Under the pieces are notes generated by a model. That model worked only from the letters and a program-made list of their open reading frames with translations, made no database searches and was not told the origin of the DNA. From the IMG/VR virus record IMGVR_UViG_3300020421_000003: DNA of 64,000 bases, one strand, 5' to 3'. Position numbers and translations under genes: made by a program. This document shows, piece by piece, positions 1 to 64,000 of the stretch; position 1 is the first letter of the stretch; every line of letters begins with the position of its first letter. The stretch is from a virus.

Positions 1-1060
1 TAAAGTTAAGACCAGCAGAAGCATTAGATGTGCCACCAGTGATTGTTTCGCCTTCACTGAAATAGTTAACCAGATAGGTGCCGTTATCAATCAGCAGAGT
101 AACGTTAACACCATCGTTATGATCAACATCAGCAGTGCCGTAGATACCACGCTGCAGGGTAAGATCGTTACCGTTAACCTGATCAATAGTGCAGAGCTCG
201 TTATCAATTACGACAACACCACCAGATACAAATCCAGTGGAGTCAGTAACAGTTAGAGTTGAGTCACCAGAGGCAAAAGTTGCACCCTCGTTAATAGTTG
301 TAACGGTAGCAGATGCAGACCATGCATTAGATGCAAGACCAGCAGGCACTACGCGAGCAGTTGTGCCCAGTCCAGAGCGACTAACTGTGACGATATTAGT
401 AGCAGTGTCAACACCAGATGCATCGATAGTGACAACTTCAGCAGCAGCATCGTCTGTGGTGCCTAGAGTCACATACATGCCATCAGCAAGACCCGTTGTG
501 CGGGAGAATGCCATCGCAGTGACACCCGTAGCATAAGATGTAAATTCTAGATCTGCACCAGTAAGTGATCCACCACGATATAAAGCAGTGTAACCAGAAT
601 CACCACCAGTTAGAGTCTCACCACCCACAAATGTGCCAGCAGCAGAGTCTGCTTGGAATTGGATAGTAGAAATATCTTTTACTTGGGTGTAGTAAGTAAC
701 CTCACCCGTTGCCTTGAAGATGTCAAGGATCTTACCACTTGATGCGTTGGTAGAGAGAAATTCTCCTCCAGGGATGGCATCAGCAAATGAAAACCCAGGG
801 TTAACAGTGACTTTATATGCACTGATTGGGTTGCCTTTAGTAAACTTATAGGTAGATGCCGATCCACCATTCTCGGATTCGGGTCCATCTAGGTGCAGCA
901 CCTGATCGTAGTCCCTTAATGCCATCCGATAAGTGGCACCACTACCAGACTGGTTGCATACACTAACAACTGTGCTGCCAGTTACAGTAGTCGGACACCT
1001 GTAAAGGACCGTATTTGTGGTTGCTCCTGGTTTAGAAGCTGCGAGTCTTCCTGCTGTCAT
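1..1060 (-). CDS. Virion structural / tail-associated protein (partial, runs off left edge)
   Basis: Not in ORF track. Hand translation from ATG at 1060: MTAGRLAASKPGATTNTVLYRCP..., open to position 1. T/G/S/D-rich beta-type sequence; directly downstream of the fibre-like gene. Confidence 0.75.
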   Translation of the reverse strand, partial: MTAGRLAASKPGATTNTVLYRCPTTVTGSTVVSVCNQSGSGATYRMALRDYDQVLHLDGPESENGGSASTYKFTKGNPISAYKVTVNPGFSFADAIPGGEFLSTNASSGKILDIFKATGEVTYYTQVKDISTIQFQADSAAGTFVGGETLTGGDSGYTALYRGGSLTGADLEFTSYATGVTAMAFSRTTGLADGMYVTLGTTDDAAAEVVTIDASGVDTATNIVTVSRSGLGTTARVVPAGLASNAWSASATVTTINEGATFASGDSTLTVTDSTGFVSGGVVVIDNELCTIDQVNGNDLTLQRGIYGTADVDHNDGVNVTLLIDNGTYLVNYFSEGETITGGTSNASAGLNF

Positions 1061-1067
1061 TTGTTAA

Positions 1068-2405
1068 TTACCAACCTGCTTGGAAAAATGATTGTAGTCT
1101 TAGTTGCCCACCCAAAACAGGTGCGGCAAGTGCTCCACCGAAACTAATTGCAACGTTACTAATGTTATTAGTAGATAGAAGTGTTGCATCAGCGTCAGGG
1201 AATTGAATGGAGCGAGCTCCAGTCAAGTTGCTGGCATCAATAGTAATGATACCGTTAACGTCATCTGGGTTATTTATCTTCGCCAGTTCTAACGTTTTAT
1301 TATAAAGAACTTGTGTCTTTCTTTCAGACACCAGCATATTAACTAATGTGCCGTTATTCAACGGTGCTGCTGGATCATCATCAGGAAAAGCAAACACATA
1401 GGTTTGGTTGTCCTCAATGTTGCTGAGATCCATTTGGATCTTTCTGGTATCATCACCAACGTCAGCAAAGATTGCACCTTTGTATATCTTGTTGGTAAGT
1501 GTCTGTGACGATGCTTCACCAACTACCTTGATATTCAAATCAGGGAAGGTAACCGTGCGGTTATTGCTCAGCAACGAAGAATCAAAGATCACATATCTTG
1601 TGGGGTCATTCTCTTCATCTGTTGAGGGAGTGTTAGAGAATGTGGGATTGACCATGTTTTTGTTGAAAACATTTTGGTCAGAGATGTCGTCCAACAAAGT
1701 AGACTGAGTATTAGCAGCACCAAAGTCAGGCAACTTGTAAGTGTGCTGACCAGGACTTTCCCAAGCGTCACATTCAAATTTTGCGATCTTATCAGTTGAA
1801 GTAGATCCTGTGATCTGCAACTCACCGTCTTTAATAATGATCGTCTTGTTTGTGACAGTCTGGAAAGTATCATTCGCCAGAATAGTGGTGCTTGTGTTTG
1901 TACCTACATTAGGTAGATCGAAACGACGTGTGCCAGACTGGGTTGAGATTGTATCAACGTTGAATTGCACTCTCTTTGCAGGGTTTTGATCACCTTGCAA
2001 GAAGAATTGTGCATCAGTCTGAATGATAGGACCATTAATAGTAAAAAATCCACTACCCTGTGGAGTCATTTCTATGCTTGACGTTGCAGATGCACTGTCA
2101 ACAGCACGAATGATCAGGGTAGAGGATCCATCAGTGTTTTCTCTTCTAGTATTATAGAGAGATGCTGATCCAAATGCTAGACCAATCTCATTAATCGCTG
2201 ACTGGTATATCCCACTATCTCGGTCCAAGTCAAACGCTAATCCAGGTGCTGATGCGCTACCTGCGCTTACACCACGGAATAGTTGATTGACCTTTGCCTT
2301 ACGGTTTGGAATCAGAGGGTCAGAGATAACGATAGGCAGAATTGCCTCGCCAGTAACGAGCGCATCTGCAATCGTATCTAATTGGGATATACGTTTAGTT
2401 GCCAC
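1068..2405 (-). CDS. Tail-fibre/baseplate-associated structural protein with internal repeats
   Basis: MATKRISQL N-terminus, GSASAPGLAFD..DSGIY fibre motif, about 5 repeats of R/H-x-F-x-L/F-P...QT-x-x-NK; late promoter upstream. Confidence 0.7.
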   Translation of the reverse strand: MATKRISQLDTIADALVTGEAILPIVISDPLIPNRKAKVNQLFRGVSAGSASAPGLAFDLDRDSGIYQSAINEIGLAFGSASLYNTRRENTDGSSTLIIRAVDSASATSSIEMTPQGSGFFTINGPIIQTDAQFFLQGDQNPAKRVQFNVDTISTQSGTRRFDLPNVGTNTSTTILANDTFQTVTNKTIIIKDGELQITGSTSTDKIAKFECDAWESPGQHTYKLPDFGAANTQSTLLDDISDQNVFNKNMVNPTFSNTPSTDEENDPTRYVIFDSSLLSNNRTVTFPDLNIKVVGEASSQTLTNKIYKGAIFADVGDDTRKIQMDLSNIEDNQTYVFAFPDDDPAAPLNNGTLVNMLVSERKTQVLYNKTLELAKINNPDDVNGIITIDASNLTGARSIQFPDADATLLSTNNISNVAISFGGALAAPVLGGQLRLQSFFQAGW

Positions 2406-2431
2406 GAAATCTCAGCACAATTGCTACAGTT

Positions 2432-3109
2432 TTATTTATAACCGTTTTTCTCCAACCATTCATTTGTCATAGGTGTAGGAGGATAAACTTCCCACATATT
2501 ACCCCGCGCACATGCTTGGAGAGCACTCATTGTCATTCCTTCAGTCTTACCTGCCCAGAATGCTTCTTTCTCCCAAGGGATTGCTCCTGGTTGGAATCTG
2601 TAGGTGTCAGCAGCAATCTCTTGCCAGATCTTGGGCACCTTGTCCTCATCCATAATGATAGCGATCATGGAGTTGTTGATAGTGCCTGCCATGCAATCCT
2701 GTGCGGCGTGCCATCCTTCATGACGCATTACACTCATCAGAGTTTCAGGACGATGCATGAATGCTCGGTTGAGATAGAAGTTGTTGCTCACAGTGTGATA
2801 TACACCACGATGTCCAACAGGGAAGTATTTTGAATCTGCAAGATATACTTTGACTCCAACCTGATTCAATGCCACAAGCATTTGGTTGAATTCATTAGAA
2901 GCGAAAGTAAACCTATCGGGACTATCATACTGAGACGAGACATCCAGAAGTGAAAAGACTTCTGTTACCCCCTCAGTACACTCTTGTAGGAGCATACAAC
3001 CCATAGAATGATTAGTGAAGTATTCACTATCTTTGAGTGGTTTGGCATTGACTGGCAATGTTGCCAATCCTAGCAGTGCTCCTGCCAATAATACATTGCG
3101 AAATTTCAT
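2432..3109 (-). CDS. Secreted HExxH (zincin-like) protein
   Basis: Signal-peptide-like N-terminus; MRHEGWHAAQDC motif. Confidence 0.6.
   Translation of the reverse strand: MKFRNVLLAGALLGLATLPVNAKPLKDSEYFTNHSMGCMLLQECTEGVTEVFSLLDVSSQYDSPDRFTFASNEFNQMLVALNQVGVKVYLADSKYFPVGHRGVYHTVSNNFYLNRAFMHRPETLMSVMRHEGWHAAQDCMAGTINNSMIAIIMDEDKVPKIWQEIAADTYRFQPGAIPWEKEAFWAGKTEGMTMSALQACARGNMWEVYPPTPMTNEWLEKNGYK
2433..2440 (-). promoter_or_regulatory. T4-type late promoter TATAAATA
   Basis: Exact gp55 consensus 28 nt upstream of the GTG start at 2405. Confidence 0.75.
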
Positions 3110-3432
3110 ACTAATAACCGTTTAAGTTTACCTTCAACAAAATGTAGCATTATCCTAGGAAAGGGTGCATAATGTGCATTCCAGACTGCAGGATAGACCT
3201 CAATACTCTTTGTAGCATAGTAGGGTTTCACCTTACCATGCAAACCGTTGGGCACATAACCCTTAGGATCTTCTCTTGAAAAGTCCTGAGTGTCGCTGTA
3301 ATCAACTTCCCATAATTGACCTGCAGGATCTAAGAAAAATGTATACATCCATCCGTCAAGATCTTTTGTTTGTAGAGGTCTCTTGTAAAAACCTGCACCA
3401 AGATCAAAGTGACATAGGATGGTGTCATACAT
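3106..3432 (-). CDS. Hypothetical protein
   Basis: 108-aa ORF, ATGA-coupled to the next gene. Confidence 0.6.
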   Translation of the reverse strand: MYDTILCHFDLGAGFYKRPLQTKDLDGWMYTFFLDPAGQLWEVDYSDTQDFSREDPKGYVPNGLHGKVKPYYATKSIEVYPAVWNAHYAPFPRIMLHFVEGKLKRLLV

Positions 3433-3442
3433 TATAAAATCC

Positions 3443-3928
3443 TCAAGAAAAACTCAATGTTGCTCTTGGTCCTAATACCAAGGGCTCATGATGCAGGTAT
3501 TTAGGTATGAATAGTGCATCGCCTGGCTCCATAAAAACTTCACCAAGACCATCTACACCATAACCTATATCTCCAATAATAGGCACAATCATGACATCTA
3601 CTGTATCATTGTGCCTACCAAAGGTGCTAGATCCACCACTCAGTGAAACATACTGGTGGAATTCTCTCATACCATAGTTGAGTTTCATATGCTCTGCAAG
3701 AGGGCGCATACTCCATGGAATATACTTCCCCTCGGAGATCATAGTATTCATACCACCCCTATGTAAGACAAGTGTCCTTGATTCGTTAAGGATTTCTTCA
3801 GGTTTGATTTTCGGTGCGATCACCGTGAAATCTTTTTGTTGCCTGTCGGTTTCCAACTTATCAAATACATCTTCCCAGGTGATATTACTTACGTCAACTA
3901 TTCTTTTTGACAGCTTTGCTTGACTCAT
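3443..3928 (-). CDS. Cupin/JmjC-like Fe(II) oxygenase
   Basis: FGRHND...MEPGDALFIPKYLHHEP (HxD...H). Start re-assigned to MSQAKL at 3928. Confidence 0.65.
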   Translation of the reverse strand: MSQAKLSKRIVDVSNITWEDVFDKLETDRQQKDFTVIAPKIKPEEILNESRTLVLHRGGMNTMISEGKYIPWSMRPLAEHMKLNYGMREFHQYVSLSGGSSTFGRHNDTVDVMIVPIIGDIGYGVDGLGEVFMEPGDALFIPKYLHHEPLVLGPRATLSFS

Positions 3929-4016
3929 GGAGTTTCTTAACTGCTTTGACCGTTTCGGGTGTTTCTTCCCATTCCCAGGTGTCTCCACCCTTCCCAATGA
4001 ATTGTTTCTTAGGCAT
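3894..4016 (-). CDS. Small hypothetical protein (40 aa)
   Basis: Hand translation MPKKQFIGKGGDTWEWEETPETVKAVKKLHESSKAVKKNS; overlaps both neighbours. Confidence 0.5.
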   Translation of the reverse strand: MPKKQFIGKGGDTWEWEETPETVKAVKKLHESSKAVKKNS

Positions 4017-4230
4017 TTTTCTCCTCCTTTTTTGTTTTGAAGTAGAGTTTATAATACCTCTTCTTCATTTCATTGATGGTGTCCATATCTTCCTTGAAAC
4101 CCATATATTTAAGATGTTGGGATGTGCCCTCCATCTCACTAATGAGTAGCAGGAGACCTACACCAGTGACAGGTCTCCCACCGAAATCATATGAACTCTT
4201 GACTGCAGGATCAGTCAGGGACTTCCTCAT
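4009..4230 (-). CDS. Hypothetical protein
   Basis: ORF in tightly packed operon; start uncertain. Confidence 0.55.
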   Translation of the reverse strand: MRKSLTDPAVKSSYDFGGRPVTGVGLLLLISEMEGTSQHLKYMGFKEDMDTINEMKKRYYKLYFKTKKEEKNA

Positions 4231-4483
4231 AATTTTCAATCCAATCACTGAGATCAAATAGGATGGGATGACATCCTTCTAACACCAGATAGTCTGATGA
4301 TGTGTAGAGATCATCCATCGTAAATTCTCGTGCAGTATCTGCATCGAGTTTGACTTCTTCTAATTCACTCATAAACTTCGGCAACTCTTCAAATGTAAAC
4401 GGCATACCCTGGATGAAGTACATCTGGACTATACCTATGTCTTCCAAATGATGAAAAGAGCTAGTGATCCGAACCTTCTGCAT
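4211..4483 (-). CDS. Hypothetical protein
   Basis: 90-aa acidic ORF in operon. Confidence 0.6.
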   Translation of the reverse strand: MQKVRITSSFHHLEDIGIVQMYFIQGMPFTFEELPKFMSELEEVKLDADTAREFTMDDLYTSSDYLVLEGCHPILFDLSDWIENYEEVPD

Positions 4484-4484
4484 C

Positions 4485-4733
4485 TTAGAAACCTTGCGTC
4501 ATTTCTCCAAGAGACTCTGCAACGTATGCCTGGACCGCAGCAGGGTCAGGCACAAATTCTTCAGGGTCTGGGATATTTATCTCAGATCCTTTATCCTTGG
4601 TGACGAGAGGTGTCATCATACAAATACCGCCTGGATGGACGATTTTGATTGTATGTCCTCTCTCAACAAGGGAGAATACGAAGTCGAAGTTTGCCTGGAC
4701 TTCGGCACAGTCTAATGTAATAATGCTATTCAT
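4485..4733 (-). CDS. Hypothetical protein
   Basis: 82-aa ORF, ATGA coupling. Confidence 0.6.
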   Translation of the reverse strand: MNSIITLDCAEVQANFDFVFSLVERGHTIKIVHPGGICMMTPLVTKDKGSEINIPDPEEFVPDPAAVQAYVAESLGEMTQGF

Positions 4734-4921
4734 GCGAGATAAGTGATTAGATCTTCAGGGAGGTTTTTGTTGAATTCAGCGATAGTCTCACTGAAACCCT
4801 CGGCACCTTCTTCATCAAACTTCCATTTGATAACTTCGTCCACACCCTCACTATCCATCATTTTGATGGAGCGTTGAGAGATGGTAACCCAGATGTGCTC
4901 AAGGTAGGTATCGGTTTCCAT
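4730..4921 (-). CDS. Hypothetical protein
   Basis: 63-aa acidic ORF. Confidence 0.6.
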   Translation of the reverse strand: METDTYLEHIWVTISQRSIKMMDSEGVDEVIKWKFDEEGAEGFSETIAEFNKNLPEDLITYLA

Positions 4922-4952
4922 GGGAGCATGATGAAGACTCCCATATCATACC

Positions 4953-7694
4953 TCAATTCAGCAGCAATGGCAAGCCATAGACCTGATGGGGTCCGAGTCC
5001 GCAACCTGTTGCCATGTAACCCGTGCCAACACCCGTGTGGATCAGTCCAGTAGCAACCTGATTCAATAGGGCACCAGTGGGCACAAATTCAGCAATCACA
5101 CCAGTAGGAGATGCGATGAAGGTTGAGTGGACACCTGCACTAGATCCCATGATGATGTCATTCATGGATGCAGGCATGGATGTACCCAGACAGATCCTAG
5201 TCTGTGTTGGTGGTGCCAGACCAGGGATAGGCAGGTCAGTAGTGATATCAATGATTGCACCATTCACAAAGGTGAATTGACCAGACAATGCTTTGAGTGG
5301 GTTGAATACTGCAACGATCTCAAATCTACCACTGTTGAGGAAAGAAGAGATCCAGTTTGCCTCGTTAGTAATCTCACCCGATGCCACGTTTTCAATCGTG
5401 TTTGCTTCAGTCTTAATAGTCTGAGAGTTAAATGCTAGTGAGTTAATTGCAGTGATCTTAACCTTTGCACCCTGAATACTAACGTCACCAGTGTATGCAA
5501 TGTCATGGTCACCCTCTTTACGAGTTGCAGACTTCTGCTCTTTCTTGTCTTCTAACTTACCAGCTAGTTGACTACCCCATGGCACTTTACCCATCTCATC
5601 TGCTTCAGGATGGAAAGGAATCTCATCAACAGGATAGAAGTGACCACCAGGCAATGCCTTGAAGTATTGATCACGCTCAGTCTGCTGAATGTGGACCATG
5701 TTGTAAGAGTTATTATTGTTTTTATTTTTCTTCTTGGTAGAAGACTTATCAGCACCACCAGTGTCCAGACTAGCAGTCACGTCTGTGCCCTGTTGAGCAA
5801 TCTTAGTTTTCTTAGCATCAGTACGATCAGTTACTTTGATTGCCTGAGCATCAAGGTCACTCTTTGCATCAGCCTTATCTGCCTTCTTAGATGATCCCTT
5901 AGACTTTGCTTGAGGACCCTGAGAGGCATTATCATTCTTAGATCCTGTTACTTCCTCATGATAGTTACCCATGACCTTCAGATAGAAGTCACCCTCAACT
6001 GTCAACACATAGTTACCTTTAATGGTCTCACACTTATCCTTAGCAACGATCTTAGTTTCGTTGTTGGGGATATTCTTGTGCTCGTTACCATGTCCATCTT
6101 GGAAAGAAGTAACACCACCAGGACCCTGAGTGATCTGCTTCTCAATGCCAGGTGTTGCATCATTGATGACCTTAGCACCATTCAGTTGGGTAACAACCTC
6201 CATGAGGTTTACATTGATCTTAGTAAACATCTGATCGATGTAACTACCGCTGTTACCGCCTCCAGTGACAGCATCATCAAAACTAGAGTATGGTGTGCCA
6301 ACGATTGCTTCATTGACATTGCCACATTCCGTAGTCCCGATCAACGGGAACCACGACTTTGATTTCGGTCGTTTAATCTTCCTCCCACAATCTTTCTGGA
6401 AGAATGCCTTCAGGATGGCAAACAGGAGTTTAATTAGACCTGCCCAGTTAAGTTGAGTGAAGTCAAACTCAAAGATTGATGTTACTGTGTCACCAAGTGC
6501 TCTTGCTTGACCAGCAATACCCTTTGCCATATCAACCGCAGCGATCACATCTCCAGCAATATCCTTGACACGATTCATTGTCTTGGTGATACCACTAAGG
6601 ATACGATTAGTAACACCCTTAACAGCAGAGTCAACACCCTTAAGTTTATCAGCAATCTTATCTACAATCTGCGTCGCTATATTATTAGCGAACGCAGAGA
6701 CATCCGATATTGCGGCTTGCACTAGCCCCAACCACATCGGTTTCTTCATACAGAAGATATCAAAGATCATCTCAAGGAACATCATGATTGTGTTGATCAC
6801 AACCAGAGGGACAAAACTAGAGATGATTTGCACAATCTTACCAACAACCTCAGCAATGAGTTTGGCAAGCAATTCTTTCAATGGTGCAAGAATACCAGCG
6901 ATACCACCAGCAAGGAAATTCATGATCTTACCCATGTGCTCCATCACCTTATCGCCTGCAACCTTCTTACCCGTTGCAAGGGAGATGAATCCACCAGGAC
7001 CACTGGCAAGAGTCGCTGCCATGTTGCCCAACTCTGTGAGCATACGCTCTAGGTCAGTCGAGAAACCTTCACCACTAGGACCAGCAACACCGTCAGCAAT
7101 AGACTGCTTCTCTACAGGAGGTTTAGTAGGGTTAGTAACAGCATTACCAGGCAGAGTTTCCTCAGCGGCAGAGATAACGCCGCGAGCCTCTTCTCCACCC
7201 ACTGTGCCAGGAGCCCCAGGCGTGCCTGTCTGCTTCTTAGGCATTGGATGACCGTCATTTCTTTCATTACCTGCTAAGTCTTTCTTCTGTGGAGTCTCAG
7301 TCTTCAACTTTTCTGCATTAGCACCATCAGCAGCAGTTGTTTTCTTCTTAGGATCTTCCTTTGTTTGGAATCCACGGAATGCACCCATGACAATAGGCAA
7401 CTGTGCCTCATCACCGTCAAGGAAGAAACCCATGACCCATGCGCCAGGTTGCAATCCAGTGGTGGATCCAACAGATTTAGTCTGTGCTTTATCCGTAGGT
7501 AGCAACACCTGTGCCCATGGCAGCACCTTTGTAGGCATCTCTTTCGTGTATGCCTGCTTTGCCTTGTGACCAGTATACCAACCGAGAATACGCACCTGGA
7601 CACGACCTAACTCGGAGGGATCCTCGATATTCTCAACTTCCCCGATCCACCAAGTGTAACCGTCTCTTCCTAGGTAATCAGTGCGTTCTCTCAT
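4953..7694 (-). CDS. gp5: Baseplate hub/spike protein (T4 gp5-like)
   Basis: N-terminal OB fold WWIGEVENIEDP..LGRVQVRILG, LPWA, GAWVMGFFLDG; beta-helix repeats IKGNYVLTVEGDFYLKVMGN. Confidence 0.9.
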   Translation of the reverse strand: MRERTDYLGRDGYTWWIGEVENIEDPSELGRVQVRILGWYTGHKAKQAYTKEMPTKVLPWAQVLLPTDKAQTKSVGSTTGLQPGAWVMGFFLDGDEAQLPIVMGAFRGFQTKEDPKKKTTAADGANAEKLKTETPQKKDLAGNERNDGHPMPKKQTGTPGAPGTVGGEEARGVISAAEETLPGNAVTNPTKPPVEKQSIADGVAGPSGEGFSTDLERMLTELGNMAATLASGPGGFISLATGKKVAGDKVMEHMGKIMNFLAGGIAGILAPLKELLAKLIAEVVGKIVQIISSFVPLVVINTIMMFLEMIFDIFCMKKPMWLGLVQAAISDVSAFANNIATQIVDKIADKLKGVDSAVKGVTNRILSGITKTMNRVKDIAGDVIAAVDMAKGIAGQARALGDTVTSIFEFDFTQLNWAGLIKLLFAILKAFFQKDCGRKIKRPKSKSWFPLIGTTECGNVNEAIVGTPYSSFDDAVTGGGNSGSYIDQMFTKINVNLMEVVTQLNGAKVINDATPGIEKQITQGPGGVTSFQDGHGNEHKNIPNNETKIVAKDKCETIKGNYVLTVEGDFYLKVMGNYHEEVTGSKNDNASQGPQAKSKGSSKKADKADAKSDLDAQAIKVTDRTDAKKTKIAQQGTDVTASLDTGGADKSSTKKKNKNNNNSYNMVHIQQTERDQYFKALPGGHFYPVDEIPFHPEADEMGKVPWGSQLAGKLEDKKEQKSATRKEGDHDIAYTGDVSIQGAKVKITAINSLAFNSQTIKTEANTIENVASGEITNEANWISSFLNSGRFEIVAVFNPLKALSGQFTFVNGAIIDITTDLPIPGLAPPTQTRICLGTSMPASMNDIIMGSSAGVHSTFIASPTGVIAEFVPTGALLNQVATGLIHTGVGTGYMATGCGLGPHQVYGLPLLLN

Positions 7695-7715
7695 TTGAAT
7701 AATAATTCTATGTGA

Positions 7716-8183
7716 TTATTTATCGATCAAGGTGAAGAGGAATTCACCTTCTTCTTCAGGTTTACCCCATGCTTGCTTATCAGTTTCAGTATTCCATCCT
7801 TGATCCAATGATCTGTAGTCTAGTCCGTTGAATCGGATCCTAGACTTAATCAGAAACTTACCTACCTGACACCAACCATCAGGAATACCTGTCCACCATT
7901 TACCATCCCAAGTCCAGATAAAAGGACAACTGTCCTCTCTGCTTAAGTAGTTATAGGTGTCAGTCCTGACAGTTGTCTCAGTCGTCTCAGTTATTCTGTA
8001 TCTTAACCAGTTATATGCGTCCTTCTCGCCTTTATACTTGTACCAGGACTTGGATTCAAAAATTCCAGATGATGTTTGCCAAATCCTGATATCTATCTGT
8101 GGCCATTGAGAGGGATTACTCTGTGCCTGCAGTTTATTACGATAGTGCCCATATAAGAGCTCCTCAAAGTTATTCATTTTCAA
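7716..8183 (-). CDS. cpeT: CpeT/CpcT-like phycobilin lyase
   Basis: GHYRNKLQAQSNPSQW and SLDQGWN...QAWG...GEF match T-type lyase motifs. Confidence 0.7.
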   Translation of the reverse strand: MKMNNFEELLYGHYRNKLQAQSNPSQWPQIDIRIWQTSSGIFESKSWYKYKGEKDAYNWLRYRITETTETTVRTDTYNYLSREDSCPFIWTWDGKWWTGIPDGWCQVGKFLIKSRIRFNGLDYRSLDQGWNTETDKQAWGKPEEEGEFLFTLIDK

Positions 8184-8196
8184 CCCTTACATGGTT

Positions 8197-8225
8197 ATTA
8201 TAATAATTTATTGGAGGTTTGTCAA
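8197..8225 (-). promoter_or_regulatory. Sigma70-type early promoter TTGACA-17-TATAAT
   Basis: Perfect consensus upstream of cpeT; the -35 overlaps the cp12 stop codon. Confidence 0.85.
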
Positions 8226-8449
8226 TCCTCGTAAACTAAACACTCAGGTTCCGAAGGATTCTGGTCGCAGAAGAGCTCCAGATATGTGGGATCATGATGA
8301 TCTCCTGCTTCAATCTCTTTCTTGTGATGCTCAGCATAATCCTCCAATTCATGCAACTCGCCTTCAATGTGGCGACGTTGATTGGGTGAGATCATAGGAT
8401 TGTCTAGGATCTCTTTGTCTTTTTGGATGTGCTTTTCGATGCTTTCCAT
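8222..8449 (-). CDS. cp12: CP12 Calvin-cycle inhibitor
   Basis: C-terminal HDPTYLELFCDQNPSEPECLVYED. Confidence 0.92.
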   Translation of the reverse strand: MESIEKHIQKDKEILDNPMISPNQRRHIEGELHELEDYAEHHKKEIEAGDHHDPTYLELFCDQNPSEPECLVYED

Positions 8450-8454
8450 TTCAG

Positions 8455-9825
8455 TTACTTAGTGGGAATTGAGTCTCTAATCAAAAGCAATTCAGAACTA
8501 CAACCTTTCTTGGTGTAGGTAAATGTATGGGCAGCAATGAGATACTTCCCGCTAAATTTCCTATCCTTGGTAACACTCTTACCCTTCTCGCGAGATCCAG
8601 GTATGATGAGTTTAATAACGTCCCCTGCACAGAGTGCAGTGTTTCCAGGCACCTTGATGGTTAACTGAATTGCTTTCATTAAATTATATCTAGCCGCTGC
8701 GTATTCTGCAACCGCCAAAGTGTCAAAGTTTTGAGTCCCATTGTCAGGATCTCCTTGCGGTTTACCTGTACTGCCTTGCTGATGGGCAAGTGCTGGGATG
8801 ATTCTCATCTTTTGTCTAGTAGGCGATGCACCCTCCCCCTTCACCTCTTCAGGCATATTGAATGGTGGTGAATCATGAAGGGTCTTAGCTCTCTTGAAGA
8901 TAGCGTCAAACGCGGTTTCTCTAGCAGGATATACCGTGCCTGAGGGTGAAGACTTCTTGTCATTACTACCGCCTGACTGTGTAGCATTACTTAGTGTAGG
9001 CATAGTCATACAAATACCAGTGGTAACTGTTTTATATGTGCCCATTCTCATATGTCTGAGATGGTTTGCCTTATCAGGATATTGAATCGATTCAATATTG
9101 TAATACCCAGGATCTCCCTCTTCTAGTTGACCCTGCTGTTTGTATGTATATGAAAATTCAAACCCCTGCTCACACAAAGAGTCAATAGACTTAAAGTTAT
9201 ATCCTCTCTGAGTTTCATAGAATAAGAATCCAGATTGTTTCTGAGATCCCGCACCAGATGTCACCCTAGTAACCTTGTCCGAGACATATGAGATAAGATC
9301 TACAGGTCTCCAGTTGGGAGATACAACCATAACTCTAGAGTGTTTTTCAAAATTCTCTTCCTTAAGTCTCTTGCCAGGTGCTTTCAGGTATTTCTTACAG
9401 ACAAACTTGGGAATGTTTTCAACGTCCTTGGATCCACCCTCATCAATAGGACCAAATGCTTTGAAGACTTTGAATAATTCATTGTTATACATCTCTGGTG
9501 AGCAACAGAAAAGTTTATACATCTGTCCTCTCTCAGATTTGATGATGTCACCAATCTTATAGACTTTGAATTCTAACTTCAAGATGCCTTTATCATCCGC
9601 TGATAAAGTTTTTAGATTGACTTCAACCTTCTCACCACCCTGCAAATTCAAGTTAAAGTCAACAGAGTCAATCATCGTCAACTCTAGGCGTACAAATGGT
9701 GCCTCAATAGACTCATAGTAGACAAAATTTCCCACTAGATCCTTAATGTCATACTCTTCCTCATTAGTGAGCGTAGTTAGAGAAATTTTGTTACACTTAA
9801 ATTCTCTTGATGCGTTGTTTGCCAT
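8455..9825 (-). CDS. Baseplate hub / tail protein (gp27-like position)
   Basis: YYESI, FLFYET..GYNFKSIDSL, VPGN..L.AGDVI, FSGKYLI motifs; lies between tape-measure-like genes and gp5. Confidence 0.65.
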   Translation of the reverse strand: MANNASREFKCNKISLTTLTNEEEYDIKDLVGNFVYYESIEAPFVRLELTMIDSVDFNLNLQGGEKVEVNLKTLSADDKGILKLEFKVYKIGDIIKSERGQMYKLFCCSPEMYNNELFKVFKAFGPIDEGGSKDVENIPKFVCKKYLKAPGKRLKEENFEKHSRVMVVSPNWRPVDLISYVSDKVTRVTSGAGSQKQSGFLFYETQRGYNFKSIDSLCEQGFEFSYTYKQQGQLEEGDPGYYNIESIQYPDKANHLRHMRMGTYKTVTTGICMTMPTLSNATQSGGSNDKKSSPSGTVYPARETAFDAIFKRAKTLHDSPPFNMPEEVKGEGASPTRQKMRIIPALAHQQGSTGKPQGDPDNGTQNFDTLAVAEYAAARYNLMKAIQLTIKVPGNTALCAGDVIKLIIPGSREKGKSVTKDRKFSGKYLIAAHTFTYTKKGCSSELLLIRDSIPTK

Positions 9826-12800
9826 TACATTAAGTTACTAAGGGTGGAATTAAACTCAGTGAGGACACCAAATTTAGGCATTAGGAAGTCATCAGCGTCA
9901 TTCTTATCCTTGCCAGGGACAATAATTTCATTAGATTCACCACCCATGATAGGTGCTTCTTCTTGATTGGTAACAATGGGTTGCATTGCGGCATCACGTT
10001 GAGTAGTCAGTGACTTCAATTTATCTGCTCTACTTTCAGTCTTCTTCTGCTGACCCTCTTCTACCTTCTTACCACTGTCATTAGTGCTCGTAGTGGAATC
10101 CAAAGATTTACCCAATTCTCCGAGACCTTTACCCAAGACACCATCTTTACCAAATAGTCTCTTGATCTTCTCATCAGCAGTTTCTCCTTTTGATTCTGTC
10201 TTAGTCTTCTCTGCTTTTTTTGCTGCTTTCTCTTCTGCCTTACGTTCTTTATCGGTTACGACAGCATCCTTCATAGTCTCAGGTGCTGCAAACTCATTGT
10301 CAGCGCCAGGTTTGACAGACATCTTGGTTACAGGATCTATCTGATAACCCTCTGTTGCTGCCCTCGCTGCATTTTGATCGTTAGCACCTGCTGCTTTATG
10401 ATCTTGGAATGATTTATCAAACCAGTATGCGGTATCTGCCTTGGGATGAATCTTAATATCTTTGATATTTGCTGGTGTAGATGTCCCCTTCGTGCCTTGA
10501 GTCTTATGTCTATTGGCAATGTCAGTCTTCAGACCACCTGAATTCATTACTGCCTTAAATTCATCACTGTCTGGTCTAACACCAGCTCTCTCTTCACCCA
10601 TTCCAAATAGGTTACCTGCCTTAGTCCTCTTGGACATTGACTTGATGGTTACCGATCCATCAACATATCCATAAGTTACATAGTAGGACTTGTCATTTAA
10701 GACAACTCTACTTGCTTGGAAACTATCTTTCTTATACTTTACAGGATCAAACTTACCACCAGCAGCAAACTTAGGCAGGAGTCCACCCTTAGAGAAAGGC
10801 ATGGAGTATCCACCACGAGTTGCCTCACCTATTCTCTGATTAGTAAGACCAGGATTAGTTCTGGTTGCAGGAGTGTCAAATGGCACAACAAATGCACCAC
10901 CACCTGCAAATCCCTTCATACCGACCCACTCAGTGCCATGACCGATGAATGATGTTGTAGCACCACCATCCAGTGACACAGGGTAACCAGACTGAGGACC
11001 AGAGATCCATCCACCCATCGCTGCTTGTGGGATCTGACCACCCTGAGCGAATCCAAAGAAGTTACCAACAGCACCCAGGAGACCACCTGCTACTGCCTTC
11101 ACACCCTTGAAGATAGGATGATCTACGATTGCTTTGAATAGTTTACCAATCAGTGAGATAGTGCCATTATCACCAGCGATTGCCTCTAGGAGTTTCTCAT
11201 CCCAGGTCATTCCTGGATCTTTTTGTGCCTTTCCTTTATCCTCACCCTTCATATCTTCTTTATTGGCAGCACTACCACCAATAACAGAAGTCGATACACC
11301 AAAGATCTTAGCAAGAGGTGCGATCATTGCACCTAGCATGTTTCTAATAGGTGCAGGGAGGAATGCTCCGAATACTTTACCAATGCCACCGATGGCAGTC
11401 ATAATGCCAACACCCAGTGCTTTGAATGGGAGTTGCATCAACTGACCGAAAGCTTTAGCAACCTTCGCAGTCTTGCGAAGTTGCTTTGCCATCTCATCTT
11501 GCAGGTTAAATGACCCACCAGATGCCATCTTAGGTTGGACCATCTTAGCGGTCTGGAAGGACCCTCCTGCTGCCTTACCTGCCTTACTCTTCTCCTTATC
11601 TACCTCATCTGTCTTAGGTGCAAAGAATTTCAGCACCGTAGTCAGTGCTTTGATTCCCAGGAATAATGGTGCAAACATAACCTGGACACCAATACCCAAG
11701 ATCTTACTGATCATTGGGAGGTGGGGCTCGATGAAGTCAAGCACCTGAGTCATTACTGCCCCAAGGACTTCAAAGAAACCACTCAGATTATCTTTAATAG
11801 GTGCCATCACCTGCTTAAAGACATCACCAATCATGCCGAAGAATCTACCGATTGGTTTGAAGATGGGCTCCATAAACCCACCGATTGCTTTACCTGCCTT
11901 ACCACCAACGAATGCACCAGCAGCACCACCGATCATCCCACCAAGGGGACCACCGAGTTTATTACCAATAGCTTCACCAACCATGGCACCACCAGCGGTG
12001 CCTACACCAGCACCAACTGCCTCTGCATTGCTAGCACCAGCAGCTTTCTCACCTATGAATGAACTAACACCTAGACCACCAGCAATCAAACCCTTACCGA
12101 GTCTGGTGCCTGCAAACTTCCTAAGCTTGGCACCAGCTTTCGCTGCCTTACCAATGTTTAGGATACCTTTGATCAGATTACTGACAACCCATCCGACAGT
12201 CTTAGCAGTCGCTAATGGATTCTTGAGGAATGCTATCCCCAGGAATATGGGAGCAGCAGACAGCAGAAACTGTCCTAATCCTATAATCCCCTTCAGGGAT
12301 ATAGGATTCTCCATAAACTTCACCAGTCCATCAAACGCCGACCCTACAAGGAATGACGTTATCTTAAAGACAAACTTACCAATAGCAGCAAGTCCTTCTA
12401 CAAGTTTCTGGACCTTATCTGGATTCTTAGAGATCCAATCCAATGCAGCAAATGCAATGAAGATCTTAAAGATACCACCTAAGAATCTAGCAATAGCACC
12501 AAGGAATCCACCGAAGGCACCTTTTGCTGCCTCCTTAAAATTCTGGACTACCTGAGATCCTGCCTTCTTTTCCTTCTTCTCGCTCTTATCTTCTAACTCT
12601 TCTCTCTTCTTCTTATTCTCTCTACGCTTCTCTTCAGCAGTTTTCTTCTTTTCTCTTGCTGTCTCTGCTTTATCTGCAGCAATCTCTTGCTTCTTAGTAA
12701 TATTGTCGCCTCTGATCTTGGCAGAGACTCTATCCTTCATCGCTTGAGTCATTGCCTCTACTTGGAGAGCAATGCCATTCATCGATGCACCCAAGGAATT

Positions 12801-12974
12801 CATACCTGAGGTGATAGACTTAAATGCTTTATCCTGATCCTTGACAATCTTACCTAACTCATCAGCAGCAGTAAGAGGCGTAAACTTCTTGCCACCACCA
12901 GTGCCCCTATAAGATATCATCTTATAAAGTTTTGGTTTTGAGACCTTAGTTGCTGGTGCTTTTGGTGATGCCAT
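9825..12974 (-). CDS. Tape-measure-like tail/baseplate protein, paralog 2
   Basis: 1049 aa; charged coiled coil, Gly-zipper hydrophobic helices, repeated xAxGG motifs. Confidence 0.6.
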   Translation of the reverse strand: MASPKAPATKVSKPKLYKMISYRGTGGGKKFTPLTAADELGKIVKDQDKAFKSITSGMNSLGASMNGIALQVEAMTQAMKDRVSAKIRGDNITKKQEIAADKAETAREKKKTAEEKRRENKKKREELEDKSEKKEKKAGSQVVQNFKEAAKGAFGGFLGAIARFLGGIFKIFIAFAALDWISKNPDKVQKLVEGLAAIGKFVFKITSFLVGSAFDGLVKFMENPISLKGIIGLGQFLLSAAPIFLGIAFLKNPLATAKTVGWVVSNLIKGILNIGKAAKAGAKLRKFAGTRLGKGLIAGGLGVSSFIGEKAAGASNAEAVGAGVGTAGGAMVGEAIGNKLGGPLGGMIGGAAGAFVGGKAGKAIGGFMEPIFKPIGRFFGMIGDVFKQVMAPIKDNLSGFFEVLGAVMTQVLDFIEPHLPMISKILGIGVQVMFAPLFLGIKALTTVLKFFAPKTDEVDKEKSKAGKAAGGSFQTAKMVQPKMASGGSFNLQDEMAKQLRKTAKVAKAFGQLMQLPFKALGVGIMTAIGGIGKVFGAFLPAPIRNMLGAMIAPLAKIFGVSTSVIGGSAANKEDMKGEDKGKAQKDPGMTWDEKLLEAIAGDNGTISLIGKLFKAIVDHPIFKGVKAVAGGLLGAVGNFFGFAQGGQIPQAAMGGWISGPQSGYPVSLDGGATTSFIGHGTEWVGMKGFAGGGAFVVPFDTPATRTNPGLTNQRIGEATRGGYSMPFSKGGLLPKFAAGGKFDPVKYKKDSFQASRVVLNDKSYYVTYGYVDGSVTIKSMSKRTKAGNLFGMGEERAGVRPDSDEFKAVMNSGGLKTDIANRHKTQGTKGTSTPANIKDIKIHPKADTAYWFDKSFQDHKAAGANDQNAARAATEGYQIDPVTKMSVKPGADNEFAAPETMKDAVVTDKERKAEEKAAKKAEKTKTESKGETADEKIKRLFGKDGVLGKGLGELGKSLDSTTSTNDSGKKVEEGQQKKTESRADKLKSLTTQRDAAMQPIVTNQEEAPIMGGESNEIIVPGKDKNDADDFLMPKFGVLTEFNSTLSNLM

Positions 12975-15900
12975 TACTTAGTGAGAAGTGGCGAAGGTTT
13001 GGTATACACTGCGCTAGTGCTCCCTCCTGTATTTATCGTCTGTCTAACCTTTTGTACAACCAATTTCTCCATAACAACAGGCACAAAATCTGATTCCCCA
13101 TCACGTCGTGCTTTTTCTTCAATTGCTTTGAGATTCTTGACAGCTTTAGCTTGGTTAGATCCTAGTTGCTTAATCTCAGTCGTGCTAGCTGAGGTTGATG
13201 TAGCAACAGGGTTTCCAGGTTTCTCTGCAGCAGATTTAGTGGGAGTATCTTTGGGCACGTTGGTGCTGATCTTTGTCAAGGCAGATGTTAAACCTGACTT
13301 GAATGCTTCCATCATCTCTTCAAGAGTCTTGGGTTTCGCATCAGCAGTATCACCGCCCTTATTATCGCCTCCACCGCCAGCGTTGGCATCACCGCTGCTA
13401 CCAGCAGTACTGGTTTCCGTCATGCTAGACGAATCAAATTCTCCACCGAGTTGATGTGCAGCGTATGATCTATGATCTGATGGTGTCGCATCTAGGTGGA
13501 CATGGACCAGTCCACTAGGTTTGTTACCTTGTAAACCAATGATTGTATTGGGATTAACCATCTGACCCACTGATGCTTTGATTGAATCAAAGTGGTGGAA
13601 TTGCATACGGTCTTTGCCATTTTTGGCAATGACTACAGTATACCCAGAAGCATGGACAACCTTACCATCCACACCAGCAACTACAGGTGATCCTCTATCT
13701 TTAGATTGGTCACCAAAATCTCTAACAATCACATAGTCTCTAGGGACAATAGGATGTCCACCTAGTCTAGCATTATTGTAACTATCACTATCAGGTTTGT
13801 TATGGTGGAGAGGATACTTACTGAATGGTGTTTGAGGTGTCAGATGCACATCAGGGACAGATCCATTAGTGGCAAGCAGACCGCCTGCCGCAAACCCCAT
13901 AATCTCCTTTTTCTTCCGAGTCTTCTCTGCTACGTCCTCATAGACAGATATGGTGGGCTCACCCATACCGACGCGAGCGCCACGTTTGACCCTACCACCC
14001 TTTGCCAGTTGCTCGAAAGCATCATACATCATCTGAGGTTTGATGTGCGCTACATTGACACCATCCCCAGCATAGAAACTAGCACCACCATCATCCTTTG
14101 GAATTGCAGCCCAAACTCTTGACAGTCTGAGCATTGCCTCCTTAGGATTCTCCTTCGCCATCTGCTTGGAGACCTGTGCCTGACCAGGACCGATTAGATA
14201 TTCAGCAATCAGTTGCTGATTCTCTGCATTGTATATGTCCTTTTTAGGGTCAAGACCTACTGCTACTGCTCTCTGATTGAGATACTCTGGTAAGTTTTGC
14301 CATGCACCAACAGCACCTGTTGCCTTAGAAGCAACGTCAGCAATGGGCATTCCAGATGCACCAGGCAATGTAGTGCCTGGATACATTGAATCATATCCAC
14401 CGCTACCAGCTTCATACTTTAGAATTAGATTAAGTACTGGAGCCCATCCGCCTTCAATCTCTCCTACAGGAGACCCACCACCACTACTGGTGCTTCTTGG
14501 ACTTTTTGGAGTTTGACCACCAGGATTCTTCTGATTTTCAATCTGCTTTGCTAATTCAGGATTGAAGATCTTGATACCACTGAGAAGTAGTTTGTTTAAC
14601 CCCTTATCAATCGCATTGTAAATATTTTCTTTATAAGTAAGATTCTTAACTGCCTCAACCTTTTTCTTTTCAGACTGACTTGCTTGGAATTGTACACTAT
14701 TACTTACACCACCACCAGCAACGCCACCACCACCAGTGCTGACCTGCACACCTAGTCCACCAGCAATCTTCTGAATGTCAGGTGCTAGGACAGCTTTTAC
14801 TTTATTACCAACAAATCCAAATGCACCAAATGATCCCACTATGGTCTTAAGGTAGAGACCACCTACCATGCCCAGCATGTCAGGGTGACTACCAAACTGT
14901 AGAGCACCACCCGCTGCCATATGTACAGGACCACCTGCTGCCTTCTTATTCTCTTTGTCGAAGTCAAACAGGTTGAATGTCAACGCATCAGCAATACCAC
15001 CTGCCACAGAAGCAGGATTCATCAGACGCTTGGCATTATTGACGACAAACTGGACAGTGCCCTTGATGGCATCCATCATGCCACCAAAGATAAACCCAAT
15101 GAAGTCACCAAGGACCTTGGCAGCATCCATTAGGACTTTGCCAAGTTGACCTATGAAACCAAATATCAACCCTAAGGGCTCAGCGAGTTGCTGGAAGAGA
15201 GGTCCGATGGTCATCTTGACCACCTCAAACATCATCTTAAATGCTTTACCAATAGGTCCGAAGATAGGCTCCATGATTGGACCTAACTCTTTACCTACCC
15301 ACTCACCTAAGAAACTACCGATCGCATTACCAACGATAGGTGCAAAGGGTCCTAGGAAGGGTCCCAGGAGTGCTGTGCCAGCGATACCGCCAACTAGACC
15401 ACCAACACCCTGACCGACGCCAGCACCAATAGCAGAGGATGCCTTCTCACCACTCGCAAGACCTGATGCGATCCTTCCAGCGCCTCCTACGACGCTCATA
15501 CCGACGTTTAACTTACCGCCGAGCTTACCAAATGCTTTGTTAGCACCAGCACCAAATCTCTTGCGTGCTGCAGATGCTTTACCTTTGAATTTAGAGAAAC
15601 GACTCTCTTTACCAAATCTGTCCTCAAATGCTTTTCCAGCACCAGGATTCTTGCGGTCTGCCCTTGCGGCAGACTTCTTCATCGCTTCGTATTCTTCTTT
15701 GGAGTATATAACTCCAGTCTTCTTATCTCTATATCCGCTCTTTCTTACCTTCTGGTTAGCATCCTGCTCTGCAGACTGCTGGTTGGACATGTTGAAGATC
15801 ATTCTCAGACGATTAACGTCCTTCATCAACTTCCAAGGCATGATCAGATACTGTGCTGTCCTAAGCGCAGCAAGACCACCCATCATCTGCACAACTCCGA

Positions 15901-16528
15901 GTATGCCTCGGAATGCACGTCTGATCGGACCTTCTTCCTTAAAATTACCAATTACATTAGTCAGTCCATCAAGGAGCAGACCAACCCCAAATTTAGTAAC
16001 TTTGAATGCAAACTTACCTATGGTGAATAGTATCTTGAATACCTTTACGGCACTCTCAGCATTCTTGGGGTTACTTAACCAATTTAATGCTCCAAATATA
16101 ATCATATATTTGAAGACTTTGAATAGACCATTGAAAAGTCCACCAAGTGCATTTAACTTGGGTTTCTGCTTCTCAACTGCCTTTCTACCTTCCTCTTTGC
16201 CTTCTTCTACGCCCTTCTCTGCTTCGTCTTCTAATTTACCACGTTTCTTTTTTCGGAAAGTGCGTCGGAAATCCCGCATGGATGTAGTCCACTTGGTCTT
16301 ATCCTTCTTATCTTTCTTCTTAATCGTCGTGACTTCTGTCTTGGAAGTGTCTGTAAGATACTCTTTCTCAAACTTTAGAAGCTCAGTAGTGTCATAAAAA
16401 CTCTTGGCAATGCCATCCGTCACGCTCCCCATGCGATTGATGCCCTTACGCACCTGATCCATGTTTTTGGCGATACCTGATTTACCAGTTATCGGTTGAA
16501 TTTTAACGAAACTACGGATTGCTGCCAT
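12974..16528 (-). CDS. Tape-measure-like protein with lysozyme-like and M23-like peptidase domains
   Basis: Helical Gly-rich N-half; KYEAGSGGYD...ATGAVGAWQ (lysozyme-like); FHHFD...GNKPSGLVHVHLD (M23-like HxH). Confidence 0.7.
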   Translation of the reverse strand: MAAIRSFVKIQPITGKSGIAKNMDQVRKGINRMGSVTDGIAKSFYDTTELLKFEKEYLTDTSKTEVTTIKKKDKKDKTKWTTSMRDFRRTFRKKKRGKLEDEAEKGVEEGKEEGRKAVEKQKPKLNALGGLFNGLFKVFKYMIIFGALNWLSNPKNAESAVKVFKILFTIGKFAFKVTKFGVGLLLDGLTNVIGNFKEEGPIRRAFRGILGVVQMMGGLAALRTAQYLIMPWKLMKDVNRLRMIFNMSNQQSAEQDANQKVRKSGYRDKKTGVIYSKEEYEAMKKSAARADRKNPGAGKAFEDRFGKESRFSKFKGKASAARKRFGAGANKAFGKLGGKLNVGMSVVGGAGRIASGLASGEKASSAIGAGVGQGVGGLVGGIAGTALLGPFLGPFAPIVGNAIGSFLGEWVGKELGPIMEPIFGPIGKAFKMMFEVVKMTIGPLFQQLAEPLGLIFGFIGQLGKVLMDAAKVLGDFIGFIFGGMMDAIKGTVQFVVNNAKRLMNPASVAGGIADALTFNLFDFDKENKKAAGGPVHMAAGGALQFGSHPDMLGMVGGLYLKTIVGSFGAFGFVGNKVKAVLAPDIQKIAGGLGVQVSTGGGGVAGGGVSNSVQFQASQSEKKKVEAVKNLTYKENIYNAIDKGLNKLLLSGIKIFNPELAKQIENQKNPGGQTPKSPRSTSSGGGSPVGEIEGGWAPVLNLILKYEAGSGGYDSMYPGTTLPGASGMPIADVASKATGAVGAWQNLPEYLNQRAVAVGLDPKKDIYNAENQQLIAEYLIGPGQAQVSKQMAKENPKEAMLRLSRVWAAIPKDDGGASFYAGDGVNVAHIKPQMMYDAFEQLAKGGRVKRGARVGMGEPTISVYEDVAEKTRKKKEIMGFAAGGLLATNGSVPDVHLTPQTPFSKYPLHHNKPDSDSYNNARLGGHPIVPRDYVIVRDFGDQSKDRGSPVVAGVDGKVVHASGYTVVIAKNGKDRMQFHHFDSIKASVGQMVNPNTIIGLQGNKPSGLVHVHLDATPSDHRSYAAHQLGGEFDSSSMTETSTAGSSGDANAGGGGDNKGGDTADAKPKTLEEMMEAFKSGLTSALTKISTNVPKDTPTKSAAEKPGNPVATSTSASTTEIKQLGSNQAKAVKNLKAIEEKARRDGESDFVPVVMEKLVVQKVRQTINTGGSTSAVYTKPSPLLTK

Positions 16529-16731
16529 TAGAGGGACATTCGTGACTGATCTTGTTGTTGCCTTCTTTCTTCCTCAGCAATGTGTGCGAGGAGAAGATTC
16601 ACATATACATCACGCTCCCACGGTATCATATTCTCTAATTCTGTTAGCGAATACTTGTGGTGCTGCATCAAGGCAAAGTTTGTCTTATAGTAGTTTTCAA
16701 GACTGTCATGCAGTAGGGCTATGCGAAAAAA
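16528..16731 (-). CDS. gp51: Baseplate hub assembly catalyst gp51 (probably the -1 frameshift extension of gp26)
   Basis: Not in ORF track. Frame reads RIALLHDSLENYYKTNFALMQHHKYSLTELENMIPWERDVYVNLL...; first in-frame ATG is only at 16668. Confidence 0.8.
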   Translation of the reverse strand, partial: FFRIALLHDSLENYYKTNFALMQHHKYSLTELENMIPWERDVYVNLLLAHIAEEERRQQQDQSRMSL

Positions 16732-17423
16732 CTCGCTAGTCCTTCAAGCACAACATCGGATACGACTTTAGTGTTGGGGTTAACAACTTCAATTGTATAT
16801 GACAGTTTGGGCATGGTCTCAAAGAATTTCTGGACTTTAGCAAACTGCTCAGAATTCAAGTCTTCCAAGAATTCTAGTGCTTCTTTCTTAGTGAAGTTGT
16901 CATAGACTTCTTCCTTGTCGTAAACACTTTCAATACACCCTGCTGCCAACTCAAAGATATCCTCGATATTGGGATCCTCCGACATATTTTGACTGATGAA
17001 TACATCAATCGACGGATACTTCATAACAATACCTACATTATCATCGAGAAGCATTTTCTTCTCATGCTCTGCAGGAATAACCACCTCAACTTCATTGAGA
17101 GGGACCATCACTTCTACTTGGGTCTCATTATCATCGGGGCAGGTGATTTTGAATTCACTTGCTTCACCAACAGCAGTAGCACGAATGCGAAGGAAGATGT
17201 ATTCGATCTCGAATGTTGCGAGATCTTCAACCTTACCTTTCAGGTTGGTGCAGTTTCTGATGATGGTCTTAACTGCCTTGATCATCTGCTTGTCGTCTTG
17301 CGACTCCATAGCGAGATACAGCAGTTTTTCCTCCTTAACGAGGAAAGGTCTATATGTGATTTTAGTGCCAGTAATAGGCAGTGTCAAATCATACTCGGGG
17401 ATAGCGAGCTTAGGTAAAGGCAT
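16719..17423 (-). CDS. gp26: Baseplate hub subunit/chaperone gp26
   Basis: MPLPK...YRPFLVKEEK, FEIEYIFLRIRA..VGE, C-terminal EGLASFFA. Confidence 0.92.
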   Translation of the reverse strand: MPLPKLAIPEYDLTLPITGTKITYRPFLVKEEKLLYLAMESQDDKQMIKAVKTIIRNCTNLKGKVEDLATFEIEYIFLRIRATAVGEASEFKITCPDDNETQVEVMVPLNEVEVVIPAEHEKKMLLDDNVGIVMKYPSIDVFISQNMSEDPNIEDIFELAAGCIESVYDKEEVYDNFTKKEALEFLEDLNSEQFAKVQKFFETMPKLSYTIEVVNPNTKVVSDVVLEGLASFFA

Positions 17424-17448
17424 AATGCTCCATAACTATTAAATTTAT

Positions 17449-18204
17449 TTAGGTGCCAAAGAAGGATGAATCTATCTGATCGCTGGCAAATCCTAAACGC
17501 TCAAATATCTTATCAAAATTACGAATGACCTTATCACTTGCTTCAGGTTTGAAGGACAATACATCCTCTGCCACCGTGTCAAATCTAAATCTTTCGTATT
17601 TGAAGTCAACATCGATCTTCAGTAGATCTGCTGGTCCATTATTAAGAGTCATTGCTGAGATGTCAAATGGATATGCACCATACATCTGCCAGACTGCAGT
17701 AGATCTATTCATTCTCTGCTCAAACTGAATTGGACGCCCAACACCATTATTGGCAGAACCCCTGTATACAACGTTAGCAGCATTCTCCCATTTCAGGATC
17801 TGAATGCTTGATGTATATTCATCATAGAATGTAACTCTGTTTTCAGCGTCATTAGCAGTCATATTCATCCAATTCTCAAAGAATTGACGATGATACATGT
17901 CCTTTGTCATAATAAAGGACATTCGGACTTCTTGCTTCTGCTGACCATATGCATAGTCATATGGCATACCAACAGTCTTGACTGATTGTGTCTTAATCCT
18001 TCTAGCAGGGATAGTTACACTGTCAGCAAAATAGTTGATAGATTCGTAATGCTCTTTGAAACCAGGAGCTTTGCCAGGGACGGCATACATCATCGCGGGG
18101 AGAGTAATCTCCACCGAGAATAGATTCGACTTTGCAATATCTTTCTCGCCACTACTGACTAGATCAGAAAATCGGAGAAAACTATTGGGATTTCTGTAAC
18201 TCAT
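17449..18204 (-). CDS. gp54: Tail-tube initiator (gp54 / tail-tube fold)
   Basis: SNLFSVEI, DSVTIPAR, FFENWM, GAYP...F.YE tube-fold motifs; synteny. Confidence 0.65.
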   Translation of the reverse strand: MSYRNPNSFLRFSDLVSSGEKDIAKSNLFSVEITLPAMMYAVPGKAPGFKEHYESINYFADSVTIPARRIKTQSVKTVGMPYDYAYGQQKQEVRMSFIMTKDMYHRQFFENWMNMTANDAENRVTFYDEYTSSIQILKWENAANVVYRGSANNGVGRPIQFEQRMNRSTAVWQMYGAYPFDISAMTLNNGPADLLKIDVDFKYERFRFDTVAEDVLSFKPEASDKVIRNFDKIFERLGFASDQIDSSFFGT

Positions 18205-18674
18205 TAAACTCGACTCCAGATGTGACTGCTAGGGACTTCGATCCAGCGACCTGCTGCATTAAATAAGAATTGCTCGATAGGCAATGGAGTCATATCCTGC
18301 AGATCAATCGGTTTAACAGTGTAAATGTTGGTAGCATTTGACATAAAGTATTTATGATAGCAACGGGCAGGAAATGCGGGACTGCCCATAGACCACTGTG
18401 CAGCGATTGTCTTTCGTGCTGTTGGTTGTAGATAATGTAAGTTACCACCTGAGAATTGCATGTTACGTTTATCCAGATCGGATATTTGCACCATGGGGAA
18501 TCTGTCATAAAATGACAGTTTCTCAGTTGATGCAGAGTATGCAAAGAAGATGATGTCACCAACTGCAAAGTTGCCCTCATAGGGATCCATACCATATTGC
18601 AGTTGAGAGCGATACCACTCTTTAGATTGCTTCTTGCCTTCTGCAAGATCTTTAACATCAGTGAAGATGCTCAT
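18204..18674 (-). CDS. gp2: DNA end protector
   Basis: FYDRFPMV...GGNLHYL. Confidence 0.8.
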   Translation of the reverse strand: MSIFTDVKDLAEGKKQSKEWYRSQLQYGMDPYEGNFAVGDIIFFAYSASTEKLSFYDRFPMVQISDLDKRNMQFSGGNLHYLQPTARKTIAAQWSMGSPAFPARCYHKYFMSNATNIYTVKPIDLQDMTPLPIEQFLFNAAGRWIEVPSSHIWSRV

Positions 18675-19105
18675 ACGTTTAACTCTTTTTCTGTGAGAAT
18701 TAGGAATTCCATACGACGATCCTTACAGTATTCTCTTGCTGCCTTCCATTTTGCTTGGTTGACACCGTAAGTTTTCACTTCAGTTATATATCGTTTAGTC
18801 TGCCTCTTCGGTCTCTTCGGGGGCGCACACTGGACCTTCGGTTTAACTTCGATAATGAATTTCTGAGTCCCTCCGTTTCTAGTTCGTGCTCTGACGTAGA
18901 AGTCGGGAAAATAGCGGTGAATCCGACCATCAACAGGACTGATGTATGGAATAACGATCTCTTCACTTCCCCACTCCAATACATTTACATTCTTATCACA
19001 CCAGACCATAAACTTTCTTTCCCACAAACTCCTATAAATAATATTAGTGGGATCACCCTTATACTTATGTCTATTTGATGGTCTGTATTTGCCAGAGTAA
19101 CTCAT
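18671..19105 (-). CDS. gp4: Head completion nuclease
   Basis: YKGDPTNIIYRSLWE, WGSEE, HRYFPDF, IEVKP; start taken at MSYSG. Confidence 0.93.
   Translation of the reverse strand: MSYSGKYRPSNRHKYKGDPTNIIYRSLWERKFMVWCDKNVNVLEWGSEEIVIPYISPVDGRIHRYFPDFYVRARTRNGGTQKFIIEVKPKVQCAPPKRPKRQTKRYITEVKTYGVNQAKWKAAREYCKDRRMEFLILTEKELNV
19033..19040 (+). promoter_or_regulatory. Late promoter TATAAATA for gp48-gp53, embedded in gp4
   Basis: Exact consensus about 65 nt upstream of the gp48 ATG. Confidence 0.7.
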
Positions 19106-20036
19106 GCCGAAGTCAAATTTGTTAATTTTCCCTAGGGTCAAACCCATGGGCACATCAGGTAGTAGTAGAGCATCTGTAAGGGAACAAGCAAGTTACCCAA
19201 CAGAGGTTGTAGACTATCTTAAGTTAAATATTTATAAGCACGCACGGGGTGATAAAGCTCAGAATAAGGGTAGTGGCAACATTGAAAAGACCCTCTACCT
19301 CTATCTTCCCCCTGGTTTGAATGAGAGATATTCTGCCAAGTATGAAGGTAAAAACCTTGGTGCAGTTGGTAAGGCAGTAGTTGATGCTGCTGCTGACGTG
19401 GTGCAGAGCGGTGGATCGCTTGAAGGTATTGGTGATAATGTTTCAGCAGCGGCAGCTGCAGCAAAACCTGCTCTAGGATTTAAGCTTGGTGCTAGCGCAA
19501 TCAACACGGTGGTGGGTGAAGTGTCACCTTACGGATTCAACATTGATTCTAACGATCTTGCCCAACTAACGAAAGGTAAAGTATTCAACCCTTATGAAGA
19601 GATGCTCTTCAAAGGTGTTGGATTTATCTCTCATAGTTTTAAGTTTACCTTTGTGCCTAAGAGTGCTGCAGATGTGCAGACGATCTATGAGATCATCAGT
19701 TGTCTTAGACAATCTATGCACCCATCAAAGAAAGGAAACGACTGGTTAACCATCCCTGACAAATTTGATGCAGAGATTGTTAGGTATGAATCAACTGGTA
19801 GTGATGAGAAACTAGGTGGAGGTAAGGGAAAAGGTGGGTATATGAATGCCCTACTACGTTTTCCTTACAAAATGGTTTTGCAAGACATGAGTGTTGACTT
19901 TGGCGATTCAACTGCTATTCGCACCCAAATGCCTGGAGCTATTGCAAATGCAGACTTTGGTTTTGCTGTCTATAACATGACTATCTCTCTCCAAGAGACC
20001 AAATACCGCACTCGCGAAGACTTCAAGGACGACTAA
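19104..20036 (+). CDS. gp48: Baseplate tail-tube cap
   Basis: LYLPP, VFNPYEEMLFKGVGF..HSFKFTFVPKS motifs; adjacent to gp53. Confidence 0.88.
   Translation: MPKSNLLIFPRVKPMGTSGSSRASVREQASYPTEVVDYLKLNIYKHARGDKAQNKGSGNIEKTLYLYLPPGLNERYSAKYEGKNLGAVGKAVVDAAADVVQSGGSLEGIGDNVSAAAAAAKPALGFKLGASAINTVVGEVSPYGFNIDSNDLAQLTKGKVFNPYEEMLFKGVGFISHSFKFTFVPKSAADVQTIYEIISCLRQSMHPSKKGNDWLTIPDKFDAEIVRYESTGSDEKLGGGKGKGGYMNALLRFPYKMVLQDMSVDFGDSTAIRTQMPGAIANADFGFAVYNMTISLQETKYRTREDFKDD
19229..19236 (-). promoter_or_regulatory. Late promoter TATAAATA for gp4-gp2-gp54, embedded in gp48
   Basis: Exact consensus on the minus strand upstream of gp4. Confidence 0.65.
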
Positions 20037-21004
20037 TGGCAAATTATTTCTCATACTTACCTGATGTATTCGTAAGGACATCCAGTTATCGCACAGGTAG
20101 CAATGATCCTTACGTCCAGGCAAAGAATCTATTCCGTCGTATTAAGATACGAGATGATATAAGTGATATCATTCTTGGATTTGAAAAATACATCATTCAA
20201 CACAACGAAAGACCCGATCAGATTGCTGATAGGGTGTATGGTAACGTTGAATATGATTGGGTCGTGCTGCTCACTAATAACATCATCAACGTATATGATG
20301 AATGGCCTATGACTGAGGAGGAGATGTACTCAATGATGGTCCGTAAATACGGTAAAGACCATGTAGAGAGTATTCATCACTGGGAAACGCAAGAGATTAA
20401 AAGCACACGAGGTGATGTAGTCCTTAGAGCAGGATTTGAGGTCCCTCAGGACTTCGTATACAGGAGACCTGATGGCACGAATATCCCTAGAGAAGAGTTA
20501 GTTAGACCTATCTCTAACTATGACTATGAATCTCAGTTGAATGACTACAAGAGAGGCATTCACGTCCTGAAACCTCAATATATCGACGCATTCGTTGAAG
20601 AGTTTGAGACTCTCGTCGAATACCTTCCTTCTAATGAAGTTGATCCTGCTACAGGCATTAAGAAGACTGTTAACATTGTTGCAGAGGCATTTACCAACGT
20701 CAGACCCACATATCAGACTCTTGTTGGTCAGACACCATCTATCGAATTTGCATCTCAACAAGAATTCACCTCCAGAAACTTCGGATCTACTGATCCTACT
20801 ATCTCTGAAGGTGATATACTTGCTGACGGTAGCACCGTTGCAGTTACTGTCTCTACAGGCACTAGCACTGCTGCTGTTGAGCAAGCAGGTCAGATGGATA
20901 CAACTGAGACTAACCAATATGGATCTGCTGGATCTTCTACTGGTCAGACATCAGGATCATCACAATCCTCAGGATCGTCCTATAGCGGTGGTGGTGGATA
21001 TTAA
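20036..21004 (+). CDS. gp53: Baseplate wedge subunit with S/G/T-rich C-terminal extension
   Basis: YFSYLP, ERPDQIA..VYG...DWVVLLTNNI...EWP, HHWET. Confidence 0.92.
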   Translation: MANYFSYLPDVFVRTSSYRTGSNDPYVQAKNLFRRIKIRDDISDIILGFEKYIIQHNERPDQIADRVYGNVEYDWVVLLTNNIINVYDEWPMTEEEMYSMMVRKYGKDHVESIHHWETQEIKSTRGDVVLRAGFEVPQDFVYRRPDGTNIPREELVRPISNYDYESQLNDYKRGIHVLKPQYIDAFVEEFETLVEYLPSNEVDPATGIKKTVNIVAEAFTNVRPTYQTLVGQTPSIEFASQQEFTSRNFGSTDPTISEGDILADGSTVAVTVSTGTSTAAVEQAGQMDTTETNQYGSAGSSTGQTSGSSQSSGSSYSGGGGY

Positions 21005-21243
21005 ATAAGTCCTTTCTCTTTTGCTACATGTAGCAATTCTTTCAAATTACCCACATGTTGTGCTCCAAGTGCAATTTGTGGGTATTCTGCTTTTGACCCA
21101 AATTCGTTTTCAAACGCTCTTTGATCAAAATGCTGATCTAGGCGATATTCGAGATATTCGCCATCTAGTGCTTTTAGCAGTTGTGCTGCTCTCTCACATT
21201 CTTGACTTCCATTAGAATAGATTACTGCGGTCTGAGGGATCAC
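21001..21243 (-). CDS. Glutaredoxin-like protein (single Cys)
   Basis: IYSNGSQEC...AEYPQI...HVG. Confidence 0.7.
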   Translation of the reverse strand: MIPQTAVIYSNGSQECERAAQLLKALDGEYLEYRLDQHFDQRAFENEFGSKAEYPQIALGAQHVGNLKELLHVAKEKGLI

Positions 21244-21244
21244 G

Positions 21245-21430
21245 TTACTTCTCCTTGTGGTCGTAGGTAATTACTATCTTTTGATGCTGTGTCCTTTTAT
21301 CAGTGCAAATGTAATGGTTTGCTTTACCATCCAATATTTTGCATATATTATCTAGTTGTATTTGTACTGCAAACTTCTTAAAATTGTCATCAATCCCTGG
21401 TCTTTCCTGTGGTTGGTTAAAGTCATCCAT
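21245..21430 (-). CDS. Hypothetical protein
   Basis: 61-aa ORF ending KIVITYD. Confidence 0.6.
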   Translation of the reverse strand: MDDFNQPQERPGIDDNFKKFAVQIQLDNICKILDGKANHYICTDKRTQHQKIVITYDHKEK

Positions 21431-21737
21431 AAGTAATCACAATTTTGTTGTCTAGGTATTCAACTTCAGCATTCAGTAAACCACCTGCTCTTCTGATGAG
21501 AGCAAGTCCTGCAATTCTATCCGCTTCAGGACCAGATTCAGGTTGCTCTCTATGCTTCTTCCACATCTCAGCAACCATATCGACAGGCTCTGGTGTGTTG
21601 TAAGGCAGTGCAGGAGCGTTATACCACTCATCAATTGCTTCCTGTGTAGGAATACTAATAGAAAAAGCAAGTCCCTCTTCACGAAACTCATCTTCCATCT
21701 TTTGATAAGTTTCTGGCGTGATATTCGCATCATTCAT
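21423..21737 (-). CDS. Hypothetical protein
   Basis: 104-aa ORF ending KIVITYG. Confidence 0.6.
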   Translation of the reverse strand: MNDANITPETYQKMEDEFREEGLAFSISIPTQEAIDEWYNAPALPYNTPEPVDMVAEMWKKHREQPESGPEADRIAGLALIRRAGGLLNAEVEYLDNKIVITYG

Positions 21738-22033
21738 AATGTCCTTTCCAGTCTTTCAGTTGGTTGGTCTGGGAAATCTCTTGGTCTACTATCAGCGGCA
21801 TTATCGGTCCTAGGGGATCCTTCGTTTGCCTTCATAGTGTGCTGATAGTTTGCTCTCTTATATCTCATATAAAATGGATCAGGCATCCAATAGGTTACCT
21901 GCCATTCTTGGTCTGGACACAATTCAAGGTGTTTCTCTACACTATGTGAAAAACTACCAAGTTGGATATAACCGTCATGACTGACACACCTGCCGTTGCC
22001 CGTATCAACCAGAAATAGCATTTTACTGCTCAT
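21734..22033 (-). CDS. Hypothetical protein
   Basis: Start re-assigned to MSSKML (ATGA coupling). Confidence 0.6.
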   Translation of the reverse strand: MSSKMLFLVDTGNGRCVSHDGYIQLGSFSHSVEKHLELCPDQEWQVTYWMPDPFYMRYKRANYQHTMKANEGSPRTDNAADSRPRDFPDQPTERLERTL

Positions 22034-22161
22034 AGCACTTTTTGCTCTGGATTGAGGTTTTTCACGAATTGCACTGGATCCTCTTCTGACTTGTGTACCC
22101 AATGATAGCGCATACACTCAAAAATAGGATCCCATGTTTGGACACAGACATAATCAGTCAC
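22030..22161 (-). CDS. Small hypothetical protein
   Basis: GTG start, TDYVCVQTWDP...; overlaps both neighbours. Confidence 0.5.
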   Translation of the reverse strand: MTDYVCVQTWDPIFECMRYHWVHKSEEDPVQFVKNLNPEQKVL

Positions 22162-22468
22162 GTTGTCTCCAATCATCAGGTTTTTCTTGATGAAACCAAC
22201 TCTTAATGTCGTCAGCGTCAGTAAATCCCGTTTTGTGATTGGCTGGGTCGGGATCACCTAATCCCAGCCTATTCAGAAAATCGTCTGTGCTGCCTTCTTC
22301 AATATTGTATGTAATCTGGCGACGTGCTATTTTCAACATTTCATTAGCAGAGGTATTTGCCTTTGCTAGTTTGTTTGCCCAGATCATGTCGTCTAGTTTG
22401 ACTTCTTCGCCGTTAGCAATGCGCTTACAAATAAATTCCATTCGTAGGCGATAAGCAGTTGATAACAT
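22154..22468 (-). CDS. Hypothetical protein
   Basis: MLSTAYRLR...DWRQRD; CTAAATA late-like box upstream. Confidence 0.65.
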   Translation of the reverse strand: MLSTAYRLRMEFICKRIANGEEVKLDDMIWANKLAKANTSANEMLKIARRQITYNIEEGSTDDFLNRLGLGDPDPANHKTGFTDADDIKSWFHQEKPDDWRQRD

Positions 22469-22576
22469 TAATTACACCCTTTATCACTGATATTTAGGAA
22501 AAACCCTGGAGACGAAAAATTACCCCGAATTTTTTTCCGCCGATCCTGTAAATCAAAAGTCAAATAATATATGGGG

Positions 22577-22846
22577 TCAGCACGGTCTATACTTTAGACG
22601 TGTCTGCTTCTCGTAGTAACCCTCGACGTATTCATGACGCCCTAACCAGTAGCCAGGGATCCAAACACGTCGGGTTACTTGCACCTCACACATGCGTCTA
22701 CGGGGTCTGTAATAGTCCCTGTGGATGTGTGATTCATGATAATGGTAATGCCGATCCCCTTCAAACGGCTCCCAGAATTCCTTCCAGGTTAGAGCGTTGG
22801 CAGGTGCCGCGCAGAGCAGCAGAAGGGGAAGGGCAAGTAGTTTCAT
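22577..22846 (-). CDS. Small secreted protein with WxxGxW-like motif
   Basis: Signal peptide; RVWIPGYW...YVEGYY. Confidence 0.55.
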   Translation of the reverse strand: MKLLALPLLLLCAAPANALTWKEFWEPFEGDRHYHYHESHIHRDYYRPRRRMCEVQVTRRVWIPGYWLGRHEYVEGYYEKQTRLKYRPC

Positions 22847-23784
22847 CAGTCGTTAGCGAGTGCAGCGAAGTAGTCCAGGTCAGGACCATCGTCTGCTTTG
22901 TTTAACTCTTCAATCTTAGCACCGAATCCACTGGGTGTGGTGTCAGGTTGTGACAGTGGTGCAACTGACATGATGTCAGGAGAGTTGAAGTTTCCACGAC
23001 CCTCAGACTCATCCTCAAAGGACTCGTCACGAGTGCGGACCTGAGTGCGACCCTTGTTAAGGACCATATTCAGACGCTCTTCCAACTTCTCATAGGATTT
23101 GAATGCAGTAGGATCAGTGAATTCCTTGAGGGAATACTGAGACTTCCACAGTGCTTCCAGTTTGTCATCATCGAAACCACCCAGCGTAGAAGGTGATGCG
23201 AAGTCAGACTTATCATAATTCCAGTAACCACCAATGGTCTGGATCTTGATACGGAAGTCAGCACCTTGCCAAAGATCAAAAGGATTGATAGGCTCTTCAT
23301 CCTCAAACTGAGGTTGCATAGAGGACACCACTTTGTCGTGGATCTTCTTGCCATACTTATACAGGAATACTTTACCCTCATTCTGAGGATTCAGTTGATC
23401 CTTCACGACATAGATGTTGCTGTAGTAAGAGAGCTTACGCTTCTGCTTACGAGCAATCTCTTTATCAGAGTCAAGACCGCTATTCCAGAGTGTGCGATTC
23501 AATTCACCAACAGGATCTTTCTGACCCAATGTGGTGAGAGAGTTTTCAATATACCATCCGCCAGGACCTTGGAAAGCGTGGCTCCACACCTGTGCCCAAG
23601 GAAGGTCTTCACCATCAGGCTCAGGGAGGAAACGGATCACGGCATAACCGTTACCGCTCTTGTCCACCCCAGGTTTCCAGAGTCGCTCATCAGGACCAGC
23701 GCCTTGGGGTTTGGACATCTTCTCAATCTGTTGAGTCAGCTTGTCAAACGTGCCTGACTTCTTCTTGAGACTTGCAAAAGACAT
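22846..23784 (-). CDS. gp32: ssDNA-binding protein
   Basis: GNGYAVIRFLP, HAFQGPGGWYIEN, YKYGKKI, acidic tail. Confidence 0.97.
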   Translation of the reverse strand: MSFASLKKKSGTFDKLTQQIEKMSKPQGAGPDERLWKPGVDKSGNGYAVIRFLPEPDGEDLPWAQVWSHAFQGPGGWYIENSLTTLGQKDPVGELNRTLWNSGLDSDKEIARKQKRKLSYYSNIYVVKDQLNPQNEGKVFLYKYGKKIHDKVVSSMQPQFEDEEPINPFDLWQGADFRIKIQTIGGYWNYDKSDFASPSTLGGFDDDKLEALWKSQYSLKEFTDPTAFKSYEKLEERLNMVLNKGRTQVRTRDESFEDESEGRGNFNSPDIMSVAPLSQPDTTPSGFGAKIEELNKADDGPDLDYFAALAND

Positions 23785-23844
23785 GTGTTTCTCCGTTGTG
23801 GTTGTGTGTTTTGTATTTGCCACCGTATTATAGTGGCATAGTAT

Positions 23845-23997
23845 TTAGCGTTTGTCAACCGCCTGTGTGCGGTTTATGATCAGGACCTTCTCACCATCGT
23901 GGGTGAATTGTAACTCGTCATCAGGGTCCCACAGCAGCTCCTCGTATAGGTCATCGAGTTTCTGCATGTCCTCATACAGTTGGTTAGGATTTGGCAT
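23845..23997 (-). CDS. Small hypothetical protein (50 aa)
   Basis: Hand translation MPNPNQLYEDMQKLDDLYEELLWDPDDELQF... Confidence 0.55.
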   Translation of the reverse strand: MPNPNQLYEDMQKLDDLYEELLWDPDDELQFTHDGEKVLIINRTQAVDKR

Positions 23998-24352
23998 CAC
24001 GCAACTCCTTACGCCACGCCTGTAGTTTATCTTCCATAGTCTGTAGGATCATCATGAGATTCAATCCACCAGAATACTCCTGTGACAAGAGATCAATGCG
24101 ATCCTTGACAAACTTTGCTTCATTATCCTCATCATCAGTAGGATCTAACCCATGAGATGCTAATGCCAAGCGTGAGTAGAATACTTTCTGCTTGGCAATT
24201 AACTCTAGGGTCTTCTCCACATGCTCCAATCGTTGTGCTGGATCAAACTCTTTAAGACCAGCAGACATCTTCAGGAGTTCTGTATAACACTCCTGAATCT
24301 CTTCTACTTCGTCTTTTACTACGTCGCTCTTGAAAAAATCGTTGTCAGTCAT
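23984..24352 (-). CDS. DUF1825-like protein
   Basis: FFKSDVV..E, QKVFYSRL.L motifs. Confidence 0.6.
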   Translation of the reverse strand: MTDNDFFKSDVVKDEVEEIQECYTELLKMSAGLKEFDPAQRLEHVEKTLELIAKQKVFYSRLALASHGLDPTDDEDNEAKFVKDRIDLLSQEYSGGLNLMMILQTMEDKLQAWRKELRDAKS

Positions 24353-24594
24353 AGTGGCAGGATACCTCTGCTCGTCCGTTTAATGTAGTTTAATTGCTGT
24401 GCGTCCCATTTAATTTTGTCCTTGAGTGGTTTGGAGATGAGTTTACTTACAGTTTCAACTTCAATCTCAAACTCCTCGCAAACAGATGCGACTGCTTCTA
24501 TGTAGTTGATCAGTCCTTGGGACTCTTTGACTCGCATTTCTACGAGAGAGGTAAACTTACCTTGAGTCATGAATTTTTCTTCAATCTCTTTCAT
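24349..24594 (-). CDS. gp33: Late transcription co-activator
   Basis: NYIEA...CEE..IE.E...KLISKPLKDKI..DA..LN. Confidence 0.9.
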   Translation of the reverse strand: MKEIEEKFMTQGKFTSLVEMRVKESQGLINYIEAVASVCEEFEIEVETVSKLISKPLKDKIKWDAQQLNYIKRTSRGILPL

Positions 24595-25265
24595 TTAAGT
24601 CCCTCGACATAGTAACGATACTCCTCGATCCATTTGATAAGGGTATCCATATAAGGTATCTTATCATACTTCTCTACAATTTGCATCTGTCCGTCTTCTG
24701 CAACAGATAATGTAACAAGTTTGTCTACCTCAACACCAGTCATCTCATAATACATGTAAGCATATGCTGCTTCCTGCACAAAGTATGACCTGAGATACTC
24801 CTCCTTCTTGATCCTAGTTGTAGTCTTGAAGTCAATGATTGCTAGAGAGTTATCAAACTCAGCAATACAATCAACCCTACCAGCAAGACCCAACTTAAGA
24901 GAATGAAGAGGGGCTTCAATACAATGAATGTTAGAAATACGATCAAGATCCTTACGAGCAAACCCGAAAAGGTACTTGGGAAGACCTTTGCTTTCTTTAA
25001 TTTTCTCCAAGTCATTGTTTAGATAGTGCTCCACGATGGTATGGTATTGGGTGCCACGCCACGATGCAGCACGGCGGACACGCTCTGCCTCAGTGTATCC
25101 TACTCGCTTCTCCCAGGCAAGGATACCTGACTTAGTATTATGACCGACAACAGTTGTGACGCTAGGCATCCAACCACTATCGGTCTTATAGAATCTTCCG
25201 TGAGGAAGGGTCCTACTCTCCAACTCTTTGAGGGGAGCAGCAGGACCCACATAATTAAAAGACAT
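24591..25265 (-). CDS. PD-(D/E)XK exonuclease
   Basis: PSVTTV, RGT..H, AGRVDCIAE, IIDFKT, YFVQ..AY. Confidence 0.88.
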   Translation of the reverse strand: MSFNYVGPAAPLKELESRTLPHGRFYKTDSGWMPSVTTVVGHNTKSGILAWEKRVGYTEAERVRRAASWRGTQYHTIVEHYLNNDLEKIKESKGLPKYLFGFARKDLDRISNIHCIEAPLHSLKLGLAGRVDCIAEFDNSLAIIDFKTTTRIKKEEYLRSYFVQEAAYAYMYYEMTGVEVDKLVTLSVAEDGQMQIVEKYDKIPYMDTLIKWIEEYRYYVEGLK

Positions 25266-26030
25266 TCACATTCCCATGTTAATTTTAGATACAAGATACT
25301 CTTTCACTAACCCAGACCTTACGATGTCCTCGATACCAAACTCAACACAGTCGAAGGATGGCATAGATTGTAGGATCTTCATGAAGTCAAGCACACCATT
25401 GCGCTCATTAGATTTCAGTAGATCAGACTGGGAGTAGTCACCAGAGAAGATGATCTTAGCATCCTCACCAACACGAGTGATAATGGAATCAAGCTCATGG
25501 AAGTTGAGATTACTAAACTCATCCACTATTATAATGCACCTGTCAAGTGTCACGCCACGAATGAATGAGGTAGACCAGAAAGAGACCGACTCTTGTGCTC
25601 TGAGGTTGGCATACAATGCTTCAAACGCATTGTCATCTGGCATCTCAAACATATACTTCACCATATTCTTGTATGGTATCTGGTATAGGTTTGCTTTGTC
25701 CTCATGATCACCTGGCAAGAAACCAATCTCTCTCGTAGGCACCAGCGATCGGACCATGTATACCTTATCGTATGGAGTCTCTGGGTCCAGGACCTCACGC
25801 AATGCCAAGTAAAGACTAATAAAAGTCTTGCCTGTGCCAGCGGCACCATGCAGGACTAGATTCTTACCTTCAGCGAAAGAGTTGAAGATAGTCTCTTGAT
25901 TGTCTGTGAGTGGATTAATCTGCTTGAGATGCTCAAGATTGATAGGTTTCTTTCTTCTCATTTGCTTAGCTGTGAGTGTCTCCAGTTTCATGGAGCGACG
26001 ACGTGTCTTGGACTTGACAGATGTTGGCAT
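25266..26030 (-). CDS. phoH: PhoH-family ATPase
   Basis: GAAGTGKT, IGFLPG, FIRG, DE, SGDYSQSD, DIVRS. Confidence 0.96.
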   Translation of the reverse strand: MPTSVKSKTRRRSMKLETLTAKQMRRKKPINLEHLKQINPLTDNQETIFNSFAEGKNLVLHGAAGTGKTFISLYLALREVLDPETPYDKVYMVRSLVPTREIGFLPGDHEDKANLYQIPYKNMVKYMFEMPDDNAFEALYANLRAQESVSFWSTSFIRGVTLDRCIIIVDEFSNLNFHELDSIITRVGEDAKIIFSGDYSQSDLLKSNERNGVLDFMKILQSMPSFDCVEFGIEDIVRSGLVKEYLVSKINMGM

Positions 26031-26042
26031 AGAGGGTGTTGG

Positions 26043-26273
26043 TTAGGTGTAACGGGATAGATTTGCTCGGGGATGATCGGCTTGCATCTTCTGCATAACC
26101 TCCTTGAAACCATCCGACTGCTTGGGCTCGCCGTAAGTGGTGCCAGCGACACCTGCTTGCCAATCTTTGTCCCAGTCGGGATTCTCTTCACGCCAGCGAC
26201 TGTATTCAGTCATTGACATTCTAAATTGTTTTTTCTTACCCGTTTTAAGATTCTTTACATTGTATGTAGGCAT
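26043..26273 (-). CDS. Hypothetical protein
   Basis: 76-aa MPTY... ORF. Confidence 0.6.
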   Translation of the reverse strand: MPTYNVKNLKTGKKKQFRMSMTEYSRWREENPDWDKDWQAGVAGTTYGEPKQSDGFKEVMQKMQADHPRANLSRYT

Positions 26274-26452
26274 TACAAACTCCTGCTCTGTGGCATAACT
26301 GTGCTACAAATATACTTAGCGGTAGGTATGTCTGACTCAAAGAGTTGCTTTGATTCCGACTGTGACCGTGCTTCAACGATCTTATAGTGACGACGATTAC
26401 CTGTAGCGGGTAGCGAATAGGTAATCATGTATCGAATTAGTTTGAAACCCAT
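26273..26452 (-). CDS. Small hypothetical protein (59 aa)
   Basis: Hand translation MGFKLIRYMITYSLPATGNRRHY...; TAATG coupling at both ends. Confidence 0.55.
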   Translation of the reverse strand: MGFKLIRYMITYSLPATGNRRHYKIVEARSQSESKQLFESDIPTAKYICSTVMPQSRSL

Positions 26453-27189
26453 TAGTCAATCCTCAAACATGGTTGTAGGTCTTGCCAGTAAGTATCACTA
26501 TCCTTACACCCACAGTCCTCATCAGGACACCAGTCAAGTGCCTTAGAGATGGTAGGAAACTGACAGATGAAATGCTTCTGACATAGTTTAGCGATGTCCA
26601 TGTGCTCCTGCTGTGTGCCATTAGCAGACCTCAGTTGGATGTAATGGACCCATGAACGCACAGAGCCCGTCATGAAAATTCTGGTGGGCGCAGCGAGGGG
26701 AAGCACAAAACGAGCACACTCCTTTGCAATACCTTCACGCAGCAATTCATTGTAAAGATCCATTCCTTCAGCAAAGTATTGATGGATGCGTCCTTGCAGG
26801 AATGCTTTCTGCTTCTCATCCACACCGTCAATACTATTCTGACGATTCTTACTGTCCTGCAGTCGCAGATCAGGCACCTCAATCATGTCACTCAGCAGAT
26901 TAGTATCTGCATAGCGTTGTGAGAATTCTTGATAGGTGAAAGACCTATGCCTCAGGATCTGAGCTGCCAGTCCCCTGGTAGTGTTGATCTCAAGCGTCAT
27001 GAATGCTTGCTCAAAGACACTCCAGTGCCCATGCTTGATGCAATACTTCAGTAGACCAGCAACCTCAGGGTTGTCCTGGTTGTTTGGGTTGCTCACGCGA
27101 GCAACATATCCCATGTGCTTCTCAGCATCAGGGGTCACAGATACCATGCAGACCTTGGAGGAGTGCTCCGTAGGGGTTATTTTAGTCAT
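26452..27189 (-). CDS. thyX: Flavin-dependent thymidylate synthase
   Basis: HWSVFEQ, RHRSFTYQEFSQRY, ECARFVLP. Confidence 0.95.
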   Translation of the reverse strand: MTKITPTEHSSKVCMVSVTPDAEKHMGYVARVSNPNNQDNPEVAGLLKYCIKHGHWSVFEQAFMTLEINTTRGLAAQILRHRSFTYQEFSQRYADTNLLSDMIEVPDLRLQDSKNRQNSIDGVDEKQKAFLQGRIHQYFAEGMDLYNELLREGIAKECARFVLPLAAPTRIFMTGSVRSWVHYIQLRSANGTQQEHMDIAKLCQKHFICQFPTISKALDWCPDEDCGCKDSDTYWQDLQPCLRID

Positions 27190-27484
27190 TCTTAGGGATA
27201 AGCAGGCGAGAGATAACGATTAGTCCCATGCTTGTCCAATAGGTTAGCACAGGTAGTGCAAAAAGTCCTGGCATAAACATATTCCAGATAAACATCAGCA
27301 CCAGTGGTGAGATGAAGAGGGTGCCGAGTCCTGCAACAATAGATTTACCCATCTCAATGTTGTCCAATTTCTCCTGCTCCTCTTCCTCTTTTTTCAGGGC
27401 AGCATCCACTGCTGCCTTCATGTCTTCAATCTGCTGCTCAGCAGACTGTCTAGGGTCGAAGTAAACTTGATCTCCTTTAGTCAT
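27182..27484 (-). CDS. Hypothetical membrane protein
   Basis: Two hydrophobic C-terminal segments. Confidence 0.6.
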   Translation of the reverse strand: MTKGDQVYFDPRQSAEQQIEDMKAAVDAALKKEEEEQEKLDNIEMGKSIVAGLGTLFISPLVLMFIWNMFMPGLFALPVLTYWTSMGLIVISRLLIPKND

Positions 27485-27759
27485 CCTTTGCCCTTGGTTA
27501 CCTTTGCTTTTGGTGAGTTTGGATCTTGCCATAGTTTGGGACTGATTCTTCCTTCGGTTTGTTTATACCATTTCAAATCATGCTTATACTTGTCCCAGTA
27601 ATGGTCAAAGATATCAACATTTTTTGCGCTGGTAACGATGTCGTAGTGCTCTTTACCTTCAAGCAAATAGCAGACAATGAATGCAGAAGTAGGCAAGGAC
27701 CTGTCTTCTGCTAGCGTGGGATCACAATCTGAGTGTAAGGTTTTGATCTTACTGCTCAT
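27481..27759 (-). CDS. Hypothetical protein
   Basis: DIFDHYWDKY motif; operon packing. Confidence 0.6.
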   Translation of the reverse strand: MSSKIKTLHSDCDPTLAEDRSLPTSAFIVCYLLEGKEHYDIVTSAKNVDIFDHYWDKYKHDLKWYKQTEGRISPKLWQDPNSPKAKVTKGKG

Positions 27760-28196
27760 CGTGCTCTGCCTCCCCATTCGATGGAAGGGAAAGCTTCTTT
27801 TACTACTGCGAGTGTGATGCGATACTTCTTATGGAGTGTCTTATTCACTGCTTTGATAAGGATCTCTGCTTCCGTTGCATGTAGTCCTTCAAGCATCTGA
27901 ATAAACATATTCTCAATCTTCATCCCAGGCAGTGTGTCGTCACCACCCTTAAAGAATCGATAGAGTTTCTTACCCTCCTTCTCCAGCAGCGTGTGCTCAG
28001 TGCCAACAGGTGCTTCGTTAGGACGGTAGGGGACATCTTCACCCATAGGGACACGAGGCTCGATGCTCTCATCAAAGTTGATGATAAAGATAGACCTCAG
28101 TGTCTGGGTGTTGTTGTCTTGCAAGATTTTAATCTTTGCTGCTTTCGTCTTAGCATTATGTGCTTTCTGAAGCACTTCAGAAATCATCAGTTTCAT
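27756..28196 (-). CDS. Hypothetical protein
   Basis: 146 aa; ENMFIQMLEGLH. Confidence 0.65.
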   Translation of the reverse strand: MKLMISEVLQKAHNAKTKAAKIKILQDNNTQTLRSIFIINFDESIEPRVPMGEDVPYRPNEAPVGTEHTLLEKEGKKLYRFFKGGDDTLPGMKIENMFIQMLEGLHATEAEILIKAVNKTLHKKYRITLAVVKEAFPSIEWGGRAR

Positions 28197-28218
28197 GGTT
28201 TAGATAGTAAGTTTACAT

Positions 28219-28455
28219 TCACTCTTCGTCATCAATCATATCATCTTCATCTGCAATCCGCAAGTAGAGGAGCTCAGCTGGGTCTGCCATGCCATCTTCA
28301 CCCTGCATTTCAGGGTGCATAACAACAGCAGCATACTCTGCTCTATCTAACCACAGATCAAACACATGCTTCAGATTCCAAGATGCGATAAACCCTAGAA
28401 GAAATGATCCTAGGGTCAGAAAGAAGGCAATGTACAGAAATGTAAGATCAGCCAT
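28219..28455 (-). CDS. Hypothetical membrane protein
   Basis: N-terminal TM, HPEM, acidic tail. Confidence 0.6.
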   Translation of the reverse strand: MADLTFLYIAFFLTLGSFLLGFIASWNLKHVFDLWLDRAEYAAVVMHPEMQGEDGMADPAELLYLRIADEDDMIDDEE

Positions 28456-28480
28456 GATGCCTCCTTAAGTCTTGTTAAAA

Positions 28481-28834
28481 TTATTTAGCAACCTTCTTGC
28501 GCCTTCCAGGTTTCCTCTCGGCATGATACCTCCAAGAGTCTTCCAGGATACCGTAAAGGTAGTCTCTGATCTTTCTTGCTTTGGGTTTGGGGATGTGACC
28601 ATACGCTTCGCGTAGCACTTTGTCCCCTCCTTTGATGTAACCATTCAACTCCTCCACGGTGTTACTCAGTTGTGCTGCAGTGGATGACTCAATGAAATCA
28701 TTTGTCTCACGTCGTGTCCACTTTGCTGCCTTGAGATAGTTGTACATCTTGAATAAAAATTTCTGGTTGAGCATTGCCTCATCGAGTGCTCGCTCGACCA
28801 GTTGATAGACTTCAGTTGTGTCTCTTGTCTTCAC
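28481..28834 (-). CDS. Hypothetical protein
   Basis: LREAYGHIPKPKARKI. Confidence 0.65.
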   Translation of the reverse strand: MKTRDTTEVYQLVERALDEAMLNQKFLFKMYNYLKAAKWTRRETNDFIESSTAAQLSNTVEELNGYIKGGDKVLREAYGHIPKPKARKIRDYLYGILEDSWRYHAERKPGRRKKVAK

Positions 28835-29079
28835 AGTAGGTTGTTTTCTCTCAGATACTTAACAGTTTCAGTGCATCCACCCATCTGGCGTCCATTGATT
28901 AGGACTTGGGGGAAGGTAGCACCATTACCAAACTCTTTATAGAATTGGTCTCTTGTAAAGTTAACATTCAAAGTGAATTCTGAAAAGGGGTAACCTTTCA
29001 TTCGATACACTTCTTTAATCTTAGTGCAGAAAGGACACCCAGGTCGTGTGTAAATTGCTGTGTTGCCAGGTTTTGCCAT
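28831..29079 (-). CDS. nrdC: Glutaredoxin
   Basis: CPFC, TFPQV, GGC. Confidence 0.9.
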   Translation of the reverse strand: MAKPGNTAIYTRPGCPFCTKIKEVYRMKGYPFSEFTLNVNFTRDQFYKEFGNGATFPQVLINGRQMGGCTETVKYLRENNLL

Positions 29080-29099
29080 CGTAATATATGTTGAAGAAT

Positions 29100-29122
29100 A
29101 AAAAAGGGTCCCGAAGGACCCT
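29100..29122 (-). terminator. Rho-independent terminator
   Basis: AGGGTCC-TTCG-GGACCCT stem (UUCG loop) followed by T-run. Confidence 0.85.
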
Positions 29123-29155
29123 CAACAGAGCATCAGATTCCGTCTAGATTATATA

Positions 29156-29533
29156 TCAGAAGGAATACTTCAAACCCACTTTAGCACCATAGCCACGATC
29201 GATGTCGTCGTCGCCAGATCCCACGAAGGAGACCTCACCATATGCACCCAGTGCATCGGTCACGCCAACACCCAGACCTGCCTTACCAGAAGGCACGGTG
29301 TCGCTTTCGCCACCGTCAGGACTGACCAGGGTAGCGCCCCCTTGGACATAGTATGAAGCAGATTCGCCCAGGGCACCTTCGTAACCTACGTGAAAATCTG
29401 TATTTGCCCCAGTGTAATCCGCGCCTGACCAACCAGCGTTGGTTTCCACGTTGACGTAGGGACCTGCCAGGGCAGCAGACGGAGCCACGATTGCAGCAGC
29501 GGCGGCGAGAGTTGCGATTGCAGTTTTGATCAT
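29156..29533 (-). CDS. Small outer-membrane beta-barrel-like protein
   Basis: Signal peptide, alternating beta strands, terminal YGAKVGLKYSF (Bam-type signal). Confidence 0.7.
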   Translation of the reverse strand: MIKTAIATLAAAAAIVAPSAALAGPYVNVETNAGWSGADYTGANTDFHVGYEGALGESASYYVQGGATLVSPDGGESDTVPSGKAGLGVGVTDALGAYGEVSFVGSGDDDIDRGYGAKVGLKYSF

Positions 29534-29650
29534 TTGGTATTTACCTCTTAGTGTTTTTCTTGTGGAGTGATTACCCACAGATGATAGGGGATTCGACTCT
29601 CCCCGTGTGTAGACTGTAACAATTCGTAACCATGGTGAGTCACGAATGGT

Positions 29651-29681
29651 TATTTATAACAGATTAATCTTGAAATGTCAA
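29651..29681 (-). promoter_or_regulatory. Composite early (TTGACA-17-TATAAA) and late (TATAAATA) promoter
   Basis: Both consensus elements are superimposed. Confidence 0.7.
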
Positions 29682-29896
29682 TCCCTTGTGCCAGTTGGAC
29701 AACGGTTAACCTTCTTGATCAACTGCTCGGACAGATCATAGTATAGGGCGTGGCATTCTGTCAAGATATAGTATCCAGTGAGGGACACTCCATCATCTGT
29801 CCATCCATAGGTGATTATGCGCTCATGCACGTCATCTGAATCCAGAAGTTTATCGGTATTAAGATAGTGGTTATACTTCTGGTGCAGATTGATCAT
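29678..29896 (-). CDS. Hypothetical protein
   Basis: 72-aa ORF. Confidence 0.6.
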   Translation of the reverse strand: MINLHQKYNHYLNTDKLLDSDDVHERIITYGWTDDGVSLTGYYILTECHALYYDLSEQLIKKVNRCPTGTRD

Positions 29897-30275
29897 GGTC
29901 TGTAACTTCCTTGGACTTACTAATTATATCACGAATCTCTGACATTTGTCCAGTCGTTAGATTCTCTTCAGGTTGAGTAACATCTTCTTGGGTGTCCTCT
30001 GCAGGGGAGAGTGACCTCTGGACTGCCTCCAGGTCTTCTAGCATACCAACAGGCACAAATCCACCACCAAATGCTTGAGTCTTGCCAGGTTTGTGATCCA
30101 TACCCTGCACCTCTGCAAGGTTAGACCTCCAATACTTCTGCATTTTCTTCATCATCTTCTTACGACCCTTGGGATCGTCTTTATATTTCTCGATGATCTT
30201 CCTGAGTGCTTTCAACTCACGGGAGGTTTTCTCCATGGACCTCTCTGCGTGTCCAGTATTACCAAATCCTGCCAT
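29871..30275 (-). CDS. Hypothetical protein
   Basis: 134-aa ORF following the large structural gene. Confidence 0.6.
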   Translation of the reverse strand: MAGFGNTGHAERSMEKTSRELKALRKIIEKYKDDPKGRKKMMKKMQKYWRSNLAEVQGMDHKPGKTQAFGGGFVPVGMLEDLEAVQRSLSPAEDTQEDVTQPEENLTTGQMSEIRDIISKSKEVTDHDQSAPEV

Positions 30276-30277
30276 AA

Positions 30278-33200
30278 TTACGTCGTTTGTGTGATGATTA
30301 GTTTGAATTTAACTCGATGTTTGTCTCTATCAGAGCTAGTATACCACACAGGTGAGTTTTTGTTGTGTGATTCTTGATAGAATGCTTCCTTCGCTGTCCT
30401 CTTTTGATTCTCCTTCTCATAGAAGGCAGCAAGTTTACGAGGTAGTTTGAAGTTACCCTTCATATCTGGGTAGTAAGGTGATGTACCTGGATCTTCCATT
30501 GCATTATAGGCAGCATCATCAGATTGTCCACCACCACCGCTAGTAGTTAGGTCTGCAATTACCATCTCTGCATTTTTGTCAAATCCATTCGCTGCATTGT
30601 CATCCCATTGAATGGTCTGACCATTGTCTCTGATTCGGAAACCAGCAGTCTCACTCTGACCACTGATAGACCAAGTGTATTTGTTGCCACCTGTAACAGC
30701 GAAAGATCTGGATTGACTGCCACTGTTGTTGTTACCTTGATCAAATGTTTGACCTTCAATAGTCATTGATCCAATTGCCTGACCTGAAGTATAAACATTG
30801 TCATCCCAGTCAAAGTCCAGAGTGATGGTGCCAGTGCCACTACCAGTTACCTCGATACCTTGTCCATCTGGTGTGAAGTATGCGCCTAGGGTGCCACTAG
30901 ATCCAACGTTGTATCTCCTAGGTGGCCATGCAAGATCATACTCCTGCCCCTCAGAGTATCCTATACCCGCCTGCAGCACCTCTACGAGAGAGATGGCACA
31001 CAACCACCTCTCAGGGTTATCAGCACCGCCTTGCGCCCTACCAGACTCGTTAGGGATTCCCTTGCTGGAGTAGAAGGTGAATGCAATCCTAACCTTTGCA
31101 TACAGTTGAGATGCTACGTTCACATTCTCAACAGCATCATTCTCAAACTCATTACCATCTAGGTAGTAGTCCTGCATGAAAGTATTTGCACTAAAGAAGT
31201 TTGTGCCACCATCGAATACTGATGATGCTGCTGATCTAAGGTTAGCAACTTCATACCATGGTTTCTCTGCCCTAGCAAAACAGACAGGAGACTTGTTGAG
31301 GAAGGTGCTACGTTGAGGGATTGTGCCATCAACCTGATCGAAACGTGTGATCAGATGCCTTCTCACAAGGTCACCATAGTCACCACCCAACACCTGGATG
31401 CGATACCCCTGCTGTCCTCCTCTTTCATAGTTGGCTGCATCTTCCTCAGGATAACCTGTGTCAATGTATCCACTATTAATAGCAGGCAGCAGAGGATTGT
31501 AGATATTTCTATCGTTGCCACCCAGAATTCCAGGGTTGCTCTGCAGTAGACCATGCATCGATGTCAATGCATAGTTATTATATACCTTAGTAGATGCCTG
31601 CTTAGGACCAGAAGACTTCTTATTATCTCTAGCACTCTGGTGCCAAGAATCACCACTGTAACTACCTGCTCTCACCTTACCATCTGCCTTGGCATTGATT
31701 GAAGATCCATAGGATGGATAGAATTGCATATCAAATCCACTGATAGCACCAGCCTGTTGAATGACAAGCAACTCTGGGTTTGCCATCATCCTAGGACTGA
31801 GTGGTGTGTCACCTGATGCTGTGGTCAACTGAAGACCCCACTGCATCTCAAACTTACCTGTGTCTATATTCCATAGAGCACAGTATGGTGTGATCGTTCC
31901 TGTAGGTGGACCAGTGATAATTGATATCAGTTTGAAGTTGAGTTTGTCTCCAGGAGCGAGGGAAATGACGCCATCATAGAGGTCTTGCCCAATACTCGGC
32001 CATGACCCTGCATCATACCTGTCGTTAAATATCTGCGACCCATTCTTTTTCATCCTCATTTTGAATCTGATGCAGTCACCTGTGCTACCACCAGTGATAC
32101 CACCGAAGGACTTCAACTTAAAGTTACCACCTGTGATCGTAGTAATAGTTTGGTCACGTCCTTGTGAGATTGTATAGTCTCCTTCACACTTACCACACTC
32201 ATGGTTTTCATCAAACTCACCAAATGTAATAGGTGAATCGTTACCACACTCCTGACGTTGTAGCACAACATCCTTAAAGTTTTTCTTAAATGACTGAGGA
32301 TCACATGGGTTAGACAGATCAATCTTCAGCATCACAGGCTCAGGTCTGTCGTCTGCAAACACATAGCACTGGATACCCTCGTAAATGTAACCAGGATAAG
32401 CAGTAAACTCTACAGTATGCCAAAGGATCAGGTCATCGTAGTCATCGTCACCATCAATAAGGTCTTCCCACATCTGTTTGTTGGGACCCTTCCACTTGGT
32501 GTAGTCCTTCTCATCCTCAGGATTCCATTTCTTATCTGAGAAGAGAGCATAATTATTTTCCTTAGTGCTGATACCACTGCCCCTGAAACCAGGACCGTAA
32601 CCACTAGAGTGAGAATTGAAGTTGAATGTCTGGTTGACACTCAGACTGTTTTGACCAGCGCCATCAGACAGCAGGAAGAATCCCATGGTGCCACCCTTAT
32701 ATTGCTGCAACTCAGACTGACTGATTGTAATAGTGCTGGTCTCGTTACCACCACCCTCTTCAGCATTCTTAGCACTAGGCACAACGATCTTGCCCCACTT
32801 AGGACCATCTTTATCTGCTAGGTAGTAACCAAATGCATTGTCGTATCCTGCCTTACCCTTCTCAACATCCATGCGGACGGTGAGATCGGTAGTGACCTTC
32901 TGAGGGATACGGTATGCAAACCTGCTCCGTGAGACCCTCTGAGGGATGGTGTTGTTCTGTGGGTCAATTGTATACCTATGGTCACCCGTGGAGGGATTGT
33001 AGAAGCGATGAAGTCCCCACAGTTTTTCCTTATCAGCAATGAATTCAATGCCATCAGGTTTCTTTTGGAAGACATACCCCAGGATACTATGGAAGACCAT
33101 GCCTGCCTGATTCATGGTGTCTCTCTCACCAGGACCCTGAGTATCAGGAGCACCAGGGTTAGTAGTCAGAAAATAATCATGAGGATTGCTACCTTTATAC

Positions 33201-34606
33201 TTAAACAGAGGCACACTTCTATCTCTTGTCTCAGATCCAAGGATGACTGCAGTGATATTCATCACCCTCTGACCATCCTTACCATTCTGCTGAGGCATGA
33301 ATGTGAATGGAATCTCTACACCAGACTCAGGCAGTTTGCCAGTCCAAGATGTGACTCTCCACTCACTATCAATATCATCTGCTTTACCATCACTGCCGAC
33401 ATCATATACAGGTCGGACTTCAAAGTTAATCTCAGCACCACCATATCTGATAGTGTGCTGTGCAATATCTCCTCTTACCTTGTTACCACTACTTAAACCT
33501 AGGTTTTTCTTAGGCCAGAAGTCAGCACCACCCTCATTATAAACCCAGTTACCGTTACCTACACCTTCATTGTTAGTAGTTTTGATCGGTGGATTCTTTT
33601 CTGATGTTGTGAATCCTGAATTGCTACCAGTGATTAGCTCTACGTTTTGTCCACTACCACCTGCTGATCCAGGCACCTTCTCCTTCAGGCACCACCATGC
33701 AGCATCACCATCAGTCAGAGAGTATCCAGAAGGACCAGAGATCTCATTGTGATAGTTGTATTCATTACCACTCTCGGATTCATAGACAGGGACTCTCTCA
33801 GGGAAGCAATTCTTGATACAAACTTCCGTCTTGTTAGCAGACCATCCACGAGGGTGGAATCCTTCACAGTCTGCCTTGGCAGGTGTCCAACCACCACCAA
33901 GGTATGGTTTGAATGTACATTCAAGAGTCTTTCGGACACAATCCTCCCACTCTTTCTTTGGTGGATCATCCTCAGGACAATATAAAATTCTTTCAGGATC
34001 ACTGCCGATAACTTTCCAGTATCCACCACCAATATCTTTTACTTTACTAACGATTCTTAACTCAGATACTTCTCTACAATCATCACCACCAGTTGATATC
34101 CAAGGACCCGTGGGGATCTTAGGATCTGGAATCTTGATGATGAAGTCATGTCCACACTCAAGACCAGGGATTTCTATACCTAATTGCTCTGTAATGAAAC
34201 AAACAACAGGATCAACAGGGACAATCGTAGGTAGATCAGGCACCTCTGCCTCAGGTGGAGGTGGCAGCAGTGGTGGAAGCTCAGGATAACATCTCCCAAC
34301 CAGTCCCTGAATTACCTCATTAGGTGTGGGGACAGGTGCAGGCTCTGGAGGATCAGGACGGAAAGGAATATTGATCGAGTCCAGTGGGTTAGGACTGTTT
34401 AGGACTGGAGGACCATAGCATCTGCCCACCAGATTTTGGATCACCTCAGAGGGAGTCAGTGCGGTTGGTGCTGGACCAGTTGTAGATCCACCTGCGGGAT
34501 TAAATTCACTAGCAGGATTCTCACCATCCAATGCGTTGGGGGTCAAACCAATCGGACCCGTGACATTGTAACAGCGAGCAACTAGATTACGAATATGCTC
34601 GGACAT
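30278..34606 (-). CDS. Large virion structural protein (DUF4114-like module)
   Basis: 1442 aa; AGYDNAFGYY...GFFLLSDG...WEDLIDGDDDYDDL; Pro-rich N-terminus; late box upstream. Confidence 0.65.
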   Translation of the reverse strand: MSEHIRNLVARCYNVTGPIGLTPNALDGENPASEFNPAGGSTTGPAPTALTPSEVIQNLVGRCYGPPVLNSPNPLDSINIPFRPDPPEPAPVPTPNEVIQGLVGRCYPELPPLLPPPPEAEVPDLPTIVPVDPVVCFITEQLGIEIPGLECGHDFIIKIPDPKIPTGPWISTGGDDCREVSELRIVSKVKDIGGGYWKVIGSDPERILYCPEDDPPKKEWEDCVRKTLECTFKPYLGGGWTPAKADCEGFHPRGWSANKTEVCIKNCFPERVPVYESESGNEYNYHNEISGPSGYSLTDGDAAWWCLKEKVPGSAGGSGQNVELITGSNSGFTTSEKNPPIKTTNNEGVGNGNWVYNEGGADFWPKKNLGLSSGNKVRGDIAQHTIRYGGAEINFEVRPVYDVGSDGKADDIDSEWRVTSWTGKLPESGVEIPFTFMPQQNGKDGQRVMNITAVILGSETRDRSVPLFKYKGSNPHDYFLTTNPGAPDTQGPGERDTMNQAGMVFHSILGYVFQKKPDGIEFIADKEKLWGLHRFYNPSTGDHRYTIDPQNNTIPQRVSRSRFAYRIPQKVTTDLTVRMDVEKGKAGYDNAFGYYLADKDGPKWGKIVVPSAKNAEEGGGNETSTITISQSELQQYKGGTMGFFLLSDGAGQNSLSVNQTFNFNSHSSGYGPGFRGSGISTKENNYALFSDKKWNPEDEKDYTKWKGPNKQMWEDLIDGDDDYDDLILWHTVEFTAYPGYIYEGIQCYVFADDRPEPVMLKIDLSNPCDPQSFKKNFKDVVLQRQECGNDSPITFGEFDENHECGKCEGDYTISQGRDQTITTITGGNFKLKSFGGITGGSTGDCIRFKMRMKKNGSQIFNDRYDAGSWPSIGQDLYDGVISLAPGDKLNFKLISIITGPPTGTITPYCALWNIDTGKFEMQWGLQLTTASGDTPLSPRMMANPELLVIQQAGAISGFDMQFYPSYGSSINAKADGKVRAGSYSGDSWHQSARDNKKSSGPKQASTKVYNNYALTSMHGLLQSNPGILGGNDRNIYNPLLPAINSGYIDTGYPEEDAANYERGGQQGYRIQVLGGDYGDLVRRHLITRFDQVDGTIPQRSTFLNKSPVCFARAEKPWYEVANLRSAASSVFDGGTNFFSANTFMQDYYLDGNEFENDAVENVNVASQLYAKVRIAFTFYSSKGIPNESGRAQGGADNPERWLCAISLVEVLQAGIGYSEGQEYDLAWPPRRYNVGSSGTLGAYFTPDGQGIEVTGSGTGTITLDFDWDDNVYTSGQAIGSMTIEGQTFDQGNNNSGSQSRSFAVTGGNKYTWSISGQSETAGFRIRDNGQTIQWDDNAANGFDKNAEMVIADLTTSGGGGQSDDAAYNAMEDPGTSPYYPDMKGNFKLPRKLAAFYEKENQKRTAKEAFYQESHNKNSPVWYTSSDRDKHRVKFKLIITQTT

Positions 34607-34607
34607 T

Positions 34608-34641
34608 AAAAAAGAGGAGCGGGTGCTGCTCCTCTATTTAG
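34608..34641 (-). terminator. Terminator hairpin overlapped by late-like box CTAAATA
   Basis: AGAGGAGC..GCTCCTCT followed by T-run, immediately before ATG 34606. Confidence 0.75.
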
Positions 34642-34690
34642 TGCGATGTGTTTGATGGATTTTGCCATCCACATCAGCGGCGACGATACT
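34642..34690 (-). ncRNA. Candidate small structured RNA
   Basis: CATAAATA box, then TATCGTCGCCGC and hairpin GATGTG-GATGG-CAAAAT-CCATC-AAA-CACATC, then terminator. Confidence 0.35.
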
Positions 34691-34694
34691 TTAT

Positions 34695-34940
34695 TTATGC
34701 TTCCTGAAGCGATTGTAATGTGTTGTGTAACTCACCAACATCACGGAGACCCTCGGCACTAAACCAAGGAGCATTCTCCCAACTAAACCCAACACCCATG
34801 GTGCTGTCAGGTGCTGTGATATACCAATGACATGCTGTGTCTGGCACATCTACTGCACACTTGGACCAGTCATCACTCCACTGTGGGACTTGCACCCACA
34901 TCAGAGCGGCAAACATAATGCTGAAGAGTGATTTAATCAC
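34695..34940 (-). CDS. Hypothetical secreted/membrane protein
   Basis: [14 protein letters not shown]...CHWY; coupled to the psbD stop. Confidence 0.6.
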
Positions 34941-35992
34941 AGTGCATTACCTCTTGGCAATACTTCCTCAGGGAAGACGAAGTTTTCATGTGGTTGGTCA
35001 GCAGGTGCCATCCAAGCACGGAGTCCTTCATTCAAGAGGATATTCTTGGTGTAGAAGGTCTCGAATTCAGGATCCTCCGCTGCACGAATCTCCTGAGATA
35101 CGAAGTCGTAAGCACGAAGATTAAGAGCGAGTCCAATAATACCGATAGAAGAAGTCCAGAGACCCATGACGGGCACGAAGAGCATAAAGAAATGCAACCA
35201 ACGCTTGTTACTAAAAGCAATACCGAAAATCTGTGACCAGAAACGGTTCGCAGTAACCATCGAGTAAGTCTCCTCCTCTTGCGTAGGCTCAAAAGCCTTG
35301 AAAGTATTCGCTTGCTCACCATCTTCAAACAGCGTGTTTTCTACAGTAGCACCATGGATTGCACATAACAATGCTCCACCCAGGATACCTGCCACGCCCA
35401 TCATGTGGAAGGGATTGAGTGTCCAGTTGTGGAAACCCTGCAGGAAGAGTAGGAATCTAAAGATTGCTGCTACCCCGAAACTAGGTGCAAAGAACCATGA
35501 AGACTGACCCAGTGGATACATAAGGAATACACTGACAAAGACAGCAATAGGACCAGAGAACGCAATAGCATTGTAGGGACGGATACCAACTAGACGAGCG
35601 ATCTCAAACTGTCTAAGCATGAAACCAATGAGAGCGAAGGCACCGTGGAGAGCCACGAAAGCCCAGAGTCCCCCAAGTTGGCACCACCTGACGAAATCCC
35701 CCTGAGCTTCAGGACCCCAAAGTAGAAGAAGAGAATGACCCATAGCGTCAGCAGGCGTTGAGACAGCTGCCGTAAGAAAATTAGCACCCTCAAGATAGGA
35801 AGAAGCAAGTCCGTGGGTGTACCAACTCGTGACAAAAGTTGTGCCAGTAAGCCAACCACCAATGGCAAGATAAGCAGTGGGAAGAAGAAGTATTCCAGAC
35901 CAACCCACAAAGATAAAGCGATCCCGTTTAAGCCAGTCATCAAGGATATCAAACCAACCCCTCCGTTGTTGTTGTAGTGTAGCAGTCGTCAT
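34937..35992 (-). CDS. psbD: Photosystem II D2
   Basis: WLKRDRF...[10 protein letters not shown]...[10 protein letters not shown]. Confidence 0.99.
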
Positions 35993-36003
35993 TGAATTTT
36001 ACC

Positions 36004-36225
36004 TTAATTGTTTAGTTCCAGATAGAATTTTGTTTGATCACTGGGTGCATTCTCGTAGAATGAGATGTCACCATACATTTTATGATCTTTGTATCCAACC
36101 ATGCGACCTTTTGTATTTTGGATAGCACCCATCATAGCAATGATAAGGAAGATCGCGGGAGGACCGATGATTAAAGCACCACCGATCACATAGTAAGTGA
36201 GCAATTCGATTAGATCAGTAGACAT
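36004..36225 (-). CDS. Hypothetical membrane protein between psbA and psbD
   Basis: 73 aa, one TM segment. Confidence 0.55.
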   Translation of the reverse strand: MSTDLIELLTYYVIGGALIIGPPAIFLIIAMMGAIQNTKGRMVGYKDHKMYGDISFYENAPSDQTKFYLELNN

Positions 36226-36245
36226 AAAACTTTACAGTAATGAAG

Positions 36246-36272
36246 AAAAGAAAAGGGGTCTCGAAAGACCCC
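36246..36272 (-). terminator. psbA terminator
   Basis: GGGGTCT-TTCG-AGACCCC followed by T-run. Confidence 0.85.
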
Positions 36273-36296
36273 CTTATTATACAACAGGTTGAGTTA

Positions 36297-37376
36297 TCAA
36301 CCGATGCTAGGTGCGGTGAGTGCCACAGGAGTGGACTCAGCAGCAGCGAGATCGAGTGGGAAGTTGTGAGCGTTACGCTCATGCATAACTTCCATACCCA
36401 GACCTGCACGGTTGAGCACGTCAGCCCAGGTGTTGACCACCTTACCTTGTGACTCAACGATGGACTGGTTGAAGTTGAAACCGTTGAGGTTGAATGCCAT
36501 GGTGCTTACGCCCAGTGCAGTAAACCAGATTCCGACAACGGGCCATGCGGCGAGGAAGAAGTGAAGACTTCTGCTGTTGTTGAAGGAAGCGTATTGGAAG
36601 ATCAAACGACCGAAGTAACCATGGGCTGCGACGATGTTATAAGTCTCTTCCTCTTGTCCAAACTTGTAACCATAGTTTTGTGACTCAGATTCAGTCGTCT
36701 CACGGACGAGTGAAGAAGTAACAAGACTACCATGCATTGCCGAGAAGAGTGATCCACCGAAGACACCTGCTACTCCCAACATGTGGAAGGGGTGCATAAG
36801 GATGTTGTGCTCTGCTTGGAAGACAAGCATGTAGTTGAATGTGCCAGAGATGCCAAGTGGCATTGCGTCAGAGAAAGAACCTTGACCGAAAGGATAGACC
36901 AGGAAGACTGCGGATGCTGCTGCAACAGGTGCAGAGTATGCAACACAGATCCAAGGACGCATCCCAAGACGGTAAGACAATTCCCACTCACGTCCCATAT
37001 AGGCAAAGATGCCGATCAGGAAGTGGAAGATTACCAATTGGAAAGGACCACCGTTATACAACCACTCGTCGAGTGAAGCTGCTTCCCAGATGGGGTAGAA
37101 GTGAAGACCAATTGCGTTGGAGGATGGGACAACAGCACCAGAGATGATGTTGTTACCATACATGAGTGAACCTGCTACGGGCTCACGGATGCCGTCGATA
37201 TCGACGGGAGGTGCCGCTACGAAAGCGATCACGAAGCAGATGGTTGCCGCCAACAGAGTTGGGATCATCAGCACTCCAAACCAACCGACATAGAGACGGT
37301 TATTTGTAGAAGTAACCCACTCGCAGAACGAATCCCACGCGGAGGTTGTTTGTTGTTGCCTTGATAAAGTTGACAT
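36297..37376 (-). CDS. psbA: Photosystem II D1
   Basis: [10 protein letters not shown]...[13 protein letters not shown]; no intron. Confidence 0.99.
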
Positions 37377-37399
37377 TGAAATTTAGGGTAGGTATAAGT

Positions 37400-37495
37400 G
37401 CAGGGAAACACTGGTATAGTATGCCTGTTGCACCCTCAGCAGCAGGTATGAAAGACTGTTATTTAATGACGCTGTTTAGTCTTGGTGAGGCGTCA
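37400..37495 (-). ncRNA. PhotoRC-II-like structured psbA leader
   Basis: GACGC..AAGACT..GCGTC hairpin whose loop pairs with downstream AGTCTT; CCTG..CAGG stem; position upstream of phage psbA. Confidence 0.65.
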
Positions 37496-37523
37496 AGTGT
37501 GTCGTTGTGTAACGACCGTCCAT

Positions 37524-37552
37524 ACTATATATGGTTTTCAACACCTTGTCAA
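37524..37552 (-). promoter_or_regulatory. Sigma70-type promoter of psbA (TTGACA-17-TATAGT)
   Basis: Near-consensus with 17-nt spacer; -35 overlaps the halogenase stop codon. Confidence 0.8.
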
Positions 37553-39021
37553 GAATAATCGAAGGTGGACTGTAGGAAAACTGACATAGGTGGACATGTC
37601 TCGGCATATTGTAGCACACGTTGGTGCCTAATTGCCCACTCATCGACCTTGCGACGAGCAACAAGCTCTGGATACTGGAAGTATTCATTGAGACGCTTGT
37701 TGACAGTAGTATAACCAGATCCTGCAAGGATGTAAAGGACCTGGGTCTCTCCATGAGAGACGGGCTCGTTGCCATTCATAACATACTGAATGACTTCATG
37801 GGTGGTGCCCTTGAGATTATACTCTACTTCATCGCTGACATGACTCCAGAAAGGTGTGTCACGACGGCGACTGTAATAGTAGTGTGCCTCTACAAACTCA
37901 CGCCATCCGTCCATATGCTCAGTGAGGTTATGGTTGAAACGATCACGCTGGAATTGTCCAGGCAGAGGTGCCTCCTGTAGGAGGTCCATGAGAGCAAGGA
38001 TGCCATGGTGTGTGTTGAAGAGACTTGTAGATTCTAGCGGCTCAATGAATCCAAACGCGAGTCCGATGGACACACAGTTACCTGTCCACGCTCTCTCATG
38101 CCTGCCGTTTTCAAACTTGATCAGGCGAGCGTCATCGTATCCGAATTCTTTACGGGCATCCTCTTCGCTCTGAAACTTTGAGGAGAATACATATCCCCTA
38201 CTGAGGAAGTCATAGGTAGGGATAGTCCACTGCCAACCAGCAGTCATTGCTTTGGCGTTGGTGTAGGGGACCATCTCGGTCTCACGATCAGTGTAGTCAG
38301 TCTTAACTACGAGTGCTCTGTCAGTTACAATTGAATCGTAGGGTTTCCACTTGCTAAGCGCCCCTCCGACAACTGCTTGCTGCCCACTACAGTCGATAAA
38401 GAGATCACCAAAAATCTTTTCTCCCCCGAGTTTGTATGGTCCACCTGTGACCACGACGTGCTCGATGTTCCTTCCTTTAGTAGCAACAGACTTAACTGTG
38501 CTATCAACCACCTTAAGATCTTTGCAGAAGGTGTCTCTGAGAAAGTTGGAGAAGGCTGCTCCGTTAATATGGAATGATCTGTCTTTGGCGAGGTCATATG
38601 GATTTAAGATATCTTTATTCAGTGGGAGTCGCCCTGCCTCTGCCACTGCTGTGAATGGCATGAATACGTGAGAGAAGGGTGGCAGATTCTCTGGATGAAA
38701 TGCCTTAGCGAGCATCCACTCCTGAAATTTTATACGTTGGTTAACTGTTTGTCCATTGGGATAATGAAATACTTCACCCTCGTTAACGAAACCATCAAAC
38801 CTTGAAGAAGATTTGTATGTTGCTCGTGCTGCAGGGAGGAATACTTCATCAGTGATTCCCATGTATGAGAGATATTGATTGATGTGTGGCGTAGTGCTTT
38901 CACCTACACCGATGGCATCACCACCATTGATCATAGTGATGTCCCAGTCAGGGAAAGTTTTACAAAAAGCGGCGGCAGTCATCCAACCAGATGTACCACC
39001 ACCGACAATCACAATACGCAT
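37549..39021 (-). CDS. Tryptophan halogenase-family flavoprotein
   Basis: GGGTSGW, IGVGEST, GWQWTIP, FIEPLESTS. Confidence 0.9.
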   Translation of the reverse strand: MRIVIVGGGTSGWMTAAAFCKTFPDWDITMINGGDAIGVGESTTPHINQYLSYMGITDEVFLPAARATYKSSSRFDGFVNEGEVFHYPNGQTVNQRIKFQEWMLAKAFHPENLPPFSHVFMPFTAVAEAGRLPLNKDILNPYDLAKDRSFHINGAAFSNFLRDTFCKDLKVVDSTVKSVATKGRNIEHVVVTGGPYKLGGEKIFGDLFIDCSGQQAVVGGALSKWKPYDSIVTDRALVVKTDYTDRETEMVPYTNAKAMTAGWQWTIPTYDFLSRGYVFSSKFQSEEDARKEFGYDDARLIKFENGRHERAWTGNCVSIGLAFGFIEPLESTSLFNTHHGILALMDLLQEAPLPGQFQRDRFNHNLTEHMDGWREFVEAHYYYSRRRDTPFWSHVSDEVEYNLKGTTHEVIQYVMNGNEPVSHGETQVLYILAGSGYTTVNKRLNEYFQYPELVARRKVDEWAIRHQRVLQYAETCPPMSVFLQSTFDYS

Positions 39022-39022
39022 G

Positions 39023-39160
39023 TTACTTTTTCTTGAGTGTCTTTTTAATCAGTTTAGCATACAAAACTTCCTCTGGTGTATACCATTCGGGATGTTTCTT
39101 TGCTCCTTTAATTAGTTTCTTTACTGCTTTCTTTGTTGAGAGTTGTTTCTTTTCGTCCAT
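39023..39160 (-). CDS. Small basic hypothetical protein
   Basis: KKHPEWYTPEEVLYAK. Confidence 0.55.
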   Translation of the reverse strand: MDEKKQLSTKKAVKKLIKGAKKHPEWYTPEEVLYAKLIKKTLKKK

Positions 39161-39413
39161 TAAGGTCTTGGTATTTAGAAAATTCTTTGAAGAGATTCTC
39201 ACCAACAAAAGCATACAAGTCACCACCATGTGACGCTAATGCTTCTTCTAATCCTTCCTGAGTTGCAGGGACATTCAGCAACCCATTCGACACATAGTAG
39301 TGACAGAACTCATACACTTCTCTATTTATGGGGATTTGCTTATGAATGAAAGCGGTAAGACAGATCTGTCTTTCTACCATCTTACCGTCGTCATAGCGCC
39401 AGTCTTCAATCAT
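39108..39413 (-). CDS. Hypothetical protein
   Basis: 101-aa ORF. Confidence 0.55.
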   Translation of the reverse strand: MIEDWRYDDGKMVERQICLTAFIHKQIPINREVYEFCHYYVSNGLLNVPATQEGLEEALASHGGDLYAFVGENLFKEFSKYQDLNGRKETTLNKESSKETN

Positions 39414-39565
39414 TGAGCAATCATCCTGAATTCTTTTTTAGTTTGGAATGCCTTCTGCCCTGCTTCACACAGGTGCAGAAGGAATTGAGCCTTGTGTATG
39501 GATAGGTTTGAGTAGTTTTTTAACTTAACCCAGTTACCATCCCAGTAAAACTCTAAGCAATACAT
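39410..39565 (-). CDS. Small hypothetical protein (51 aa)
   Basis: Hand translation MYCLEFYWDGNWVKL...; ATGA coupling. Confidence 0.45.
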   Translation of the reverse strand: MYCLEFYWDGNWVKLKNYSNLSIHKAQFLLHLCEAGQKAFQTKKEFRMIAQ

Positions 39566-39568
39566 GAC

Positions 39569-40147
39569 TCATGCATCCAACCTGAGTTTATTTAGATAAT
39601 CCCAAGCATAGTCCTCGCGGTAACCTTTGATGCCCCATCCCAACCAACGATAGGCAGGTGCCATATAGTAGGAGATACTCTGTCCATTCGATTGGAAGTA
39701 TGGAAGTTGACGCTGAAATATATTCTCGTTAACCATGTAACGAAGTTGGCAGTCGAATGTGGAGGGATCACACTCAAACTTGGTGGCAAATTTGCCGAGG
39801 TTGACGTAGCGGTTTACGCTGGTCCACTGAATGATGCCATAACCACCCCGATGACAATCGTGGTAAGAAACTCTAGCACCTCCCTCGCATATATTGGCAG
39901 TGAAATTAGACTCCTGTCTAATGTTGCCAAGAATTGTAGCAATAGCATTTTTGTCTGTGATATTTACTGATGGTGTCTGTAAATACGCTACGACTTTACT
40001 CTCTTCAGGGGAGCAATCTTCACACTCCCATTTAGTCTCTAAGATTTTTGTAGGTCTCAGTCCTGCTGCTTCAGATTTCTGAGGGGCAGAAGAAGTACAT
40101 GCCATAAGCAGTGGCAGCATTGCTGTTACCATTACAAGTGGTCTCAT
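39569..40147 (-). CDS. Phage-tail-lysozyme-like lipoprotein
   Basis: Lipobox-like LLMAC; ILGNIRQES...GYGIIQWT..R. Confidence 0.7.
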   Translation of the reverse strand: MRPLVMVTAMLPLLMACTSSAPQKSEAAGLRPTKILETKWECEDCSPEESKVVAYLQTPSVNITDKNAIATILGNIRQESNFTANICEGGARVSYHDCHRGGYGIIQWTSVNRYVNLGKFATKFECDPSTFDCQLRYMVNENIFQRQLPYFQSNGQSISYYMAPAYRWLGWGIKGYREDYAWDYLNKLRLDA

Positions 40148-40167
40148 GTCTAGTCTATCCATAATAG

Positions 40168-40188
40168 AAAAGGGTGCCTGAGGCACCC
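40168..40188 (-). terminator. Terminator after hli cluster
   Basis: GGGTGCC-TCA-GGCACCC followed by TTTT. Confidence 0.75.
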
Positions 40189-40216
40189 GAGTATCATAGC
40201 GTATTTAGCGTGGTTG

Positions 40217-40354
40217 TCAAGAGGTTGGAGCATAAGAAGGAATCATCATTCCCCCATCACTTCCGTCATCATCCTCATCAGTGTCTGCTAGTAGTAACAG
40301 GACAGCAAGAGGAGTAAGACAGAAGACGATCGTCTGAAATACCTCTAGACTCAT
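40217..40354 (-). CDS. Small membrane peptide
   Basis: TM followed by DEDDDGSDGGMMIP. Confidence 0.55.
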   Translation of the reverse strand: MSLEVFQTIVFCLTPLAVLLLLADTDEDDDGSDGGMMIPSYAPTS

Positions 40355-40461
40355 TACCAAATACCTGGAATGATCTGCCCTGTGGCAGCGTAGGTGCCCA
40401 TTGCTGCAACGATTCCGATCATTGCTGCCCAACCATTAAAACGTTCTGCTTCAGGAGTCAT
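40354..40461 (-). CDS. hli: High-light-inducible protein (35 aa)
   Basis: AERFNGWAAMIG...TGQIIPGIW. Confidence 0.95.
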   Translation of the reverse strand: MTPEAERFNGWAAMIGIVAAMGTYAATGQIIPGIW

Positions 40462-40462
40462 A

Positions 40463-40681
40463 TCACCATACTCCGAAGAAGAGTTTGCCAGTGAAGGCAT
40501 AGGACAGGAAGGCAGAGACGATGCCGAGCATGGCAAGGCGTCCGTTGAGTTTCTCTGCAGACTCGTTATGAGTTTCGTAAACGTCAGATTGCATGGCTTT
40601 AGTTACTTGGGGGTCGATGTACATTTTGGGCTCGGTGGCATACATGTTGGTGCGTCCACCGTCTTCGATTGTAACAGTCAT
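40463..40681 (-). CDS. hli: High-light-inducible protein
   Basis: AEKLNGRLAMLG. Confidence 0.95.
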   Translation of the reverse strand: MTVTIEDGGRTNMYATEPKMYIDPQVTKAMQSDVYETHNESAEKLNGRLAMLGIVSAFLSYAFTGKLFFGVW

Positions 40682-40690
40682 TTGTTAAGG

Positions 40691-40735
40691 TATGTTACTT
40701 CTTGTAACTATATATAACTTTACAATATTTGTCAA
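40691..40735 (-). promoter_or_regulatory. hli promoter TTGACA-17-TATAGT with HLR1-like direct repeat
   Basis: GTTACAAG-AA-GTAACATA overlaps the -10/+1 region. Confidence 0.7.
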
Positions 40736-40741
40736 GCCCCC

Positions 40742-41083
40742 TTAGGAAAATGAGATGACATCCTGTCCACCGATCACCCCACCCATGTCCACGGGTTGTG
40801 CTGCTTGATTACCGTAGGCACTGAAGGTAATGCCATCACTGCCCTCGCCACCAATGATACCAGTGTCAATGTTTTGGAAGTCGTAGTTGTCGTTGAGATA
40901 GATCGGACTGCTAGGGAATTCGATCTGTGGCACGTCCTCAGCACACTGCTCAGTGATGGTCTGTAGACCATTGTAGTGACGCCACAGCTCACTCAGGTGA
41001 CTACGGTTGAAGTTAGGGTCATCGATCGCACTGTGCAGTGCTTTCTTGAGCGCCTCTGTTGCTGCTGTCAATTCTGCTTTCAT
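40742..41083 (-). CDS. Hypothetical protein
   Basis: Start re-assigned to MKAELT. Confidence 0.6.
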   Translation of the reverse strand: MKAELTAATEALKKALHSAIDDPNFNRSHLSELWRHYNGLQTITEQCAEDVPQIEFPSSPIYLNDNYDFQNIDTGIIGGEGSDGITFSAYGNQAAQPVDMGGVIGGQDVISFS

Positions 41084-41249
41084 AATTCCAGTGACGGATA
41101 ACTCCGCTGACGATAAAACAATTGGTGACAAGATAGGATACAAAAATGCAGGTACGAATACCTGCAATGTAATTATCATAGGGTCCTGTCTTGTCATCAG
41201 AGAATGACCCTAGAGAGTACTTCCAGACTCTAAGAAGACGCTTTAACAC
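41019..41249 (-). CDS. Hypothetical membrane protein
   Basis: WKYSLGSFSD...NCFIVSGVIRHW; GTG start uncertain. Confidence 0.55.
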   Translation of the reverse strand: MLKRLLRVWKYSLGSFSDDKTGPYDNYIAGIRTCIFVSYLVTNCFIVSGVIRHWNYESRIDSSNRGAQESTAQCDR

Positions 41250-41511
41250 TGTCTCGTGTATAGCAAGGCACACCAGCAGGGTCTAACCATTTGGCATACT
41301 CAAAGTCTTCAATAGCAAGGAGCAACTGATCACCATTATCAAAGAGATAGATGTCAGAATACTTCTTTGTATACTCGTTTGCTTTTTGCAAACGAAAATC
41401 AGGTTTACCATTCAGTTGAATGTAACCCCTTTGCACATAGCGATAGGGAAACCGCTCGTGGATCACAGTCGTCTTAGTCGTTGCGACTGACTGTGGATCT
41501 AGATCATTCAT
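41230..41511 (-). CDS. Hypothetical protein
   Basis: ERFPYRYV...NGKPDFRLQK. Confidence 0.65.
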   Translation of the reverse strand: MNDLDPQSVATTKTTVIHERFPYRYVQRGYIQLNGKPDFRLQKANEYTKKYSDIYLFDNGDQLLLAIEDFEYAKWLDPAGVPCYTRDSVKASS

Positions 41512-41678
41512 GGTCGTCTGAGTGTCTTCAAATATGATAGCACATCCTCACGAATCCACAACAGTTCGTGGTAACATTTCTGGGAATGAGCACATGCCCT
41601 CAGTTTAGGGTCAGGTTCTAGCACACTCTCTATGAAAATGTCTAGTCCTCTATTCCATTTGTCGTCCTGTGATTCCAT
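41508..41678 (-). CDS. Small hypothetical protein (56 aa)
   Basis: Hand translation MESQDDKWNRGLDIFIESV...CAHSQKC; GGAG RBS. Confidence 0.6.
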   Translation of the reverse strand: MESQDDKWNRGLDIFIESVLEPDPKLRACAHSQKCYHELLWIREDVLSYLKTLRRP

Positions 41679-41686
41679 GTATCTCC

Positions 41687-42310
41687 TTAGGTAAAACTAA
41701 ACCAACCTGTAATGATCTTCTTCTCTTGTGTATCAGACACCCTACCACGATGGTGGAATGTCCAATCTGCTGGCCAGATCACAGTGTATCCACGCTGCGC
41801 TGGGACATACTTCTGTTGGTGATACCATTCAGTGCCACCATCAGGGACATCATTTAGATAAGTCATAAAGACTAAATGTCGGTAGGTGTTTCCAGGCAGG
41901 GCATTAGACCTTTCGGTATGCCACTGCTTGAATCCACCACCTTTAGGATACCACTGCATAGACAGTGGTTCGTTTACTTGGAAGCGTGAGGTCTCACAGA
42001 ATGGAAACCTCTCCAAGTATTGATTGAGCACGCCTTGAAGTGCATTCATGTAGTTAAGCACTTCGGGACAAGACAATTGATAGGGGATGAGCAGATCGAG
42101 AGAGTCTTTATAACTCTTGTCAACTGTTACATCTCCCTGTCGCATGACCATTCCCTCATGAAACTCCAAGACGCTTTGTTTATGCCAGAAATCTTCAAGT
42201 CCCGCCACAACGGATTCATCAACAAAGTCACCCCAGATAAAGTCATTACACTCATCATTAAGTGGGGTGCAGACGCGATCTTTATAAATTACGATTTCTT
42301 CTTTAAGCAT
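41687..42310 (-). CDS. 2OG-Fe(II) oxygenase
   Basis: WHTE...MTYLNDV..GGTE...HRG. Confidence 0.88.
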   Translation of the reverse strand: MLKEEIVIYKDRVCTPLNDECNDFIWGDFVDESVVAGLEDFWHKQSVLEFHEGMVMRQGDVTVDKSYKDSLDLLIPYQLSCPEVLNYMNALQGVLNQYLERFPFCETSRFQVNEPLSMQWYPKGGGFKQWHTERSNALPGNTYRHLVFMTYLNDVPDGGTEWYHQQKYVPAQRGYTVIWPADWTFHHRGRVSDTQEKKIITGWFSFT

Positions 42311-42333
42311 AAGTATCCCGACCAGGGTAAAGT

Positions 42334-42558
42334 TTAGGTCATTTCCAAGACGCCATCCGCAATCATGTTATCAATGAGAATCGTATAGTCCTCCTCCACA
42401 TCTAGTCCCCAAAAGTGGACGTGACGTGCGCTCTTGTCACTGTAAAAGCGACAGAGTGCTTGGAAGAGGGGTGGATACTCTGTGTCAAGGGCAATGTTAC
42501 CATTGACAGTATCCTTCAGAATTTGCACTGAATCTGCAAAGCGATCTCTAACAGTCAT
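42334..42558 (-). CDS. Hypothetical protein
   Basis: 74-aa ORF with GGAG RBS. Confidence 0.6.
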   Translation of the reverse strand: MTVRDRFADSVQILKDTVNGNIALDTEYPPLFQALCRFYSDKSARHVHFWGLDVEEDYTILIDNMIADGVLEMT

Positions 42559-42601
42559 GACTGACTCCTATTTGGTTTTCCAACATGCACCGAAGTGCAA
42601 G

Positions 42602-42675
42602 CGATCCAGGATGGATTCGAACCATCGACCGACTGCTTAGAAGGCAGTTGCTCTATTCCACTGAGCTACTGGACC
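42602..42675 (-). tRNA. tRNA-Arg(UCU), no encoded CCA
   Basis: GGTCCAG acceptor, AGCTCAGTGG D-arm, ACTGC-CT-TCT-AA-GCAGT anticodon arm, GGTTCGAATCC T-arm. Confidence 0.95.
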
Positions 42676-43266
42676 CTATGCTTTCACACGTACAATTGGA
42701 TCACCTTCCCACATAGTCCGCTTAACCTTGTCAACCTTACCTCGGATGTTAAACGAGATGATGGTGCGTGATTTATCTGACTCATTGGGTAGTGCCTCAT
42801 GTGCTATGGTTGCTGGAAAAATAACCATGTCCCCTTCATTAACAGGTGGCACGAAGGTCTGTAACCTACCGCTCCAAGGGTTATTGAAAGGTGAAATGAA
42901 TTGCGTGGCTTGATGGACTGTCGGATCAAAATCTACATACATAACTGCTGACCATCCACTGTGTCCATGATTGTGTAGACCGTGCTTCTGACCTTTGTAT
43001 GATGTCTGGCACCACATGTCAGTAAACTCGATGCGTCTACGCTCAGTAAACTCAGCAAGGTATGGCTCGATGATTGCAATCACCGTGTCAGCATAAGGTG
43101 GCAACTCCCATTCTTCTTGATGAAAGAAGTCTGTGTATTGCTCACCGTTAGATTCTAGATGCTCTCTCCCAAAGGTGGGGAGAGCATTCATGATCATTTC
43201 TTTATTCTGTTTCCAATTTTTAATTTCATAGTGTGCGATTGGAATAGAAAATAAAGAATGAATCAT
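42676..43266 (-). CDS. Putative 2OG-Fe(II) oxygenase
   Basis: HGLHNH..WSAVMY...EGDMVIFP...H...RTIISFN. Confidence 0.82.
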   Translation of the reverse strand: MIHSLFSIPIAHYEIKNWKQNKEMIMNALPTFGREHLESNGEQYTDFFHQEEWELPPYADTVIAIIEPYLAEFTERRRIEFTDMWCQTSYKGQKHGLHNHGHSGWSAVMYVDFDPTVHQATQFISPFNNPWSGRLQTFVPPVNEGDMVIFPATIAHEALPNESDKSRTIISFNIRGKVDKVKRTMWEGDPIVRVKA

Positions 43267-43415
43267 TTGATAGTTTCAGATCGTTGTCGGATCTTCTCTG
43301 CAAGGACTTGTCCTCGTAGATGATCTCCTTCTGCTAAGGCTTCGTGTAGTTGATCCACTAGAAATTCGATTGTATAATTAATCTCATCAATCTCCTCAAG
43401 AAATTGATCTTCCAT
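43263..43415 (-). CDS. Small hypothetical protein (50 aa)
   Basis: Hand translation MEDQFLEEIDEINYTIEF...; RBS and promoter upstream. Confidence 0.5.
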   Translation of the reverse strand: MEDQFLEEIDEINYTIEFLVDQLHEALAEGDHLRGQVLAEKIRQRSETIK

Positions 43416-43442
43416 GATGGGTCTCCGCTCCTTAACTTGCTA

Positions 43443-43472
43443 ATTATATATGCGCGGTGGGTCAGGTGTCAA
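43443..43472 (-). promoter_or_regulatory. Sigma70-type promoter TTGACA-18-TATAAT
   Basis: Consensus hexamers upstream of the oxygenase/tRNA unit. Confidence 0.7.
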
Positions 43473-43800
43473 CCCCGAAATGCTTGATAAACCATTCGGC
43501 ATCCACTACCACGAGTGCTTGCTTCCTATTCTTTTTCATGAAGAGGATAGGTTCGTAGTCTCCAGAGTTAGCACATGCCTGATCATAAGCATCATACACA
43601 TTTAATTTCTCTACATTCTTACACTCAATGCTGAAGGGAAACTTCTTCCTAGCATCTCGTGCCATGATAAGATCTTCCCCACCAGCACCCATGCTGCGAG
43701 ACTCAATGTCCTCTGGGTGGACATTCCTATGCTCGATGAGCATATCTCTCACCCACTTCTGGAAGTTTCTACCCTTCGCTTTTGCACTCTGTGGTTTCAT
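43462..43800 (-). CDS. PD-(D/E)XK resolvase-like nuclease
   Basis: KAKGRNFQ...GEDL...SIECKN. Confidence 0.7.
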   Translation of the reverse strand: MKPQSAKAKGRNFQKWVRDMLIEHRNVHPEDIESRSMGAGGEDLIMARDARKKFPFSIECKNVEKLNVYDAYDQACANSGDYEPILFMKKNRKQALVVVDAEWFIKHFGVDT

Positions 43801-43964
43801 CTTCCTTCTCGCTCATCGAGTGCCTCATGAATGATTTCTTTCAATTCAATACGCTCTTGTGGTGTGAAGATTGTCCGCTTGGGTATAACAAGAGGGGGAT
43901 ACTCACGTTGTGGAATCGCTGGTCCTTTACCAGGCAATGACATACCCTGAGTATCAATCTTCAT
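43797..43964 (-). CDS. Hypothetical protein
   Basis: MKIDTQGMS...; ATGA coupling. Confidence 0.5.
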   Translation of the reverse strand: MKIDTQGMSLPGKGPAIPQREYPPLVIPKRTIFTPQERIELKEIIHEALDEREGR

Positions 43965-44169
43965 CTTCTTCAGTCTCCTTCTTGAATCCAAACGGGGAAA
44001 CCTTATCTTCCTCCAGTCTCAACTTGAGTGCAACAGCACCCAGAGACTCCATTACTTTGAGGATGTCTTCGGTCTTAGCATCACCGCCCAATTCTTTGGC
44101 AACATACCAATACTTCTCCCAGAAAGTATCGCCTGCCTTTTTGTAATCATCAAGTGTTAATAGTTTCAT
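43954..44169 (-). CDS. Hypothetical protein
   Basis: 71-aa ORF. Confidence 0.6.
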   Translation of the reverse strand: MKLLTLDDYKKAGDTFWEKYWYVAKELGGDAKTEDILKVMESLGAVALKLRLEEDKVSPFGFKKETEEDED

Positions 44170-44354
44170 CAGTCTGCATAACCATCATCATCGTCACTAT
44201 ATCTATAACCTAAACGCTCTGCCTGGTTGGGAGGAAACCATGGTTTCTCAGGCACGGGTTTGTATGCATCAGGATCTTCTTTGATAGCATCCTCTAGAGA
44301 GATTGCTAGGAGTTTGAGATTGTGTGCAATTAGTTTTACTTTCTCGTGATTCAT
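44169..44354 (-). CDS. Hypothetical protein
   Basis: 61-aa ORF. Confidence 0.6.
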   Translation of the reverse strand: MNHEKVKLIAHNLKLLAISLEDAIKEDPDAYKPVPEKPWFPPNQAERLGYRYSDDDDGYAD

Positions 44355-44370
44355 AGTTAAAAAGAATAAT

Positions 44371-44395
44371 AAAAAAGAGGGGAAGGTCCCCTCTT
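44371..44395 (-). terminator. Terminator after DUF4278-type gene
   Basis: AAGAGGGGA..TCCCCTCTT followed by T-run. Confidence 0.8.
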
Positions 44396-44404
44396 ACTTA
44401 TGCT

Positions 44405-44572
44405 CTACTTGGCGTAGGTTTTTCCACGGTAGCAGAAAGTCCCATGGGACTCTTTGGTTTCCACACAACGTGTGTCATACTCCACTCCACGGTATGTGGT
44501 GTGATGAATTTGTGCGTCGTGAAGAGCTGCAGCCTTCTGGATCCTCTTACGGATGTAGTTGAGTGTGTTCAT
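44405..44572 (-). CDS. DUF4278-type ('downstream peptide') protein, 55 aa
   Basis: Not in ORF track. MNTLNYIRKRIQKAAALHDAQIHHTTYRGVEYDTRCVETKESHGTFCYRGKTYAK; two YRGxxY motifs; GAGG RBS. Confidence 0.75.
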   Translation of the reverse strand: MNTLNYIRKRIQKAAALHDAQIHHTTYRGVEYDTRCVETKESHGTFCYRGKTYAK

Positions 44573-44607
44573 GAGTTAGTCCTCTGAAGTTAGGGTGGTT
44601 TAATCCC

Positions 44608-44829
44608 CGTTCCTTCAGTCGTTTGCGTCCCAATAGCACTCAGGGACAGATTCCTTTACGGTCTCTATCAATTCTACCTTGAAAGCAGGTGAGAGATCCT
44701 CATTTGCTTTCATTTTAAGCATGATACTATCAGCTTGTTGGCAGGTGAGTGTCGAATACAAAAGTAATTCAATCATGGGATCAACGCTCCGTTGCGCGAC
44801 TTACTTGCGTCCTCCTAGGAGGATGAACG
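44608..44829 (-). ncRNA. Tandem glutamine (glnA-type) riboswitch
   Basis: Aptamer 1: CGTTCA-TCCTCCTAGGAGGA-CGCAAGTA-AGTCG-CGCAACGGAGCG. Aptamer 2: CGTTGA-TCCCA...TGGGA-CGCAAA-CGACT-GAAGGAACG. Confidence 0.75.
44615..44776 (-). CDS. 53-aa protein nested within the riboswitch
   Basis: Not in ORF track. MIELLLYSTLTCQQADSIMLKMKANEDLSPAFKVELIETVKESVPECYWDAND; GGAG 11 nt upstream of the ATG. Confidence 0.65.
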   Translation of the reverse strand: MIELLLYSTLTCQQADSIMLKMKANEDLSPAFKVELIETVKESVPECYWDAND

Positions 44830-44869
44830 TGTTGTCATGATAGCATGACATTTCTATTTATGCAACCCC

Positions 44870-45067
44870 CTACTTATCTCGTTTCTTTTTACGACGGTAG
44901 TAGGGAGTGTTGCTAATGGGCTTGGTATTCTTTAAGTCCTTCTTGAGTTTCTTCAAGAAGGATAAGTGGTCCCTGATACCATGTATCGGGGTTTTCGGAA
45001 TACCAGTCGATTGTGTCTCGTTTGAATAAAGGGACCTCGCTTGTCTCTTCCAATTTCTTCTCGGCAT
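44870..45067 (-). CDS. Basic hypothetical protein (coding frame ambiguous)
   Basis: 65-aa ORF; the two other minus-strand frames are also open here. Confidence 0.4.
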   Translation of the reverse strand: MPRRNWKRQARSLYSNETQSTGIPKTPIHGIRDHLSFLKKLKKDLKNTKPISNTPYYRRKKKRDK

Positions 45068-45117
45068 TGTGATGTGTACCTGGATACACCTTGGGTATCC
45101 GTATCCATGTTGTAATT

Positions 45118-46254
45118 TTATAGCTTAAACCCGCTAAAAGTTTCCGCACTAACATCCTGCTTGATTCCTCCGACGACATAGGATTCAATCTCAGTTTCCT
45201 GAGGGGCATTTTGTTGACCCTTGCTATTTAGCCAGTGCTCTGTCCAGGGCAGTGGATTATTCTTAGCAGGGATATCAAAGGCAGGTGCTAGACCGATTGC
45301 TTTCATACGACGATTAGCAATCCATTCAACGTATTGAGAAAGCAGACGCTCGTTAAGACCGATCATGCTACCATTCTCAAACAAATACTTTGCCCACTCT
45401 TTCTCTTGAGCAACTGCGTCAAGGAACATCTGACGCACTGTCTCTTCCTCATCCTTAATGATCTGCTGCATCTCAGGATCATCACCCTTCTTCCACTTGT
45501 AGAGGATCTTCTGGGTCAATGCGAGATGTTGAGATTCATCCCTGGCAATAAGGGAGATAATTTTTGCTGAACCTTCCATGAGTTTAAGTTCACCAAAAGC
45601 AAAGCTGCAAGCAAAAGAAACATAAAACCGTATACCTTCCAGGATGTTAACATTAGCAATCGCCAAATAAAGTTTACGCTTGACATCTCTGATCGTCCAC
45701 GTCGCAGTGGGAGAGTCTTTCCAACCTTCCTTCCACATGTTACTGAGTGACCACTCAGTTGCTACCTCAATGAAGTCATTGTATGCTTTGCATACTGCAG
45801 TAGCACGGTCAAGGATCTTGTCGTTATCTAATACCGCATCGAAGACTTCTGATGGGTCTGCGTATACGTTCTTGATGATATGGGTATAGGAGCGAGAGTG
45901 AATCTGCTCCATGAATTCCCAGACTCCCATGCATCCTTCCAACTCTGGAAGACTACAGTAAGGTGAGAATGCCATGCCAGGACCACGCCCTTGCACAGAG
46001 TCCAGAAGGATCTGATACTTGAGGTTGCTGGTGTAGATATGTTTTTGTTGCTCATTCAGTGTCTTGTAATCGGCACGGTCCTTCTGTAGAGATACCTCTT
46101 CAGGTCTCCAGAAGTAACCGAGTTGTGTCTGTGTTAGTTTGTCGAAGTCAGGATACTTATATTCATCGTATCGTTGCATCCCCAAGGGTGCCCCGAAAAA
46201 CATTGGTTGTTTTTTGGTGTCTACTTTCTTGTCGTTGAAAACAGTCAGTCCCAT
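45118..46254 (-). CDS. nrdB: Ribonucleotide reductase class Ia beta
   Basis: FWRPEE, EQIHSRSY, LEGIRFYVSF, RDESQH. Confidence 0.97.
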   Translation of the reverse strand: MGLTVFNDKKVDTKKQPMFFGAPLGMQRYDEYKYPDFDKLTQTQLGYFWRPEEVSLQKDRADYKTLNEQQKHIYTSNLKYQILLDSVQGRGPGMAFSPYCSLPELEGCMGVWEFMEQIHSRSYTHIIKNVYADPSEVFDAVLDNDKILDRATAVCKAYNDFIEVATEWSLSNMWKEGWKDSPTATWTIRDVKRKLYLAIANVNILEGIRFYVSFACSFAFGELKLMEGSAKIISLIARDESQHLALTQKILYKWKKGDDPEMQQIIKDEEETVRQMFLDAVAQEKEWAKYLFENGSMIGLNERLLSQYVEWIANRRMKAIGLAPAFDIPAKNNPLPWTEHWLNSKGQQNAPQETEIESYVVGGIKQDVSAETFSGFKL

Positions 46255-46412
46255 AGTGGCGTCCTTGGATTTTTGCATGTACCGTAGTTGTGAATATAAT
46301 TTAGGAATGCATTGATCCTTGGAGCAAAGTCTAAGGATTCACAGCAGTCAAGATAGGACTCAAATTCTTCTTGTAAGTCCTTGCTGAGTGTGATAGTAAT
46401 GTCCTTAGACAT
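46245..46412 (-). CDS. Small hypothetical protein between nrdA and nrdB
   Basis: MSKDITITL..., overlapping both neighbours. Confidence 0.45.
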   Translation of the reverse strand: MSKDITITLSKDLQEEFESYLDCCESLDFAPRINAFLNYIHNYGTCKNPRTPLWD

Positions 46413-48726
46413 TGCAGGCATCGCATTCAGACTCATCGCCTGCATCAATCTCTGCTAAGAGATTGTCTAGTTTAGAAGTAGTCTCATCAACCCATCCAAT
46501 TGAATGAGCAGGATCGTCTACATCTTTTTTAGCATCGTATGTATTCTGATAGTAAGAAGTTTTCCAACCATACTTATAGGTCATTAGTAGGTCTTGTGCC
46601 ATAACGGATACAGGCACTTCATTGTTTTCAAATTTCTCTGGGTTATAAGACCAGTTGCCTGAGATGGCTTGGTCAAAGAATTTCTGCATGACTGCAACAA
46701 TCTCAACGTATCCTTTGTTGGATTGCATTTCCCATAGGAGAGTATAGTTATTCTTTAGTGTATTAAATTGTGGGACAATCTGCTTAAGAGGTCCTTTCTT
46801 TGATTTCTTAATGGACAAGTAGTCTCTAGGCGGCTCGATTCCATTGGTTGCGTTTGACACAACGGAACTACTTTCCGATGGCATCTGTGCGGACAGAGTG
46901 CTGTGCCTGAGTCCGTATTCGTCGATAGATGTCCTAAGAGAATCCCAATCATACTTGTATTCAGGTGCGACTAATTCATCCACGTCCTTCTTATATGTAT
47001 CAATTGGTAAAAGTCCATCAGAATACTTCGTGCGGTGGAATGCTTCACATGGACCACGCTCTTGAGCGAGTCTATTAGATGCTCTCAGCAGGTAGTATTG
47101 GAATGCTTCAGTCAACTCATGGACGAGTTTCAATGCACCTTTGTCATCGTAATGCTCACCATTCTTAGCAAGGTAGTGTGCTAGTCCGATGTATCCAATG
47201 CCCAGAGAGCGACGTGCAAGGGTGCTACGCTCAGCAGCGGCGACTGGATACTCCTGGTAGTCAATCAACTCCTCCAGACCCCTCACAGAGAGGTCACAGA
47301 GGTCTTCCATCTCATCTAGGGACTTAATCTTACCCACGTTGATAGCAGAGAGAATGCACAGAGCAATCTCACCACCACGATCATCGATGTGATTGATAGG
47401 ATCAGTAGGTAGAGTGATCTCCTGACAGAGGTTACTCATATTCACCTTGTCCTTGAAGGAAGAGTGAGTATTACAGTGGTCGATATTCATGATGTAAATA
47501 CGACCTGTCTCTGCTCTCTCCTTTAGTAGATCAAGGAAGAGTTGCTGGGCAGGGATGGTGAGTCTAGGGACTGACTGATCTGCCTCGTAACTACAATACA
47601 GATCGTCAAACTCATCAGTGCCGAAAGAGTCATACAACCCAGGGACATCATGAGGACTGAAAAGCGAAACTTCTCTGTTTCCGATGAATCTTTCATAAAA
47701 TAGTTTGCTAATTTGGATGGAGTAATCAAGTTTCCTTACTCGGTTGTCTTCTGTGCCTTTGTTGTTTTTGAGGACGATGATGTCTTCGATCTCTCTGTGC
47801 CAGATGGGGAAGTGGACAGTTGCGCTTCCACCTCGGACGCCATTTTGAGTACAGCATCTGACAGTGCTCTCAAACTTCTTGAGGAAAGGGATAACACCTG
47901 TGTGTTGAACCTCTCCGCCTCTGATTTTACTGTTGATGCCACGGATTCTGCCTGCGTTGATGCCAATCCCCGCCCTTTGAGCAACGTAGTAACCAATAGC
48001 CATGTCACTGCTAAAAATGCTATCGAGGGTGTCATCAGCATCAACAAGAACACAGCTAGCAAATTGTCGTAGAGGGGTCCTGACCCCTGCCATGATGGGG
48101 GTTGGGATGTTGATCCTGTGCTTTGAGATCGCGTTGTAGTATCGTCTGACATAATCGAGTCTTGTCTCTTGTGGATAGGTTTGGAAGAGAGTTGCTGCAA
48201 TCATGATGTACATCTGCTGGGGTGTCTCATACACCTCGCCAGATGATCGATCCTGCACGAGATATTTATCAACAACCTGCCTTAGACCAGCATATGTAAA
48301 CAAATAGTCACGGTCGTGGTCAATGAATGTTTCAATCTGATCCCATTCCTCATCAGTATATGCTTTGAGAATGGTCTTGTCATAGACACCACGCTCAATA
48401 CATCCCCACACATGCTCCTGAATATGAGGACGCAAGTCTGGGTGTCCATGATACACCTGCTTACGGAGACCAAACAGAAGCAGACGTGCTGCTACAAACT
48501 GATAGTTTGGTGACTCCAATGTAATCAAATCATTAGCAGAGCGCACAAGAATCTCTTGGATGTCTGATGTCTGAATGCCATCAAATAGTTGGAGGTTAGC
48601 ATTCATTTCGATTGCTGACTCGGACACACCAGCAAGTCCTCTGCAAGCGTGCTCTACCATTTCATGGATTTTACTTAGGTGGATCTCTTCCACCTGTCCG
48701 TTGCGTTTGACAACTGTGTTGCTCAT
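46405..48726 (-). CDS. nrdA: Ribonucleotide reductase class Ia alpha
   Basis: ATP cone VVKRNG, ASCVL, SNLCQEI, C-terminal CDAC. Confidence 0.98.
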   Translation of the reverse strand: MSNTVVKRNGQVEEIHLSKIHEMVEHACRGLAGVSESAIEMNANLQLFDGIQTSDIQEILVRSANDLITLESPNYQFVAARLLLFGLRKQVYHGHPDLRPHIQEHVWGCIERGVYDKTILKAYTDEEWDQIETFIDHDRDYLFTYAGLRQVVDKYLVQDRSSGEVYETPQQMYIMIAATLFQTYPQETRLDYVRRYYNAISKHRINIPTPIMAGVRTPLRQFASCVLVDADDTLDSIFSSDMAIGYYVAQRAGIGINAGRIRGINSKIRGGEVQHTGVIPFLKKFESTVRCCTQNGVRGGSATVHFPIWHREIEDIIVLKNNKGTEDNRVRKLDYSIQISKLFYERFIGNREVSLFSPHDVPGLYDSFGTDEFDDLYCSYEADQSVPRLTIPAQQLFLDLLKERAETGRIYIMNIDHCNTHSSFKDKVNMSNLCQEITLPTDPINHIDDRGGEIALCILSAINVGKIKSLDEMEDLCDLSVRGLEELIDYQEYPVAAAERSTLARRSLGIGYIGLAHYLAKNGEHYDDKGALKLVHELTEAFQYYLLRASNRLAQERGPCEAFHRTKYSDGLLPIDTYKKDVDELVAPEYKYDWDSLRTSIDEYGLRHSTLSAQMPSESSSVVSNATNGIEPPRDYLSIKKSKKGPLKQIVPQFNTLKNNYTLLWEMQSNKGYVEIVAVMQKFFDQAISGNWSYNPEKFENNEVPVSVMAQDLLMTYKYGWKTSYYQNTYDAKKDVDDPAHSIGWVDETTSKLDNLLAEIDAGDESECDACNV

Positions 48727-49715
48727 ACCTTTTTCCAATCTGTAAATTGTACCTTTGCTTTTAATCCTGAAAAGGTGTTGCTCTGTATTATAGCAGAGGG
48801 GTCAAGTCCTGCCAACACCATGTCATTAATATCTTTTTCTTTTACTGACTTCGGCCAGATAACTACTGCTTCGCCGCTTCCAATTGCCGAATCAATGCGC
48901 TGCACGATCTGTCGATTTCTCGGCTCGTTGTCGAAGACCCAGACCCTATGTTGATAAGGAAGAGTGCGGTGGTCAACATCGCTGCCACACATAGCAACAG
49001 ATTGCTTAATGAAAGTACTGTCGAATGGTCCTTCTGTGACATACACTGTTTCCTCTGGGTTTACTTGGTCTTGTCCGAATAGTTTAAGTTGATCCTTAAA
49101 CATCACGGTGATGTATCGTAGCGTAGAAGTTGCCGCCATAGATCTACCCTGAATGCCAAACCAATTACCGTCCTTGTCAATGAGAGGGATAATAATTCTA
49201 GGTCTGTCATTCTGAAGGTTGTCAAATGTTTGGCGCTGAGTGTTGACCCACCTCTTAAACTTATCAACATAGAAGAATCTACCCAGTTGATCTTCTGGGA
49301 TTCTTCTATCGAGGAGATACTTCTTGGCGGGGTGCGTTGTATTTAGCTCGCTGATTGGAGTGAGATCTGTCACTTTGTTAGCAAACTTTGGCTTAGCACC
49401 TTTGTATTCTGGAGCAGGTGTGTGCCTGCCTTTACCTGTCATCCCCTGCTTATACTTCTCCATGATAAACTCAGCATGGAGGTCAACCGCATTGTCTTTT
49501 AGAAAATTAGACAGCGATCTACCCATGCCACAGTTGTGACACTTGAAGATGTATTCAGTCTTCTTCAGAAAAAAATACCCCCGTGCCTTATTCTTATGCT
49601 TCTGTGAGTCACCACAGTAAGGGCAGCGGAAGTTATAGAGTCCTGATTTGACGTGTTTGTATTTCTCTAGCCTGGTGCTGAGAAGTCGGATGTATTTGTC
49701 ATCGACGTAATCCAT
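48723..49715 (-). CDS. gp61: DNA primase
   Basis: CPYCGDS..CHNC zinc finger, TEGPFDS, KDIND. Confidence 0.96.
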   Translation of the reverse strand: MDYVDDKYIRLLSTRLEKYKHVKSGLYNFRCPYCGDSQKHKNKARGYFFLKKTEYIFKCHNCGMGRSLSNFLKDNAVDLHAEFIMEKYKQGMTGKGRHTPAPEYKGAKPKFANKVTDLTPISELNTTHPAKKYLLDRRIPEDQLGRFFYVDKFKRWVNTQRQTFDNLQNDRPRIIIPLIDKDGNWFGIQGRSMAATSTLRYITVMFKDQLKLFGQDQVNPEETVYVTEGPFDSTFIKQSVAMCGSDVDHRTLPYQHRVWVFDNEPRNRQIVQRIDSAIGSGEAVVIWPKSVKEKDINDMVLAGLDPSAIIQSNTFSGLKAKVQFTDWKKV

Positions 49716-50098
49716 GCAGAGCGGTCCATTACATCCACCATAGCAGATGGTTGCGAAGGTGTCAATGACCTGAGCAATGCTTGACCTGGGACGCTAACAA
49801 GGAAAGAGATCACAGCGAGACCACCGAAGATGGTCCACATCTTTTTCTCCATCATCCTTAGTCTATCATCCACTAAACGAATGTCTCTCTCACAACCTTT
49901 CTTGATTGTGTCACATTCTTTTGTTAGATCCGCGTGAAGTCTGTCCACTTTTTCAAATAGAATACCGTCAACTTCACTCTGCGTAGATAGTTTTTCGTTA
50001 TGTACTGCAAGTAGTTGACCCATCTTTACAGAATTATCCTGTAATGAATCAACTACCTTCTCTAGTCTCTCTAAAATTGCTGAATTAATGTCTGCCAT
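49667..50098 (-). CDS. Coiled-coil protein with C-terminal TM
   Basis: LLAVHNEKL; RLRMMEKKMW followed by TM. Confidence 0.6.
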   Translation of the reverse strand: MADINSAILERLEKVVDSLQDNSVKMGQLLAVHNEKLSTQSEVDGILFEKVDRLHADLTKECDTIKKGCERDIRLVDDRLRMMEKKMWTIFGGLAVISFLVSVPGQALLRSLTPSQPSAMVDVMDRSAWITSMTNTSDFSAPG

Positions 50099-50487
50099 TA
50101 TTCGGATCTCAATGCTGCTTGTCGTTTCTTCCAGTAAAACTGGATTACATCATTAGGATACAGACGTTTCACATCTAACTTCTTAAAGTTTTCTGGTCGA
50201 TAGATCTTACGAAGCTCTATCTTCAGTTGTGCTTCTGACTTACTATACAATACATACTGCTCTGCTCCATCATAGGAGATGAGGAATGGTAGGTATGAGG
50301 TATCTTTCTGCGCTCCTTCAGTCTTTAACATCTCAGACTGAGAAATAGTATAGCGACGACGCTTCTTAGGTTTCTTCTTCGACCCTCCTAGGAGAGGAGT
50401 GAAACCAGCATTGGGTCCAGTTGCATCAGCAGTGTTGCTGAAACCACCATCGCCTGCGCTCATTGTGGGTGCGTCTTCATTCATCAC
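50098..50487 (-). CDS. Hypothetical protein
   Basis: 129-aa ORF, MMNEDAPT N-terminus. Confidence 0.6.
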   Translation of the reverse strand: MMNEDAPTMSAGDGGFSNTADATGPNAGFTPLLGGSKKKPKKRRRYTISQSEMLKTEGAQKDTSYLPFLISYDGAEQYVLYSKSEAQLKIELRKIYRPENFKKLDVKRLYPNDVIQFYWKKRQAALRSE

Positions 50488-50855
50488 AGATCTTCTAGTA
50501 ATTCTTTTACGTCGTTATCGATATCAACAAGGTCAAGACATCCAGCAGGTACCTGTGGATATCTATTCAGATATACAAGAAAGGTCTTTATCAGGGACCA
50601 ATATTCTCTCTCTAATTTATACATCAGTAGCGGGATCGTCCCGTCACTAAACACATTAAACAGAATGATAAGATGATTGAGTATCAGATTGACACGGAGG
50701 ACACCCGTTTTCAAATACCTCTTGAGTAACCTCTTAAGGTATTTGAATTTCTTCATGTCCTCCATAAAATCATCTACGGTAACCGACTGTGGGTTATCAT
50801 AATGCTGAATAGCAAACATTAAATAATTTTTTTCACTGAGTTGATCAAAATGCAT
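50484..50855 (-). CDS. Hypothetical protein
   Basis: FAIQHYDNP...FKYLKRLL...LILNHLI.LFNVF. Confidence 0.7.
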   Translation of the reverse strand: MHFDQLSEKNYLMFAIQHYDNPQSVTVDDFMEDMKKFKYLKRLLKRYLKTGVLRVNLILNHLIILFNVFSDGTIPLLMYKLEREYWSLIKTFLVYLNRYPQVPAGCLDLVDIDNDVKELLEDL

Positions 50856-50874
50856 TATGTAAAACAGTCAGTTA

Positions 50875-51699
50875 TCAGGACCCGAAGGTCACGGTTGCTA
50901 CGCCATCGGTGATCACTTCTTCGGTGCCACCTGCTGAGGTAATCTTGACGCGATACTTGTAACCGTCCAGAGTGTCGCCAGCGAGACCACTGTAAGCAAG
51001 AGTTGCGGTCGTGAAGTCTGCATAGGTGATACCTGTATCAAGTCCAGCAGTGATGTTAGTCCACTTCTTGGTAGAGTTAGCAGTCTGACGTTGCCAGACA
51101 TAAGCAAGTGCTCCAGGTGTTCCTGTGGTAGAAGTGCTGAGCGTAAATGTGCCAGCGCCAGAGGAAGAAGTAGAAGCAGCAGGTTGTGCAGTAACAGTTA
51201 CAGCAGATGCAACATCAGCAACGATGGTGTCATCAGCGTCGTCACCAGCAGCACCAGCAGTAGCATGGACGAATGCTAAGCACTCTGCCTTATGCTTGGT
51301 GTCACCATTAGCAGTGGTGTATGTGCGATACTGCCACCAACCAGGACCTGTAATACCGCGAGACTTATTCTCAGCGAGTGACATTTCCGTGGTGTCAACA
51401 AATACGAGATCGTATGAGTTGCTGTCGCCACCCTTGATCACATACTCAGCAACCGCTTTAGGTGCAGTCCTACGGACAGCGCCAGCGAGTGCAGCAGCAG
51501 TGCTACCTGCGTATGCCTTGTGCAATTCGATTGCAGTCGTGCTAGTAACTTCTTTAACGATGTATGCAACGCTAGAGAGTTCTAAGATGTCGCCTACGGC
51601 GACGGTATCCGCAGCGTTTTTCGTAACAGTGGCGTCACCATTGGTGACCGCTACATTGTTTGCGAAGGTTGCGGCATCAATTTTTCCAAATACAGCCAT
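50875..51699 (-). CDS. Virion structural protein with C-terminal Ig-like domain
   Basis: A/T-rich; TAQP...YVWQ...DGYKYRVKI; TATAAATA at 51736-51743. Confidence 0.65.
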   Translation of the reverse strand: MAVFGKIDAATFANNVAVTNGDATVTKNAADTVAVGDILELSSVAYIVKEVTSTTAIELHKAYAGSTAAALAGAVRRTAPKAVAEYVIKGGDSNSYDLVFVDTTEMSLAENKSRGITGPGWWQYRTYTTANGDTKHKAECLAFVHATAGAAGDDADDTIVADVASAVTVTAQPAASTSSSGAGTFTLSTSTTGTPGALAYVWQRQTANSTKKWTNITAGLDTGITYADFTTATLAYSGLAGDTLDGYKYRVKITSAGGTEEVITDGVATVTFGS

Positions 51700-51744
51700 T
51701 GTTTCTCCGTGTATGAAGATTATATTCCTATAAGTTATTTATAG

Positions 51745-51921
51745 CTATTCTTCTTTCTGGAATAGAAGTGACTCTACTACGTCAACTGCTTTGTCATCCA
51801 ACTTGTTGTCAGTTGTAGACACCAGTGAGCGCAGCACATCCACGATAAAGTGACGCACTTCGTCTTTACCGAGTAGTCCGATAATTGTTTTCTTTGCTAA
51901 TGGTAGGAAAATTGCCCACAT
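51745..51921 (-). CDS. Small hypothetical protein (58 aa)
   Basis: Hand translation MWAIFLPLAKK...TDNKLDDKAV; GAGG RBS. Confidence 0.6.
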   Translation of the reverse strand: MWAIFLPLAKKTIIGLLGKDEVRHFIVDVLRSLVSTTDNKLDDKAVDVVESLLFQKEE

Positions 51922-51958
51922 AGATCAGTCCTCGTAGGTTACTGATCTATATATGTGA

Positions 51959-52345
51959 TTACTTCCCGCCTGCCTTCTTTCGATCGAAATCGATAGTAGC
52001 TTGCATCATCTTCGACTTCATGCGATCCTTAGCAGCTTTCTTTGCAGCGTCGTCTGCTACGTTATCTACCTTTGGCATGGCAGGGGAGTCGCATTCTTCT
52101 TTCTTGACATCCTGACCAGGCTCATACCACTTGCCATCGCCGTCAGAATCCTGCCAACGCTTACCTGCCTTGGCGGCTTTGATGTGCTTGTCTTTTTTCT
52201 TAGCAGCTTCCTTGAGTGCTTCTACGCTACTCACGATTCTACTTCTCAGATGTTCAGACATAAGGTCCTCTTTTCTTGGATTGATGGTGACATTACCTTT
52301 CTTGGTAGTCTTTAGAGATGATTCTTTATGACCAATTGGTTTCAT
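51959..52345 (-). CDS. Lys-rich protein, possible internal head protein
   Basis: WQDSDGDGKWYE; LKEA and KEE motifs. Confidence 0.55.
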   Translation of the reverse strand: MKPIGHKESSLKTTKKGNVTINPRKEDLMSEHLRSRIVSSVEALKEAAKKKDKHIKAAKAGKRWQDSDGDGKWYEPGQDVKKEECDSPAMPKVDNVADDAAKKAAKDRMKSKMMQATIDFDRKKAGGK

Positions 52346-53217
52346 TCCATCTCACCCATCTTTTGTAATTCGTCCTCAGTAAACAAACCTGAGTCCGATA
52401 GTTTATTTATAAAGTCCTCATTCTTTGCTTTGAGGTTTGCTTTACGCATTACCAATTCGGCACGACCGCCTTTGTCCATTCTACCTTGTGCCTTTGGTTT
52501 CTTAGAACCGCCAGCAGGTTGTGGACCAGCGCCACCGTCGTCAACTCTTCTGCCGTGAGAGTATTTTGCACCACTCCCTTTAGAATCGCCAGAGACCATC
52601 TTGCCACCTTGTGAGCGACCGTCTTGATACTCTTTCTCGGACTGTCCGTGCTTACCTTTGTAAAGCTCTGTCACGTCTTCTTCTTTGACACAGTTGGGGA
52701 CATCTTTGCCACCCTTCTTCTTAGTGCCAGCTGCTTTGTATCCGTCCCAGCACTTGCTAGCACCCACATTCTTGCGTGCTTGCTTGAGACCTTCAAGCAT
52801 TTCTTGATGGAGGTCATCGATATCAATGCCGACCACTTCTTCTTTGGTGGTCACGCCGAGGTCAGCAGCATCTCTCGCTGACTTCTCTCCTTTCTTACCG
52901 ACAACAATGTAACGACCGTCTGCCTTCTTACCAGTGATGAGCATAGAGTCACCACCTGATTGGACAACACGACCAACATTTCGATCATCCTTATACTCTG
53001 CCTTCTTCTTGGAGACAGTGTTACGATCTACTTTGAATCCTGCATAGCCCTCTACTGTGGGCTCATAAGCATCGAATGCTTCCATCACTTTCATGACACC
53101 CCTGTGGAGTCTCTGTGAGTCTGGAAGAGTATCTTCTTCGATTGCTTTGAGGATATATGCCTGCTCAGTAGGATTGTAATCCATGAGTGCCGCAGACACC
53201 AGCATTTCTAACGTCAT
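52342..53217 (-). CDS. Lys/Gly-rich protein, possible internal head protein
   Basis: CWDGYK...VPNCVKEE; modules separated by xxE sites. Confidence 0.55.
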   Translation of the reverse strand: MTLEMLVSAALMDYNPTEQAYILKAIEEDTLPDSQRLHRGVMKVMEAFDAYEPTVEGYAGFKVDRNTVSKKKAEYKDDRNVGRVVQSGGDSMLITGKKADGRYIVVGKKGEKSARDAADLGVTTKEEVVGIDIDDLHQEMLEGLKQARKNVGASKCWDGYKAAGTKKKGGKDVPNCVKEEDVTELYKGKHGQSEKEYQDGRSQGGKMVSGDSKGSGAKYSHGRRVDDGGAGPQPAGGSKKPKAQGRMDKGGRAELVMRKANLKAKNEDFINKLSDSGLFTEDELQKMGEME

Positions 53218-53247
53218 GTTTCTAAACCGAAATGAATTTCGCTGTAA

Positions 53248-54363
53248 CTATTTAGTTTCAGCAGATTTTCTGAAATCTGTGAATTTAATTGTCTTTTGAC
53301 CAGGAGTCATGTCCTGGAGTGCTTCACGGTAGCGGTCAGTCCCTGCTTTCCAGGTGTTACCACTGCCATCATCGGCACTGTAGTTGCTTTGATCCTTAGT
53401 AGTATCAGCAGCAACCTCTTGCTTGTGACTAAGATCTGATGGTCCTAGTTGTGCAACCTCACTGATGTGTTGCAACCAGCAGCGGTGCTCGCCACCCCAA
53501 CCATCACGCATGATGATGTAGTTAGTGCCACGGTGAGCAACCTTACCACGGATACCACTGTCATCATGCTCTACAATTGCACCCACCTTGTAGATGTGGT
53601 TGAGCATGTAGTGATCACGGAAGGCATCGAAGTCAAGTTTAGGAGCGTATGACCACACAGATTCGTGGACAGACTCACCCTTCTTACCCTTCTTCGCTTT
53701 AGGTGGAGGTGTCATCCCAGTGATGACATCACCCATCAGCTTCTTAGAGTCCTTGTATCCACCAGTCCCAGCGTGGAATGACTCATGGTCACCCCCTTGG
53801 GCGTGTTTACGCATTGCTGATGCAGACAGATTCTCGATAGGATCATCAGAATCAGTAGCACGAGCGCCTGCAGACTTAATGTTAATAGACTTGAAGTCAT
53901 AGTGCATACCATTATATTTGTTAGCAAGAGTTTCAAACTCTTTCACACGGTCGTCTCCGACCACCATGGTTACATGCTCATGTCCTTCATCGTGAAGATC
54001 ACGAAGGATATCAAAAATATTTCTGTGCGCTTCATTGTTTTGGATGGCATCCTTATGCCCCTTAAACATCTTACGCATGTGCTCCACCTTCTGATTTGCA
54101 GTCAGTGGATTCTTCTTATGATCTTGTGATCTAGATGGGTAGATACGATAGTTACCTGAGTCACCACCATGGTCCTTGACTGCATCAAGGAGTTTACCAT
54201 GACCAGCGTGAGGTGGGTTAAACCTACCGAAGGTGATAGCAACGTGCTTATCATCTATCTTTGCTTGAGCAGCAGGAGACTGACCCTTACTAGAGGTAGA
54301 AGGTTTCTTAGCAGCAGGTTTAGCTGCAGCTGCTGCCTCCCTGATAAATTGAATAAATCTCAT
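53248..54363 (-). CDS. HIGH-family nucleotidyltransferase (cytidyltransferase-like)
   Basis: TFGRFNPPHAGH, MVVGDDR, SASAMR. Confidence 0.85.
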   Translation of the reverse strand: MRFIQFIREAAAAAKPAAKKPSTSSKGQSPAAQAKIDDKHVAITFGRFNPPHAGHGKLLDAVKDHGGDSGNYRIYPSRSQDHKKNPLTANQKVEHMRKMFKGHKDAIQNNEAHRNIFDILRDLHDEGHEHVTMVVGDDRVKEFETLANKYNGMHYDFKSINIKSAGARATDSDDPIENLSASAMRKHAQGGDHESFHAGTGGYKDSKKLMGDVITGMTPPPKAKKGKKGESVHESVWSYAPKLDFDAFRDHYMLNHIYKVGAIVEHDDSGIRGKVAHRGTNYIIMRDGWGGEHRCWLQHISEVAQLGPSDLSHKQEVAADTTKDQSNYSADDGSGNTWKAGTDRYREALQDMTPGQKTIKFTDFRKSAETK

Positions 54364-55559
54364 TTGCCCCAATCTTTTGCGACGGTGAAGTTTGCTCGTG
54401 AAAACTCTAGACGATCAACAAGTTTGATTGCTTGTCCATCCATAATTGCTACAAATCCTTCTGGACTTGTGACACGGTATCCTTTCTCGTCTTCCAAGAA
54501 AGTGCCCACGCCTTCAATCTTTGTAAGTTTATTTATCACCTGCTCTTTTGCAGAGATAAGGTCCTTGAATCCAGTAAATGTATGGATCATTACAGACTTA
54601 TTATTATTTAGGTAAGCGAGAGCGTCTACCTTACGACGCTGCCACTCTTGCTGAGACTTTTCAGTCTTCTTCTTCTTGATCTCGTCGTCATACTTTGCTG
54701 TCACGAAGTTGATATAACCAGCAGCAATGCCTTCTGCAGAGGGGACATTGCCACCACGAATGACTTGGTTGAAATAGATCTTGAAGAGTGCAGGAGGTGA
54801 GAAGGTCTGTGGTCCACCTGCCTTCTGGATCTCATCTAGAAACTTCTTACCCTTGACAAGACTACGCTCTGCCTTACTGATAGTGCTGTTGAGTCTAGTG
54901 ATCTCACCTGGGTTTAGGTTTGCAATGCCGTTAGTATTCTGGAAGGTAGAGGAGAAGACAGCAACGTCTTTGACACCCTGCATACCAGATACATCGACAC
55001 CAAAACCAGCACTCATGTCACCGATGGTAGATCCACTGTAGGAGGTGTGGAATACAATGCCCAACTTAGACTTAGCAACCTTTGCACCTAACTCAGAGTG
55101 CTTAGGAATCACATAGGTGATGGTGTTAGGTTTGAAGTTGTAGCATGGTTGACCACGCATGGCAATGACGTTAGGTCTCTTAGTATAGAGGAGGTCACCC
55201 TGCACAACACCTTTGATAGGAAGTTTCTTCAACTCCTTGAGGCACTGCTTCAGGATGCCAGCGATTGCACCATTAGGATAGTGGAAGTCAATAAACTCAT
55301 CGGTGTAACAAATCTTAGGAGAAGTCTTATTGAAGACTGACTTGGTGCCAACGAAAAACTCTCCTGTCTGAGGATCTGTGCCGCAGATGATAGCAGGAGC
55401 ACCGTCCCACTTTACAGTCACCTTAGTATTCTTACCACCCTTACCTGTGGTGAGCATGTCACGCAGGGACTCTAGGAATTTGACAGCGTTGGTAGCACCA
55501 GCATATCCTTGGTTGAAGATGTCGTCTTCTAGGTGCTCTAGGTGTGTGTTTTTTGCCAT
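54360..55559 (-). CDS. DUF6267-like protein with ATP-ligase-type motifs
   Basis: HLEHLED, VKWDG, VQGDL, PEGFV, IKLVDR. Confidence 0.7.
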   Translation of the reverse strand: MAKNTHLEHLEDDIFNQGYAGATNAVKFLESLRDMLTTGKGGKNTKVTVKWDGAPAIICGTDPQTGEFFVGTKSVFNKTSPKICYTDEFIDFHYPNGAIAGILKQCLKELKKLPIKGVVQGDLLYTKRPNVIAMRGQPCYNFKPNTITYVIPKHSELGAKVAKSKLGIVFHTSYSGSTIGDMSAGFGVDVSGMQGVKDVAVFSSTFQNTNGIANLNPGEITRLNSTISKAERSLVKGKKFLDEIQKAGGPQTFSPPALFKIYFNQVIRGGNVPSAEGIAAGYINFVTAKYDDEIKKKKTEKSQQEWQRRKVDALAYLNNNKSVMIHTFTGFKDLISAKEQVINKLTKIEGVGTFLEDEKGYRVTSPEGFVAIMDGQAIKLVDRLEFSRANFTVAKDWGK

Positions 55560-55608
55560 GGTCTTATTATAGGTCAGAATGAGGCAGAGTCAGGGGCAGA
55601 GTGGACAC

Positions 55609-56397
55609 TTATAAACCTGGCTTCAGCAGGAAGTTGGCATCCTTGTCTAGGTCATGACTGCTCTTACCAAGTCCTGTGATCTTGAGTGCCATCAGGAATG
55701 ACCACCTTGCATTTGATGAGGAGTTAGTCTTGATACGAATTCTAATACTACTCTCTCTTACAGAGCTGGAGAATCGTGGACATCCATATCCCTCAACGTC
55801 TCTCCCCATATAAAACAGACCCTTACCTTTGACCTGTATGTAATATGTTTTCTTTGAGTTGTAGTATTTCTCTACCTCTTGTGCTGCTGCTGATCCCTTT
55901 GCTAGAAACTTATCTGGAAATCTTTTGAGATCTAATTTGTGTGCTGCCTTACGTTGATCAAGTGATGCGCTGCTATTCAACGTAAACTTAGCAGGTATAT
56001 TTTTCTGTGGTTGCCAATGAGCATTCGCTTCTCTTATAATACCATAGGACTCGGCAATACCAATCATTGTCCTTGCTGCTTCTTTCTGAGCAGACGATTT
56101 ATTCTTGTCAATGGTAAACTGCATTGACGAGGTATCGAAATCAAAATTCATTTGAGCGAAGTCGGCAGACAACTTCTCTTTTAGCTCAAACTTAATCACC
56201 TGATTCTTATAGGTGGGTGTCAATTCCAAGTCTGCCTTGGCATTGTCTGCTCCCGCAGGATCACCCACACTAAATCCGTCCTCCCTCAACTTCTTAATGA
56301 GATCCATTTCATACTGGAATCCAGCATTGATCTTCAGTTCTTGTGGGGAGGGACCATCACCATCATACAGTGGCTCTGAATCAATCTTTTTTGGCAT
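55609..56397 (-). CDS. Putative PD-(D/E)XK endonuclease
   Basis: GFQYE...ADL...FELK spacing. Confidence 0.45.
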   Translation of the reverse strand: MPKKIDSEPLYDGDGPSPQELKINAGFQYEMDLIKKLREDGFSVGDPAGADNAKADLELTPTYKNQVIKFELKEKLSADFAQMNFDFDTSSMQFTIDKNKSSAQKEAARTMIGIAESYGIIREANAHWQPQKNIPAKFTLNSSASLDQRKAAHKLDLKRFPDKFLAKGSAAAQEVEKYYNSKKTYYIQVKGKGLFYMGRDVEGYGCPRFSSSVRESSIRIRIKTNSSSNARWSFLMALKITGLGKSSHDLDKDANFLLKPGL

Positions 56398-56680
56398 CTG
56401 ACACAGGTCTCGACTCACTATTTAGATGATGAGGTTTGTGCTCTCTATCCATAGGTTGAGACTTGGTGTCGTCGTTGCGTGAAAGATTCTTGATAACAAT
56501 GAATGCATCCTTGTTATACTTGCGGTCACCCTTCTGAGATGACCACTTCTTATTGTATCCTTCAGGTTGCTGGATACCAGATACCTGTGTGCCGCCGATC
56601 TCAATTGCAATGTTATCATTCCTTACATCCCAACCAAGGGTTGCAATCTGATCCCAAAGATCATCTTGAGTAAACTGCAT
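56381..56680 (-). CDS. Hypothetical protein
   Basis: 99-aa ORF. Confidence 0.6.
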   Translation of the reverse strand: MQFTQDDLWDQIATLGWDVRNDNIAIEIGGTQVSGIQQPEGYNKKWSSQKGDRKYNKDAFIVIKNLSRNDDTKSQPMDREHKPHHLNSESRPVSDAKKD

Positions 56681-57333
56681 CAGATATCTCCTGGGGCACG
56701 ATTCTCACTGTAGTTGACATCAAACATACCCTCAGGGTAACGTGCTGCCAGTTTCAGTGTGTTGATATAGATGATCTCATCAAGTCGCATGTCCAGTGCC
56801 ATAGCAGCATTGGCAACATACCACATGATATCACCCAACTCTTTCTGCAGGTGCTCCTTGTTAGCAGTGTCCCAAGGTTTGCCTTGGAATTTAACCTTCT
56901 TAACGATCTCCATAAACTCTCCACCCTCTGCACAGATACCTGCTGCAGCAGTGTCAAGACGCTCGATGTTACAACCTGCTTTGTGCAACTCCTGGAGTCG
57001 CTCGATGTAAGACACGTAGTCCTTACTAGCAGGAGAGGTGACACGATCTACAAACTCACAATAGCGATCGAGATCTACTTCAAACTTTTCCCTAGCACCA
57101 CCTGCAGCGGCAGCAGCTTTCTTCTCTGCTGCTTTCTTCTTGGTTTTGGGTGCCACAACATCAGGATTGTTGAGCATCTCCTCAGGAGTCTTGGGAGTAG
57201 AGTCTGCGACTTCTTGAGCACGCTGACGCTCCTCTTCAACTTTCTCTTGGGCATCACCAGAGATCTTCTCTGTCTGTTGCTCCAATTCATAATTGGGCTC
57301 ACCTTGATTGGTAAACTTGTTAGGGTCACTCAT
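56680..57333 (-). CDS. mazG: MazG-family NTP pyrophosphohydrolase
   Basis: AEGGEFMEIVKK...KELGDIMWY...KL.ARYP. Confidence 0.92.
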   Translation of the reverse strand: MSDPNKFTNQGEPNYELEQQTEKISGDAQEKVEEERQRAQEVADSTPKTPEEMLNNPDVVAPKTKKKAAEKKAAAAAGGAREKFEVDLDRYCEFVDRVTSPASKDYVSYIERLQELHKAGCNIERLDTAAAGICAEGGEFMEIVKKVKFQGKPWDTANKEHLQKELGDIMWYVANAAMALDMRLDEIIYINTLKLAARYPEGMFDVNYSENRAPGDI

Positions 57334-58706
57334 ACTTTGAATCCGTCAAATGATTTTCTAGTGTCGGTAAATGCGTCTTCACTGATGTCACCAGCATCAA
57401 TGATGTTGTCCTGTGCGGACTGGTCACAATCATACAGCCTCATCTTCGCCCTGTCAATCCCTACAACGAATCGCTTGAATAAGGTGGGATCATTGTATCG
57501 ATTCTTAAGTTGCTTGACCATGATCTGACCAAGTTGCTCCATCTCTTCTGTGGATATAAGCGCGACCATAAGATCAGCAGTAGCAGGCAGTCCAAAAGAC
57601 TCACTGGTATCAGTAATATCCACATCAGAGTTTCCATAGCCAGATCGGGTAGTTTGGGTAGCAGAGACAACAGGGACATTCAACTTTCCAGCGAGTCCTC
57701 TCAATTCCTCTGCGATAGACTTAACATATGTATAGGAATTGACAGAGGTCCCTTTGTATCGTGAGGATGCACAGATATTAAGGTAGTCAACAAAGATGAT
57801 GTCAGGATGGAAACCTTTCTTGAGTGACAACTCATTCAAGAGTGCTTCAAAGTGTCCCACATGTGCAGACGCTGTGGGATACTCTTTAATAACTAGGCGA
57901 CCTTGTGTTTTCTTCTTGAGAGATTCCACCTTCTTGATGTATCTCTCTTTAGTAAACATCGGATCACTCAGTTGTTGGATCGGGATGTCCAGAAGGTTGG
58001 CGTCAATTCGCTCAGCAATCTTCTCCTCTGCCATTTCAAGTGTAATGTAGAGTACGTTCCTCCCCTGCAGGAGACTGGCACTAGCGCAGTGGCACATGAA
58101 TAGAGACTTCCCGACACCTGTGCCAGCAAGTGCGATGTTGAGAGTCTTATTAGGCAGACCACCTTTTGTGATTTTGTTAAAATAGTCGATGTCAAAGGGA
58201 ATCTTCTCCTCTTTCCTGTGGTAAAAGTCGTAACGGTCTGATGCATCGGAGATGTAATCGTGACCTACATGATCATCAAAACAGACGCCCAATGCCTCAG
58301 ACATAATGCTGGGGATAGCGTCCTTTGTCCTAGTCTTATCTTGTCCATCAGCAATCTGCACCGACTCCATGAGAGCAAGGTAGACTGCACGTTCTTTGCA
58401 CCACTTCTCAGTGGTCTCCATCAACCATTCATCATTATAAGCGTCACGGTCTAGGTTATCAAGGAAGGTTTCAATCTCCTTGTAAGTATCCTCCGTGATG
58501 TCACGCCTTTTCTCAACCTCAATCTTCAGAGCATTAGGCTCTGGATTGATATCATACTCACTGATGTATTCCTGAATCGTCTGAAACAACAGACGGTTAG
58601 TAAACATATCGAAGTATTCATCCTTAATGAAAGGCAAAACCTTTCGACAGTAATCTTCCTCAAGGATAAGTTTACTGAGTGCAATCTCTTCGATCTTTAG
58701 GCTCAT
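57330..58706 (-). CDS. gp41: Replicative helicase
   Basis: AGTGVGKS, ITLEM, VDYLN, SESFG. Confidence 0.97.
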   Translation of the reverse strand: MSLKIEEIALSKLILEEDYCRKVLPFIKDEYFDMFTNRLLFQTIQEYISEYDINPEPNALKIEVEKRRDITEDTYKEIETFLDNLDRDAYNDEWLMETTEKWCKERAVYLALMESVQIADGQDKTRTKDAIPSIMSEALGVCFDDHVGHDYISDASDRYDFYHRKEEKIPFDIDYFNKITKGGLPNKTLNIALAGTGVGKSLFMCHCASASLLQGRNVLYITLEMAEEKIAERIDANLLDIPIQQLSDPMFTKERYIKKVESLKKKTQGRLVIKEYPTASAHVGHFEALLNELSLKKGFHPDIIFVDYLNICASSRYKGTSVNSYTYVKSIAEELRGLAGKLNVPVVSATQTTRSGYGNSDVDITDTSESFGLPATADLMVALISTEEMEQLGQIMVKQLKNRYNDPTLFKRFVVGIDRAKMRLYDCDQSAQDNIIDAGDISEDAFTDTRKSFDGFKV

Positions 58707-59263
58707 TGATAATGTAGATAGGTGGTCAATTCATACTTGTCATTACTGATAGGAGCGTTGTCCGAGTAGGGAAACGTCCACCCAGGTGGATATAATACCA
58801 CATCACCTTGCTGTGGTTTAATCTTCAGTCCCACTTGTGGGAATTCCATCTCGCCTCCATCCTCAACATCGTTAAGGAAGAATTTGTATGCCAGGAATCT
58901 CTTAGCAGAATCTGCATCACCAACGTCGATGTGTAGACCGAAGTTATCTCCAGTCTCGACATTGTATTTATTCAATTTGATCTGCTCAAGATTATTCTTC
59001 TGTGCCCAAAACTTTTCACAGTCCATGGCTCGCATATACTCATGAGCAGACCACTGAATGATGGGTACAATCTGCTGTTGGATTGCATTCCACTCGTGGT
59101 CTCCCTGGTCTGCTAGGAAGGAAACATTGAGGATGTTATATTGTGGGACACCATCATCCCACCTCATCATCTTCTCAGAAGAATCGGCCTTAAGGATAGC
59201 ATTGCGGCATACGTTTGGATCAAGTGCTTTGGGATAGATCTTAATCCATTCCTTATGATCCAT
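58703..59263 (-). CDS. 2OG-Fe(II) oxygenase-like protein
   Basis: LHID...[11 protein letters not shown]; the distal His is replaced (WTFPYS). Confidence 0.78.
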
Positions 59264-60266
59264 AGGAAAACTCCTGCTCTGCTGCCTTGTCAAGTTTCAT
59301 CATGATGTCGGGGGTGAAGTATTTTTCAGGGTCAGTAAGAATAGACTTAGGATAAACAGAAGTCTCGCCAAACTTGATACGATTACCGACTCGTTGGAAG
59401 ACTCCATACTTCTCACCCAATTCCAGTAGTCCGAAATAGCGGTCAAGTCCACGCTCGTCATAGTAAAGACGGGTTTCAACAACAGCATTCTCTCTGCTCA
59501 GACGCGACTTAGCAGTCTTTGCCTTGATAATGTTTCCAATGACTTCCTTACCATCCTTCTCTTTCTTTTTGCTGAGATAGATGATTGTAGAAGCAGCATA
59601 CTTGAGTCCACTGCCTCCACCCATTTCCTTTGTAGGGACATAAGATCCAATAACATCGTAAGTGTGGTTAGTAACAATCATAGGCACGTTTGCTTTACCC
59701 AGTTTAAGGGTGAGCACACGGAAGATAGACTTAACTACCTGTGCCCGTGACATATCACGGGTTTCTTTACCCGCTTCTGTGTCCTCAATCTCCTTAGAGG
59801 TCGAGAGCATTCCTAGTGAGTCTAACACAAACATCATAGGTTGGCGAGACTCCTCAGGCAGATTTAAGTATTTGTCAATGATCTTGATTGCCTGCTGCCT
59901 AAACTCCTGCACTGTAGTGACAGGGACAATGACCATACGATTTGAATCAATCTTGCGAGACTCGATCATGCTCTTGCTGATAGCAGACTCAGATTCAAAA
60001 TAGATCACACCTGCATCAGGATCCATGTCAAGAAAATGCTTGACAATGCCAAGGCAATAGAAAGTCTTACCAGTTGAAGACTCGCCTGCCACAGCTGTAA
60101 TCTTATTGGACGGGATGCCACCATAGATCGATCCAGATACCAGTGCGTTAAAAATATAACTGCCAGTATCGATATAAGAGGTGGTATCACCTGCTGCAAC
60201 TCCGTCTGAAACCAGACCAGCGTATTCATTATCGATCTCCTTTACGATATCGGAAAGAAAATTCAC
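59253..60266 (-). CDS. uvsX: RecA-like recombinase
   Basis: [20 protein letters not shown]; GTG start. Confidence 0.96.
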
Positions 60267-62770
60267 GACCACAATGCCTCCAGGGTGTTTACTTTTTCGG
60301 GTTTCCAACCAATGGTGTCTAAGATCACAGTCAAAGGGTCAAGAAACGACTTCTTAAACTGTAGGTCATAGTCTATGCTTTTGTCAAGTCCAAACTCGGT
60401 TGGGAGAGTCTGGAAGAATGAGATCACGTTTTCGTTGATCTTGTTTGGTGTCCTCAGCATCACGTATTTAATCTTCTCACCCTCTTGGATGATGGGATAC
60501 TTGTGTGCGAGTTTTCTCTTCTTGATATAGAAGTTATACAGCAGTGCTCCTCGCACATGCATGGGGCATCCCTTGCCATAGATGGTAGCAGGTGACGAAT
60601 TCTTTGCCACGTTGTTACATCCACGGGGGAATGCGATGTCTTCTACAGGCATCGCCTCAAACTTCTTACGGAAGTCAGAGATAAACTGTTGCAACTCACT
60701 CTCTGTGCCATTCATGATGACCTTCAGAGCGTCCTTAATGGCAGTGCGACAGGGTGCAGGGGTAGAAGACTTGACTGCTTCGATACCGTTGATCTTAAGT
60801 TTGGGAGTCTTGTAACGGACACCCTCACTATCAAATACATTGAGGATATATCTCTTCTTTGCTGTCCAGATGCCACGGTTAGCGATATTCTCTCGCTTCA
60901 TAAACATCTTCTGATCGTAGGCGTTTACATAGGTCGCCAACGCTTCATAAGAATCTCCAATATACTTCTCAAATTCCACTTCACACACCTTGTTAAGGAA
61001 CCTAACAACACTCTCATCGCTCTTCTCTCTGCCCTGGAATACCTTGTCAACAAAAGGACCCAGATTGAGATAGATGGAATCAGTATCAGCAGCAATAACG
61101 TAGTCAACATCAGTCGTCCTCAAGATTTTATTAAGGTAAGTATTCATTTTGTTTTGAATCCATCGGATACTTACCTGTCCCGATAGAGTAATCGCTTCAG
61201 CATTTGCCAGAGAGTAGTATCGGAAGTATTGGTTTCCGATGGCACCATAGGCGCTGTTGAGTTGGATTTTTCTTGCCATTTGGATGTTGTTGAATTTTGA
61301 CACATCCTTTTGTAATGCCAAGGTTTCTGCAGGTGTGGTGGCATCTTCGAGATTTTGCTTAGCGGCAAGCATTCTCTTCTTGTAAATGGTCCTTTCATCG
61401 TAGATCCTTTGCATCATTTGTGGAAGGAATCCAAGTGTATCCTTACGGTATTGAGCACCGTTAGCACACACACAACCATCCCCATCGAAGGTTATTTCTT
61501 GATTAAGTATTTTATCAACTGTAACCGTTGGGTGTCGCTCATCCATGAGCGTCTCGGGGGAGATATTGTACTGCATAATAAGGTGAGGATACAGAGAGTT
61601 GAGGTCAAAAGAGACCACCCAATCATAGCTTCCTGGAATCGGTTCCTTAACATATGCTCCCGCATACTTGTCGTCCTTCTTAGTAGTTAGGCGAGGTGGC
61701 ACCACAATGTTACGACCCTTAAGATCATTATAGATCAGGGTGTCCCACATACGGACCTGAGAATATACATCCTCAAGGTTTACCTTAGCGTCATACGCCA
61801 TGGTAACTGCCAACTCGATCAACTTCATCTTATCCTCTAGCATGTCAACCAGATTCACGTCATGGATGTTGTATTCCACGAAGCGTTGCCAGTCAGACGT
61901 GTAGAAATCCTTGAAGTTTTCAAACTCAGAGTGGTCCAACTTCTTATCACCCAACTCAACCATAGCGATATGGTCTAGGCGATAGGATTCCTGGTTAGTG
62001 TAAGTGAATTTCTTATAGAGATCGAGATAATCGAGGATCGCTACACCAGTTATTTCATACGCTATATTGGTGCGTCCCATCATCTTGATCTCTCTGTCAA
62101 TGACCCTATTCCAGGGGGACAAAGACTTCTTCCACTTCTCACCTAGCACCCGCTCGATACGACGACAGATGTAAGGGATGTCATACAGATTATTATTCCA
62201 TCCAGTAATGATATCAGGGGTATTCTGATTCCACCATGAGTGAAAGTCCTGTAGCATCTCTTGCTCTGTCCAGAAGACACGGTATTCAACATCCTTTGGA
62301 GCAATAAACTCTCTGGTCCCCCAGGTGATTGTCTCCTTGGTATTGAAATTCTTCATCGTAATACAAAGCATCTCCTCAGCAGATGCTTGCACGTCTGGGA
62401 ATCCATTTTCGCAGGCAACCTCAATGTCAATGGTCCAGATCTTCATCTGGGACATGTCATAATCAATTTCACCCTGCCACTTTTGAGCAATATGTTGATA
62501 AACATACCGCTCATATCCATGGACTTCCAGACCCGATGCGCCCTCATACGTTTTGATAAACTCTCGTGCTTCACGAGCGCCATCAAACTGTTTAGGGAAA
62601 GCATAACGACCATCCAGTGTCCGATACTTACTCGTCTTCTGTTGTGCGTTAGGCACTAGAAACAAAGTAGGGCGAGACTTCTCCCGATACTGCACGGGAT
62701 CTCCGTGCTCGTAACCTCGGATGAGAATGTCATCGCCCAGTAGACAGACACTTGTATAAAAATCACTCAT
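60263..62770 (-). CDS. gp43: Family B DNA polymerase
   Basis: [24 protein letters not shown]. Confidence 0.98.
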
Positions 62771-63008
62771 TAACTGCTTTCTGGTATGCTGCCAGCACTG
62801 CGGGTGCAGGATCCAGTATAGACATAATATCTGTGGATGTCAAGAAGAGAAATGACTGATCAGTGTGTAGGGGATACCTGTGTAGACTGGTGTCTACATC
62901 AATTACATGGGAATCCTCTAGCAGGAGACTCGGCTCCTCATCCATCTCAGTCAGTTTACCGATCAGGTAAGTGTCAGGATTGTTTTTAAGAATTAAAACT
63001 TTAATCAT
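62763..63008 (-). CDS. Hypothetical protein
   Basis: 81-aa ORF upstream of gp43. Confidence 0.6.
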   Translation of the reverse strand: MIKVLILKNNPDTYLIGKLTEMDEEPSLLLEDSHVIDVDTSLHRYPLHTDQSFLFLTSTDIMSILDPAPAVLAAYQKAVNE

Positions 63009-63397
63009 AGGTCTCTTGCAGTAGCATCTTCATCATCAAAGTAAACACTCATACCAGCAGGTTTGTGTGACTTAAGTATAGCCTTGTAACTTTCGGTCAC
63101 GTTTTCGTGAGGGTCACCAAGACTTACGACTGACATTACAGATACAATATTGTTACCTACAGTCAGTGGAGACCATGGATACAGTTTGATCTGGACATCC
63201 GTCAGGTCCATCTCATCAGGGGCAGACTCTTCCCCTTGAAACTCAAACATCTTGTCTGCTGGTTGCTCAATCACCACTGAATATGGTTGACTAAACTGAT
63301 ACGCGAGAGGCAGAGTGTGGTCTTCGGATGCCCTGACTTCTTTAATGTCAGCGATTACGTCCTCGCCGCTTTGCATTCTTGCGATTTTTACGCTCAT
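63005..63397 (-). CDS. Hypothetical protein
   Basis: SGEDVIADIKE...YPWSP. Confidence 0.65.
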   Translation of the reverse strand: MSVKIARMQSGEDVIADIKEVRASEDHTLPLAYQFSQPYSVVIEQPADKMFEFQGEESAPDEMDLTDVQIKLYPWSPLTVGNNIVSVMSVVSLGDPHENVTESYKAILKSHKPAGMSVYFDDEDATARDL

Positions 63398-63590
63398 AAT
63401 CTTTTTCCATTAGTTGTTCGTAAGTGCCTTGCACCATGTCTTGAAAGGCACGGCGGGCAGAGATGTTTTTCTCTTCCGCAAGGACGTGGACATACTGCAT
63501 AAACGTATCCATCTGATCAGGTGGCACGTCTAGAGTAAGTGTTTCGCTCTTCTCTGTGTATGCTGGACACAGATTAACATACATGTTCAT
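63348..63590 (-). CDS. Hypothetical protein
   Basis: 80-aa ORF from MNMYVNL. Confidence 0.55.
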   Translation of the reverse strand: MNMYVNLCPAYTEKSETLTLDVPPDQMDTFMQYVHVLAEEKNISARRAFQDMVQGTYEQLMEKDYERKNRKNAKRRGRNR

Positions 63591-63607
63591 TAAAATCAAC
63601 TCCAAAC

Positions 63608-63637
63608 AAAAAGAGACCCCCATCAGGGTGGTCTCTT
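63608..63637 (-). terminator. Terminator after petF
   Basis: AAGAGACC..GGTCTCTT followed by T-run. Confidence 0.75.
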
Positions 63638-63656
63638 CAGTTGCATATTATATATG

Positions 63657-63944
63657 TCAATAGAGATACTCTTCTTGCTCCGCTAGGATCACTAGATCTG
63701 ATGTTGGATACGATACACATGTGAGTAGGAATCCTGCTGCGATCTGATCATCATCTAGGAATGATTGATCTTCCTGATTCACTGTGCCTGATTCAATCTT
63801 GCCTGCACAAGTGCTACAGGCACCAGCACGGCAGGAGTATGGCATATCCGCTCCTGCTTCTTCTGCTGCGTCAAGAATATATGTGTCACCGTCACATTCA
63901 AAAGTTGTCTCGGTCCCGTCTGTCTGCTTGATAGTTACGTTCAT
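63657..63944 (-). CDS. petF: Plant-type [2Fe-2S] ferredoxin
   Basis: [13 protein letters not shown]...LLTC. Confidence 0.97.
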
Positions 63945-64000
63945 GTTTCGTAAGTCACTAACACCAGTATATATCAATAATCGCTGCTGTAACTTTTGCA

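Follow-up and report, generated by a model that had tools for sequence, protein, structure and literature searches.

How can an RNA sensor hold a complete protein-coding gene inside one of its stems, and what would such a leader read? The question arises in a 64,000-nt stretch of marine cyanophage DNA (IMG/VR virus record IMGVR_UViG_3300020421_000003; hereafter the window), whose minus strand carries two cores that resemble glutamine riboswitches in sequence (44607-44829). The double core, enclosing a 53-codon gene, is followed by a DUF4278-like peptide gene and a terminator (Table 1). All the motifs listed in a preliminary description, which had proposed a tandem glutamine riboswitch, were found at their coordinates on the minus strand when the sequence was re-read. 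The element is probably a cyanophage variant of the glutamine riboswitch, with two putative ligand-binding cores that are nested and have one helix in common. No published description of this nested layout was found in a literature search; such insertions may have been mentioned earlier.

Table 1 Features of the nested double core and its surroundings in the window.
Feature	Position	Strand	Evidence or remark
Promoter-like TTGCAT (44860-44865), 17-nt spacer, TATCAT (44837-44842)	44837-44865	-	sigma-70-like, as read from the sequence
Inverted repeat UGUCAUG-CUAU-CAUGACA, adjoining the 5' side of the sensor	44833-44850	-	hairpin with other arm sequence in nearly all 89 relatives
S1 CGUUC, 5' strand of outer P1, partner S4	44825-44829	-	position 5 covaries with S4 position 1
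P2 hairpin UCCUCC-UA-GGAGGA, outer core	44810-44823	-	4/6 pairs with compensatory changes; 93.6% of cells paired
J23 of outer core, CGCAAGUA	44802-44809	-	invariant among relatives; corresponds to C17-G18-C19-A20, a strand of the ligand site in the solved structure of glutamine-II (PMC6698751)
P3 5' strand AGUCG, common to both cores	44797-44801	-	partner 44617-44621; aligned by Infernal as P3 of RF01739 in ACG-2014f
G-CAACG-G: S2 (44790-44794) of inner P1' helix with flanking G residues	44789-44795	-	S2:S3 pairing in relatives
S3 CGUUG, partner of S2 across 3-nt loop G-AG (44787-44789)	44782-44786	-	covariation; hairpin in predicted minimum-free-energy fold of spliced RNA
P2' 5' strand UCCCA, final A being the A of the inner ATG	44776-44780	-	partner 44628-44632 across 143 nt
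Inner 53-codon gene	44615-44776	-	Syn9 gp197 family, T4-GC 430, phrog_504
P2' 3' strand UGGGA, in Trp-Asp codons	44628-44632	-	third-position entropy near zero
J23' of inner core, CGCAAA	44622-44627	-	kept as CGCA(A/C/G)A in relatives
P3 3' strand CGACU; last U opens inner stop UGA (44615-44617)	44617-44621	-	variants wobble-compatible
GAAG (J31), S4 GAACG (44608-44612) and G44607	44607-44616	-	matches RF01739 consensus GAAGGAACG; S4 covaries with S1
Expression platform: CUGAAG (44613-44618) / CUUCAG (44584-44589)	44580-44618	-	covariation; predicted full-length minimum-free-energy fold
55-aa peptide gene, two YRG motifs	44405-44572	-	Syn9 gp198 family, phrog_545, DUF4278-like
Intrinsic terminator closing the unit	44375-44395	-	nine-pair stem, then T run

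At Rfam gathering thresholds there is no match in the window, and no contiguous alignment reaches a cut-off. The glutamine-II model (RF01704) aligns to 44783-44832 with 25.3 bits (E 4e-4; cut-off 33), and the local core-1 alignment to the glutamine-I model (RF01739) scores 17.7 bits against a cut-off of 35. Relatives score 26-32 bits with RF01704, also below the cut-off. Because the RF01704 match is accompanied by stems that covary among relatives, the element is more than a chance resemblance, and the glutamine-riboswitch descent proposed earlier is upheld. As stand-ins for a loop-deleted sequence, we scored the natural ORF-free relatives of about 90 nt from the phages Bellamy and ACG-2014f. 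The ACG-2014f element reaches 41.1 bits with RF01739, exactly in the nested alignment, which runs from S1 to S4 with P3 as AGU/ACU and a 41-nt insert equal to the inner core; the second core of Bellamy scores 34.5 bits with the same model. The window copy is thus hidden from the RF01739 model by its gene-sized insert.

The glutamine-I features in the window include the P1 helix CGUUC/GAACG, whose fifth pair covaries between C:G and U:A, the P2 hairpin directly after CGUUC-A, and the leader position before a DUF4278/IF17-like gene. In glutamine-I the junction strand reads CGGAAGUA, and its G pairs with the C that follows GAACG. The window instead has CGCAAGUA and a G after GAACG, which preserves the pair in the reversed orientation seen in glutamine-II. 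The equivalent of G44607 pairs with the J23 cytosine in solved structures (PMC6698751). With ligand-helix numbering and nucleotide roles taken from the same study, C1 G2 U3 U4, A6, C17 G18 C19, G35 and A37 A38 C39 G40 G41 of glutamine-II occur without exception in both cores and do not vary among 67 unique relatives. The nucleotides of the glutamine site in the glutamine-II structure appear in both cores as CGUU-A, CGC-A and G-AACG-G.

In the proposed fold, the outer core would form a type-I-like three-way junction from P1 (S1 CGUUC with S4 GAACG), the P2 hairpin and P3 (AGUCG/CGACU). The inner core would lie in the P3 'loop' as a circular permutation of the same junction, with the local hairpin CAACG-GAG-CGUUG as P1', UCCCA/UGGGA as P2' and P3 in common with the outer core. 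The preliminary description had instead paired the strands side by side (CGUUC/GAGCG, and CGUUG with the far GAACG), and covariation in 104 relatives does not fit that scheme: it joins the first CGUUC to the last GAACG, about 210 nt apart, and the middle CAACG to CGUUG. Its CGUUC/GAGCG helix was rejected: the linker to which GAGCG belongs differs from one relative to the next (AG, AGC, AAC, UUC, AAU), and the 3' partner strand conserved downstream of core 1 is G-CAACG-G. Among the distinct relatives, the S1:S4 pair is C:G in 95/104 and U:A in 9/104. The combinations of S1:S4 with S2:S3 in these 104 double-core elements are C:G/G:C in 73 (72 plus one mis-parsed element with true S1 CGUUC), C:G/C:G in 22, U:A/C:G in 8 and U:A/G:C in 1, and the S2:S3 state is never mixed. 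Across the 32 distinct 5' halves, S2:S3 is 100% paired (GC in 22, CG in 10) and S1:S2 is broken in 10. Folding predictions point the same way: the minimum-free-energy fold computed for the spliced window RNA is the nested one (-24.6 kcal/mol).

The side-by-side reading, with S1/S2 closing core 1 locally, S3/S4 closing over the gene and AGUCG/CGACU merely interlocking the two, draws on local Infernal alignments of core 1 (25-30 bits) and of core 2 in ORF-free Bellamy, on S-H68-type phages, which have a core-2-like unit only and must pair an S3-type strand with S4, and on the order of transcription, in which S1:S2 could form first. It is nevertheless improbable: it leaves mismatches in 32/104 distinct elements, the window among them (C.C plus G.G, U.C plus G.A, or C.A), whereas the nested scheme is Watson-Crick throughout; a local core 1 would lack P3 and GAAG; and RNAalifold on the 5' halves predicts S2:S3 rather than S1:S2. 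Strand exchange is hardly more probable. Here the nested arrangement (S1:S4 with the S2:S3 hairpin) would be the ligand-free state and glutamine would drive the tandem one, or the reverse, so that both helix sets matter. The four strands are indeed interchangeable in sequence in most phages, molecules of the solved glutamine-II RNA exchange strands with one another and can be assembled from two pieces, and the varying pair (5:36) is the least conserved of the ligand helix (PMC6698751). However, the only complementarity that selection has preserved at the variable position is the nested one, and a binding state should keep its own pairs.

In favour of the nested double core, the AGUCG/CGACU helix that had been suggested to interlock the cores is probably a true link between them; in ACG-2014f, Infernal places it at P3 of RF01739. 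Its 3' side varies to CGAUU (9 loci) and CGGCU (24 loci), with G.U or U.G pairing to AGUCG retained, and no variant at position 2 was found. Covariation was seen in the P2 stem, with compensatory changes in four of the six pairs.

Some observations count against the nested double core. At 33 loci P3 changes on one strand only, with wobble pairing preserved, and in S-SSM6a it has a C.A mismatch. Just 2-3 nt separate the G after S2 from S3, which is tight if this G also pairs with the J23' cytosine. Single-core relatives of the S-H68 type pair S3:S4-type strands, and some of them tolerate a G.A mismatch there, so position 5:36 is not essential.

The layout is conserved across many genera of marine T4-like cyanophages (>300 GenBank records). 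The unit is a mosaic, in which cores occur with or without nested genes, as single-core recombinants and before differing downstream peptides. A scan of genome contigs gave 5 copies only, all on MAG contigs resembling phage DNA, and no sign of a cellular version of the exact element. The S2/S3 state changes 8 times on the flanking-gene tree, which indicates recombination; as a count of independent swaps the figure was discarded as uninformative, since recombination is at work and the two sites lie close together. The mosaic unit, the recombination and the scores of the window element under the Rfam cut-offs would suit a conserved structured RNA with no ligand, such as an element for processing or stability, a site bound by a protein, or repeats by which small gene cassettes are shuffled in cyanophage genomes. 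We consider this improbable as well, since every glutamine-contacting or pocket-building nucleotide is invariant in both cores, the gene context with a DUF4278 peptide is canonical, and an ORF-free relative exceeds the RF01739 cut-off.

The stem around the inner gene is maintained in relatives. The pairing TCCCA/TGGGA, noticed at first in the window alone, is kept across them as UCCUU/AAGGA or in G.U-tolerant forms (UCCUA and UCUCA with UGGGA), and in ORF-free phages P2' is a short hairpin, UCCAG-GAAA-CUGGA or UCCC-UUCG-GGGA. In some phages core 1 also encloses a gene, of 66 codons (gp196), and there the stop codon changes in step with the base that precedes the ATG (UCUUA/UAAGA versus UCUCA/UGAGA). 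The same RNA 3' half is retained in S-CAM1 beyond the stop codon, as non-coding sequence. In the proposed fold, P2' would close over a complete translated 53-codon gene, with the A of the start codon, the last five codons and the stop belonging to the sensor. A common origin of the two nested genes, gp196 and gp197, was unsupported (hhalign probability 5%).

The gene in this loop is genuine, as had been supposed. Its dN/dS is about 0.26 with the frame conserved, indels occur in multiples of three only, and the entropy by codon position is 0.77/0.40/1.01, the third position being the most variable. The protein (phrog_504, E-value 1e-28) is 52-56 aa long among relatives, has two invariant cysteines and is predicted to form two helices (AF2 pLDDT 76); tblastn finds it in 313 phage records at identities down to 35%. 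An untranslated, merely long and variable loop is very improbable in the face of these signs of protein-level selection, even though no known fold or function was found for the product and the Shine-Dalgarno sequence is not conserved. Fold searches with the inner protein returned uncharacterised cyanophage proteins only. The SD-like GGAG ascribed to the inner gene did not survive comparison with relatives, and a Shine-Dalgarno sequence as a conserved feature of the S2-S3 linker was rejected with it. The claim that the last codons double as the 3' half of the aptamer was confirmed: the last five codons have a third-position entropy of 0-0.09, where other codons have about 1-1.7, and this dual role as RNA keeps their synonymous sites from changing. 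This ORF and the next, both missing from the ORF track according to the preliminary description, already carry hypothetical-protein annotations in relatives held by GenBank (gp197/gp198, T4-GC 430/937; PHROGs 504 and 545).

The gene that follows had been called DUF4278-type, and its 55-aa product does resemble that family (22.0 bits, E 2e-4, two YRG..Y motifs); with a score below the Pfam DUF4278 (PF14105) gathering score of 25.3, it is best termed DUF4278-like. Peptides at the equivalent position in relatives score 18-26 bits, two of them above the cut-off, and tblastn with the window peptide matches 372 phage records. CUUCAG overlaps the ribosome-binding site AGAGGA (44580-44585) of this gene. 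The platform helix covaries as CU(G/A)AAG/CUU(C/U)AG, in which A occurs with U only (13/13) and G with C or U, and it forms part of the predicted full-length minimum-free-energy fold. Upstream of the sensor, the reported late-like box CATAAATA is present at 44855-44862; it does not stand alone, as it overlaps the sigma-70-like TTGCAT-17-TATCAT. At the equivalent place TTGAY-N17-21-TANNNT occurs in 64/89 relatives and NATAAATA in 23/89, and the -10-like hexamer sits in the loop of an inverted repeat in the window and in relatives. No NtcA box (GTA-N8-TAC) was seen by eye upstream of the sensor in the window sequence.

From these features we infer how the leader may work. Glutamine, the putative ligand, would stabilise the closed double core, and closure would withdraw CGACU-GAAG-GAACG-G from the alternative CUGAAG/CUUCAG pairing, leaving the DUF4278 (IF17-like) peptide gene with an accessible ribosome-binding site. 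The competition of this helix with sensor closure, by comparison with known systems, thus suggests an ON switch; cellular glutamine riboswitches have been shown to behave as ON switches (PMC6212724). The closed fold would also bury the start of the inner gene, and a ribosome initiating, reading or terminating on that gene would have to open P2', P3 and S4, so that sensing and inner-gene translation would exclude each other on each RNA. The toggle between two proteins envisaged earlier, in which folding buries the inner start and the ribosome unfolds the sensor, is a reasonable inference. Stopping at the inner UGA could equally couple both genes.

Termination at the UGA within CUGAAG could open the next ribosome-binding site at any glutamine level, and on a busy mRNA both ends of the inner gene may seldom be free of ribosomes; both points count against the explanation preferred here. 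Our broader proposal is tentative and somewhat doubtful: the sensor may read both glutamine, at two sites with a helix in common, and ribosome traffic on the enclosed gene in one mRNA, by which the phage would set the ratio of two small proteins according to nitrogen status and translational capacity.

Riboswitches with interacting aptamers in tandem are known, for example the glycine riboswitch. Like these, the leader would have two putative sensors for the same ligand, making a cooperative or sharper response possible; unlike them, its sensors are nested, with a helix in common and a coding sequence interrupting. Phage group I introns (T4 td, nrdB) loop ORFs out of peripheral stems, and RNAIII/hld is a dual-function RNA. 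They too place a coding sequence in a stem loop of a functional RNA, where translation and folding can interfere, but they are ribozymes or regulatory RNAs and not metabolite sensors, and in the leader even the start and stop codons are part of the sensor helices. With glutamine-I (glnA RNA, RF01739; the Synechocystis gifB (IF17) leader, PMC6212724), RNAs of a class known in tandem (PMC2864571), the outer core shares the order CGUUC-A-P2-CG.AAGUA-P3-GAAG-GAACG in a probable three-way junction, the position upstream of a DUF4278 gene and an ORF-free phage relative above the family cut-off. It differs in the CGCAAGUA junction with G after GAACG, the C/G long-range pair being the glutamine-II version, and in a P3 'loop' that holds a second, circularly permuted core with one stem spanning the 162-nt gene, and the RF01739 model is blind to the window sequence. 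With glutamine-II (Downstream-peptide, RF01704; marine Synechococcus and Prochlorococcus; PMC2864571, PMC6698751), the leader has in common CGUUCA, the CGCA strand and the G-GAACG-G strand, a CUGAAG/CUUCAG helix flanking GAACGG near the start of a short YRG peptide gene, and a marine picocyanobacterial setting. In contrast to that family, it stays under the model cut-off, has two cores and a gene nested in a stem, and its flanking helix is apparently a competitor of core closure and not a part of it.

Riboswitch aptamers are usually seen as compact, contiguous leader elements. Here a translated gene lies within the span of the putative aptamer's helices, and a common helix nests one core in the other, so that ligand sensing would compete directly and physically with translation. 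As covariance-model scans miss this layout, riboswitch censuses undercount split elements. The natural ORF-free versions in Bellamy and ACG-2014f, together with the strand-swap variants, offer ready experimental constructs. If the proposal is true, this would be the first riboswitch with an aptamer built around a translated gene, and one of the two proteins, which is IF17-like, would be a candidate for inhibiting the glutamine synthetase of the host. Such a peptide would tie infection to the nitrogen status of the host, a testable link to the control of glutamine synthetase.

The window is of T4-like cyanophage origin, with nrdB directly upstream of the sensor region; the stretch from nrdB to the sensor holds two overlapping candidate ORFs of 65 and 98 aa (44870-45209, minus strand), neither with a Pfam or PHROG match. 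At Rfam's own cut-offs, the scan of the window returned no match at the sensor. With relaxed thresholds, 44783-44832 aligned to Glutamine-II (RF01704; 25.3 bits, E 4e-4, cut-off 33) and to Glutamine-I (RF01739; 17.7 bits), and the same local alignment reached 26-30 bits in relatives. ACG-2014f and Bellamy carry short hairpins (UCCAG-GAAA-CUGGA and UCCC-UUCG-GGGA) where the window has a gene, the rest of the element being alike, and these natural ORF-free relatives served as loop-less versions for model scoring. The ACG-2014f element scored 41.1 bits against RF01739, over the cut-off, in an alignment that starts at the first CGUUC and ends at the last GAACG, with AGU/ACU as P3 and the intervening 41 nt as an insert; the second Bellamy core scored 34.5 bits. 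All glutamine-pocket nucleotides, as assigned in the solved glutamine-II structure (PMC6698751), are present in both cores and unchanged across 67 unique relatives. Cyanophage glutamine riboswitches and their DUF4278 context are already known (PMC9964418, PMC6212724, PMC2864571). Our literature search, which was not exhaustive, found no description of a gene within an aptamer stem or of nested cores with a common helix.

Features of the sensor locus and further RNA genes in the window
Feature	Position	Strand	Basis or remark
Promoter-like stretch TTGCAT-17-TATCAT, overlapping CATAAATA	5' end of unit	minus	sequence
Inverted repeat	44833-44850	minus	5' of sensor
S1, CGUUC-A	44825-44829	minus	sequence
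Hairpin UCCUCC-UA-GGAGGA, then CGCAAGUA, then AGUCG	3' of S1	minus	sequence order
C, then S2 as G-CAACG-G, then AG, then S3 as CGUUG-A	3' of AGUCG	minus	sequence order
UCCCA, final A being the first base of the 53-codon ORF	ORF 44615-44776	minus	sequence
ORF end UGG GAC GCA AAC GAC UGA, as RNA UGGGA-CGCAAA-CGACU	3' end of ORF	minus	sequence
GAAG-GAACG-G (S4)	3' of CGACU	minus	sequence order
Small hairpin, then CUUCAG-AGGA	between S4 and peptide ATG	minus	sequence order
55-aa peptide gene, two YRG motifs	44405-44572	minus	ORF
Terminator	44375-44395	minus	closes series
PhotoRC-II RNA	37411-37507	minus	49.3 bits, exceeds its cut-off
tRNA	42602-42675	minus	69.3 bits

Two pairing schemes were compared for the four short strands S1 to S4: the tandem scheme of the preliminary description (S1:S2 and S3:S4) and a nested one (S1:S4 and S2:S3). 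Three lines of sequence evidence favour nested pairing. S2 reads CAACG and S3 reads CGUUG in the window and its clade, with S1 (CGUUC) and S4 (GAACG) unchanged; the S2 and S3 changes are compensatory only if these two strands pair with each other. S2:S3 pairing holds in 100% of 32 distinct 5' halves (GC 22, CG 10), and S1:S2 is broken in 10 of them. A targeted scan identified a clade with AAACG as S4, in whose double-core loci S1, about 210 nt off across the gene, is CGUUU and S2/S3 are C..G or G..C. The nested scheme is Watson-Crick in 104/104 distinct double-core elements, with S1:S4/S2:S3 states C:G/G:C in 73 (72, and one mis-parsed element in which CGUUC is the true S1), C:G/C:G in 22, U:A/C:G in 8 and U:A/G:C in 1; the tandem scheme is mismatched in 32 of the 104. 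With GAAA in place of the gene, the window RNA has precisely the nested fold as its minimum-free-energy structure, and the outer nested core is what Infernal aligns above threshold in ACG-2014f.

The stem enclosing the inner gene (P2', UCCCA/UGGGA) is real. Its 5' strand varies just to UCCUA or UCUCA, retaining G.U pairing with UGGGA, except in two IMG/VR contigs where UCCUU pairs with AAGGA, two compensatory changes, and the protein ends in KDAND. The full-length thermodynamic fold retains this long-range stem (z-score -3.4), and the outer-core hairpin (P2) has compensatory changes at 4 of 6 pairs. AGUCG/CGACU had been described as an interlock of two aptamers. The link between the cores stands, recast as a putative P3 helix common to both three-way junctions, which is supported but not proven by double changes: the variants CGAUU (9 loci) and CGGCU (24 loci) both retain wobble pairing, position 2 had no variants among the relatives' loci compared, and S-SSM6a has one C.A mismatch. 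CGGCU replaces Asp with Gly in the inner protein, yet keeps the wobble pair.

The sequence record indicates that the inner ORF (phrog_504) is a gene, as initially suggested. Its tblastn matches comprise 313 cyanophage records from many Kyanoviridae genera with identity down to about 35%, where its usual annotation is hypothetical protein (gp197, T4-GC 430). Across 87 distinct coding sequences of 52-56 aa, codon-position entropies are 0.77/0.40/1.01 and median dN/dS is about 0.26. Two cysteines are invariant; the AlphaFold model has two helices (pLDDT 76), and a fold search with it matched solely uncharacterised cyanophage proteins. The last five codons, W-D-A-N-D, are nearly without synonymous variation (third-position entropy 0-0.09 versus about 1-1.7 elsewhere), and in S-CAM1, where the inner gene stops sooner, the identical UGGGACGCAAACGACUGAAGGAACGG is retained as non-coding RNA 3' of the stop codon. 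The stretch is thus conserved at the RNA level, in line with the proposal that these codons double as the aptamer's 3' half.

Besides ORF-free double cores (Bellamy, ACG-2014f), variants include cores that enclose one nested gene or two. A 66-codon gene, gp196, replaces the hairpin of the first core in several phages (Syn10, Syn19, S-CAM1, S-TIM66 and others; loci L083, L086, L087, L088, L093, L095, L099, L108, L111, L112, L117, L121, L125, L126 and L132), and the base preceding its ATG changes in step with its stop codon (UCUUA/UAAGA, UCUCA/UGAGA, UCCU/AGGA). The gp196 protein has an HH...W-HMSCERF motif, and its profile comparison with the gp197 family was not significant. In S-H68 (L134, 402-620), L157, L163, L195, L200 and L202, a single core has one CGUU(C/G)A-UCCC stem that encloses a 65-codon gene, whose product has a signal-peptide-like N-terminus. 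CGUUG and AAACG occur together in some S-H68-like loci, which gives a G.A mismatch and looks like the outcome of recombination with loss of the first core. The sensor unit is a mosaic, and S2/S3 states lie scattered over the tree of flanking genes. The phage-specific sensor 3' half also occurs in five contigs (L136-L140) filed under Synechococcus (one of 194 kb), Nonlabens, Verrucomicrobiales and Euryarchaeota assemblies or MAGs, which look like cyanophage DNA binned with cells.

Nearly all relatives (L001-L140) have an inverted repeat, with differing arm sequences, directly 5' of the sensor, and in most of them the loop of the repeat coincides with the -10 hexamer (TATAAT or TATACT) of a TTGAC-N17 promoter. 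The repeat may function at the DNA level, as an operator around the -10, instead of as an RNA hairpin. Instead or additionally, 23 of 89 relatives have a T4-late-like NATAAATA some 33 nt upstream.

Downstream, CU(G/A)AAG overlaps the P3 end, J31 and the inner stop codon, and is complementary to CUU(C/U)AG, itself overlapping the peptide gene's ribosome-binding site. In this platform helix A occurs exclusively with U (13/13) and G with C or U, and a helix of the CUGAAG/CUUCAG type is part of the minimum-free-energy fold of the full-length RNA. Such a helix and full outer-core closure are mutually incompatible. A small hairpin, GGGG-AUUAAACCA-CCC (44593-44608, minus strand), takes the last G of S4 and the G expected to pair with the junction cytosine, and may likewise compete with core closure; by eye, relatives have GGAU...AUCC or GGAC...(A)UCC there. 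The downstream peptide is DUF4278-like by profile score, as first proposed, at 22 bits in the window (cut-off 25.3); the peptides at the equivalent position in relatives reach 18-26 bits, two of these peptides passing the cut-off. Not every sensor is followed by a gene of the 55-aa gp198 type (exceptions are seen in L034, L049, L072, L104 and L106): DUF4278 peptides of the classic kind, shorter at 42-47 aa (MTTITYRG..., MAKV.YRG...), occur in some relatives, so the sensor travels with different YRG peptides. In both types of cellular glutamine riboswitch, glutamine turns translation of DUF4278/IF17-like genes on (PMC6212724). By the same logic, core closure would free the ribosome-binding site of the peptide gene.

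Once the fold is closed, P2' and the S2:S3 hairpin would take up the start codon of the inner gene together with the preceding 15 nt. To initiate at this codon, or to terminate at the UGA within CGACUGAAG, a ribosome would have to open P2', P3 and S4, and translation of the inner gene and sensing would therefore be mutually exclusive on each RNA. Any of three outcomes would be compatible with the sequence: the toggle between two small proteins originally proposed, translational coupling of the two genes, or sensing that depends on ribosome traffic.
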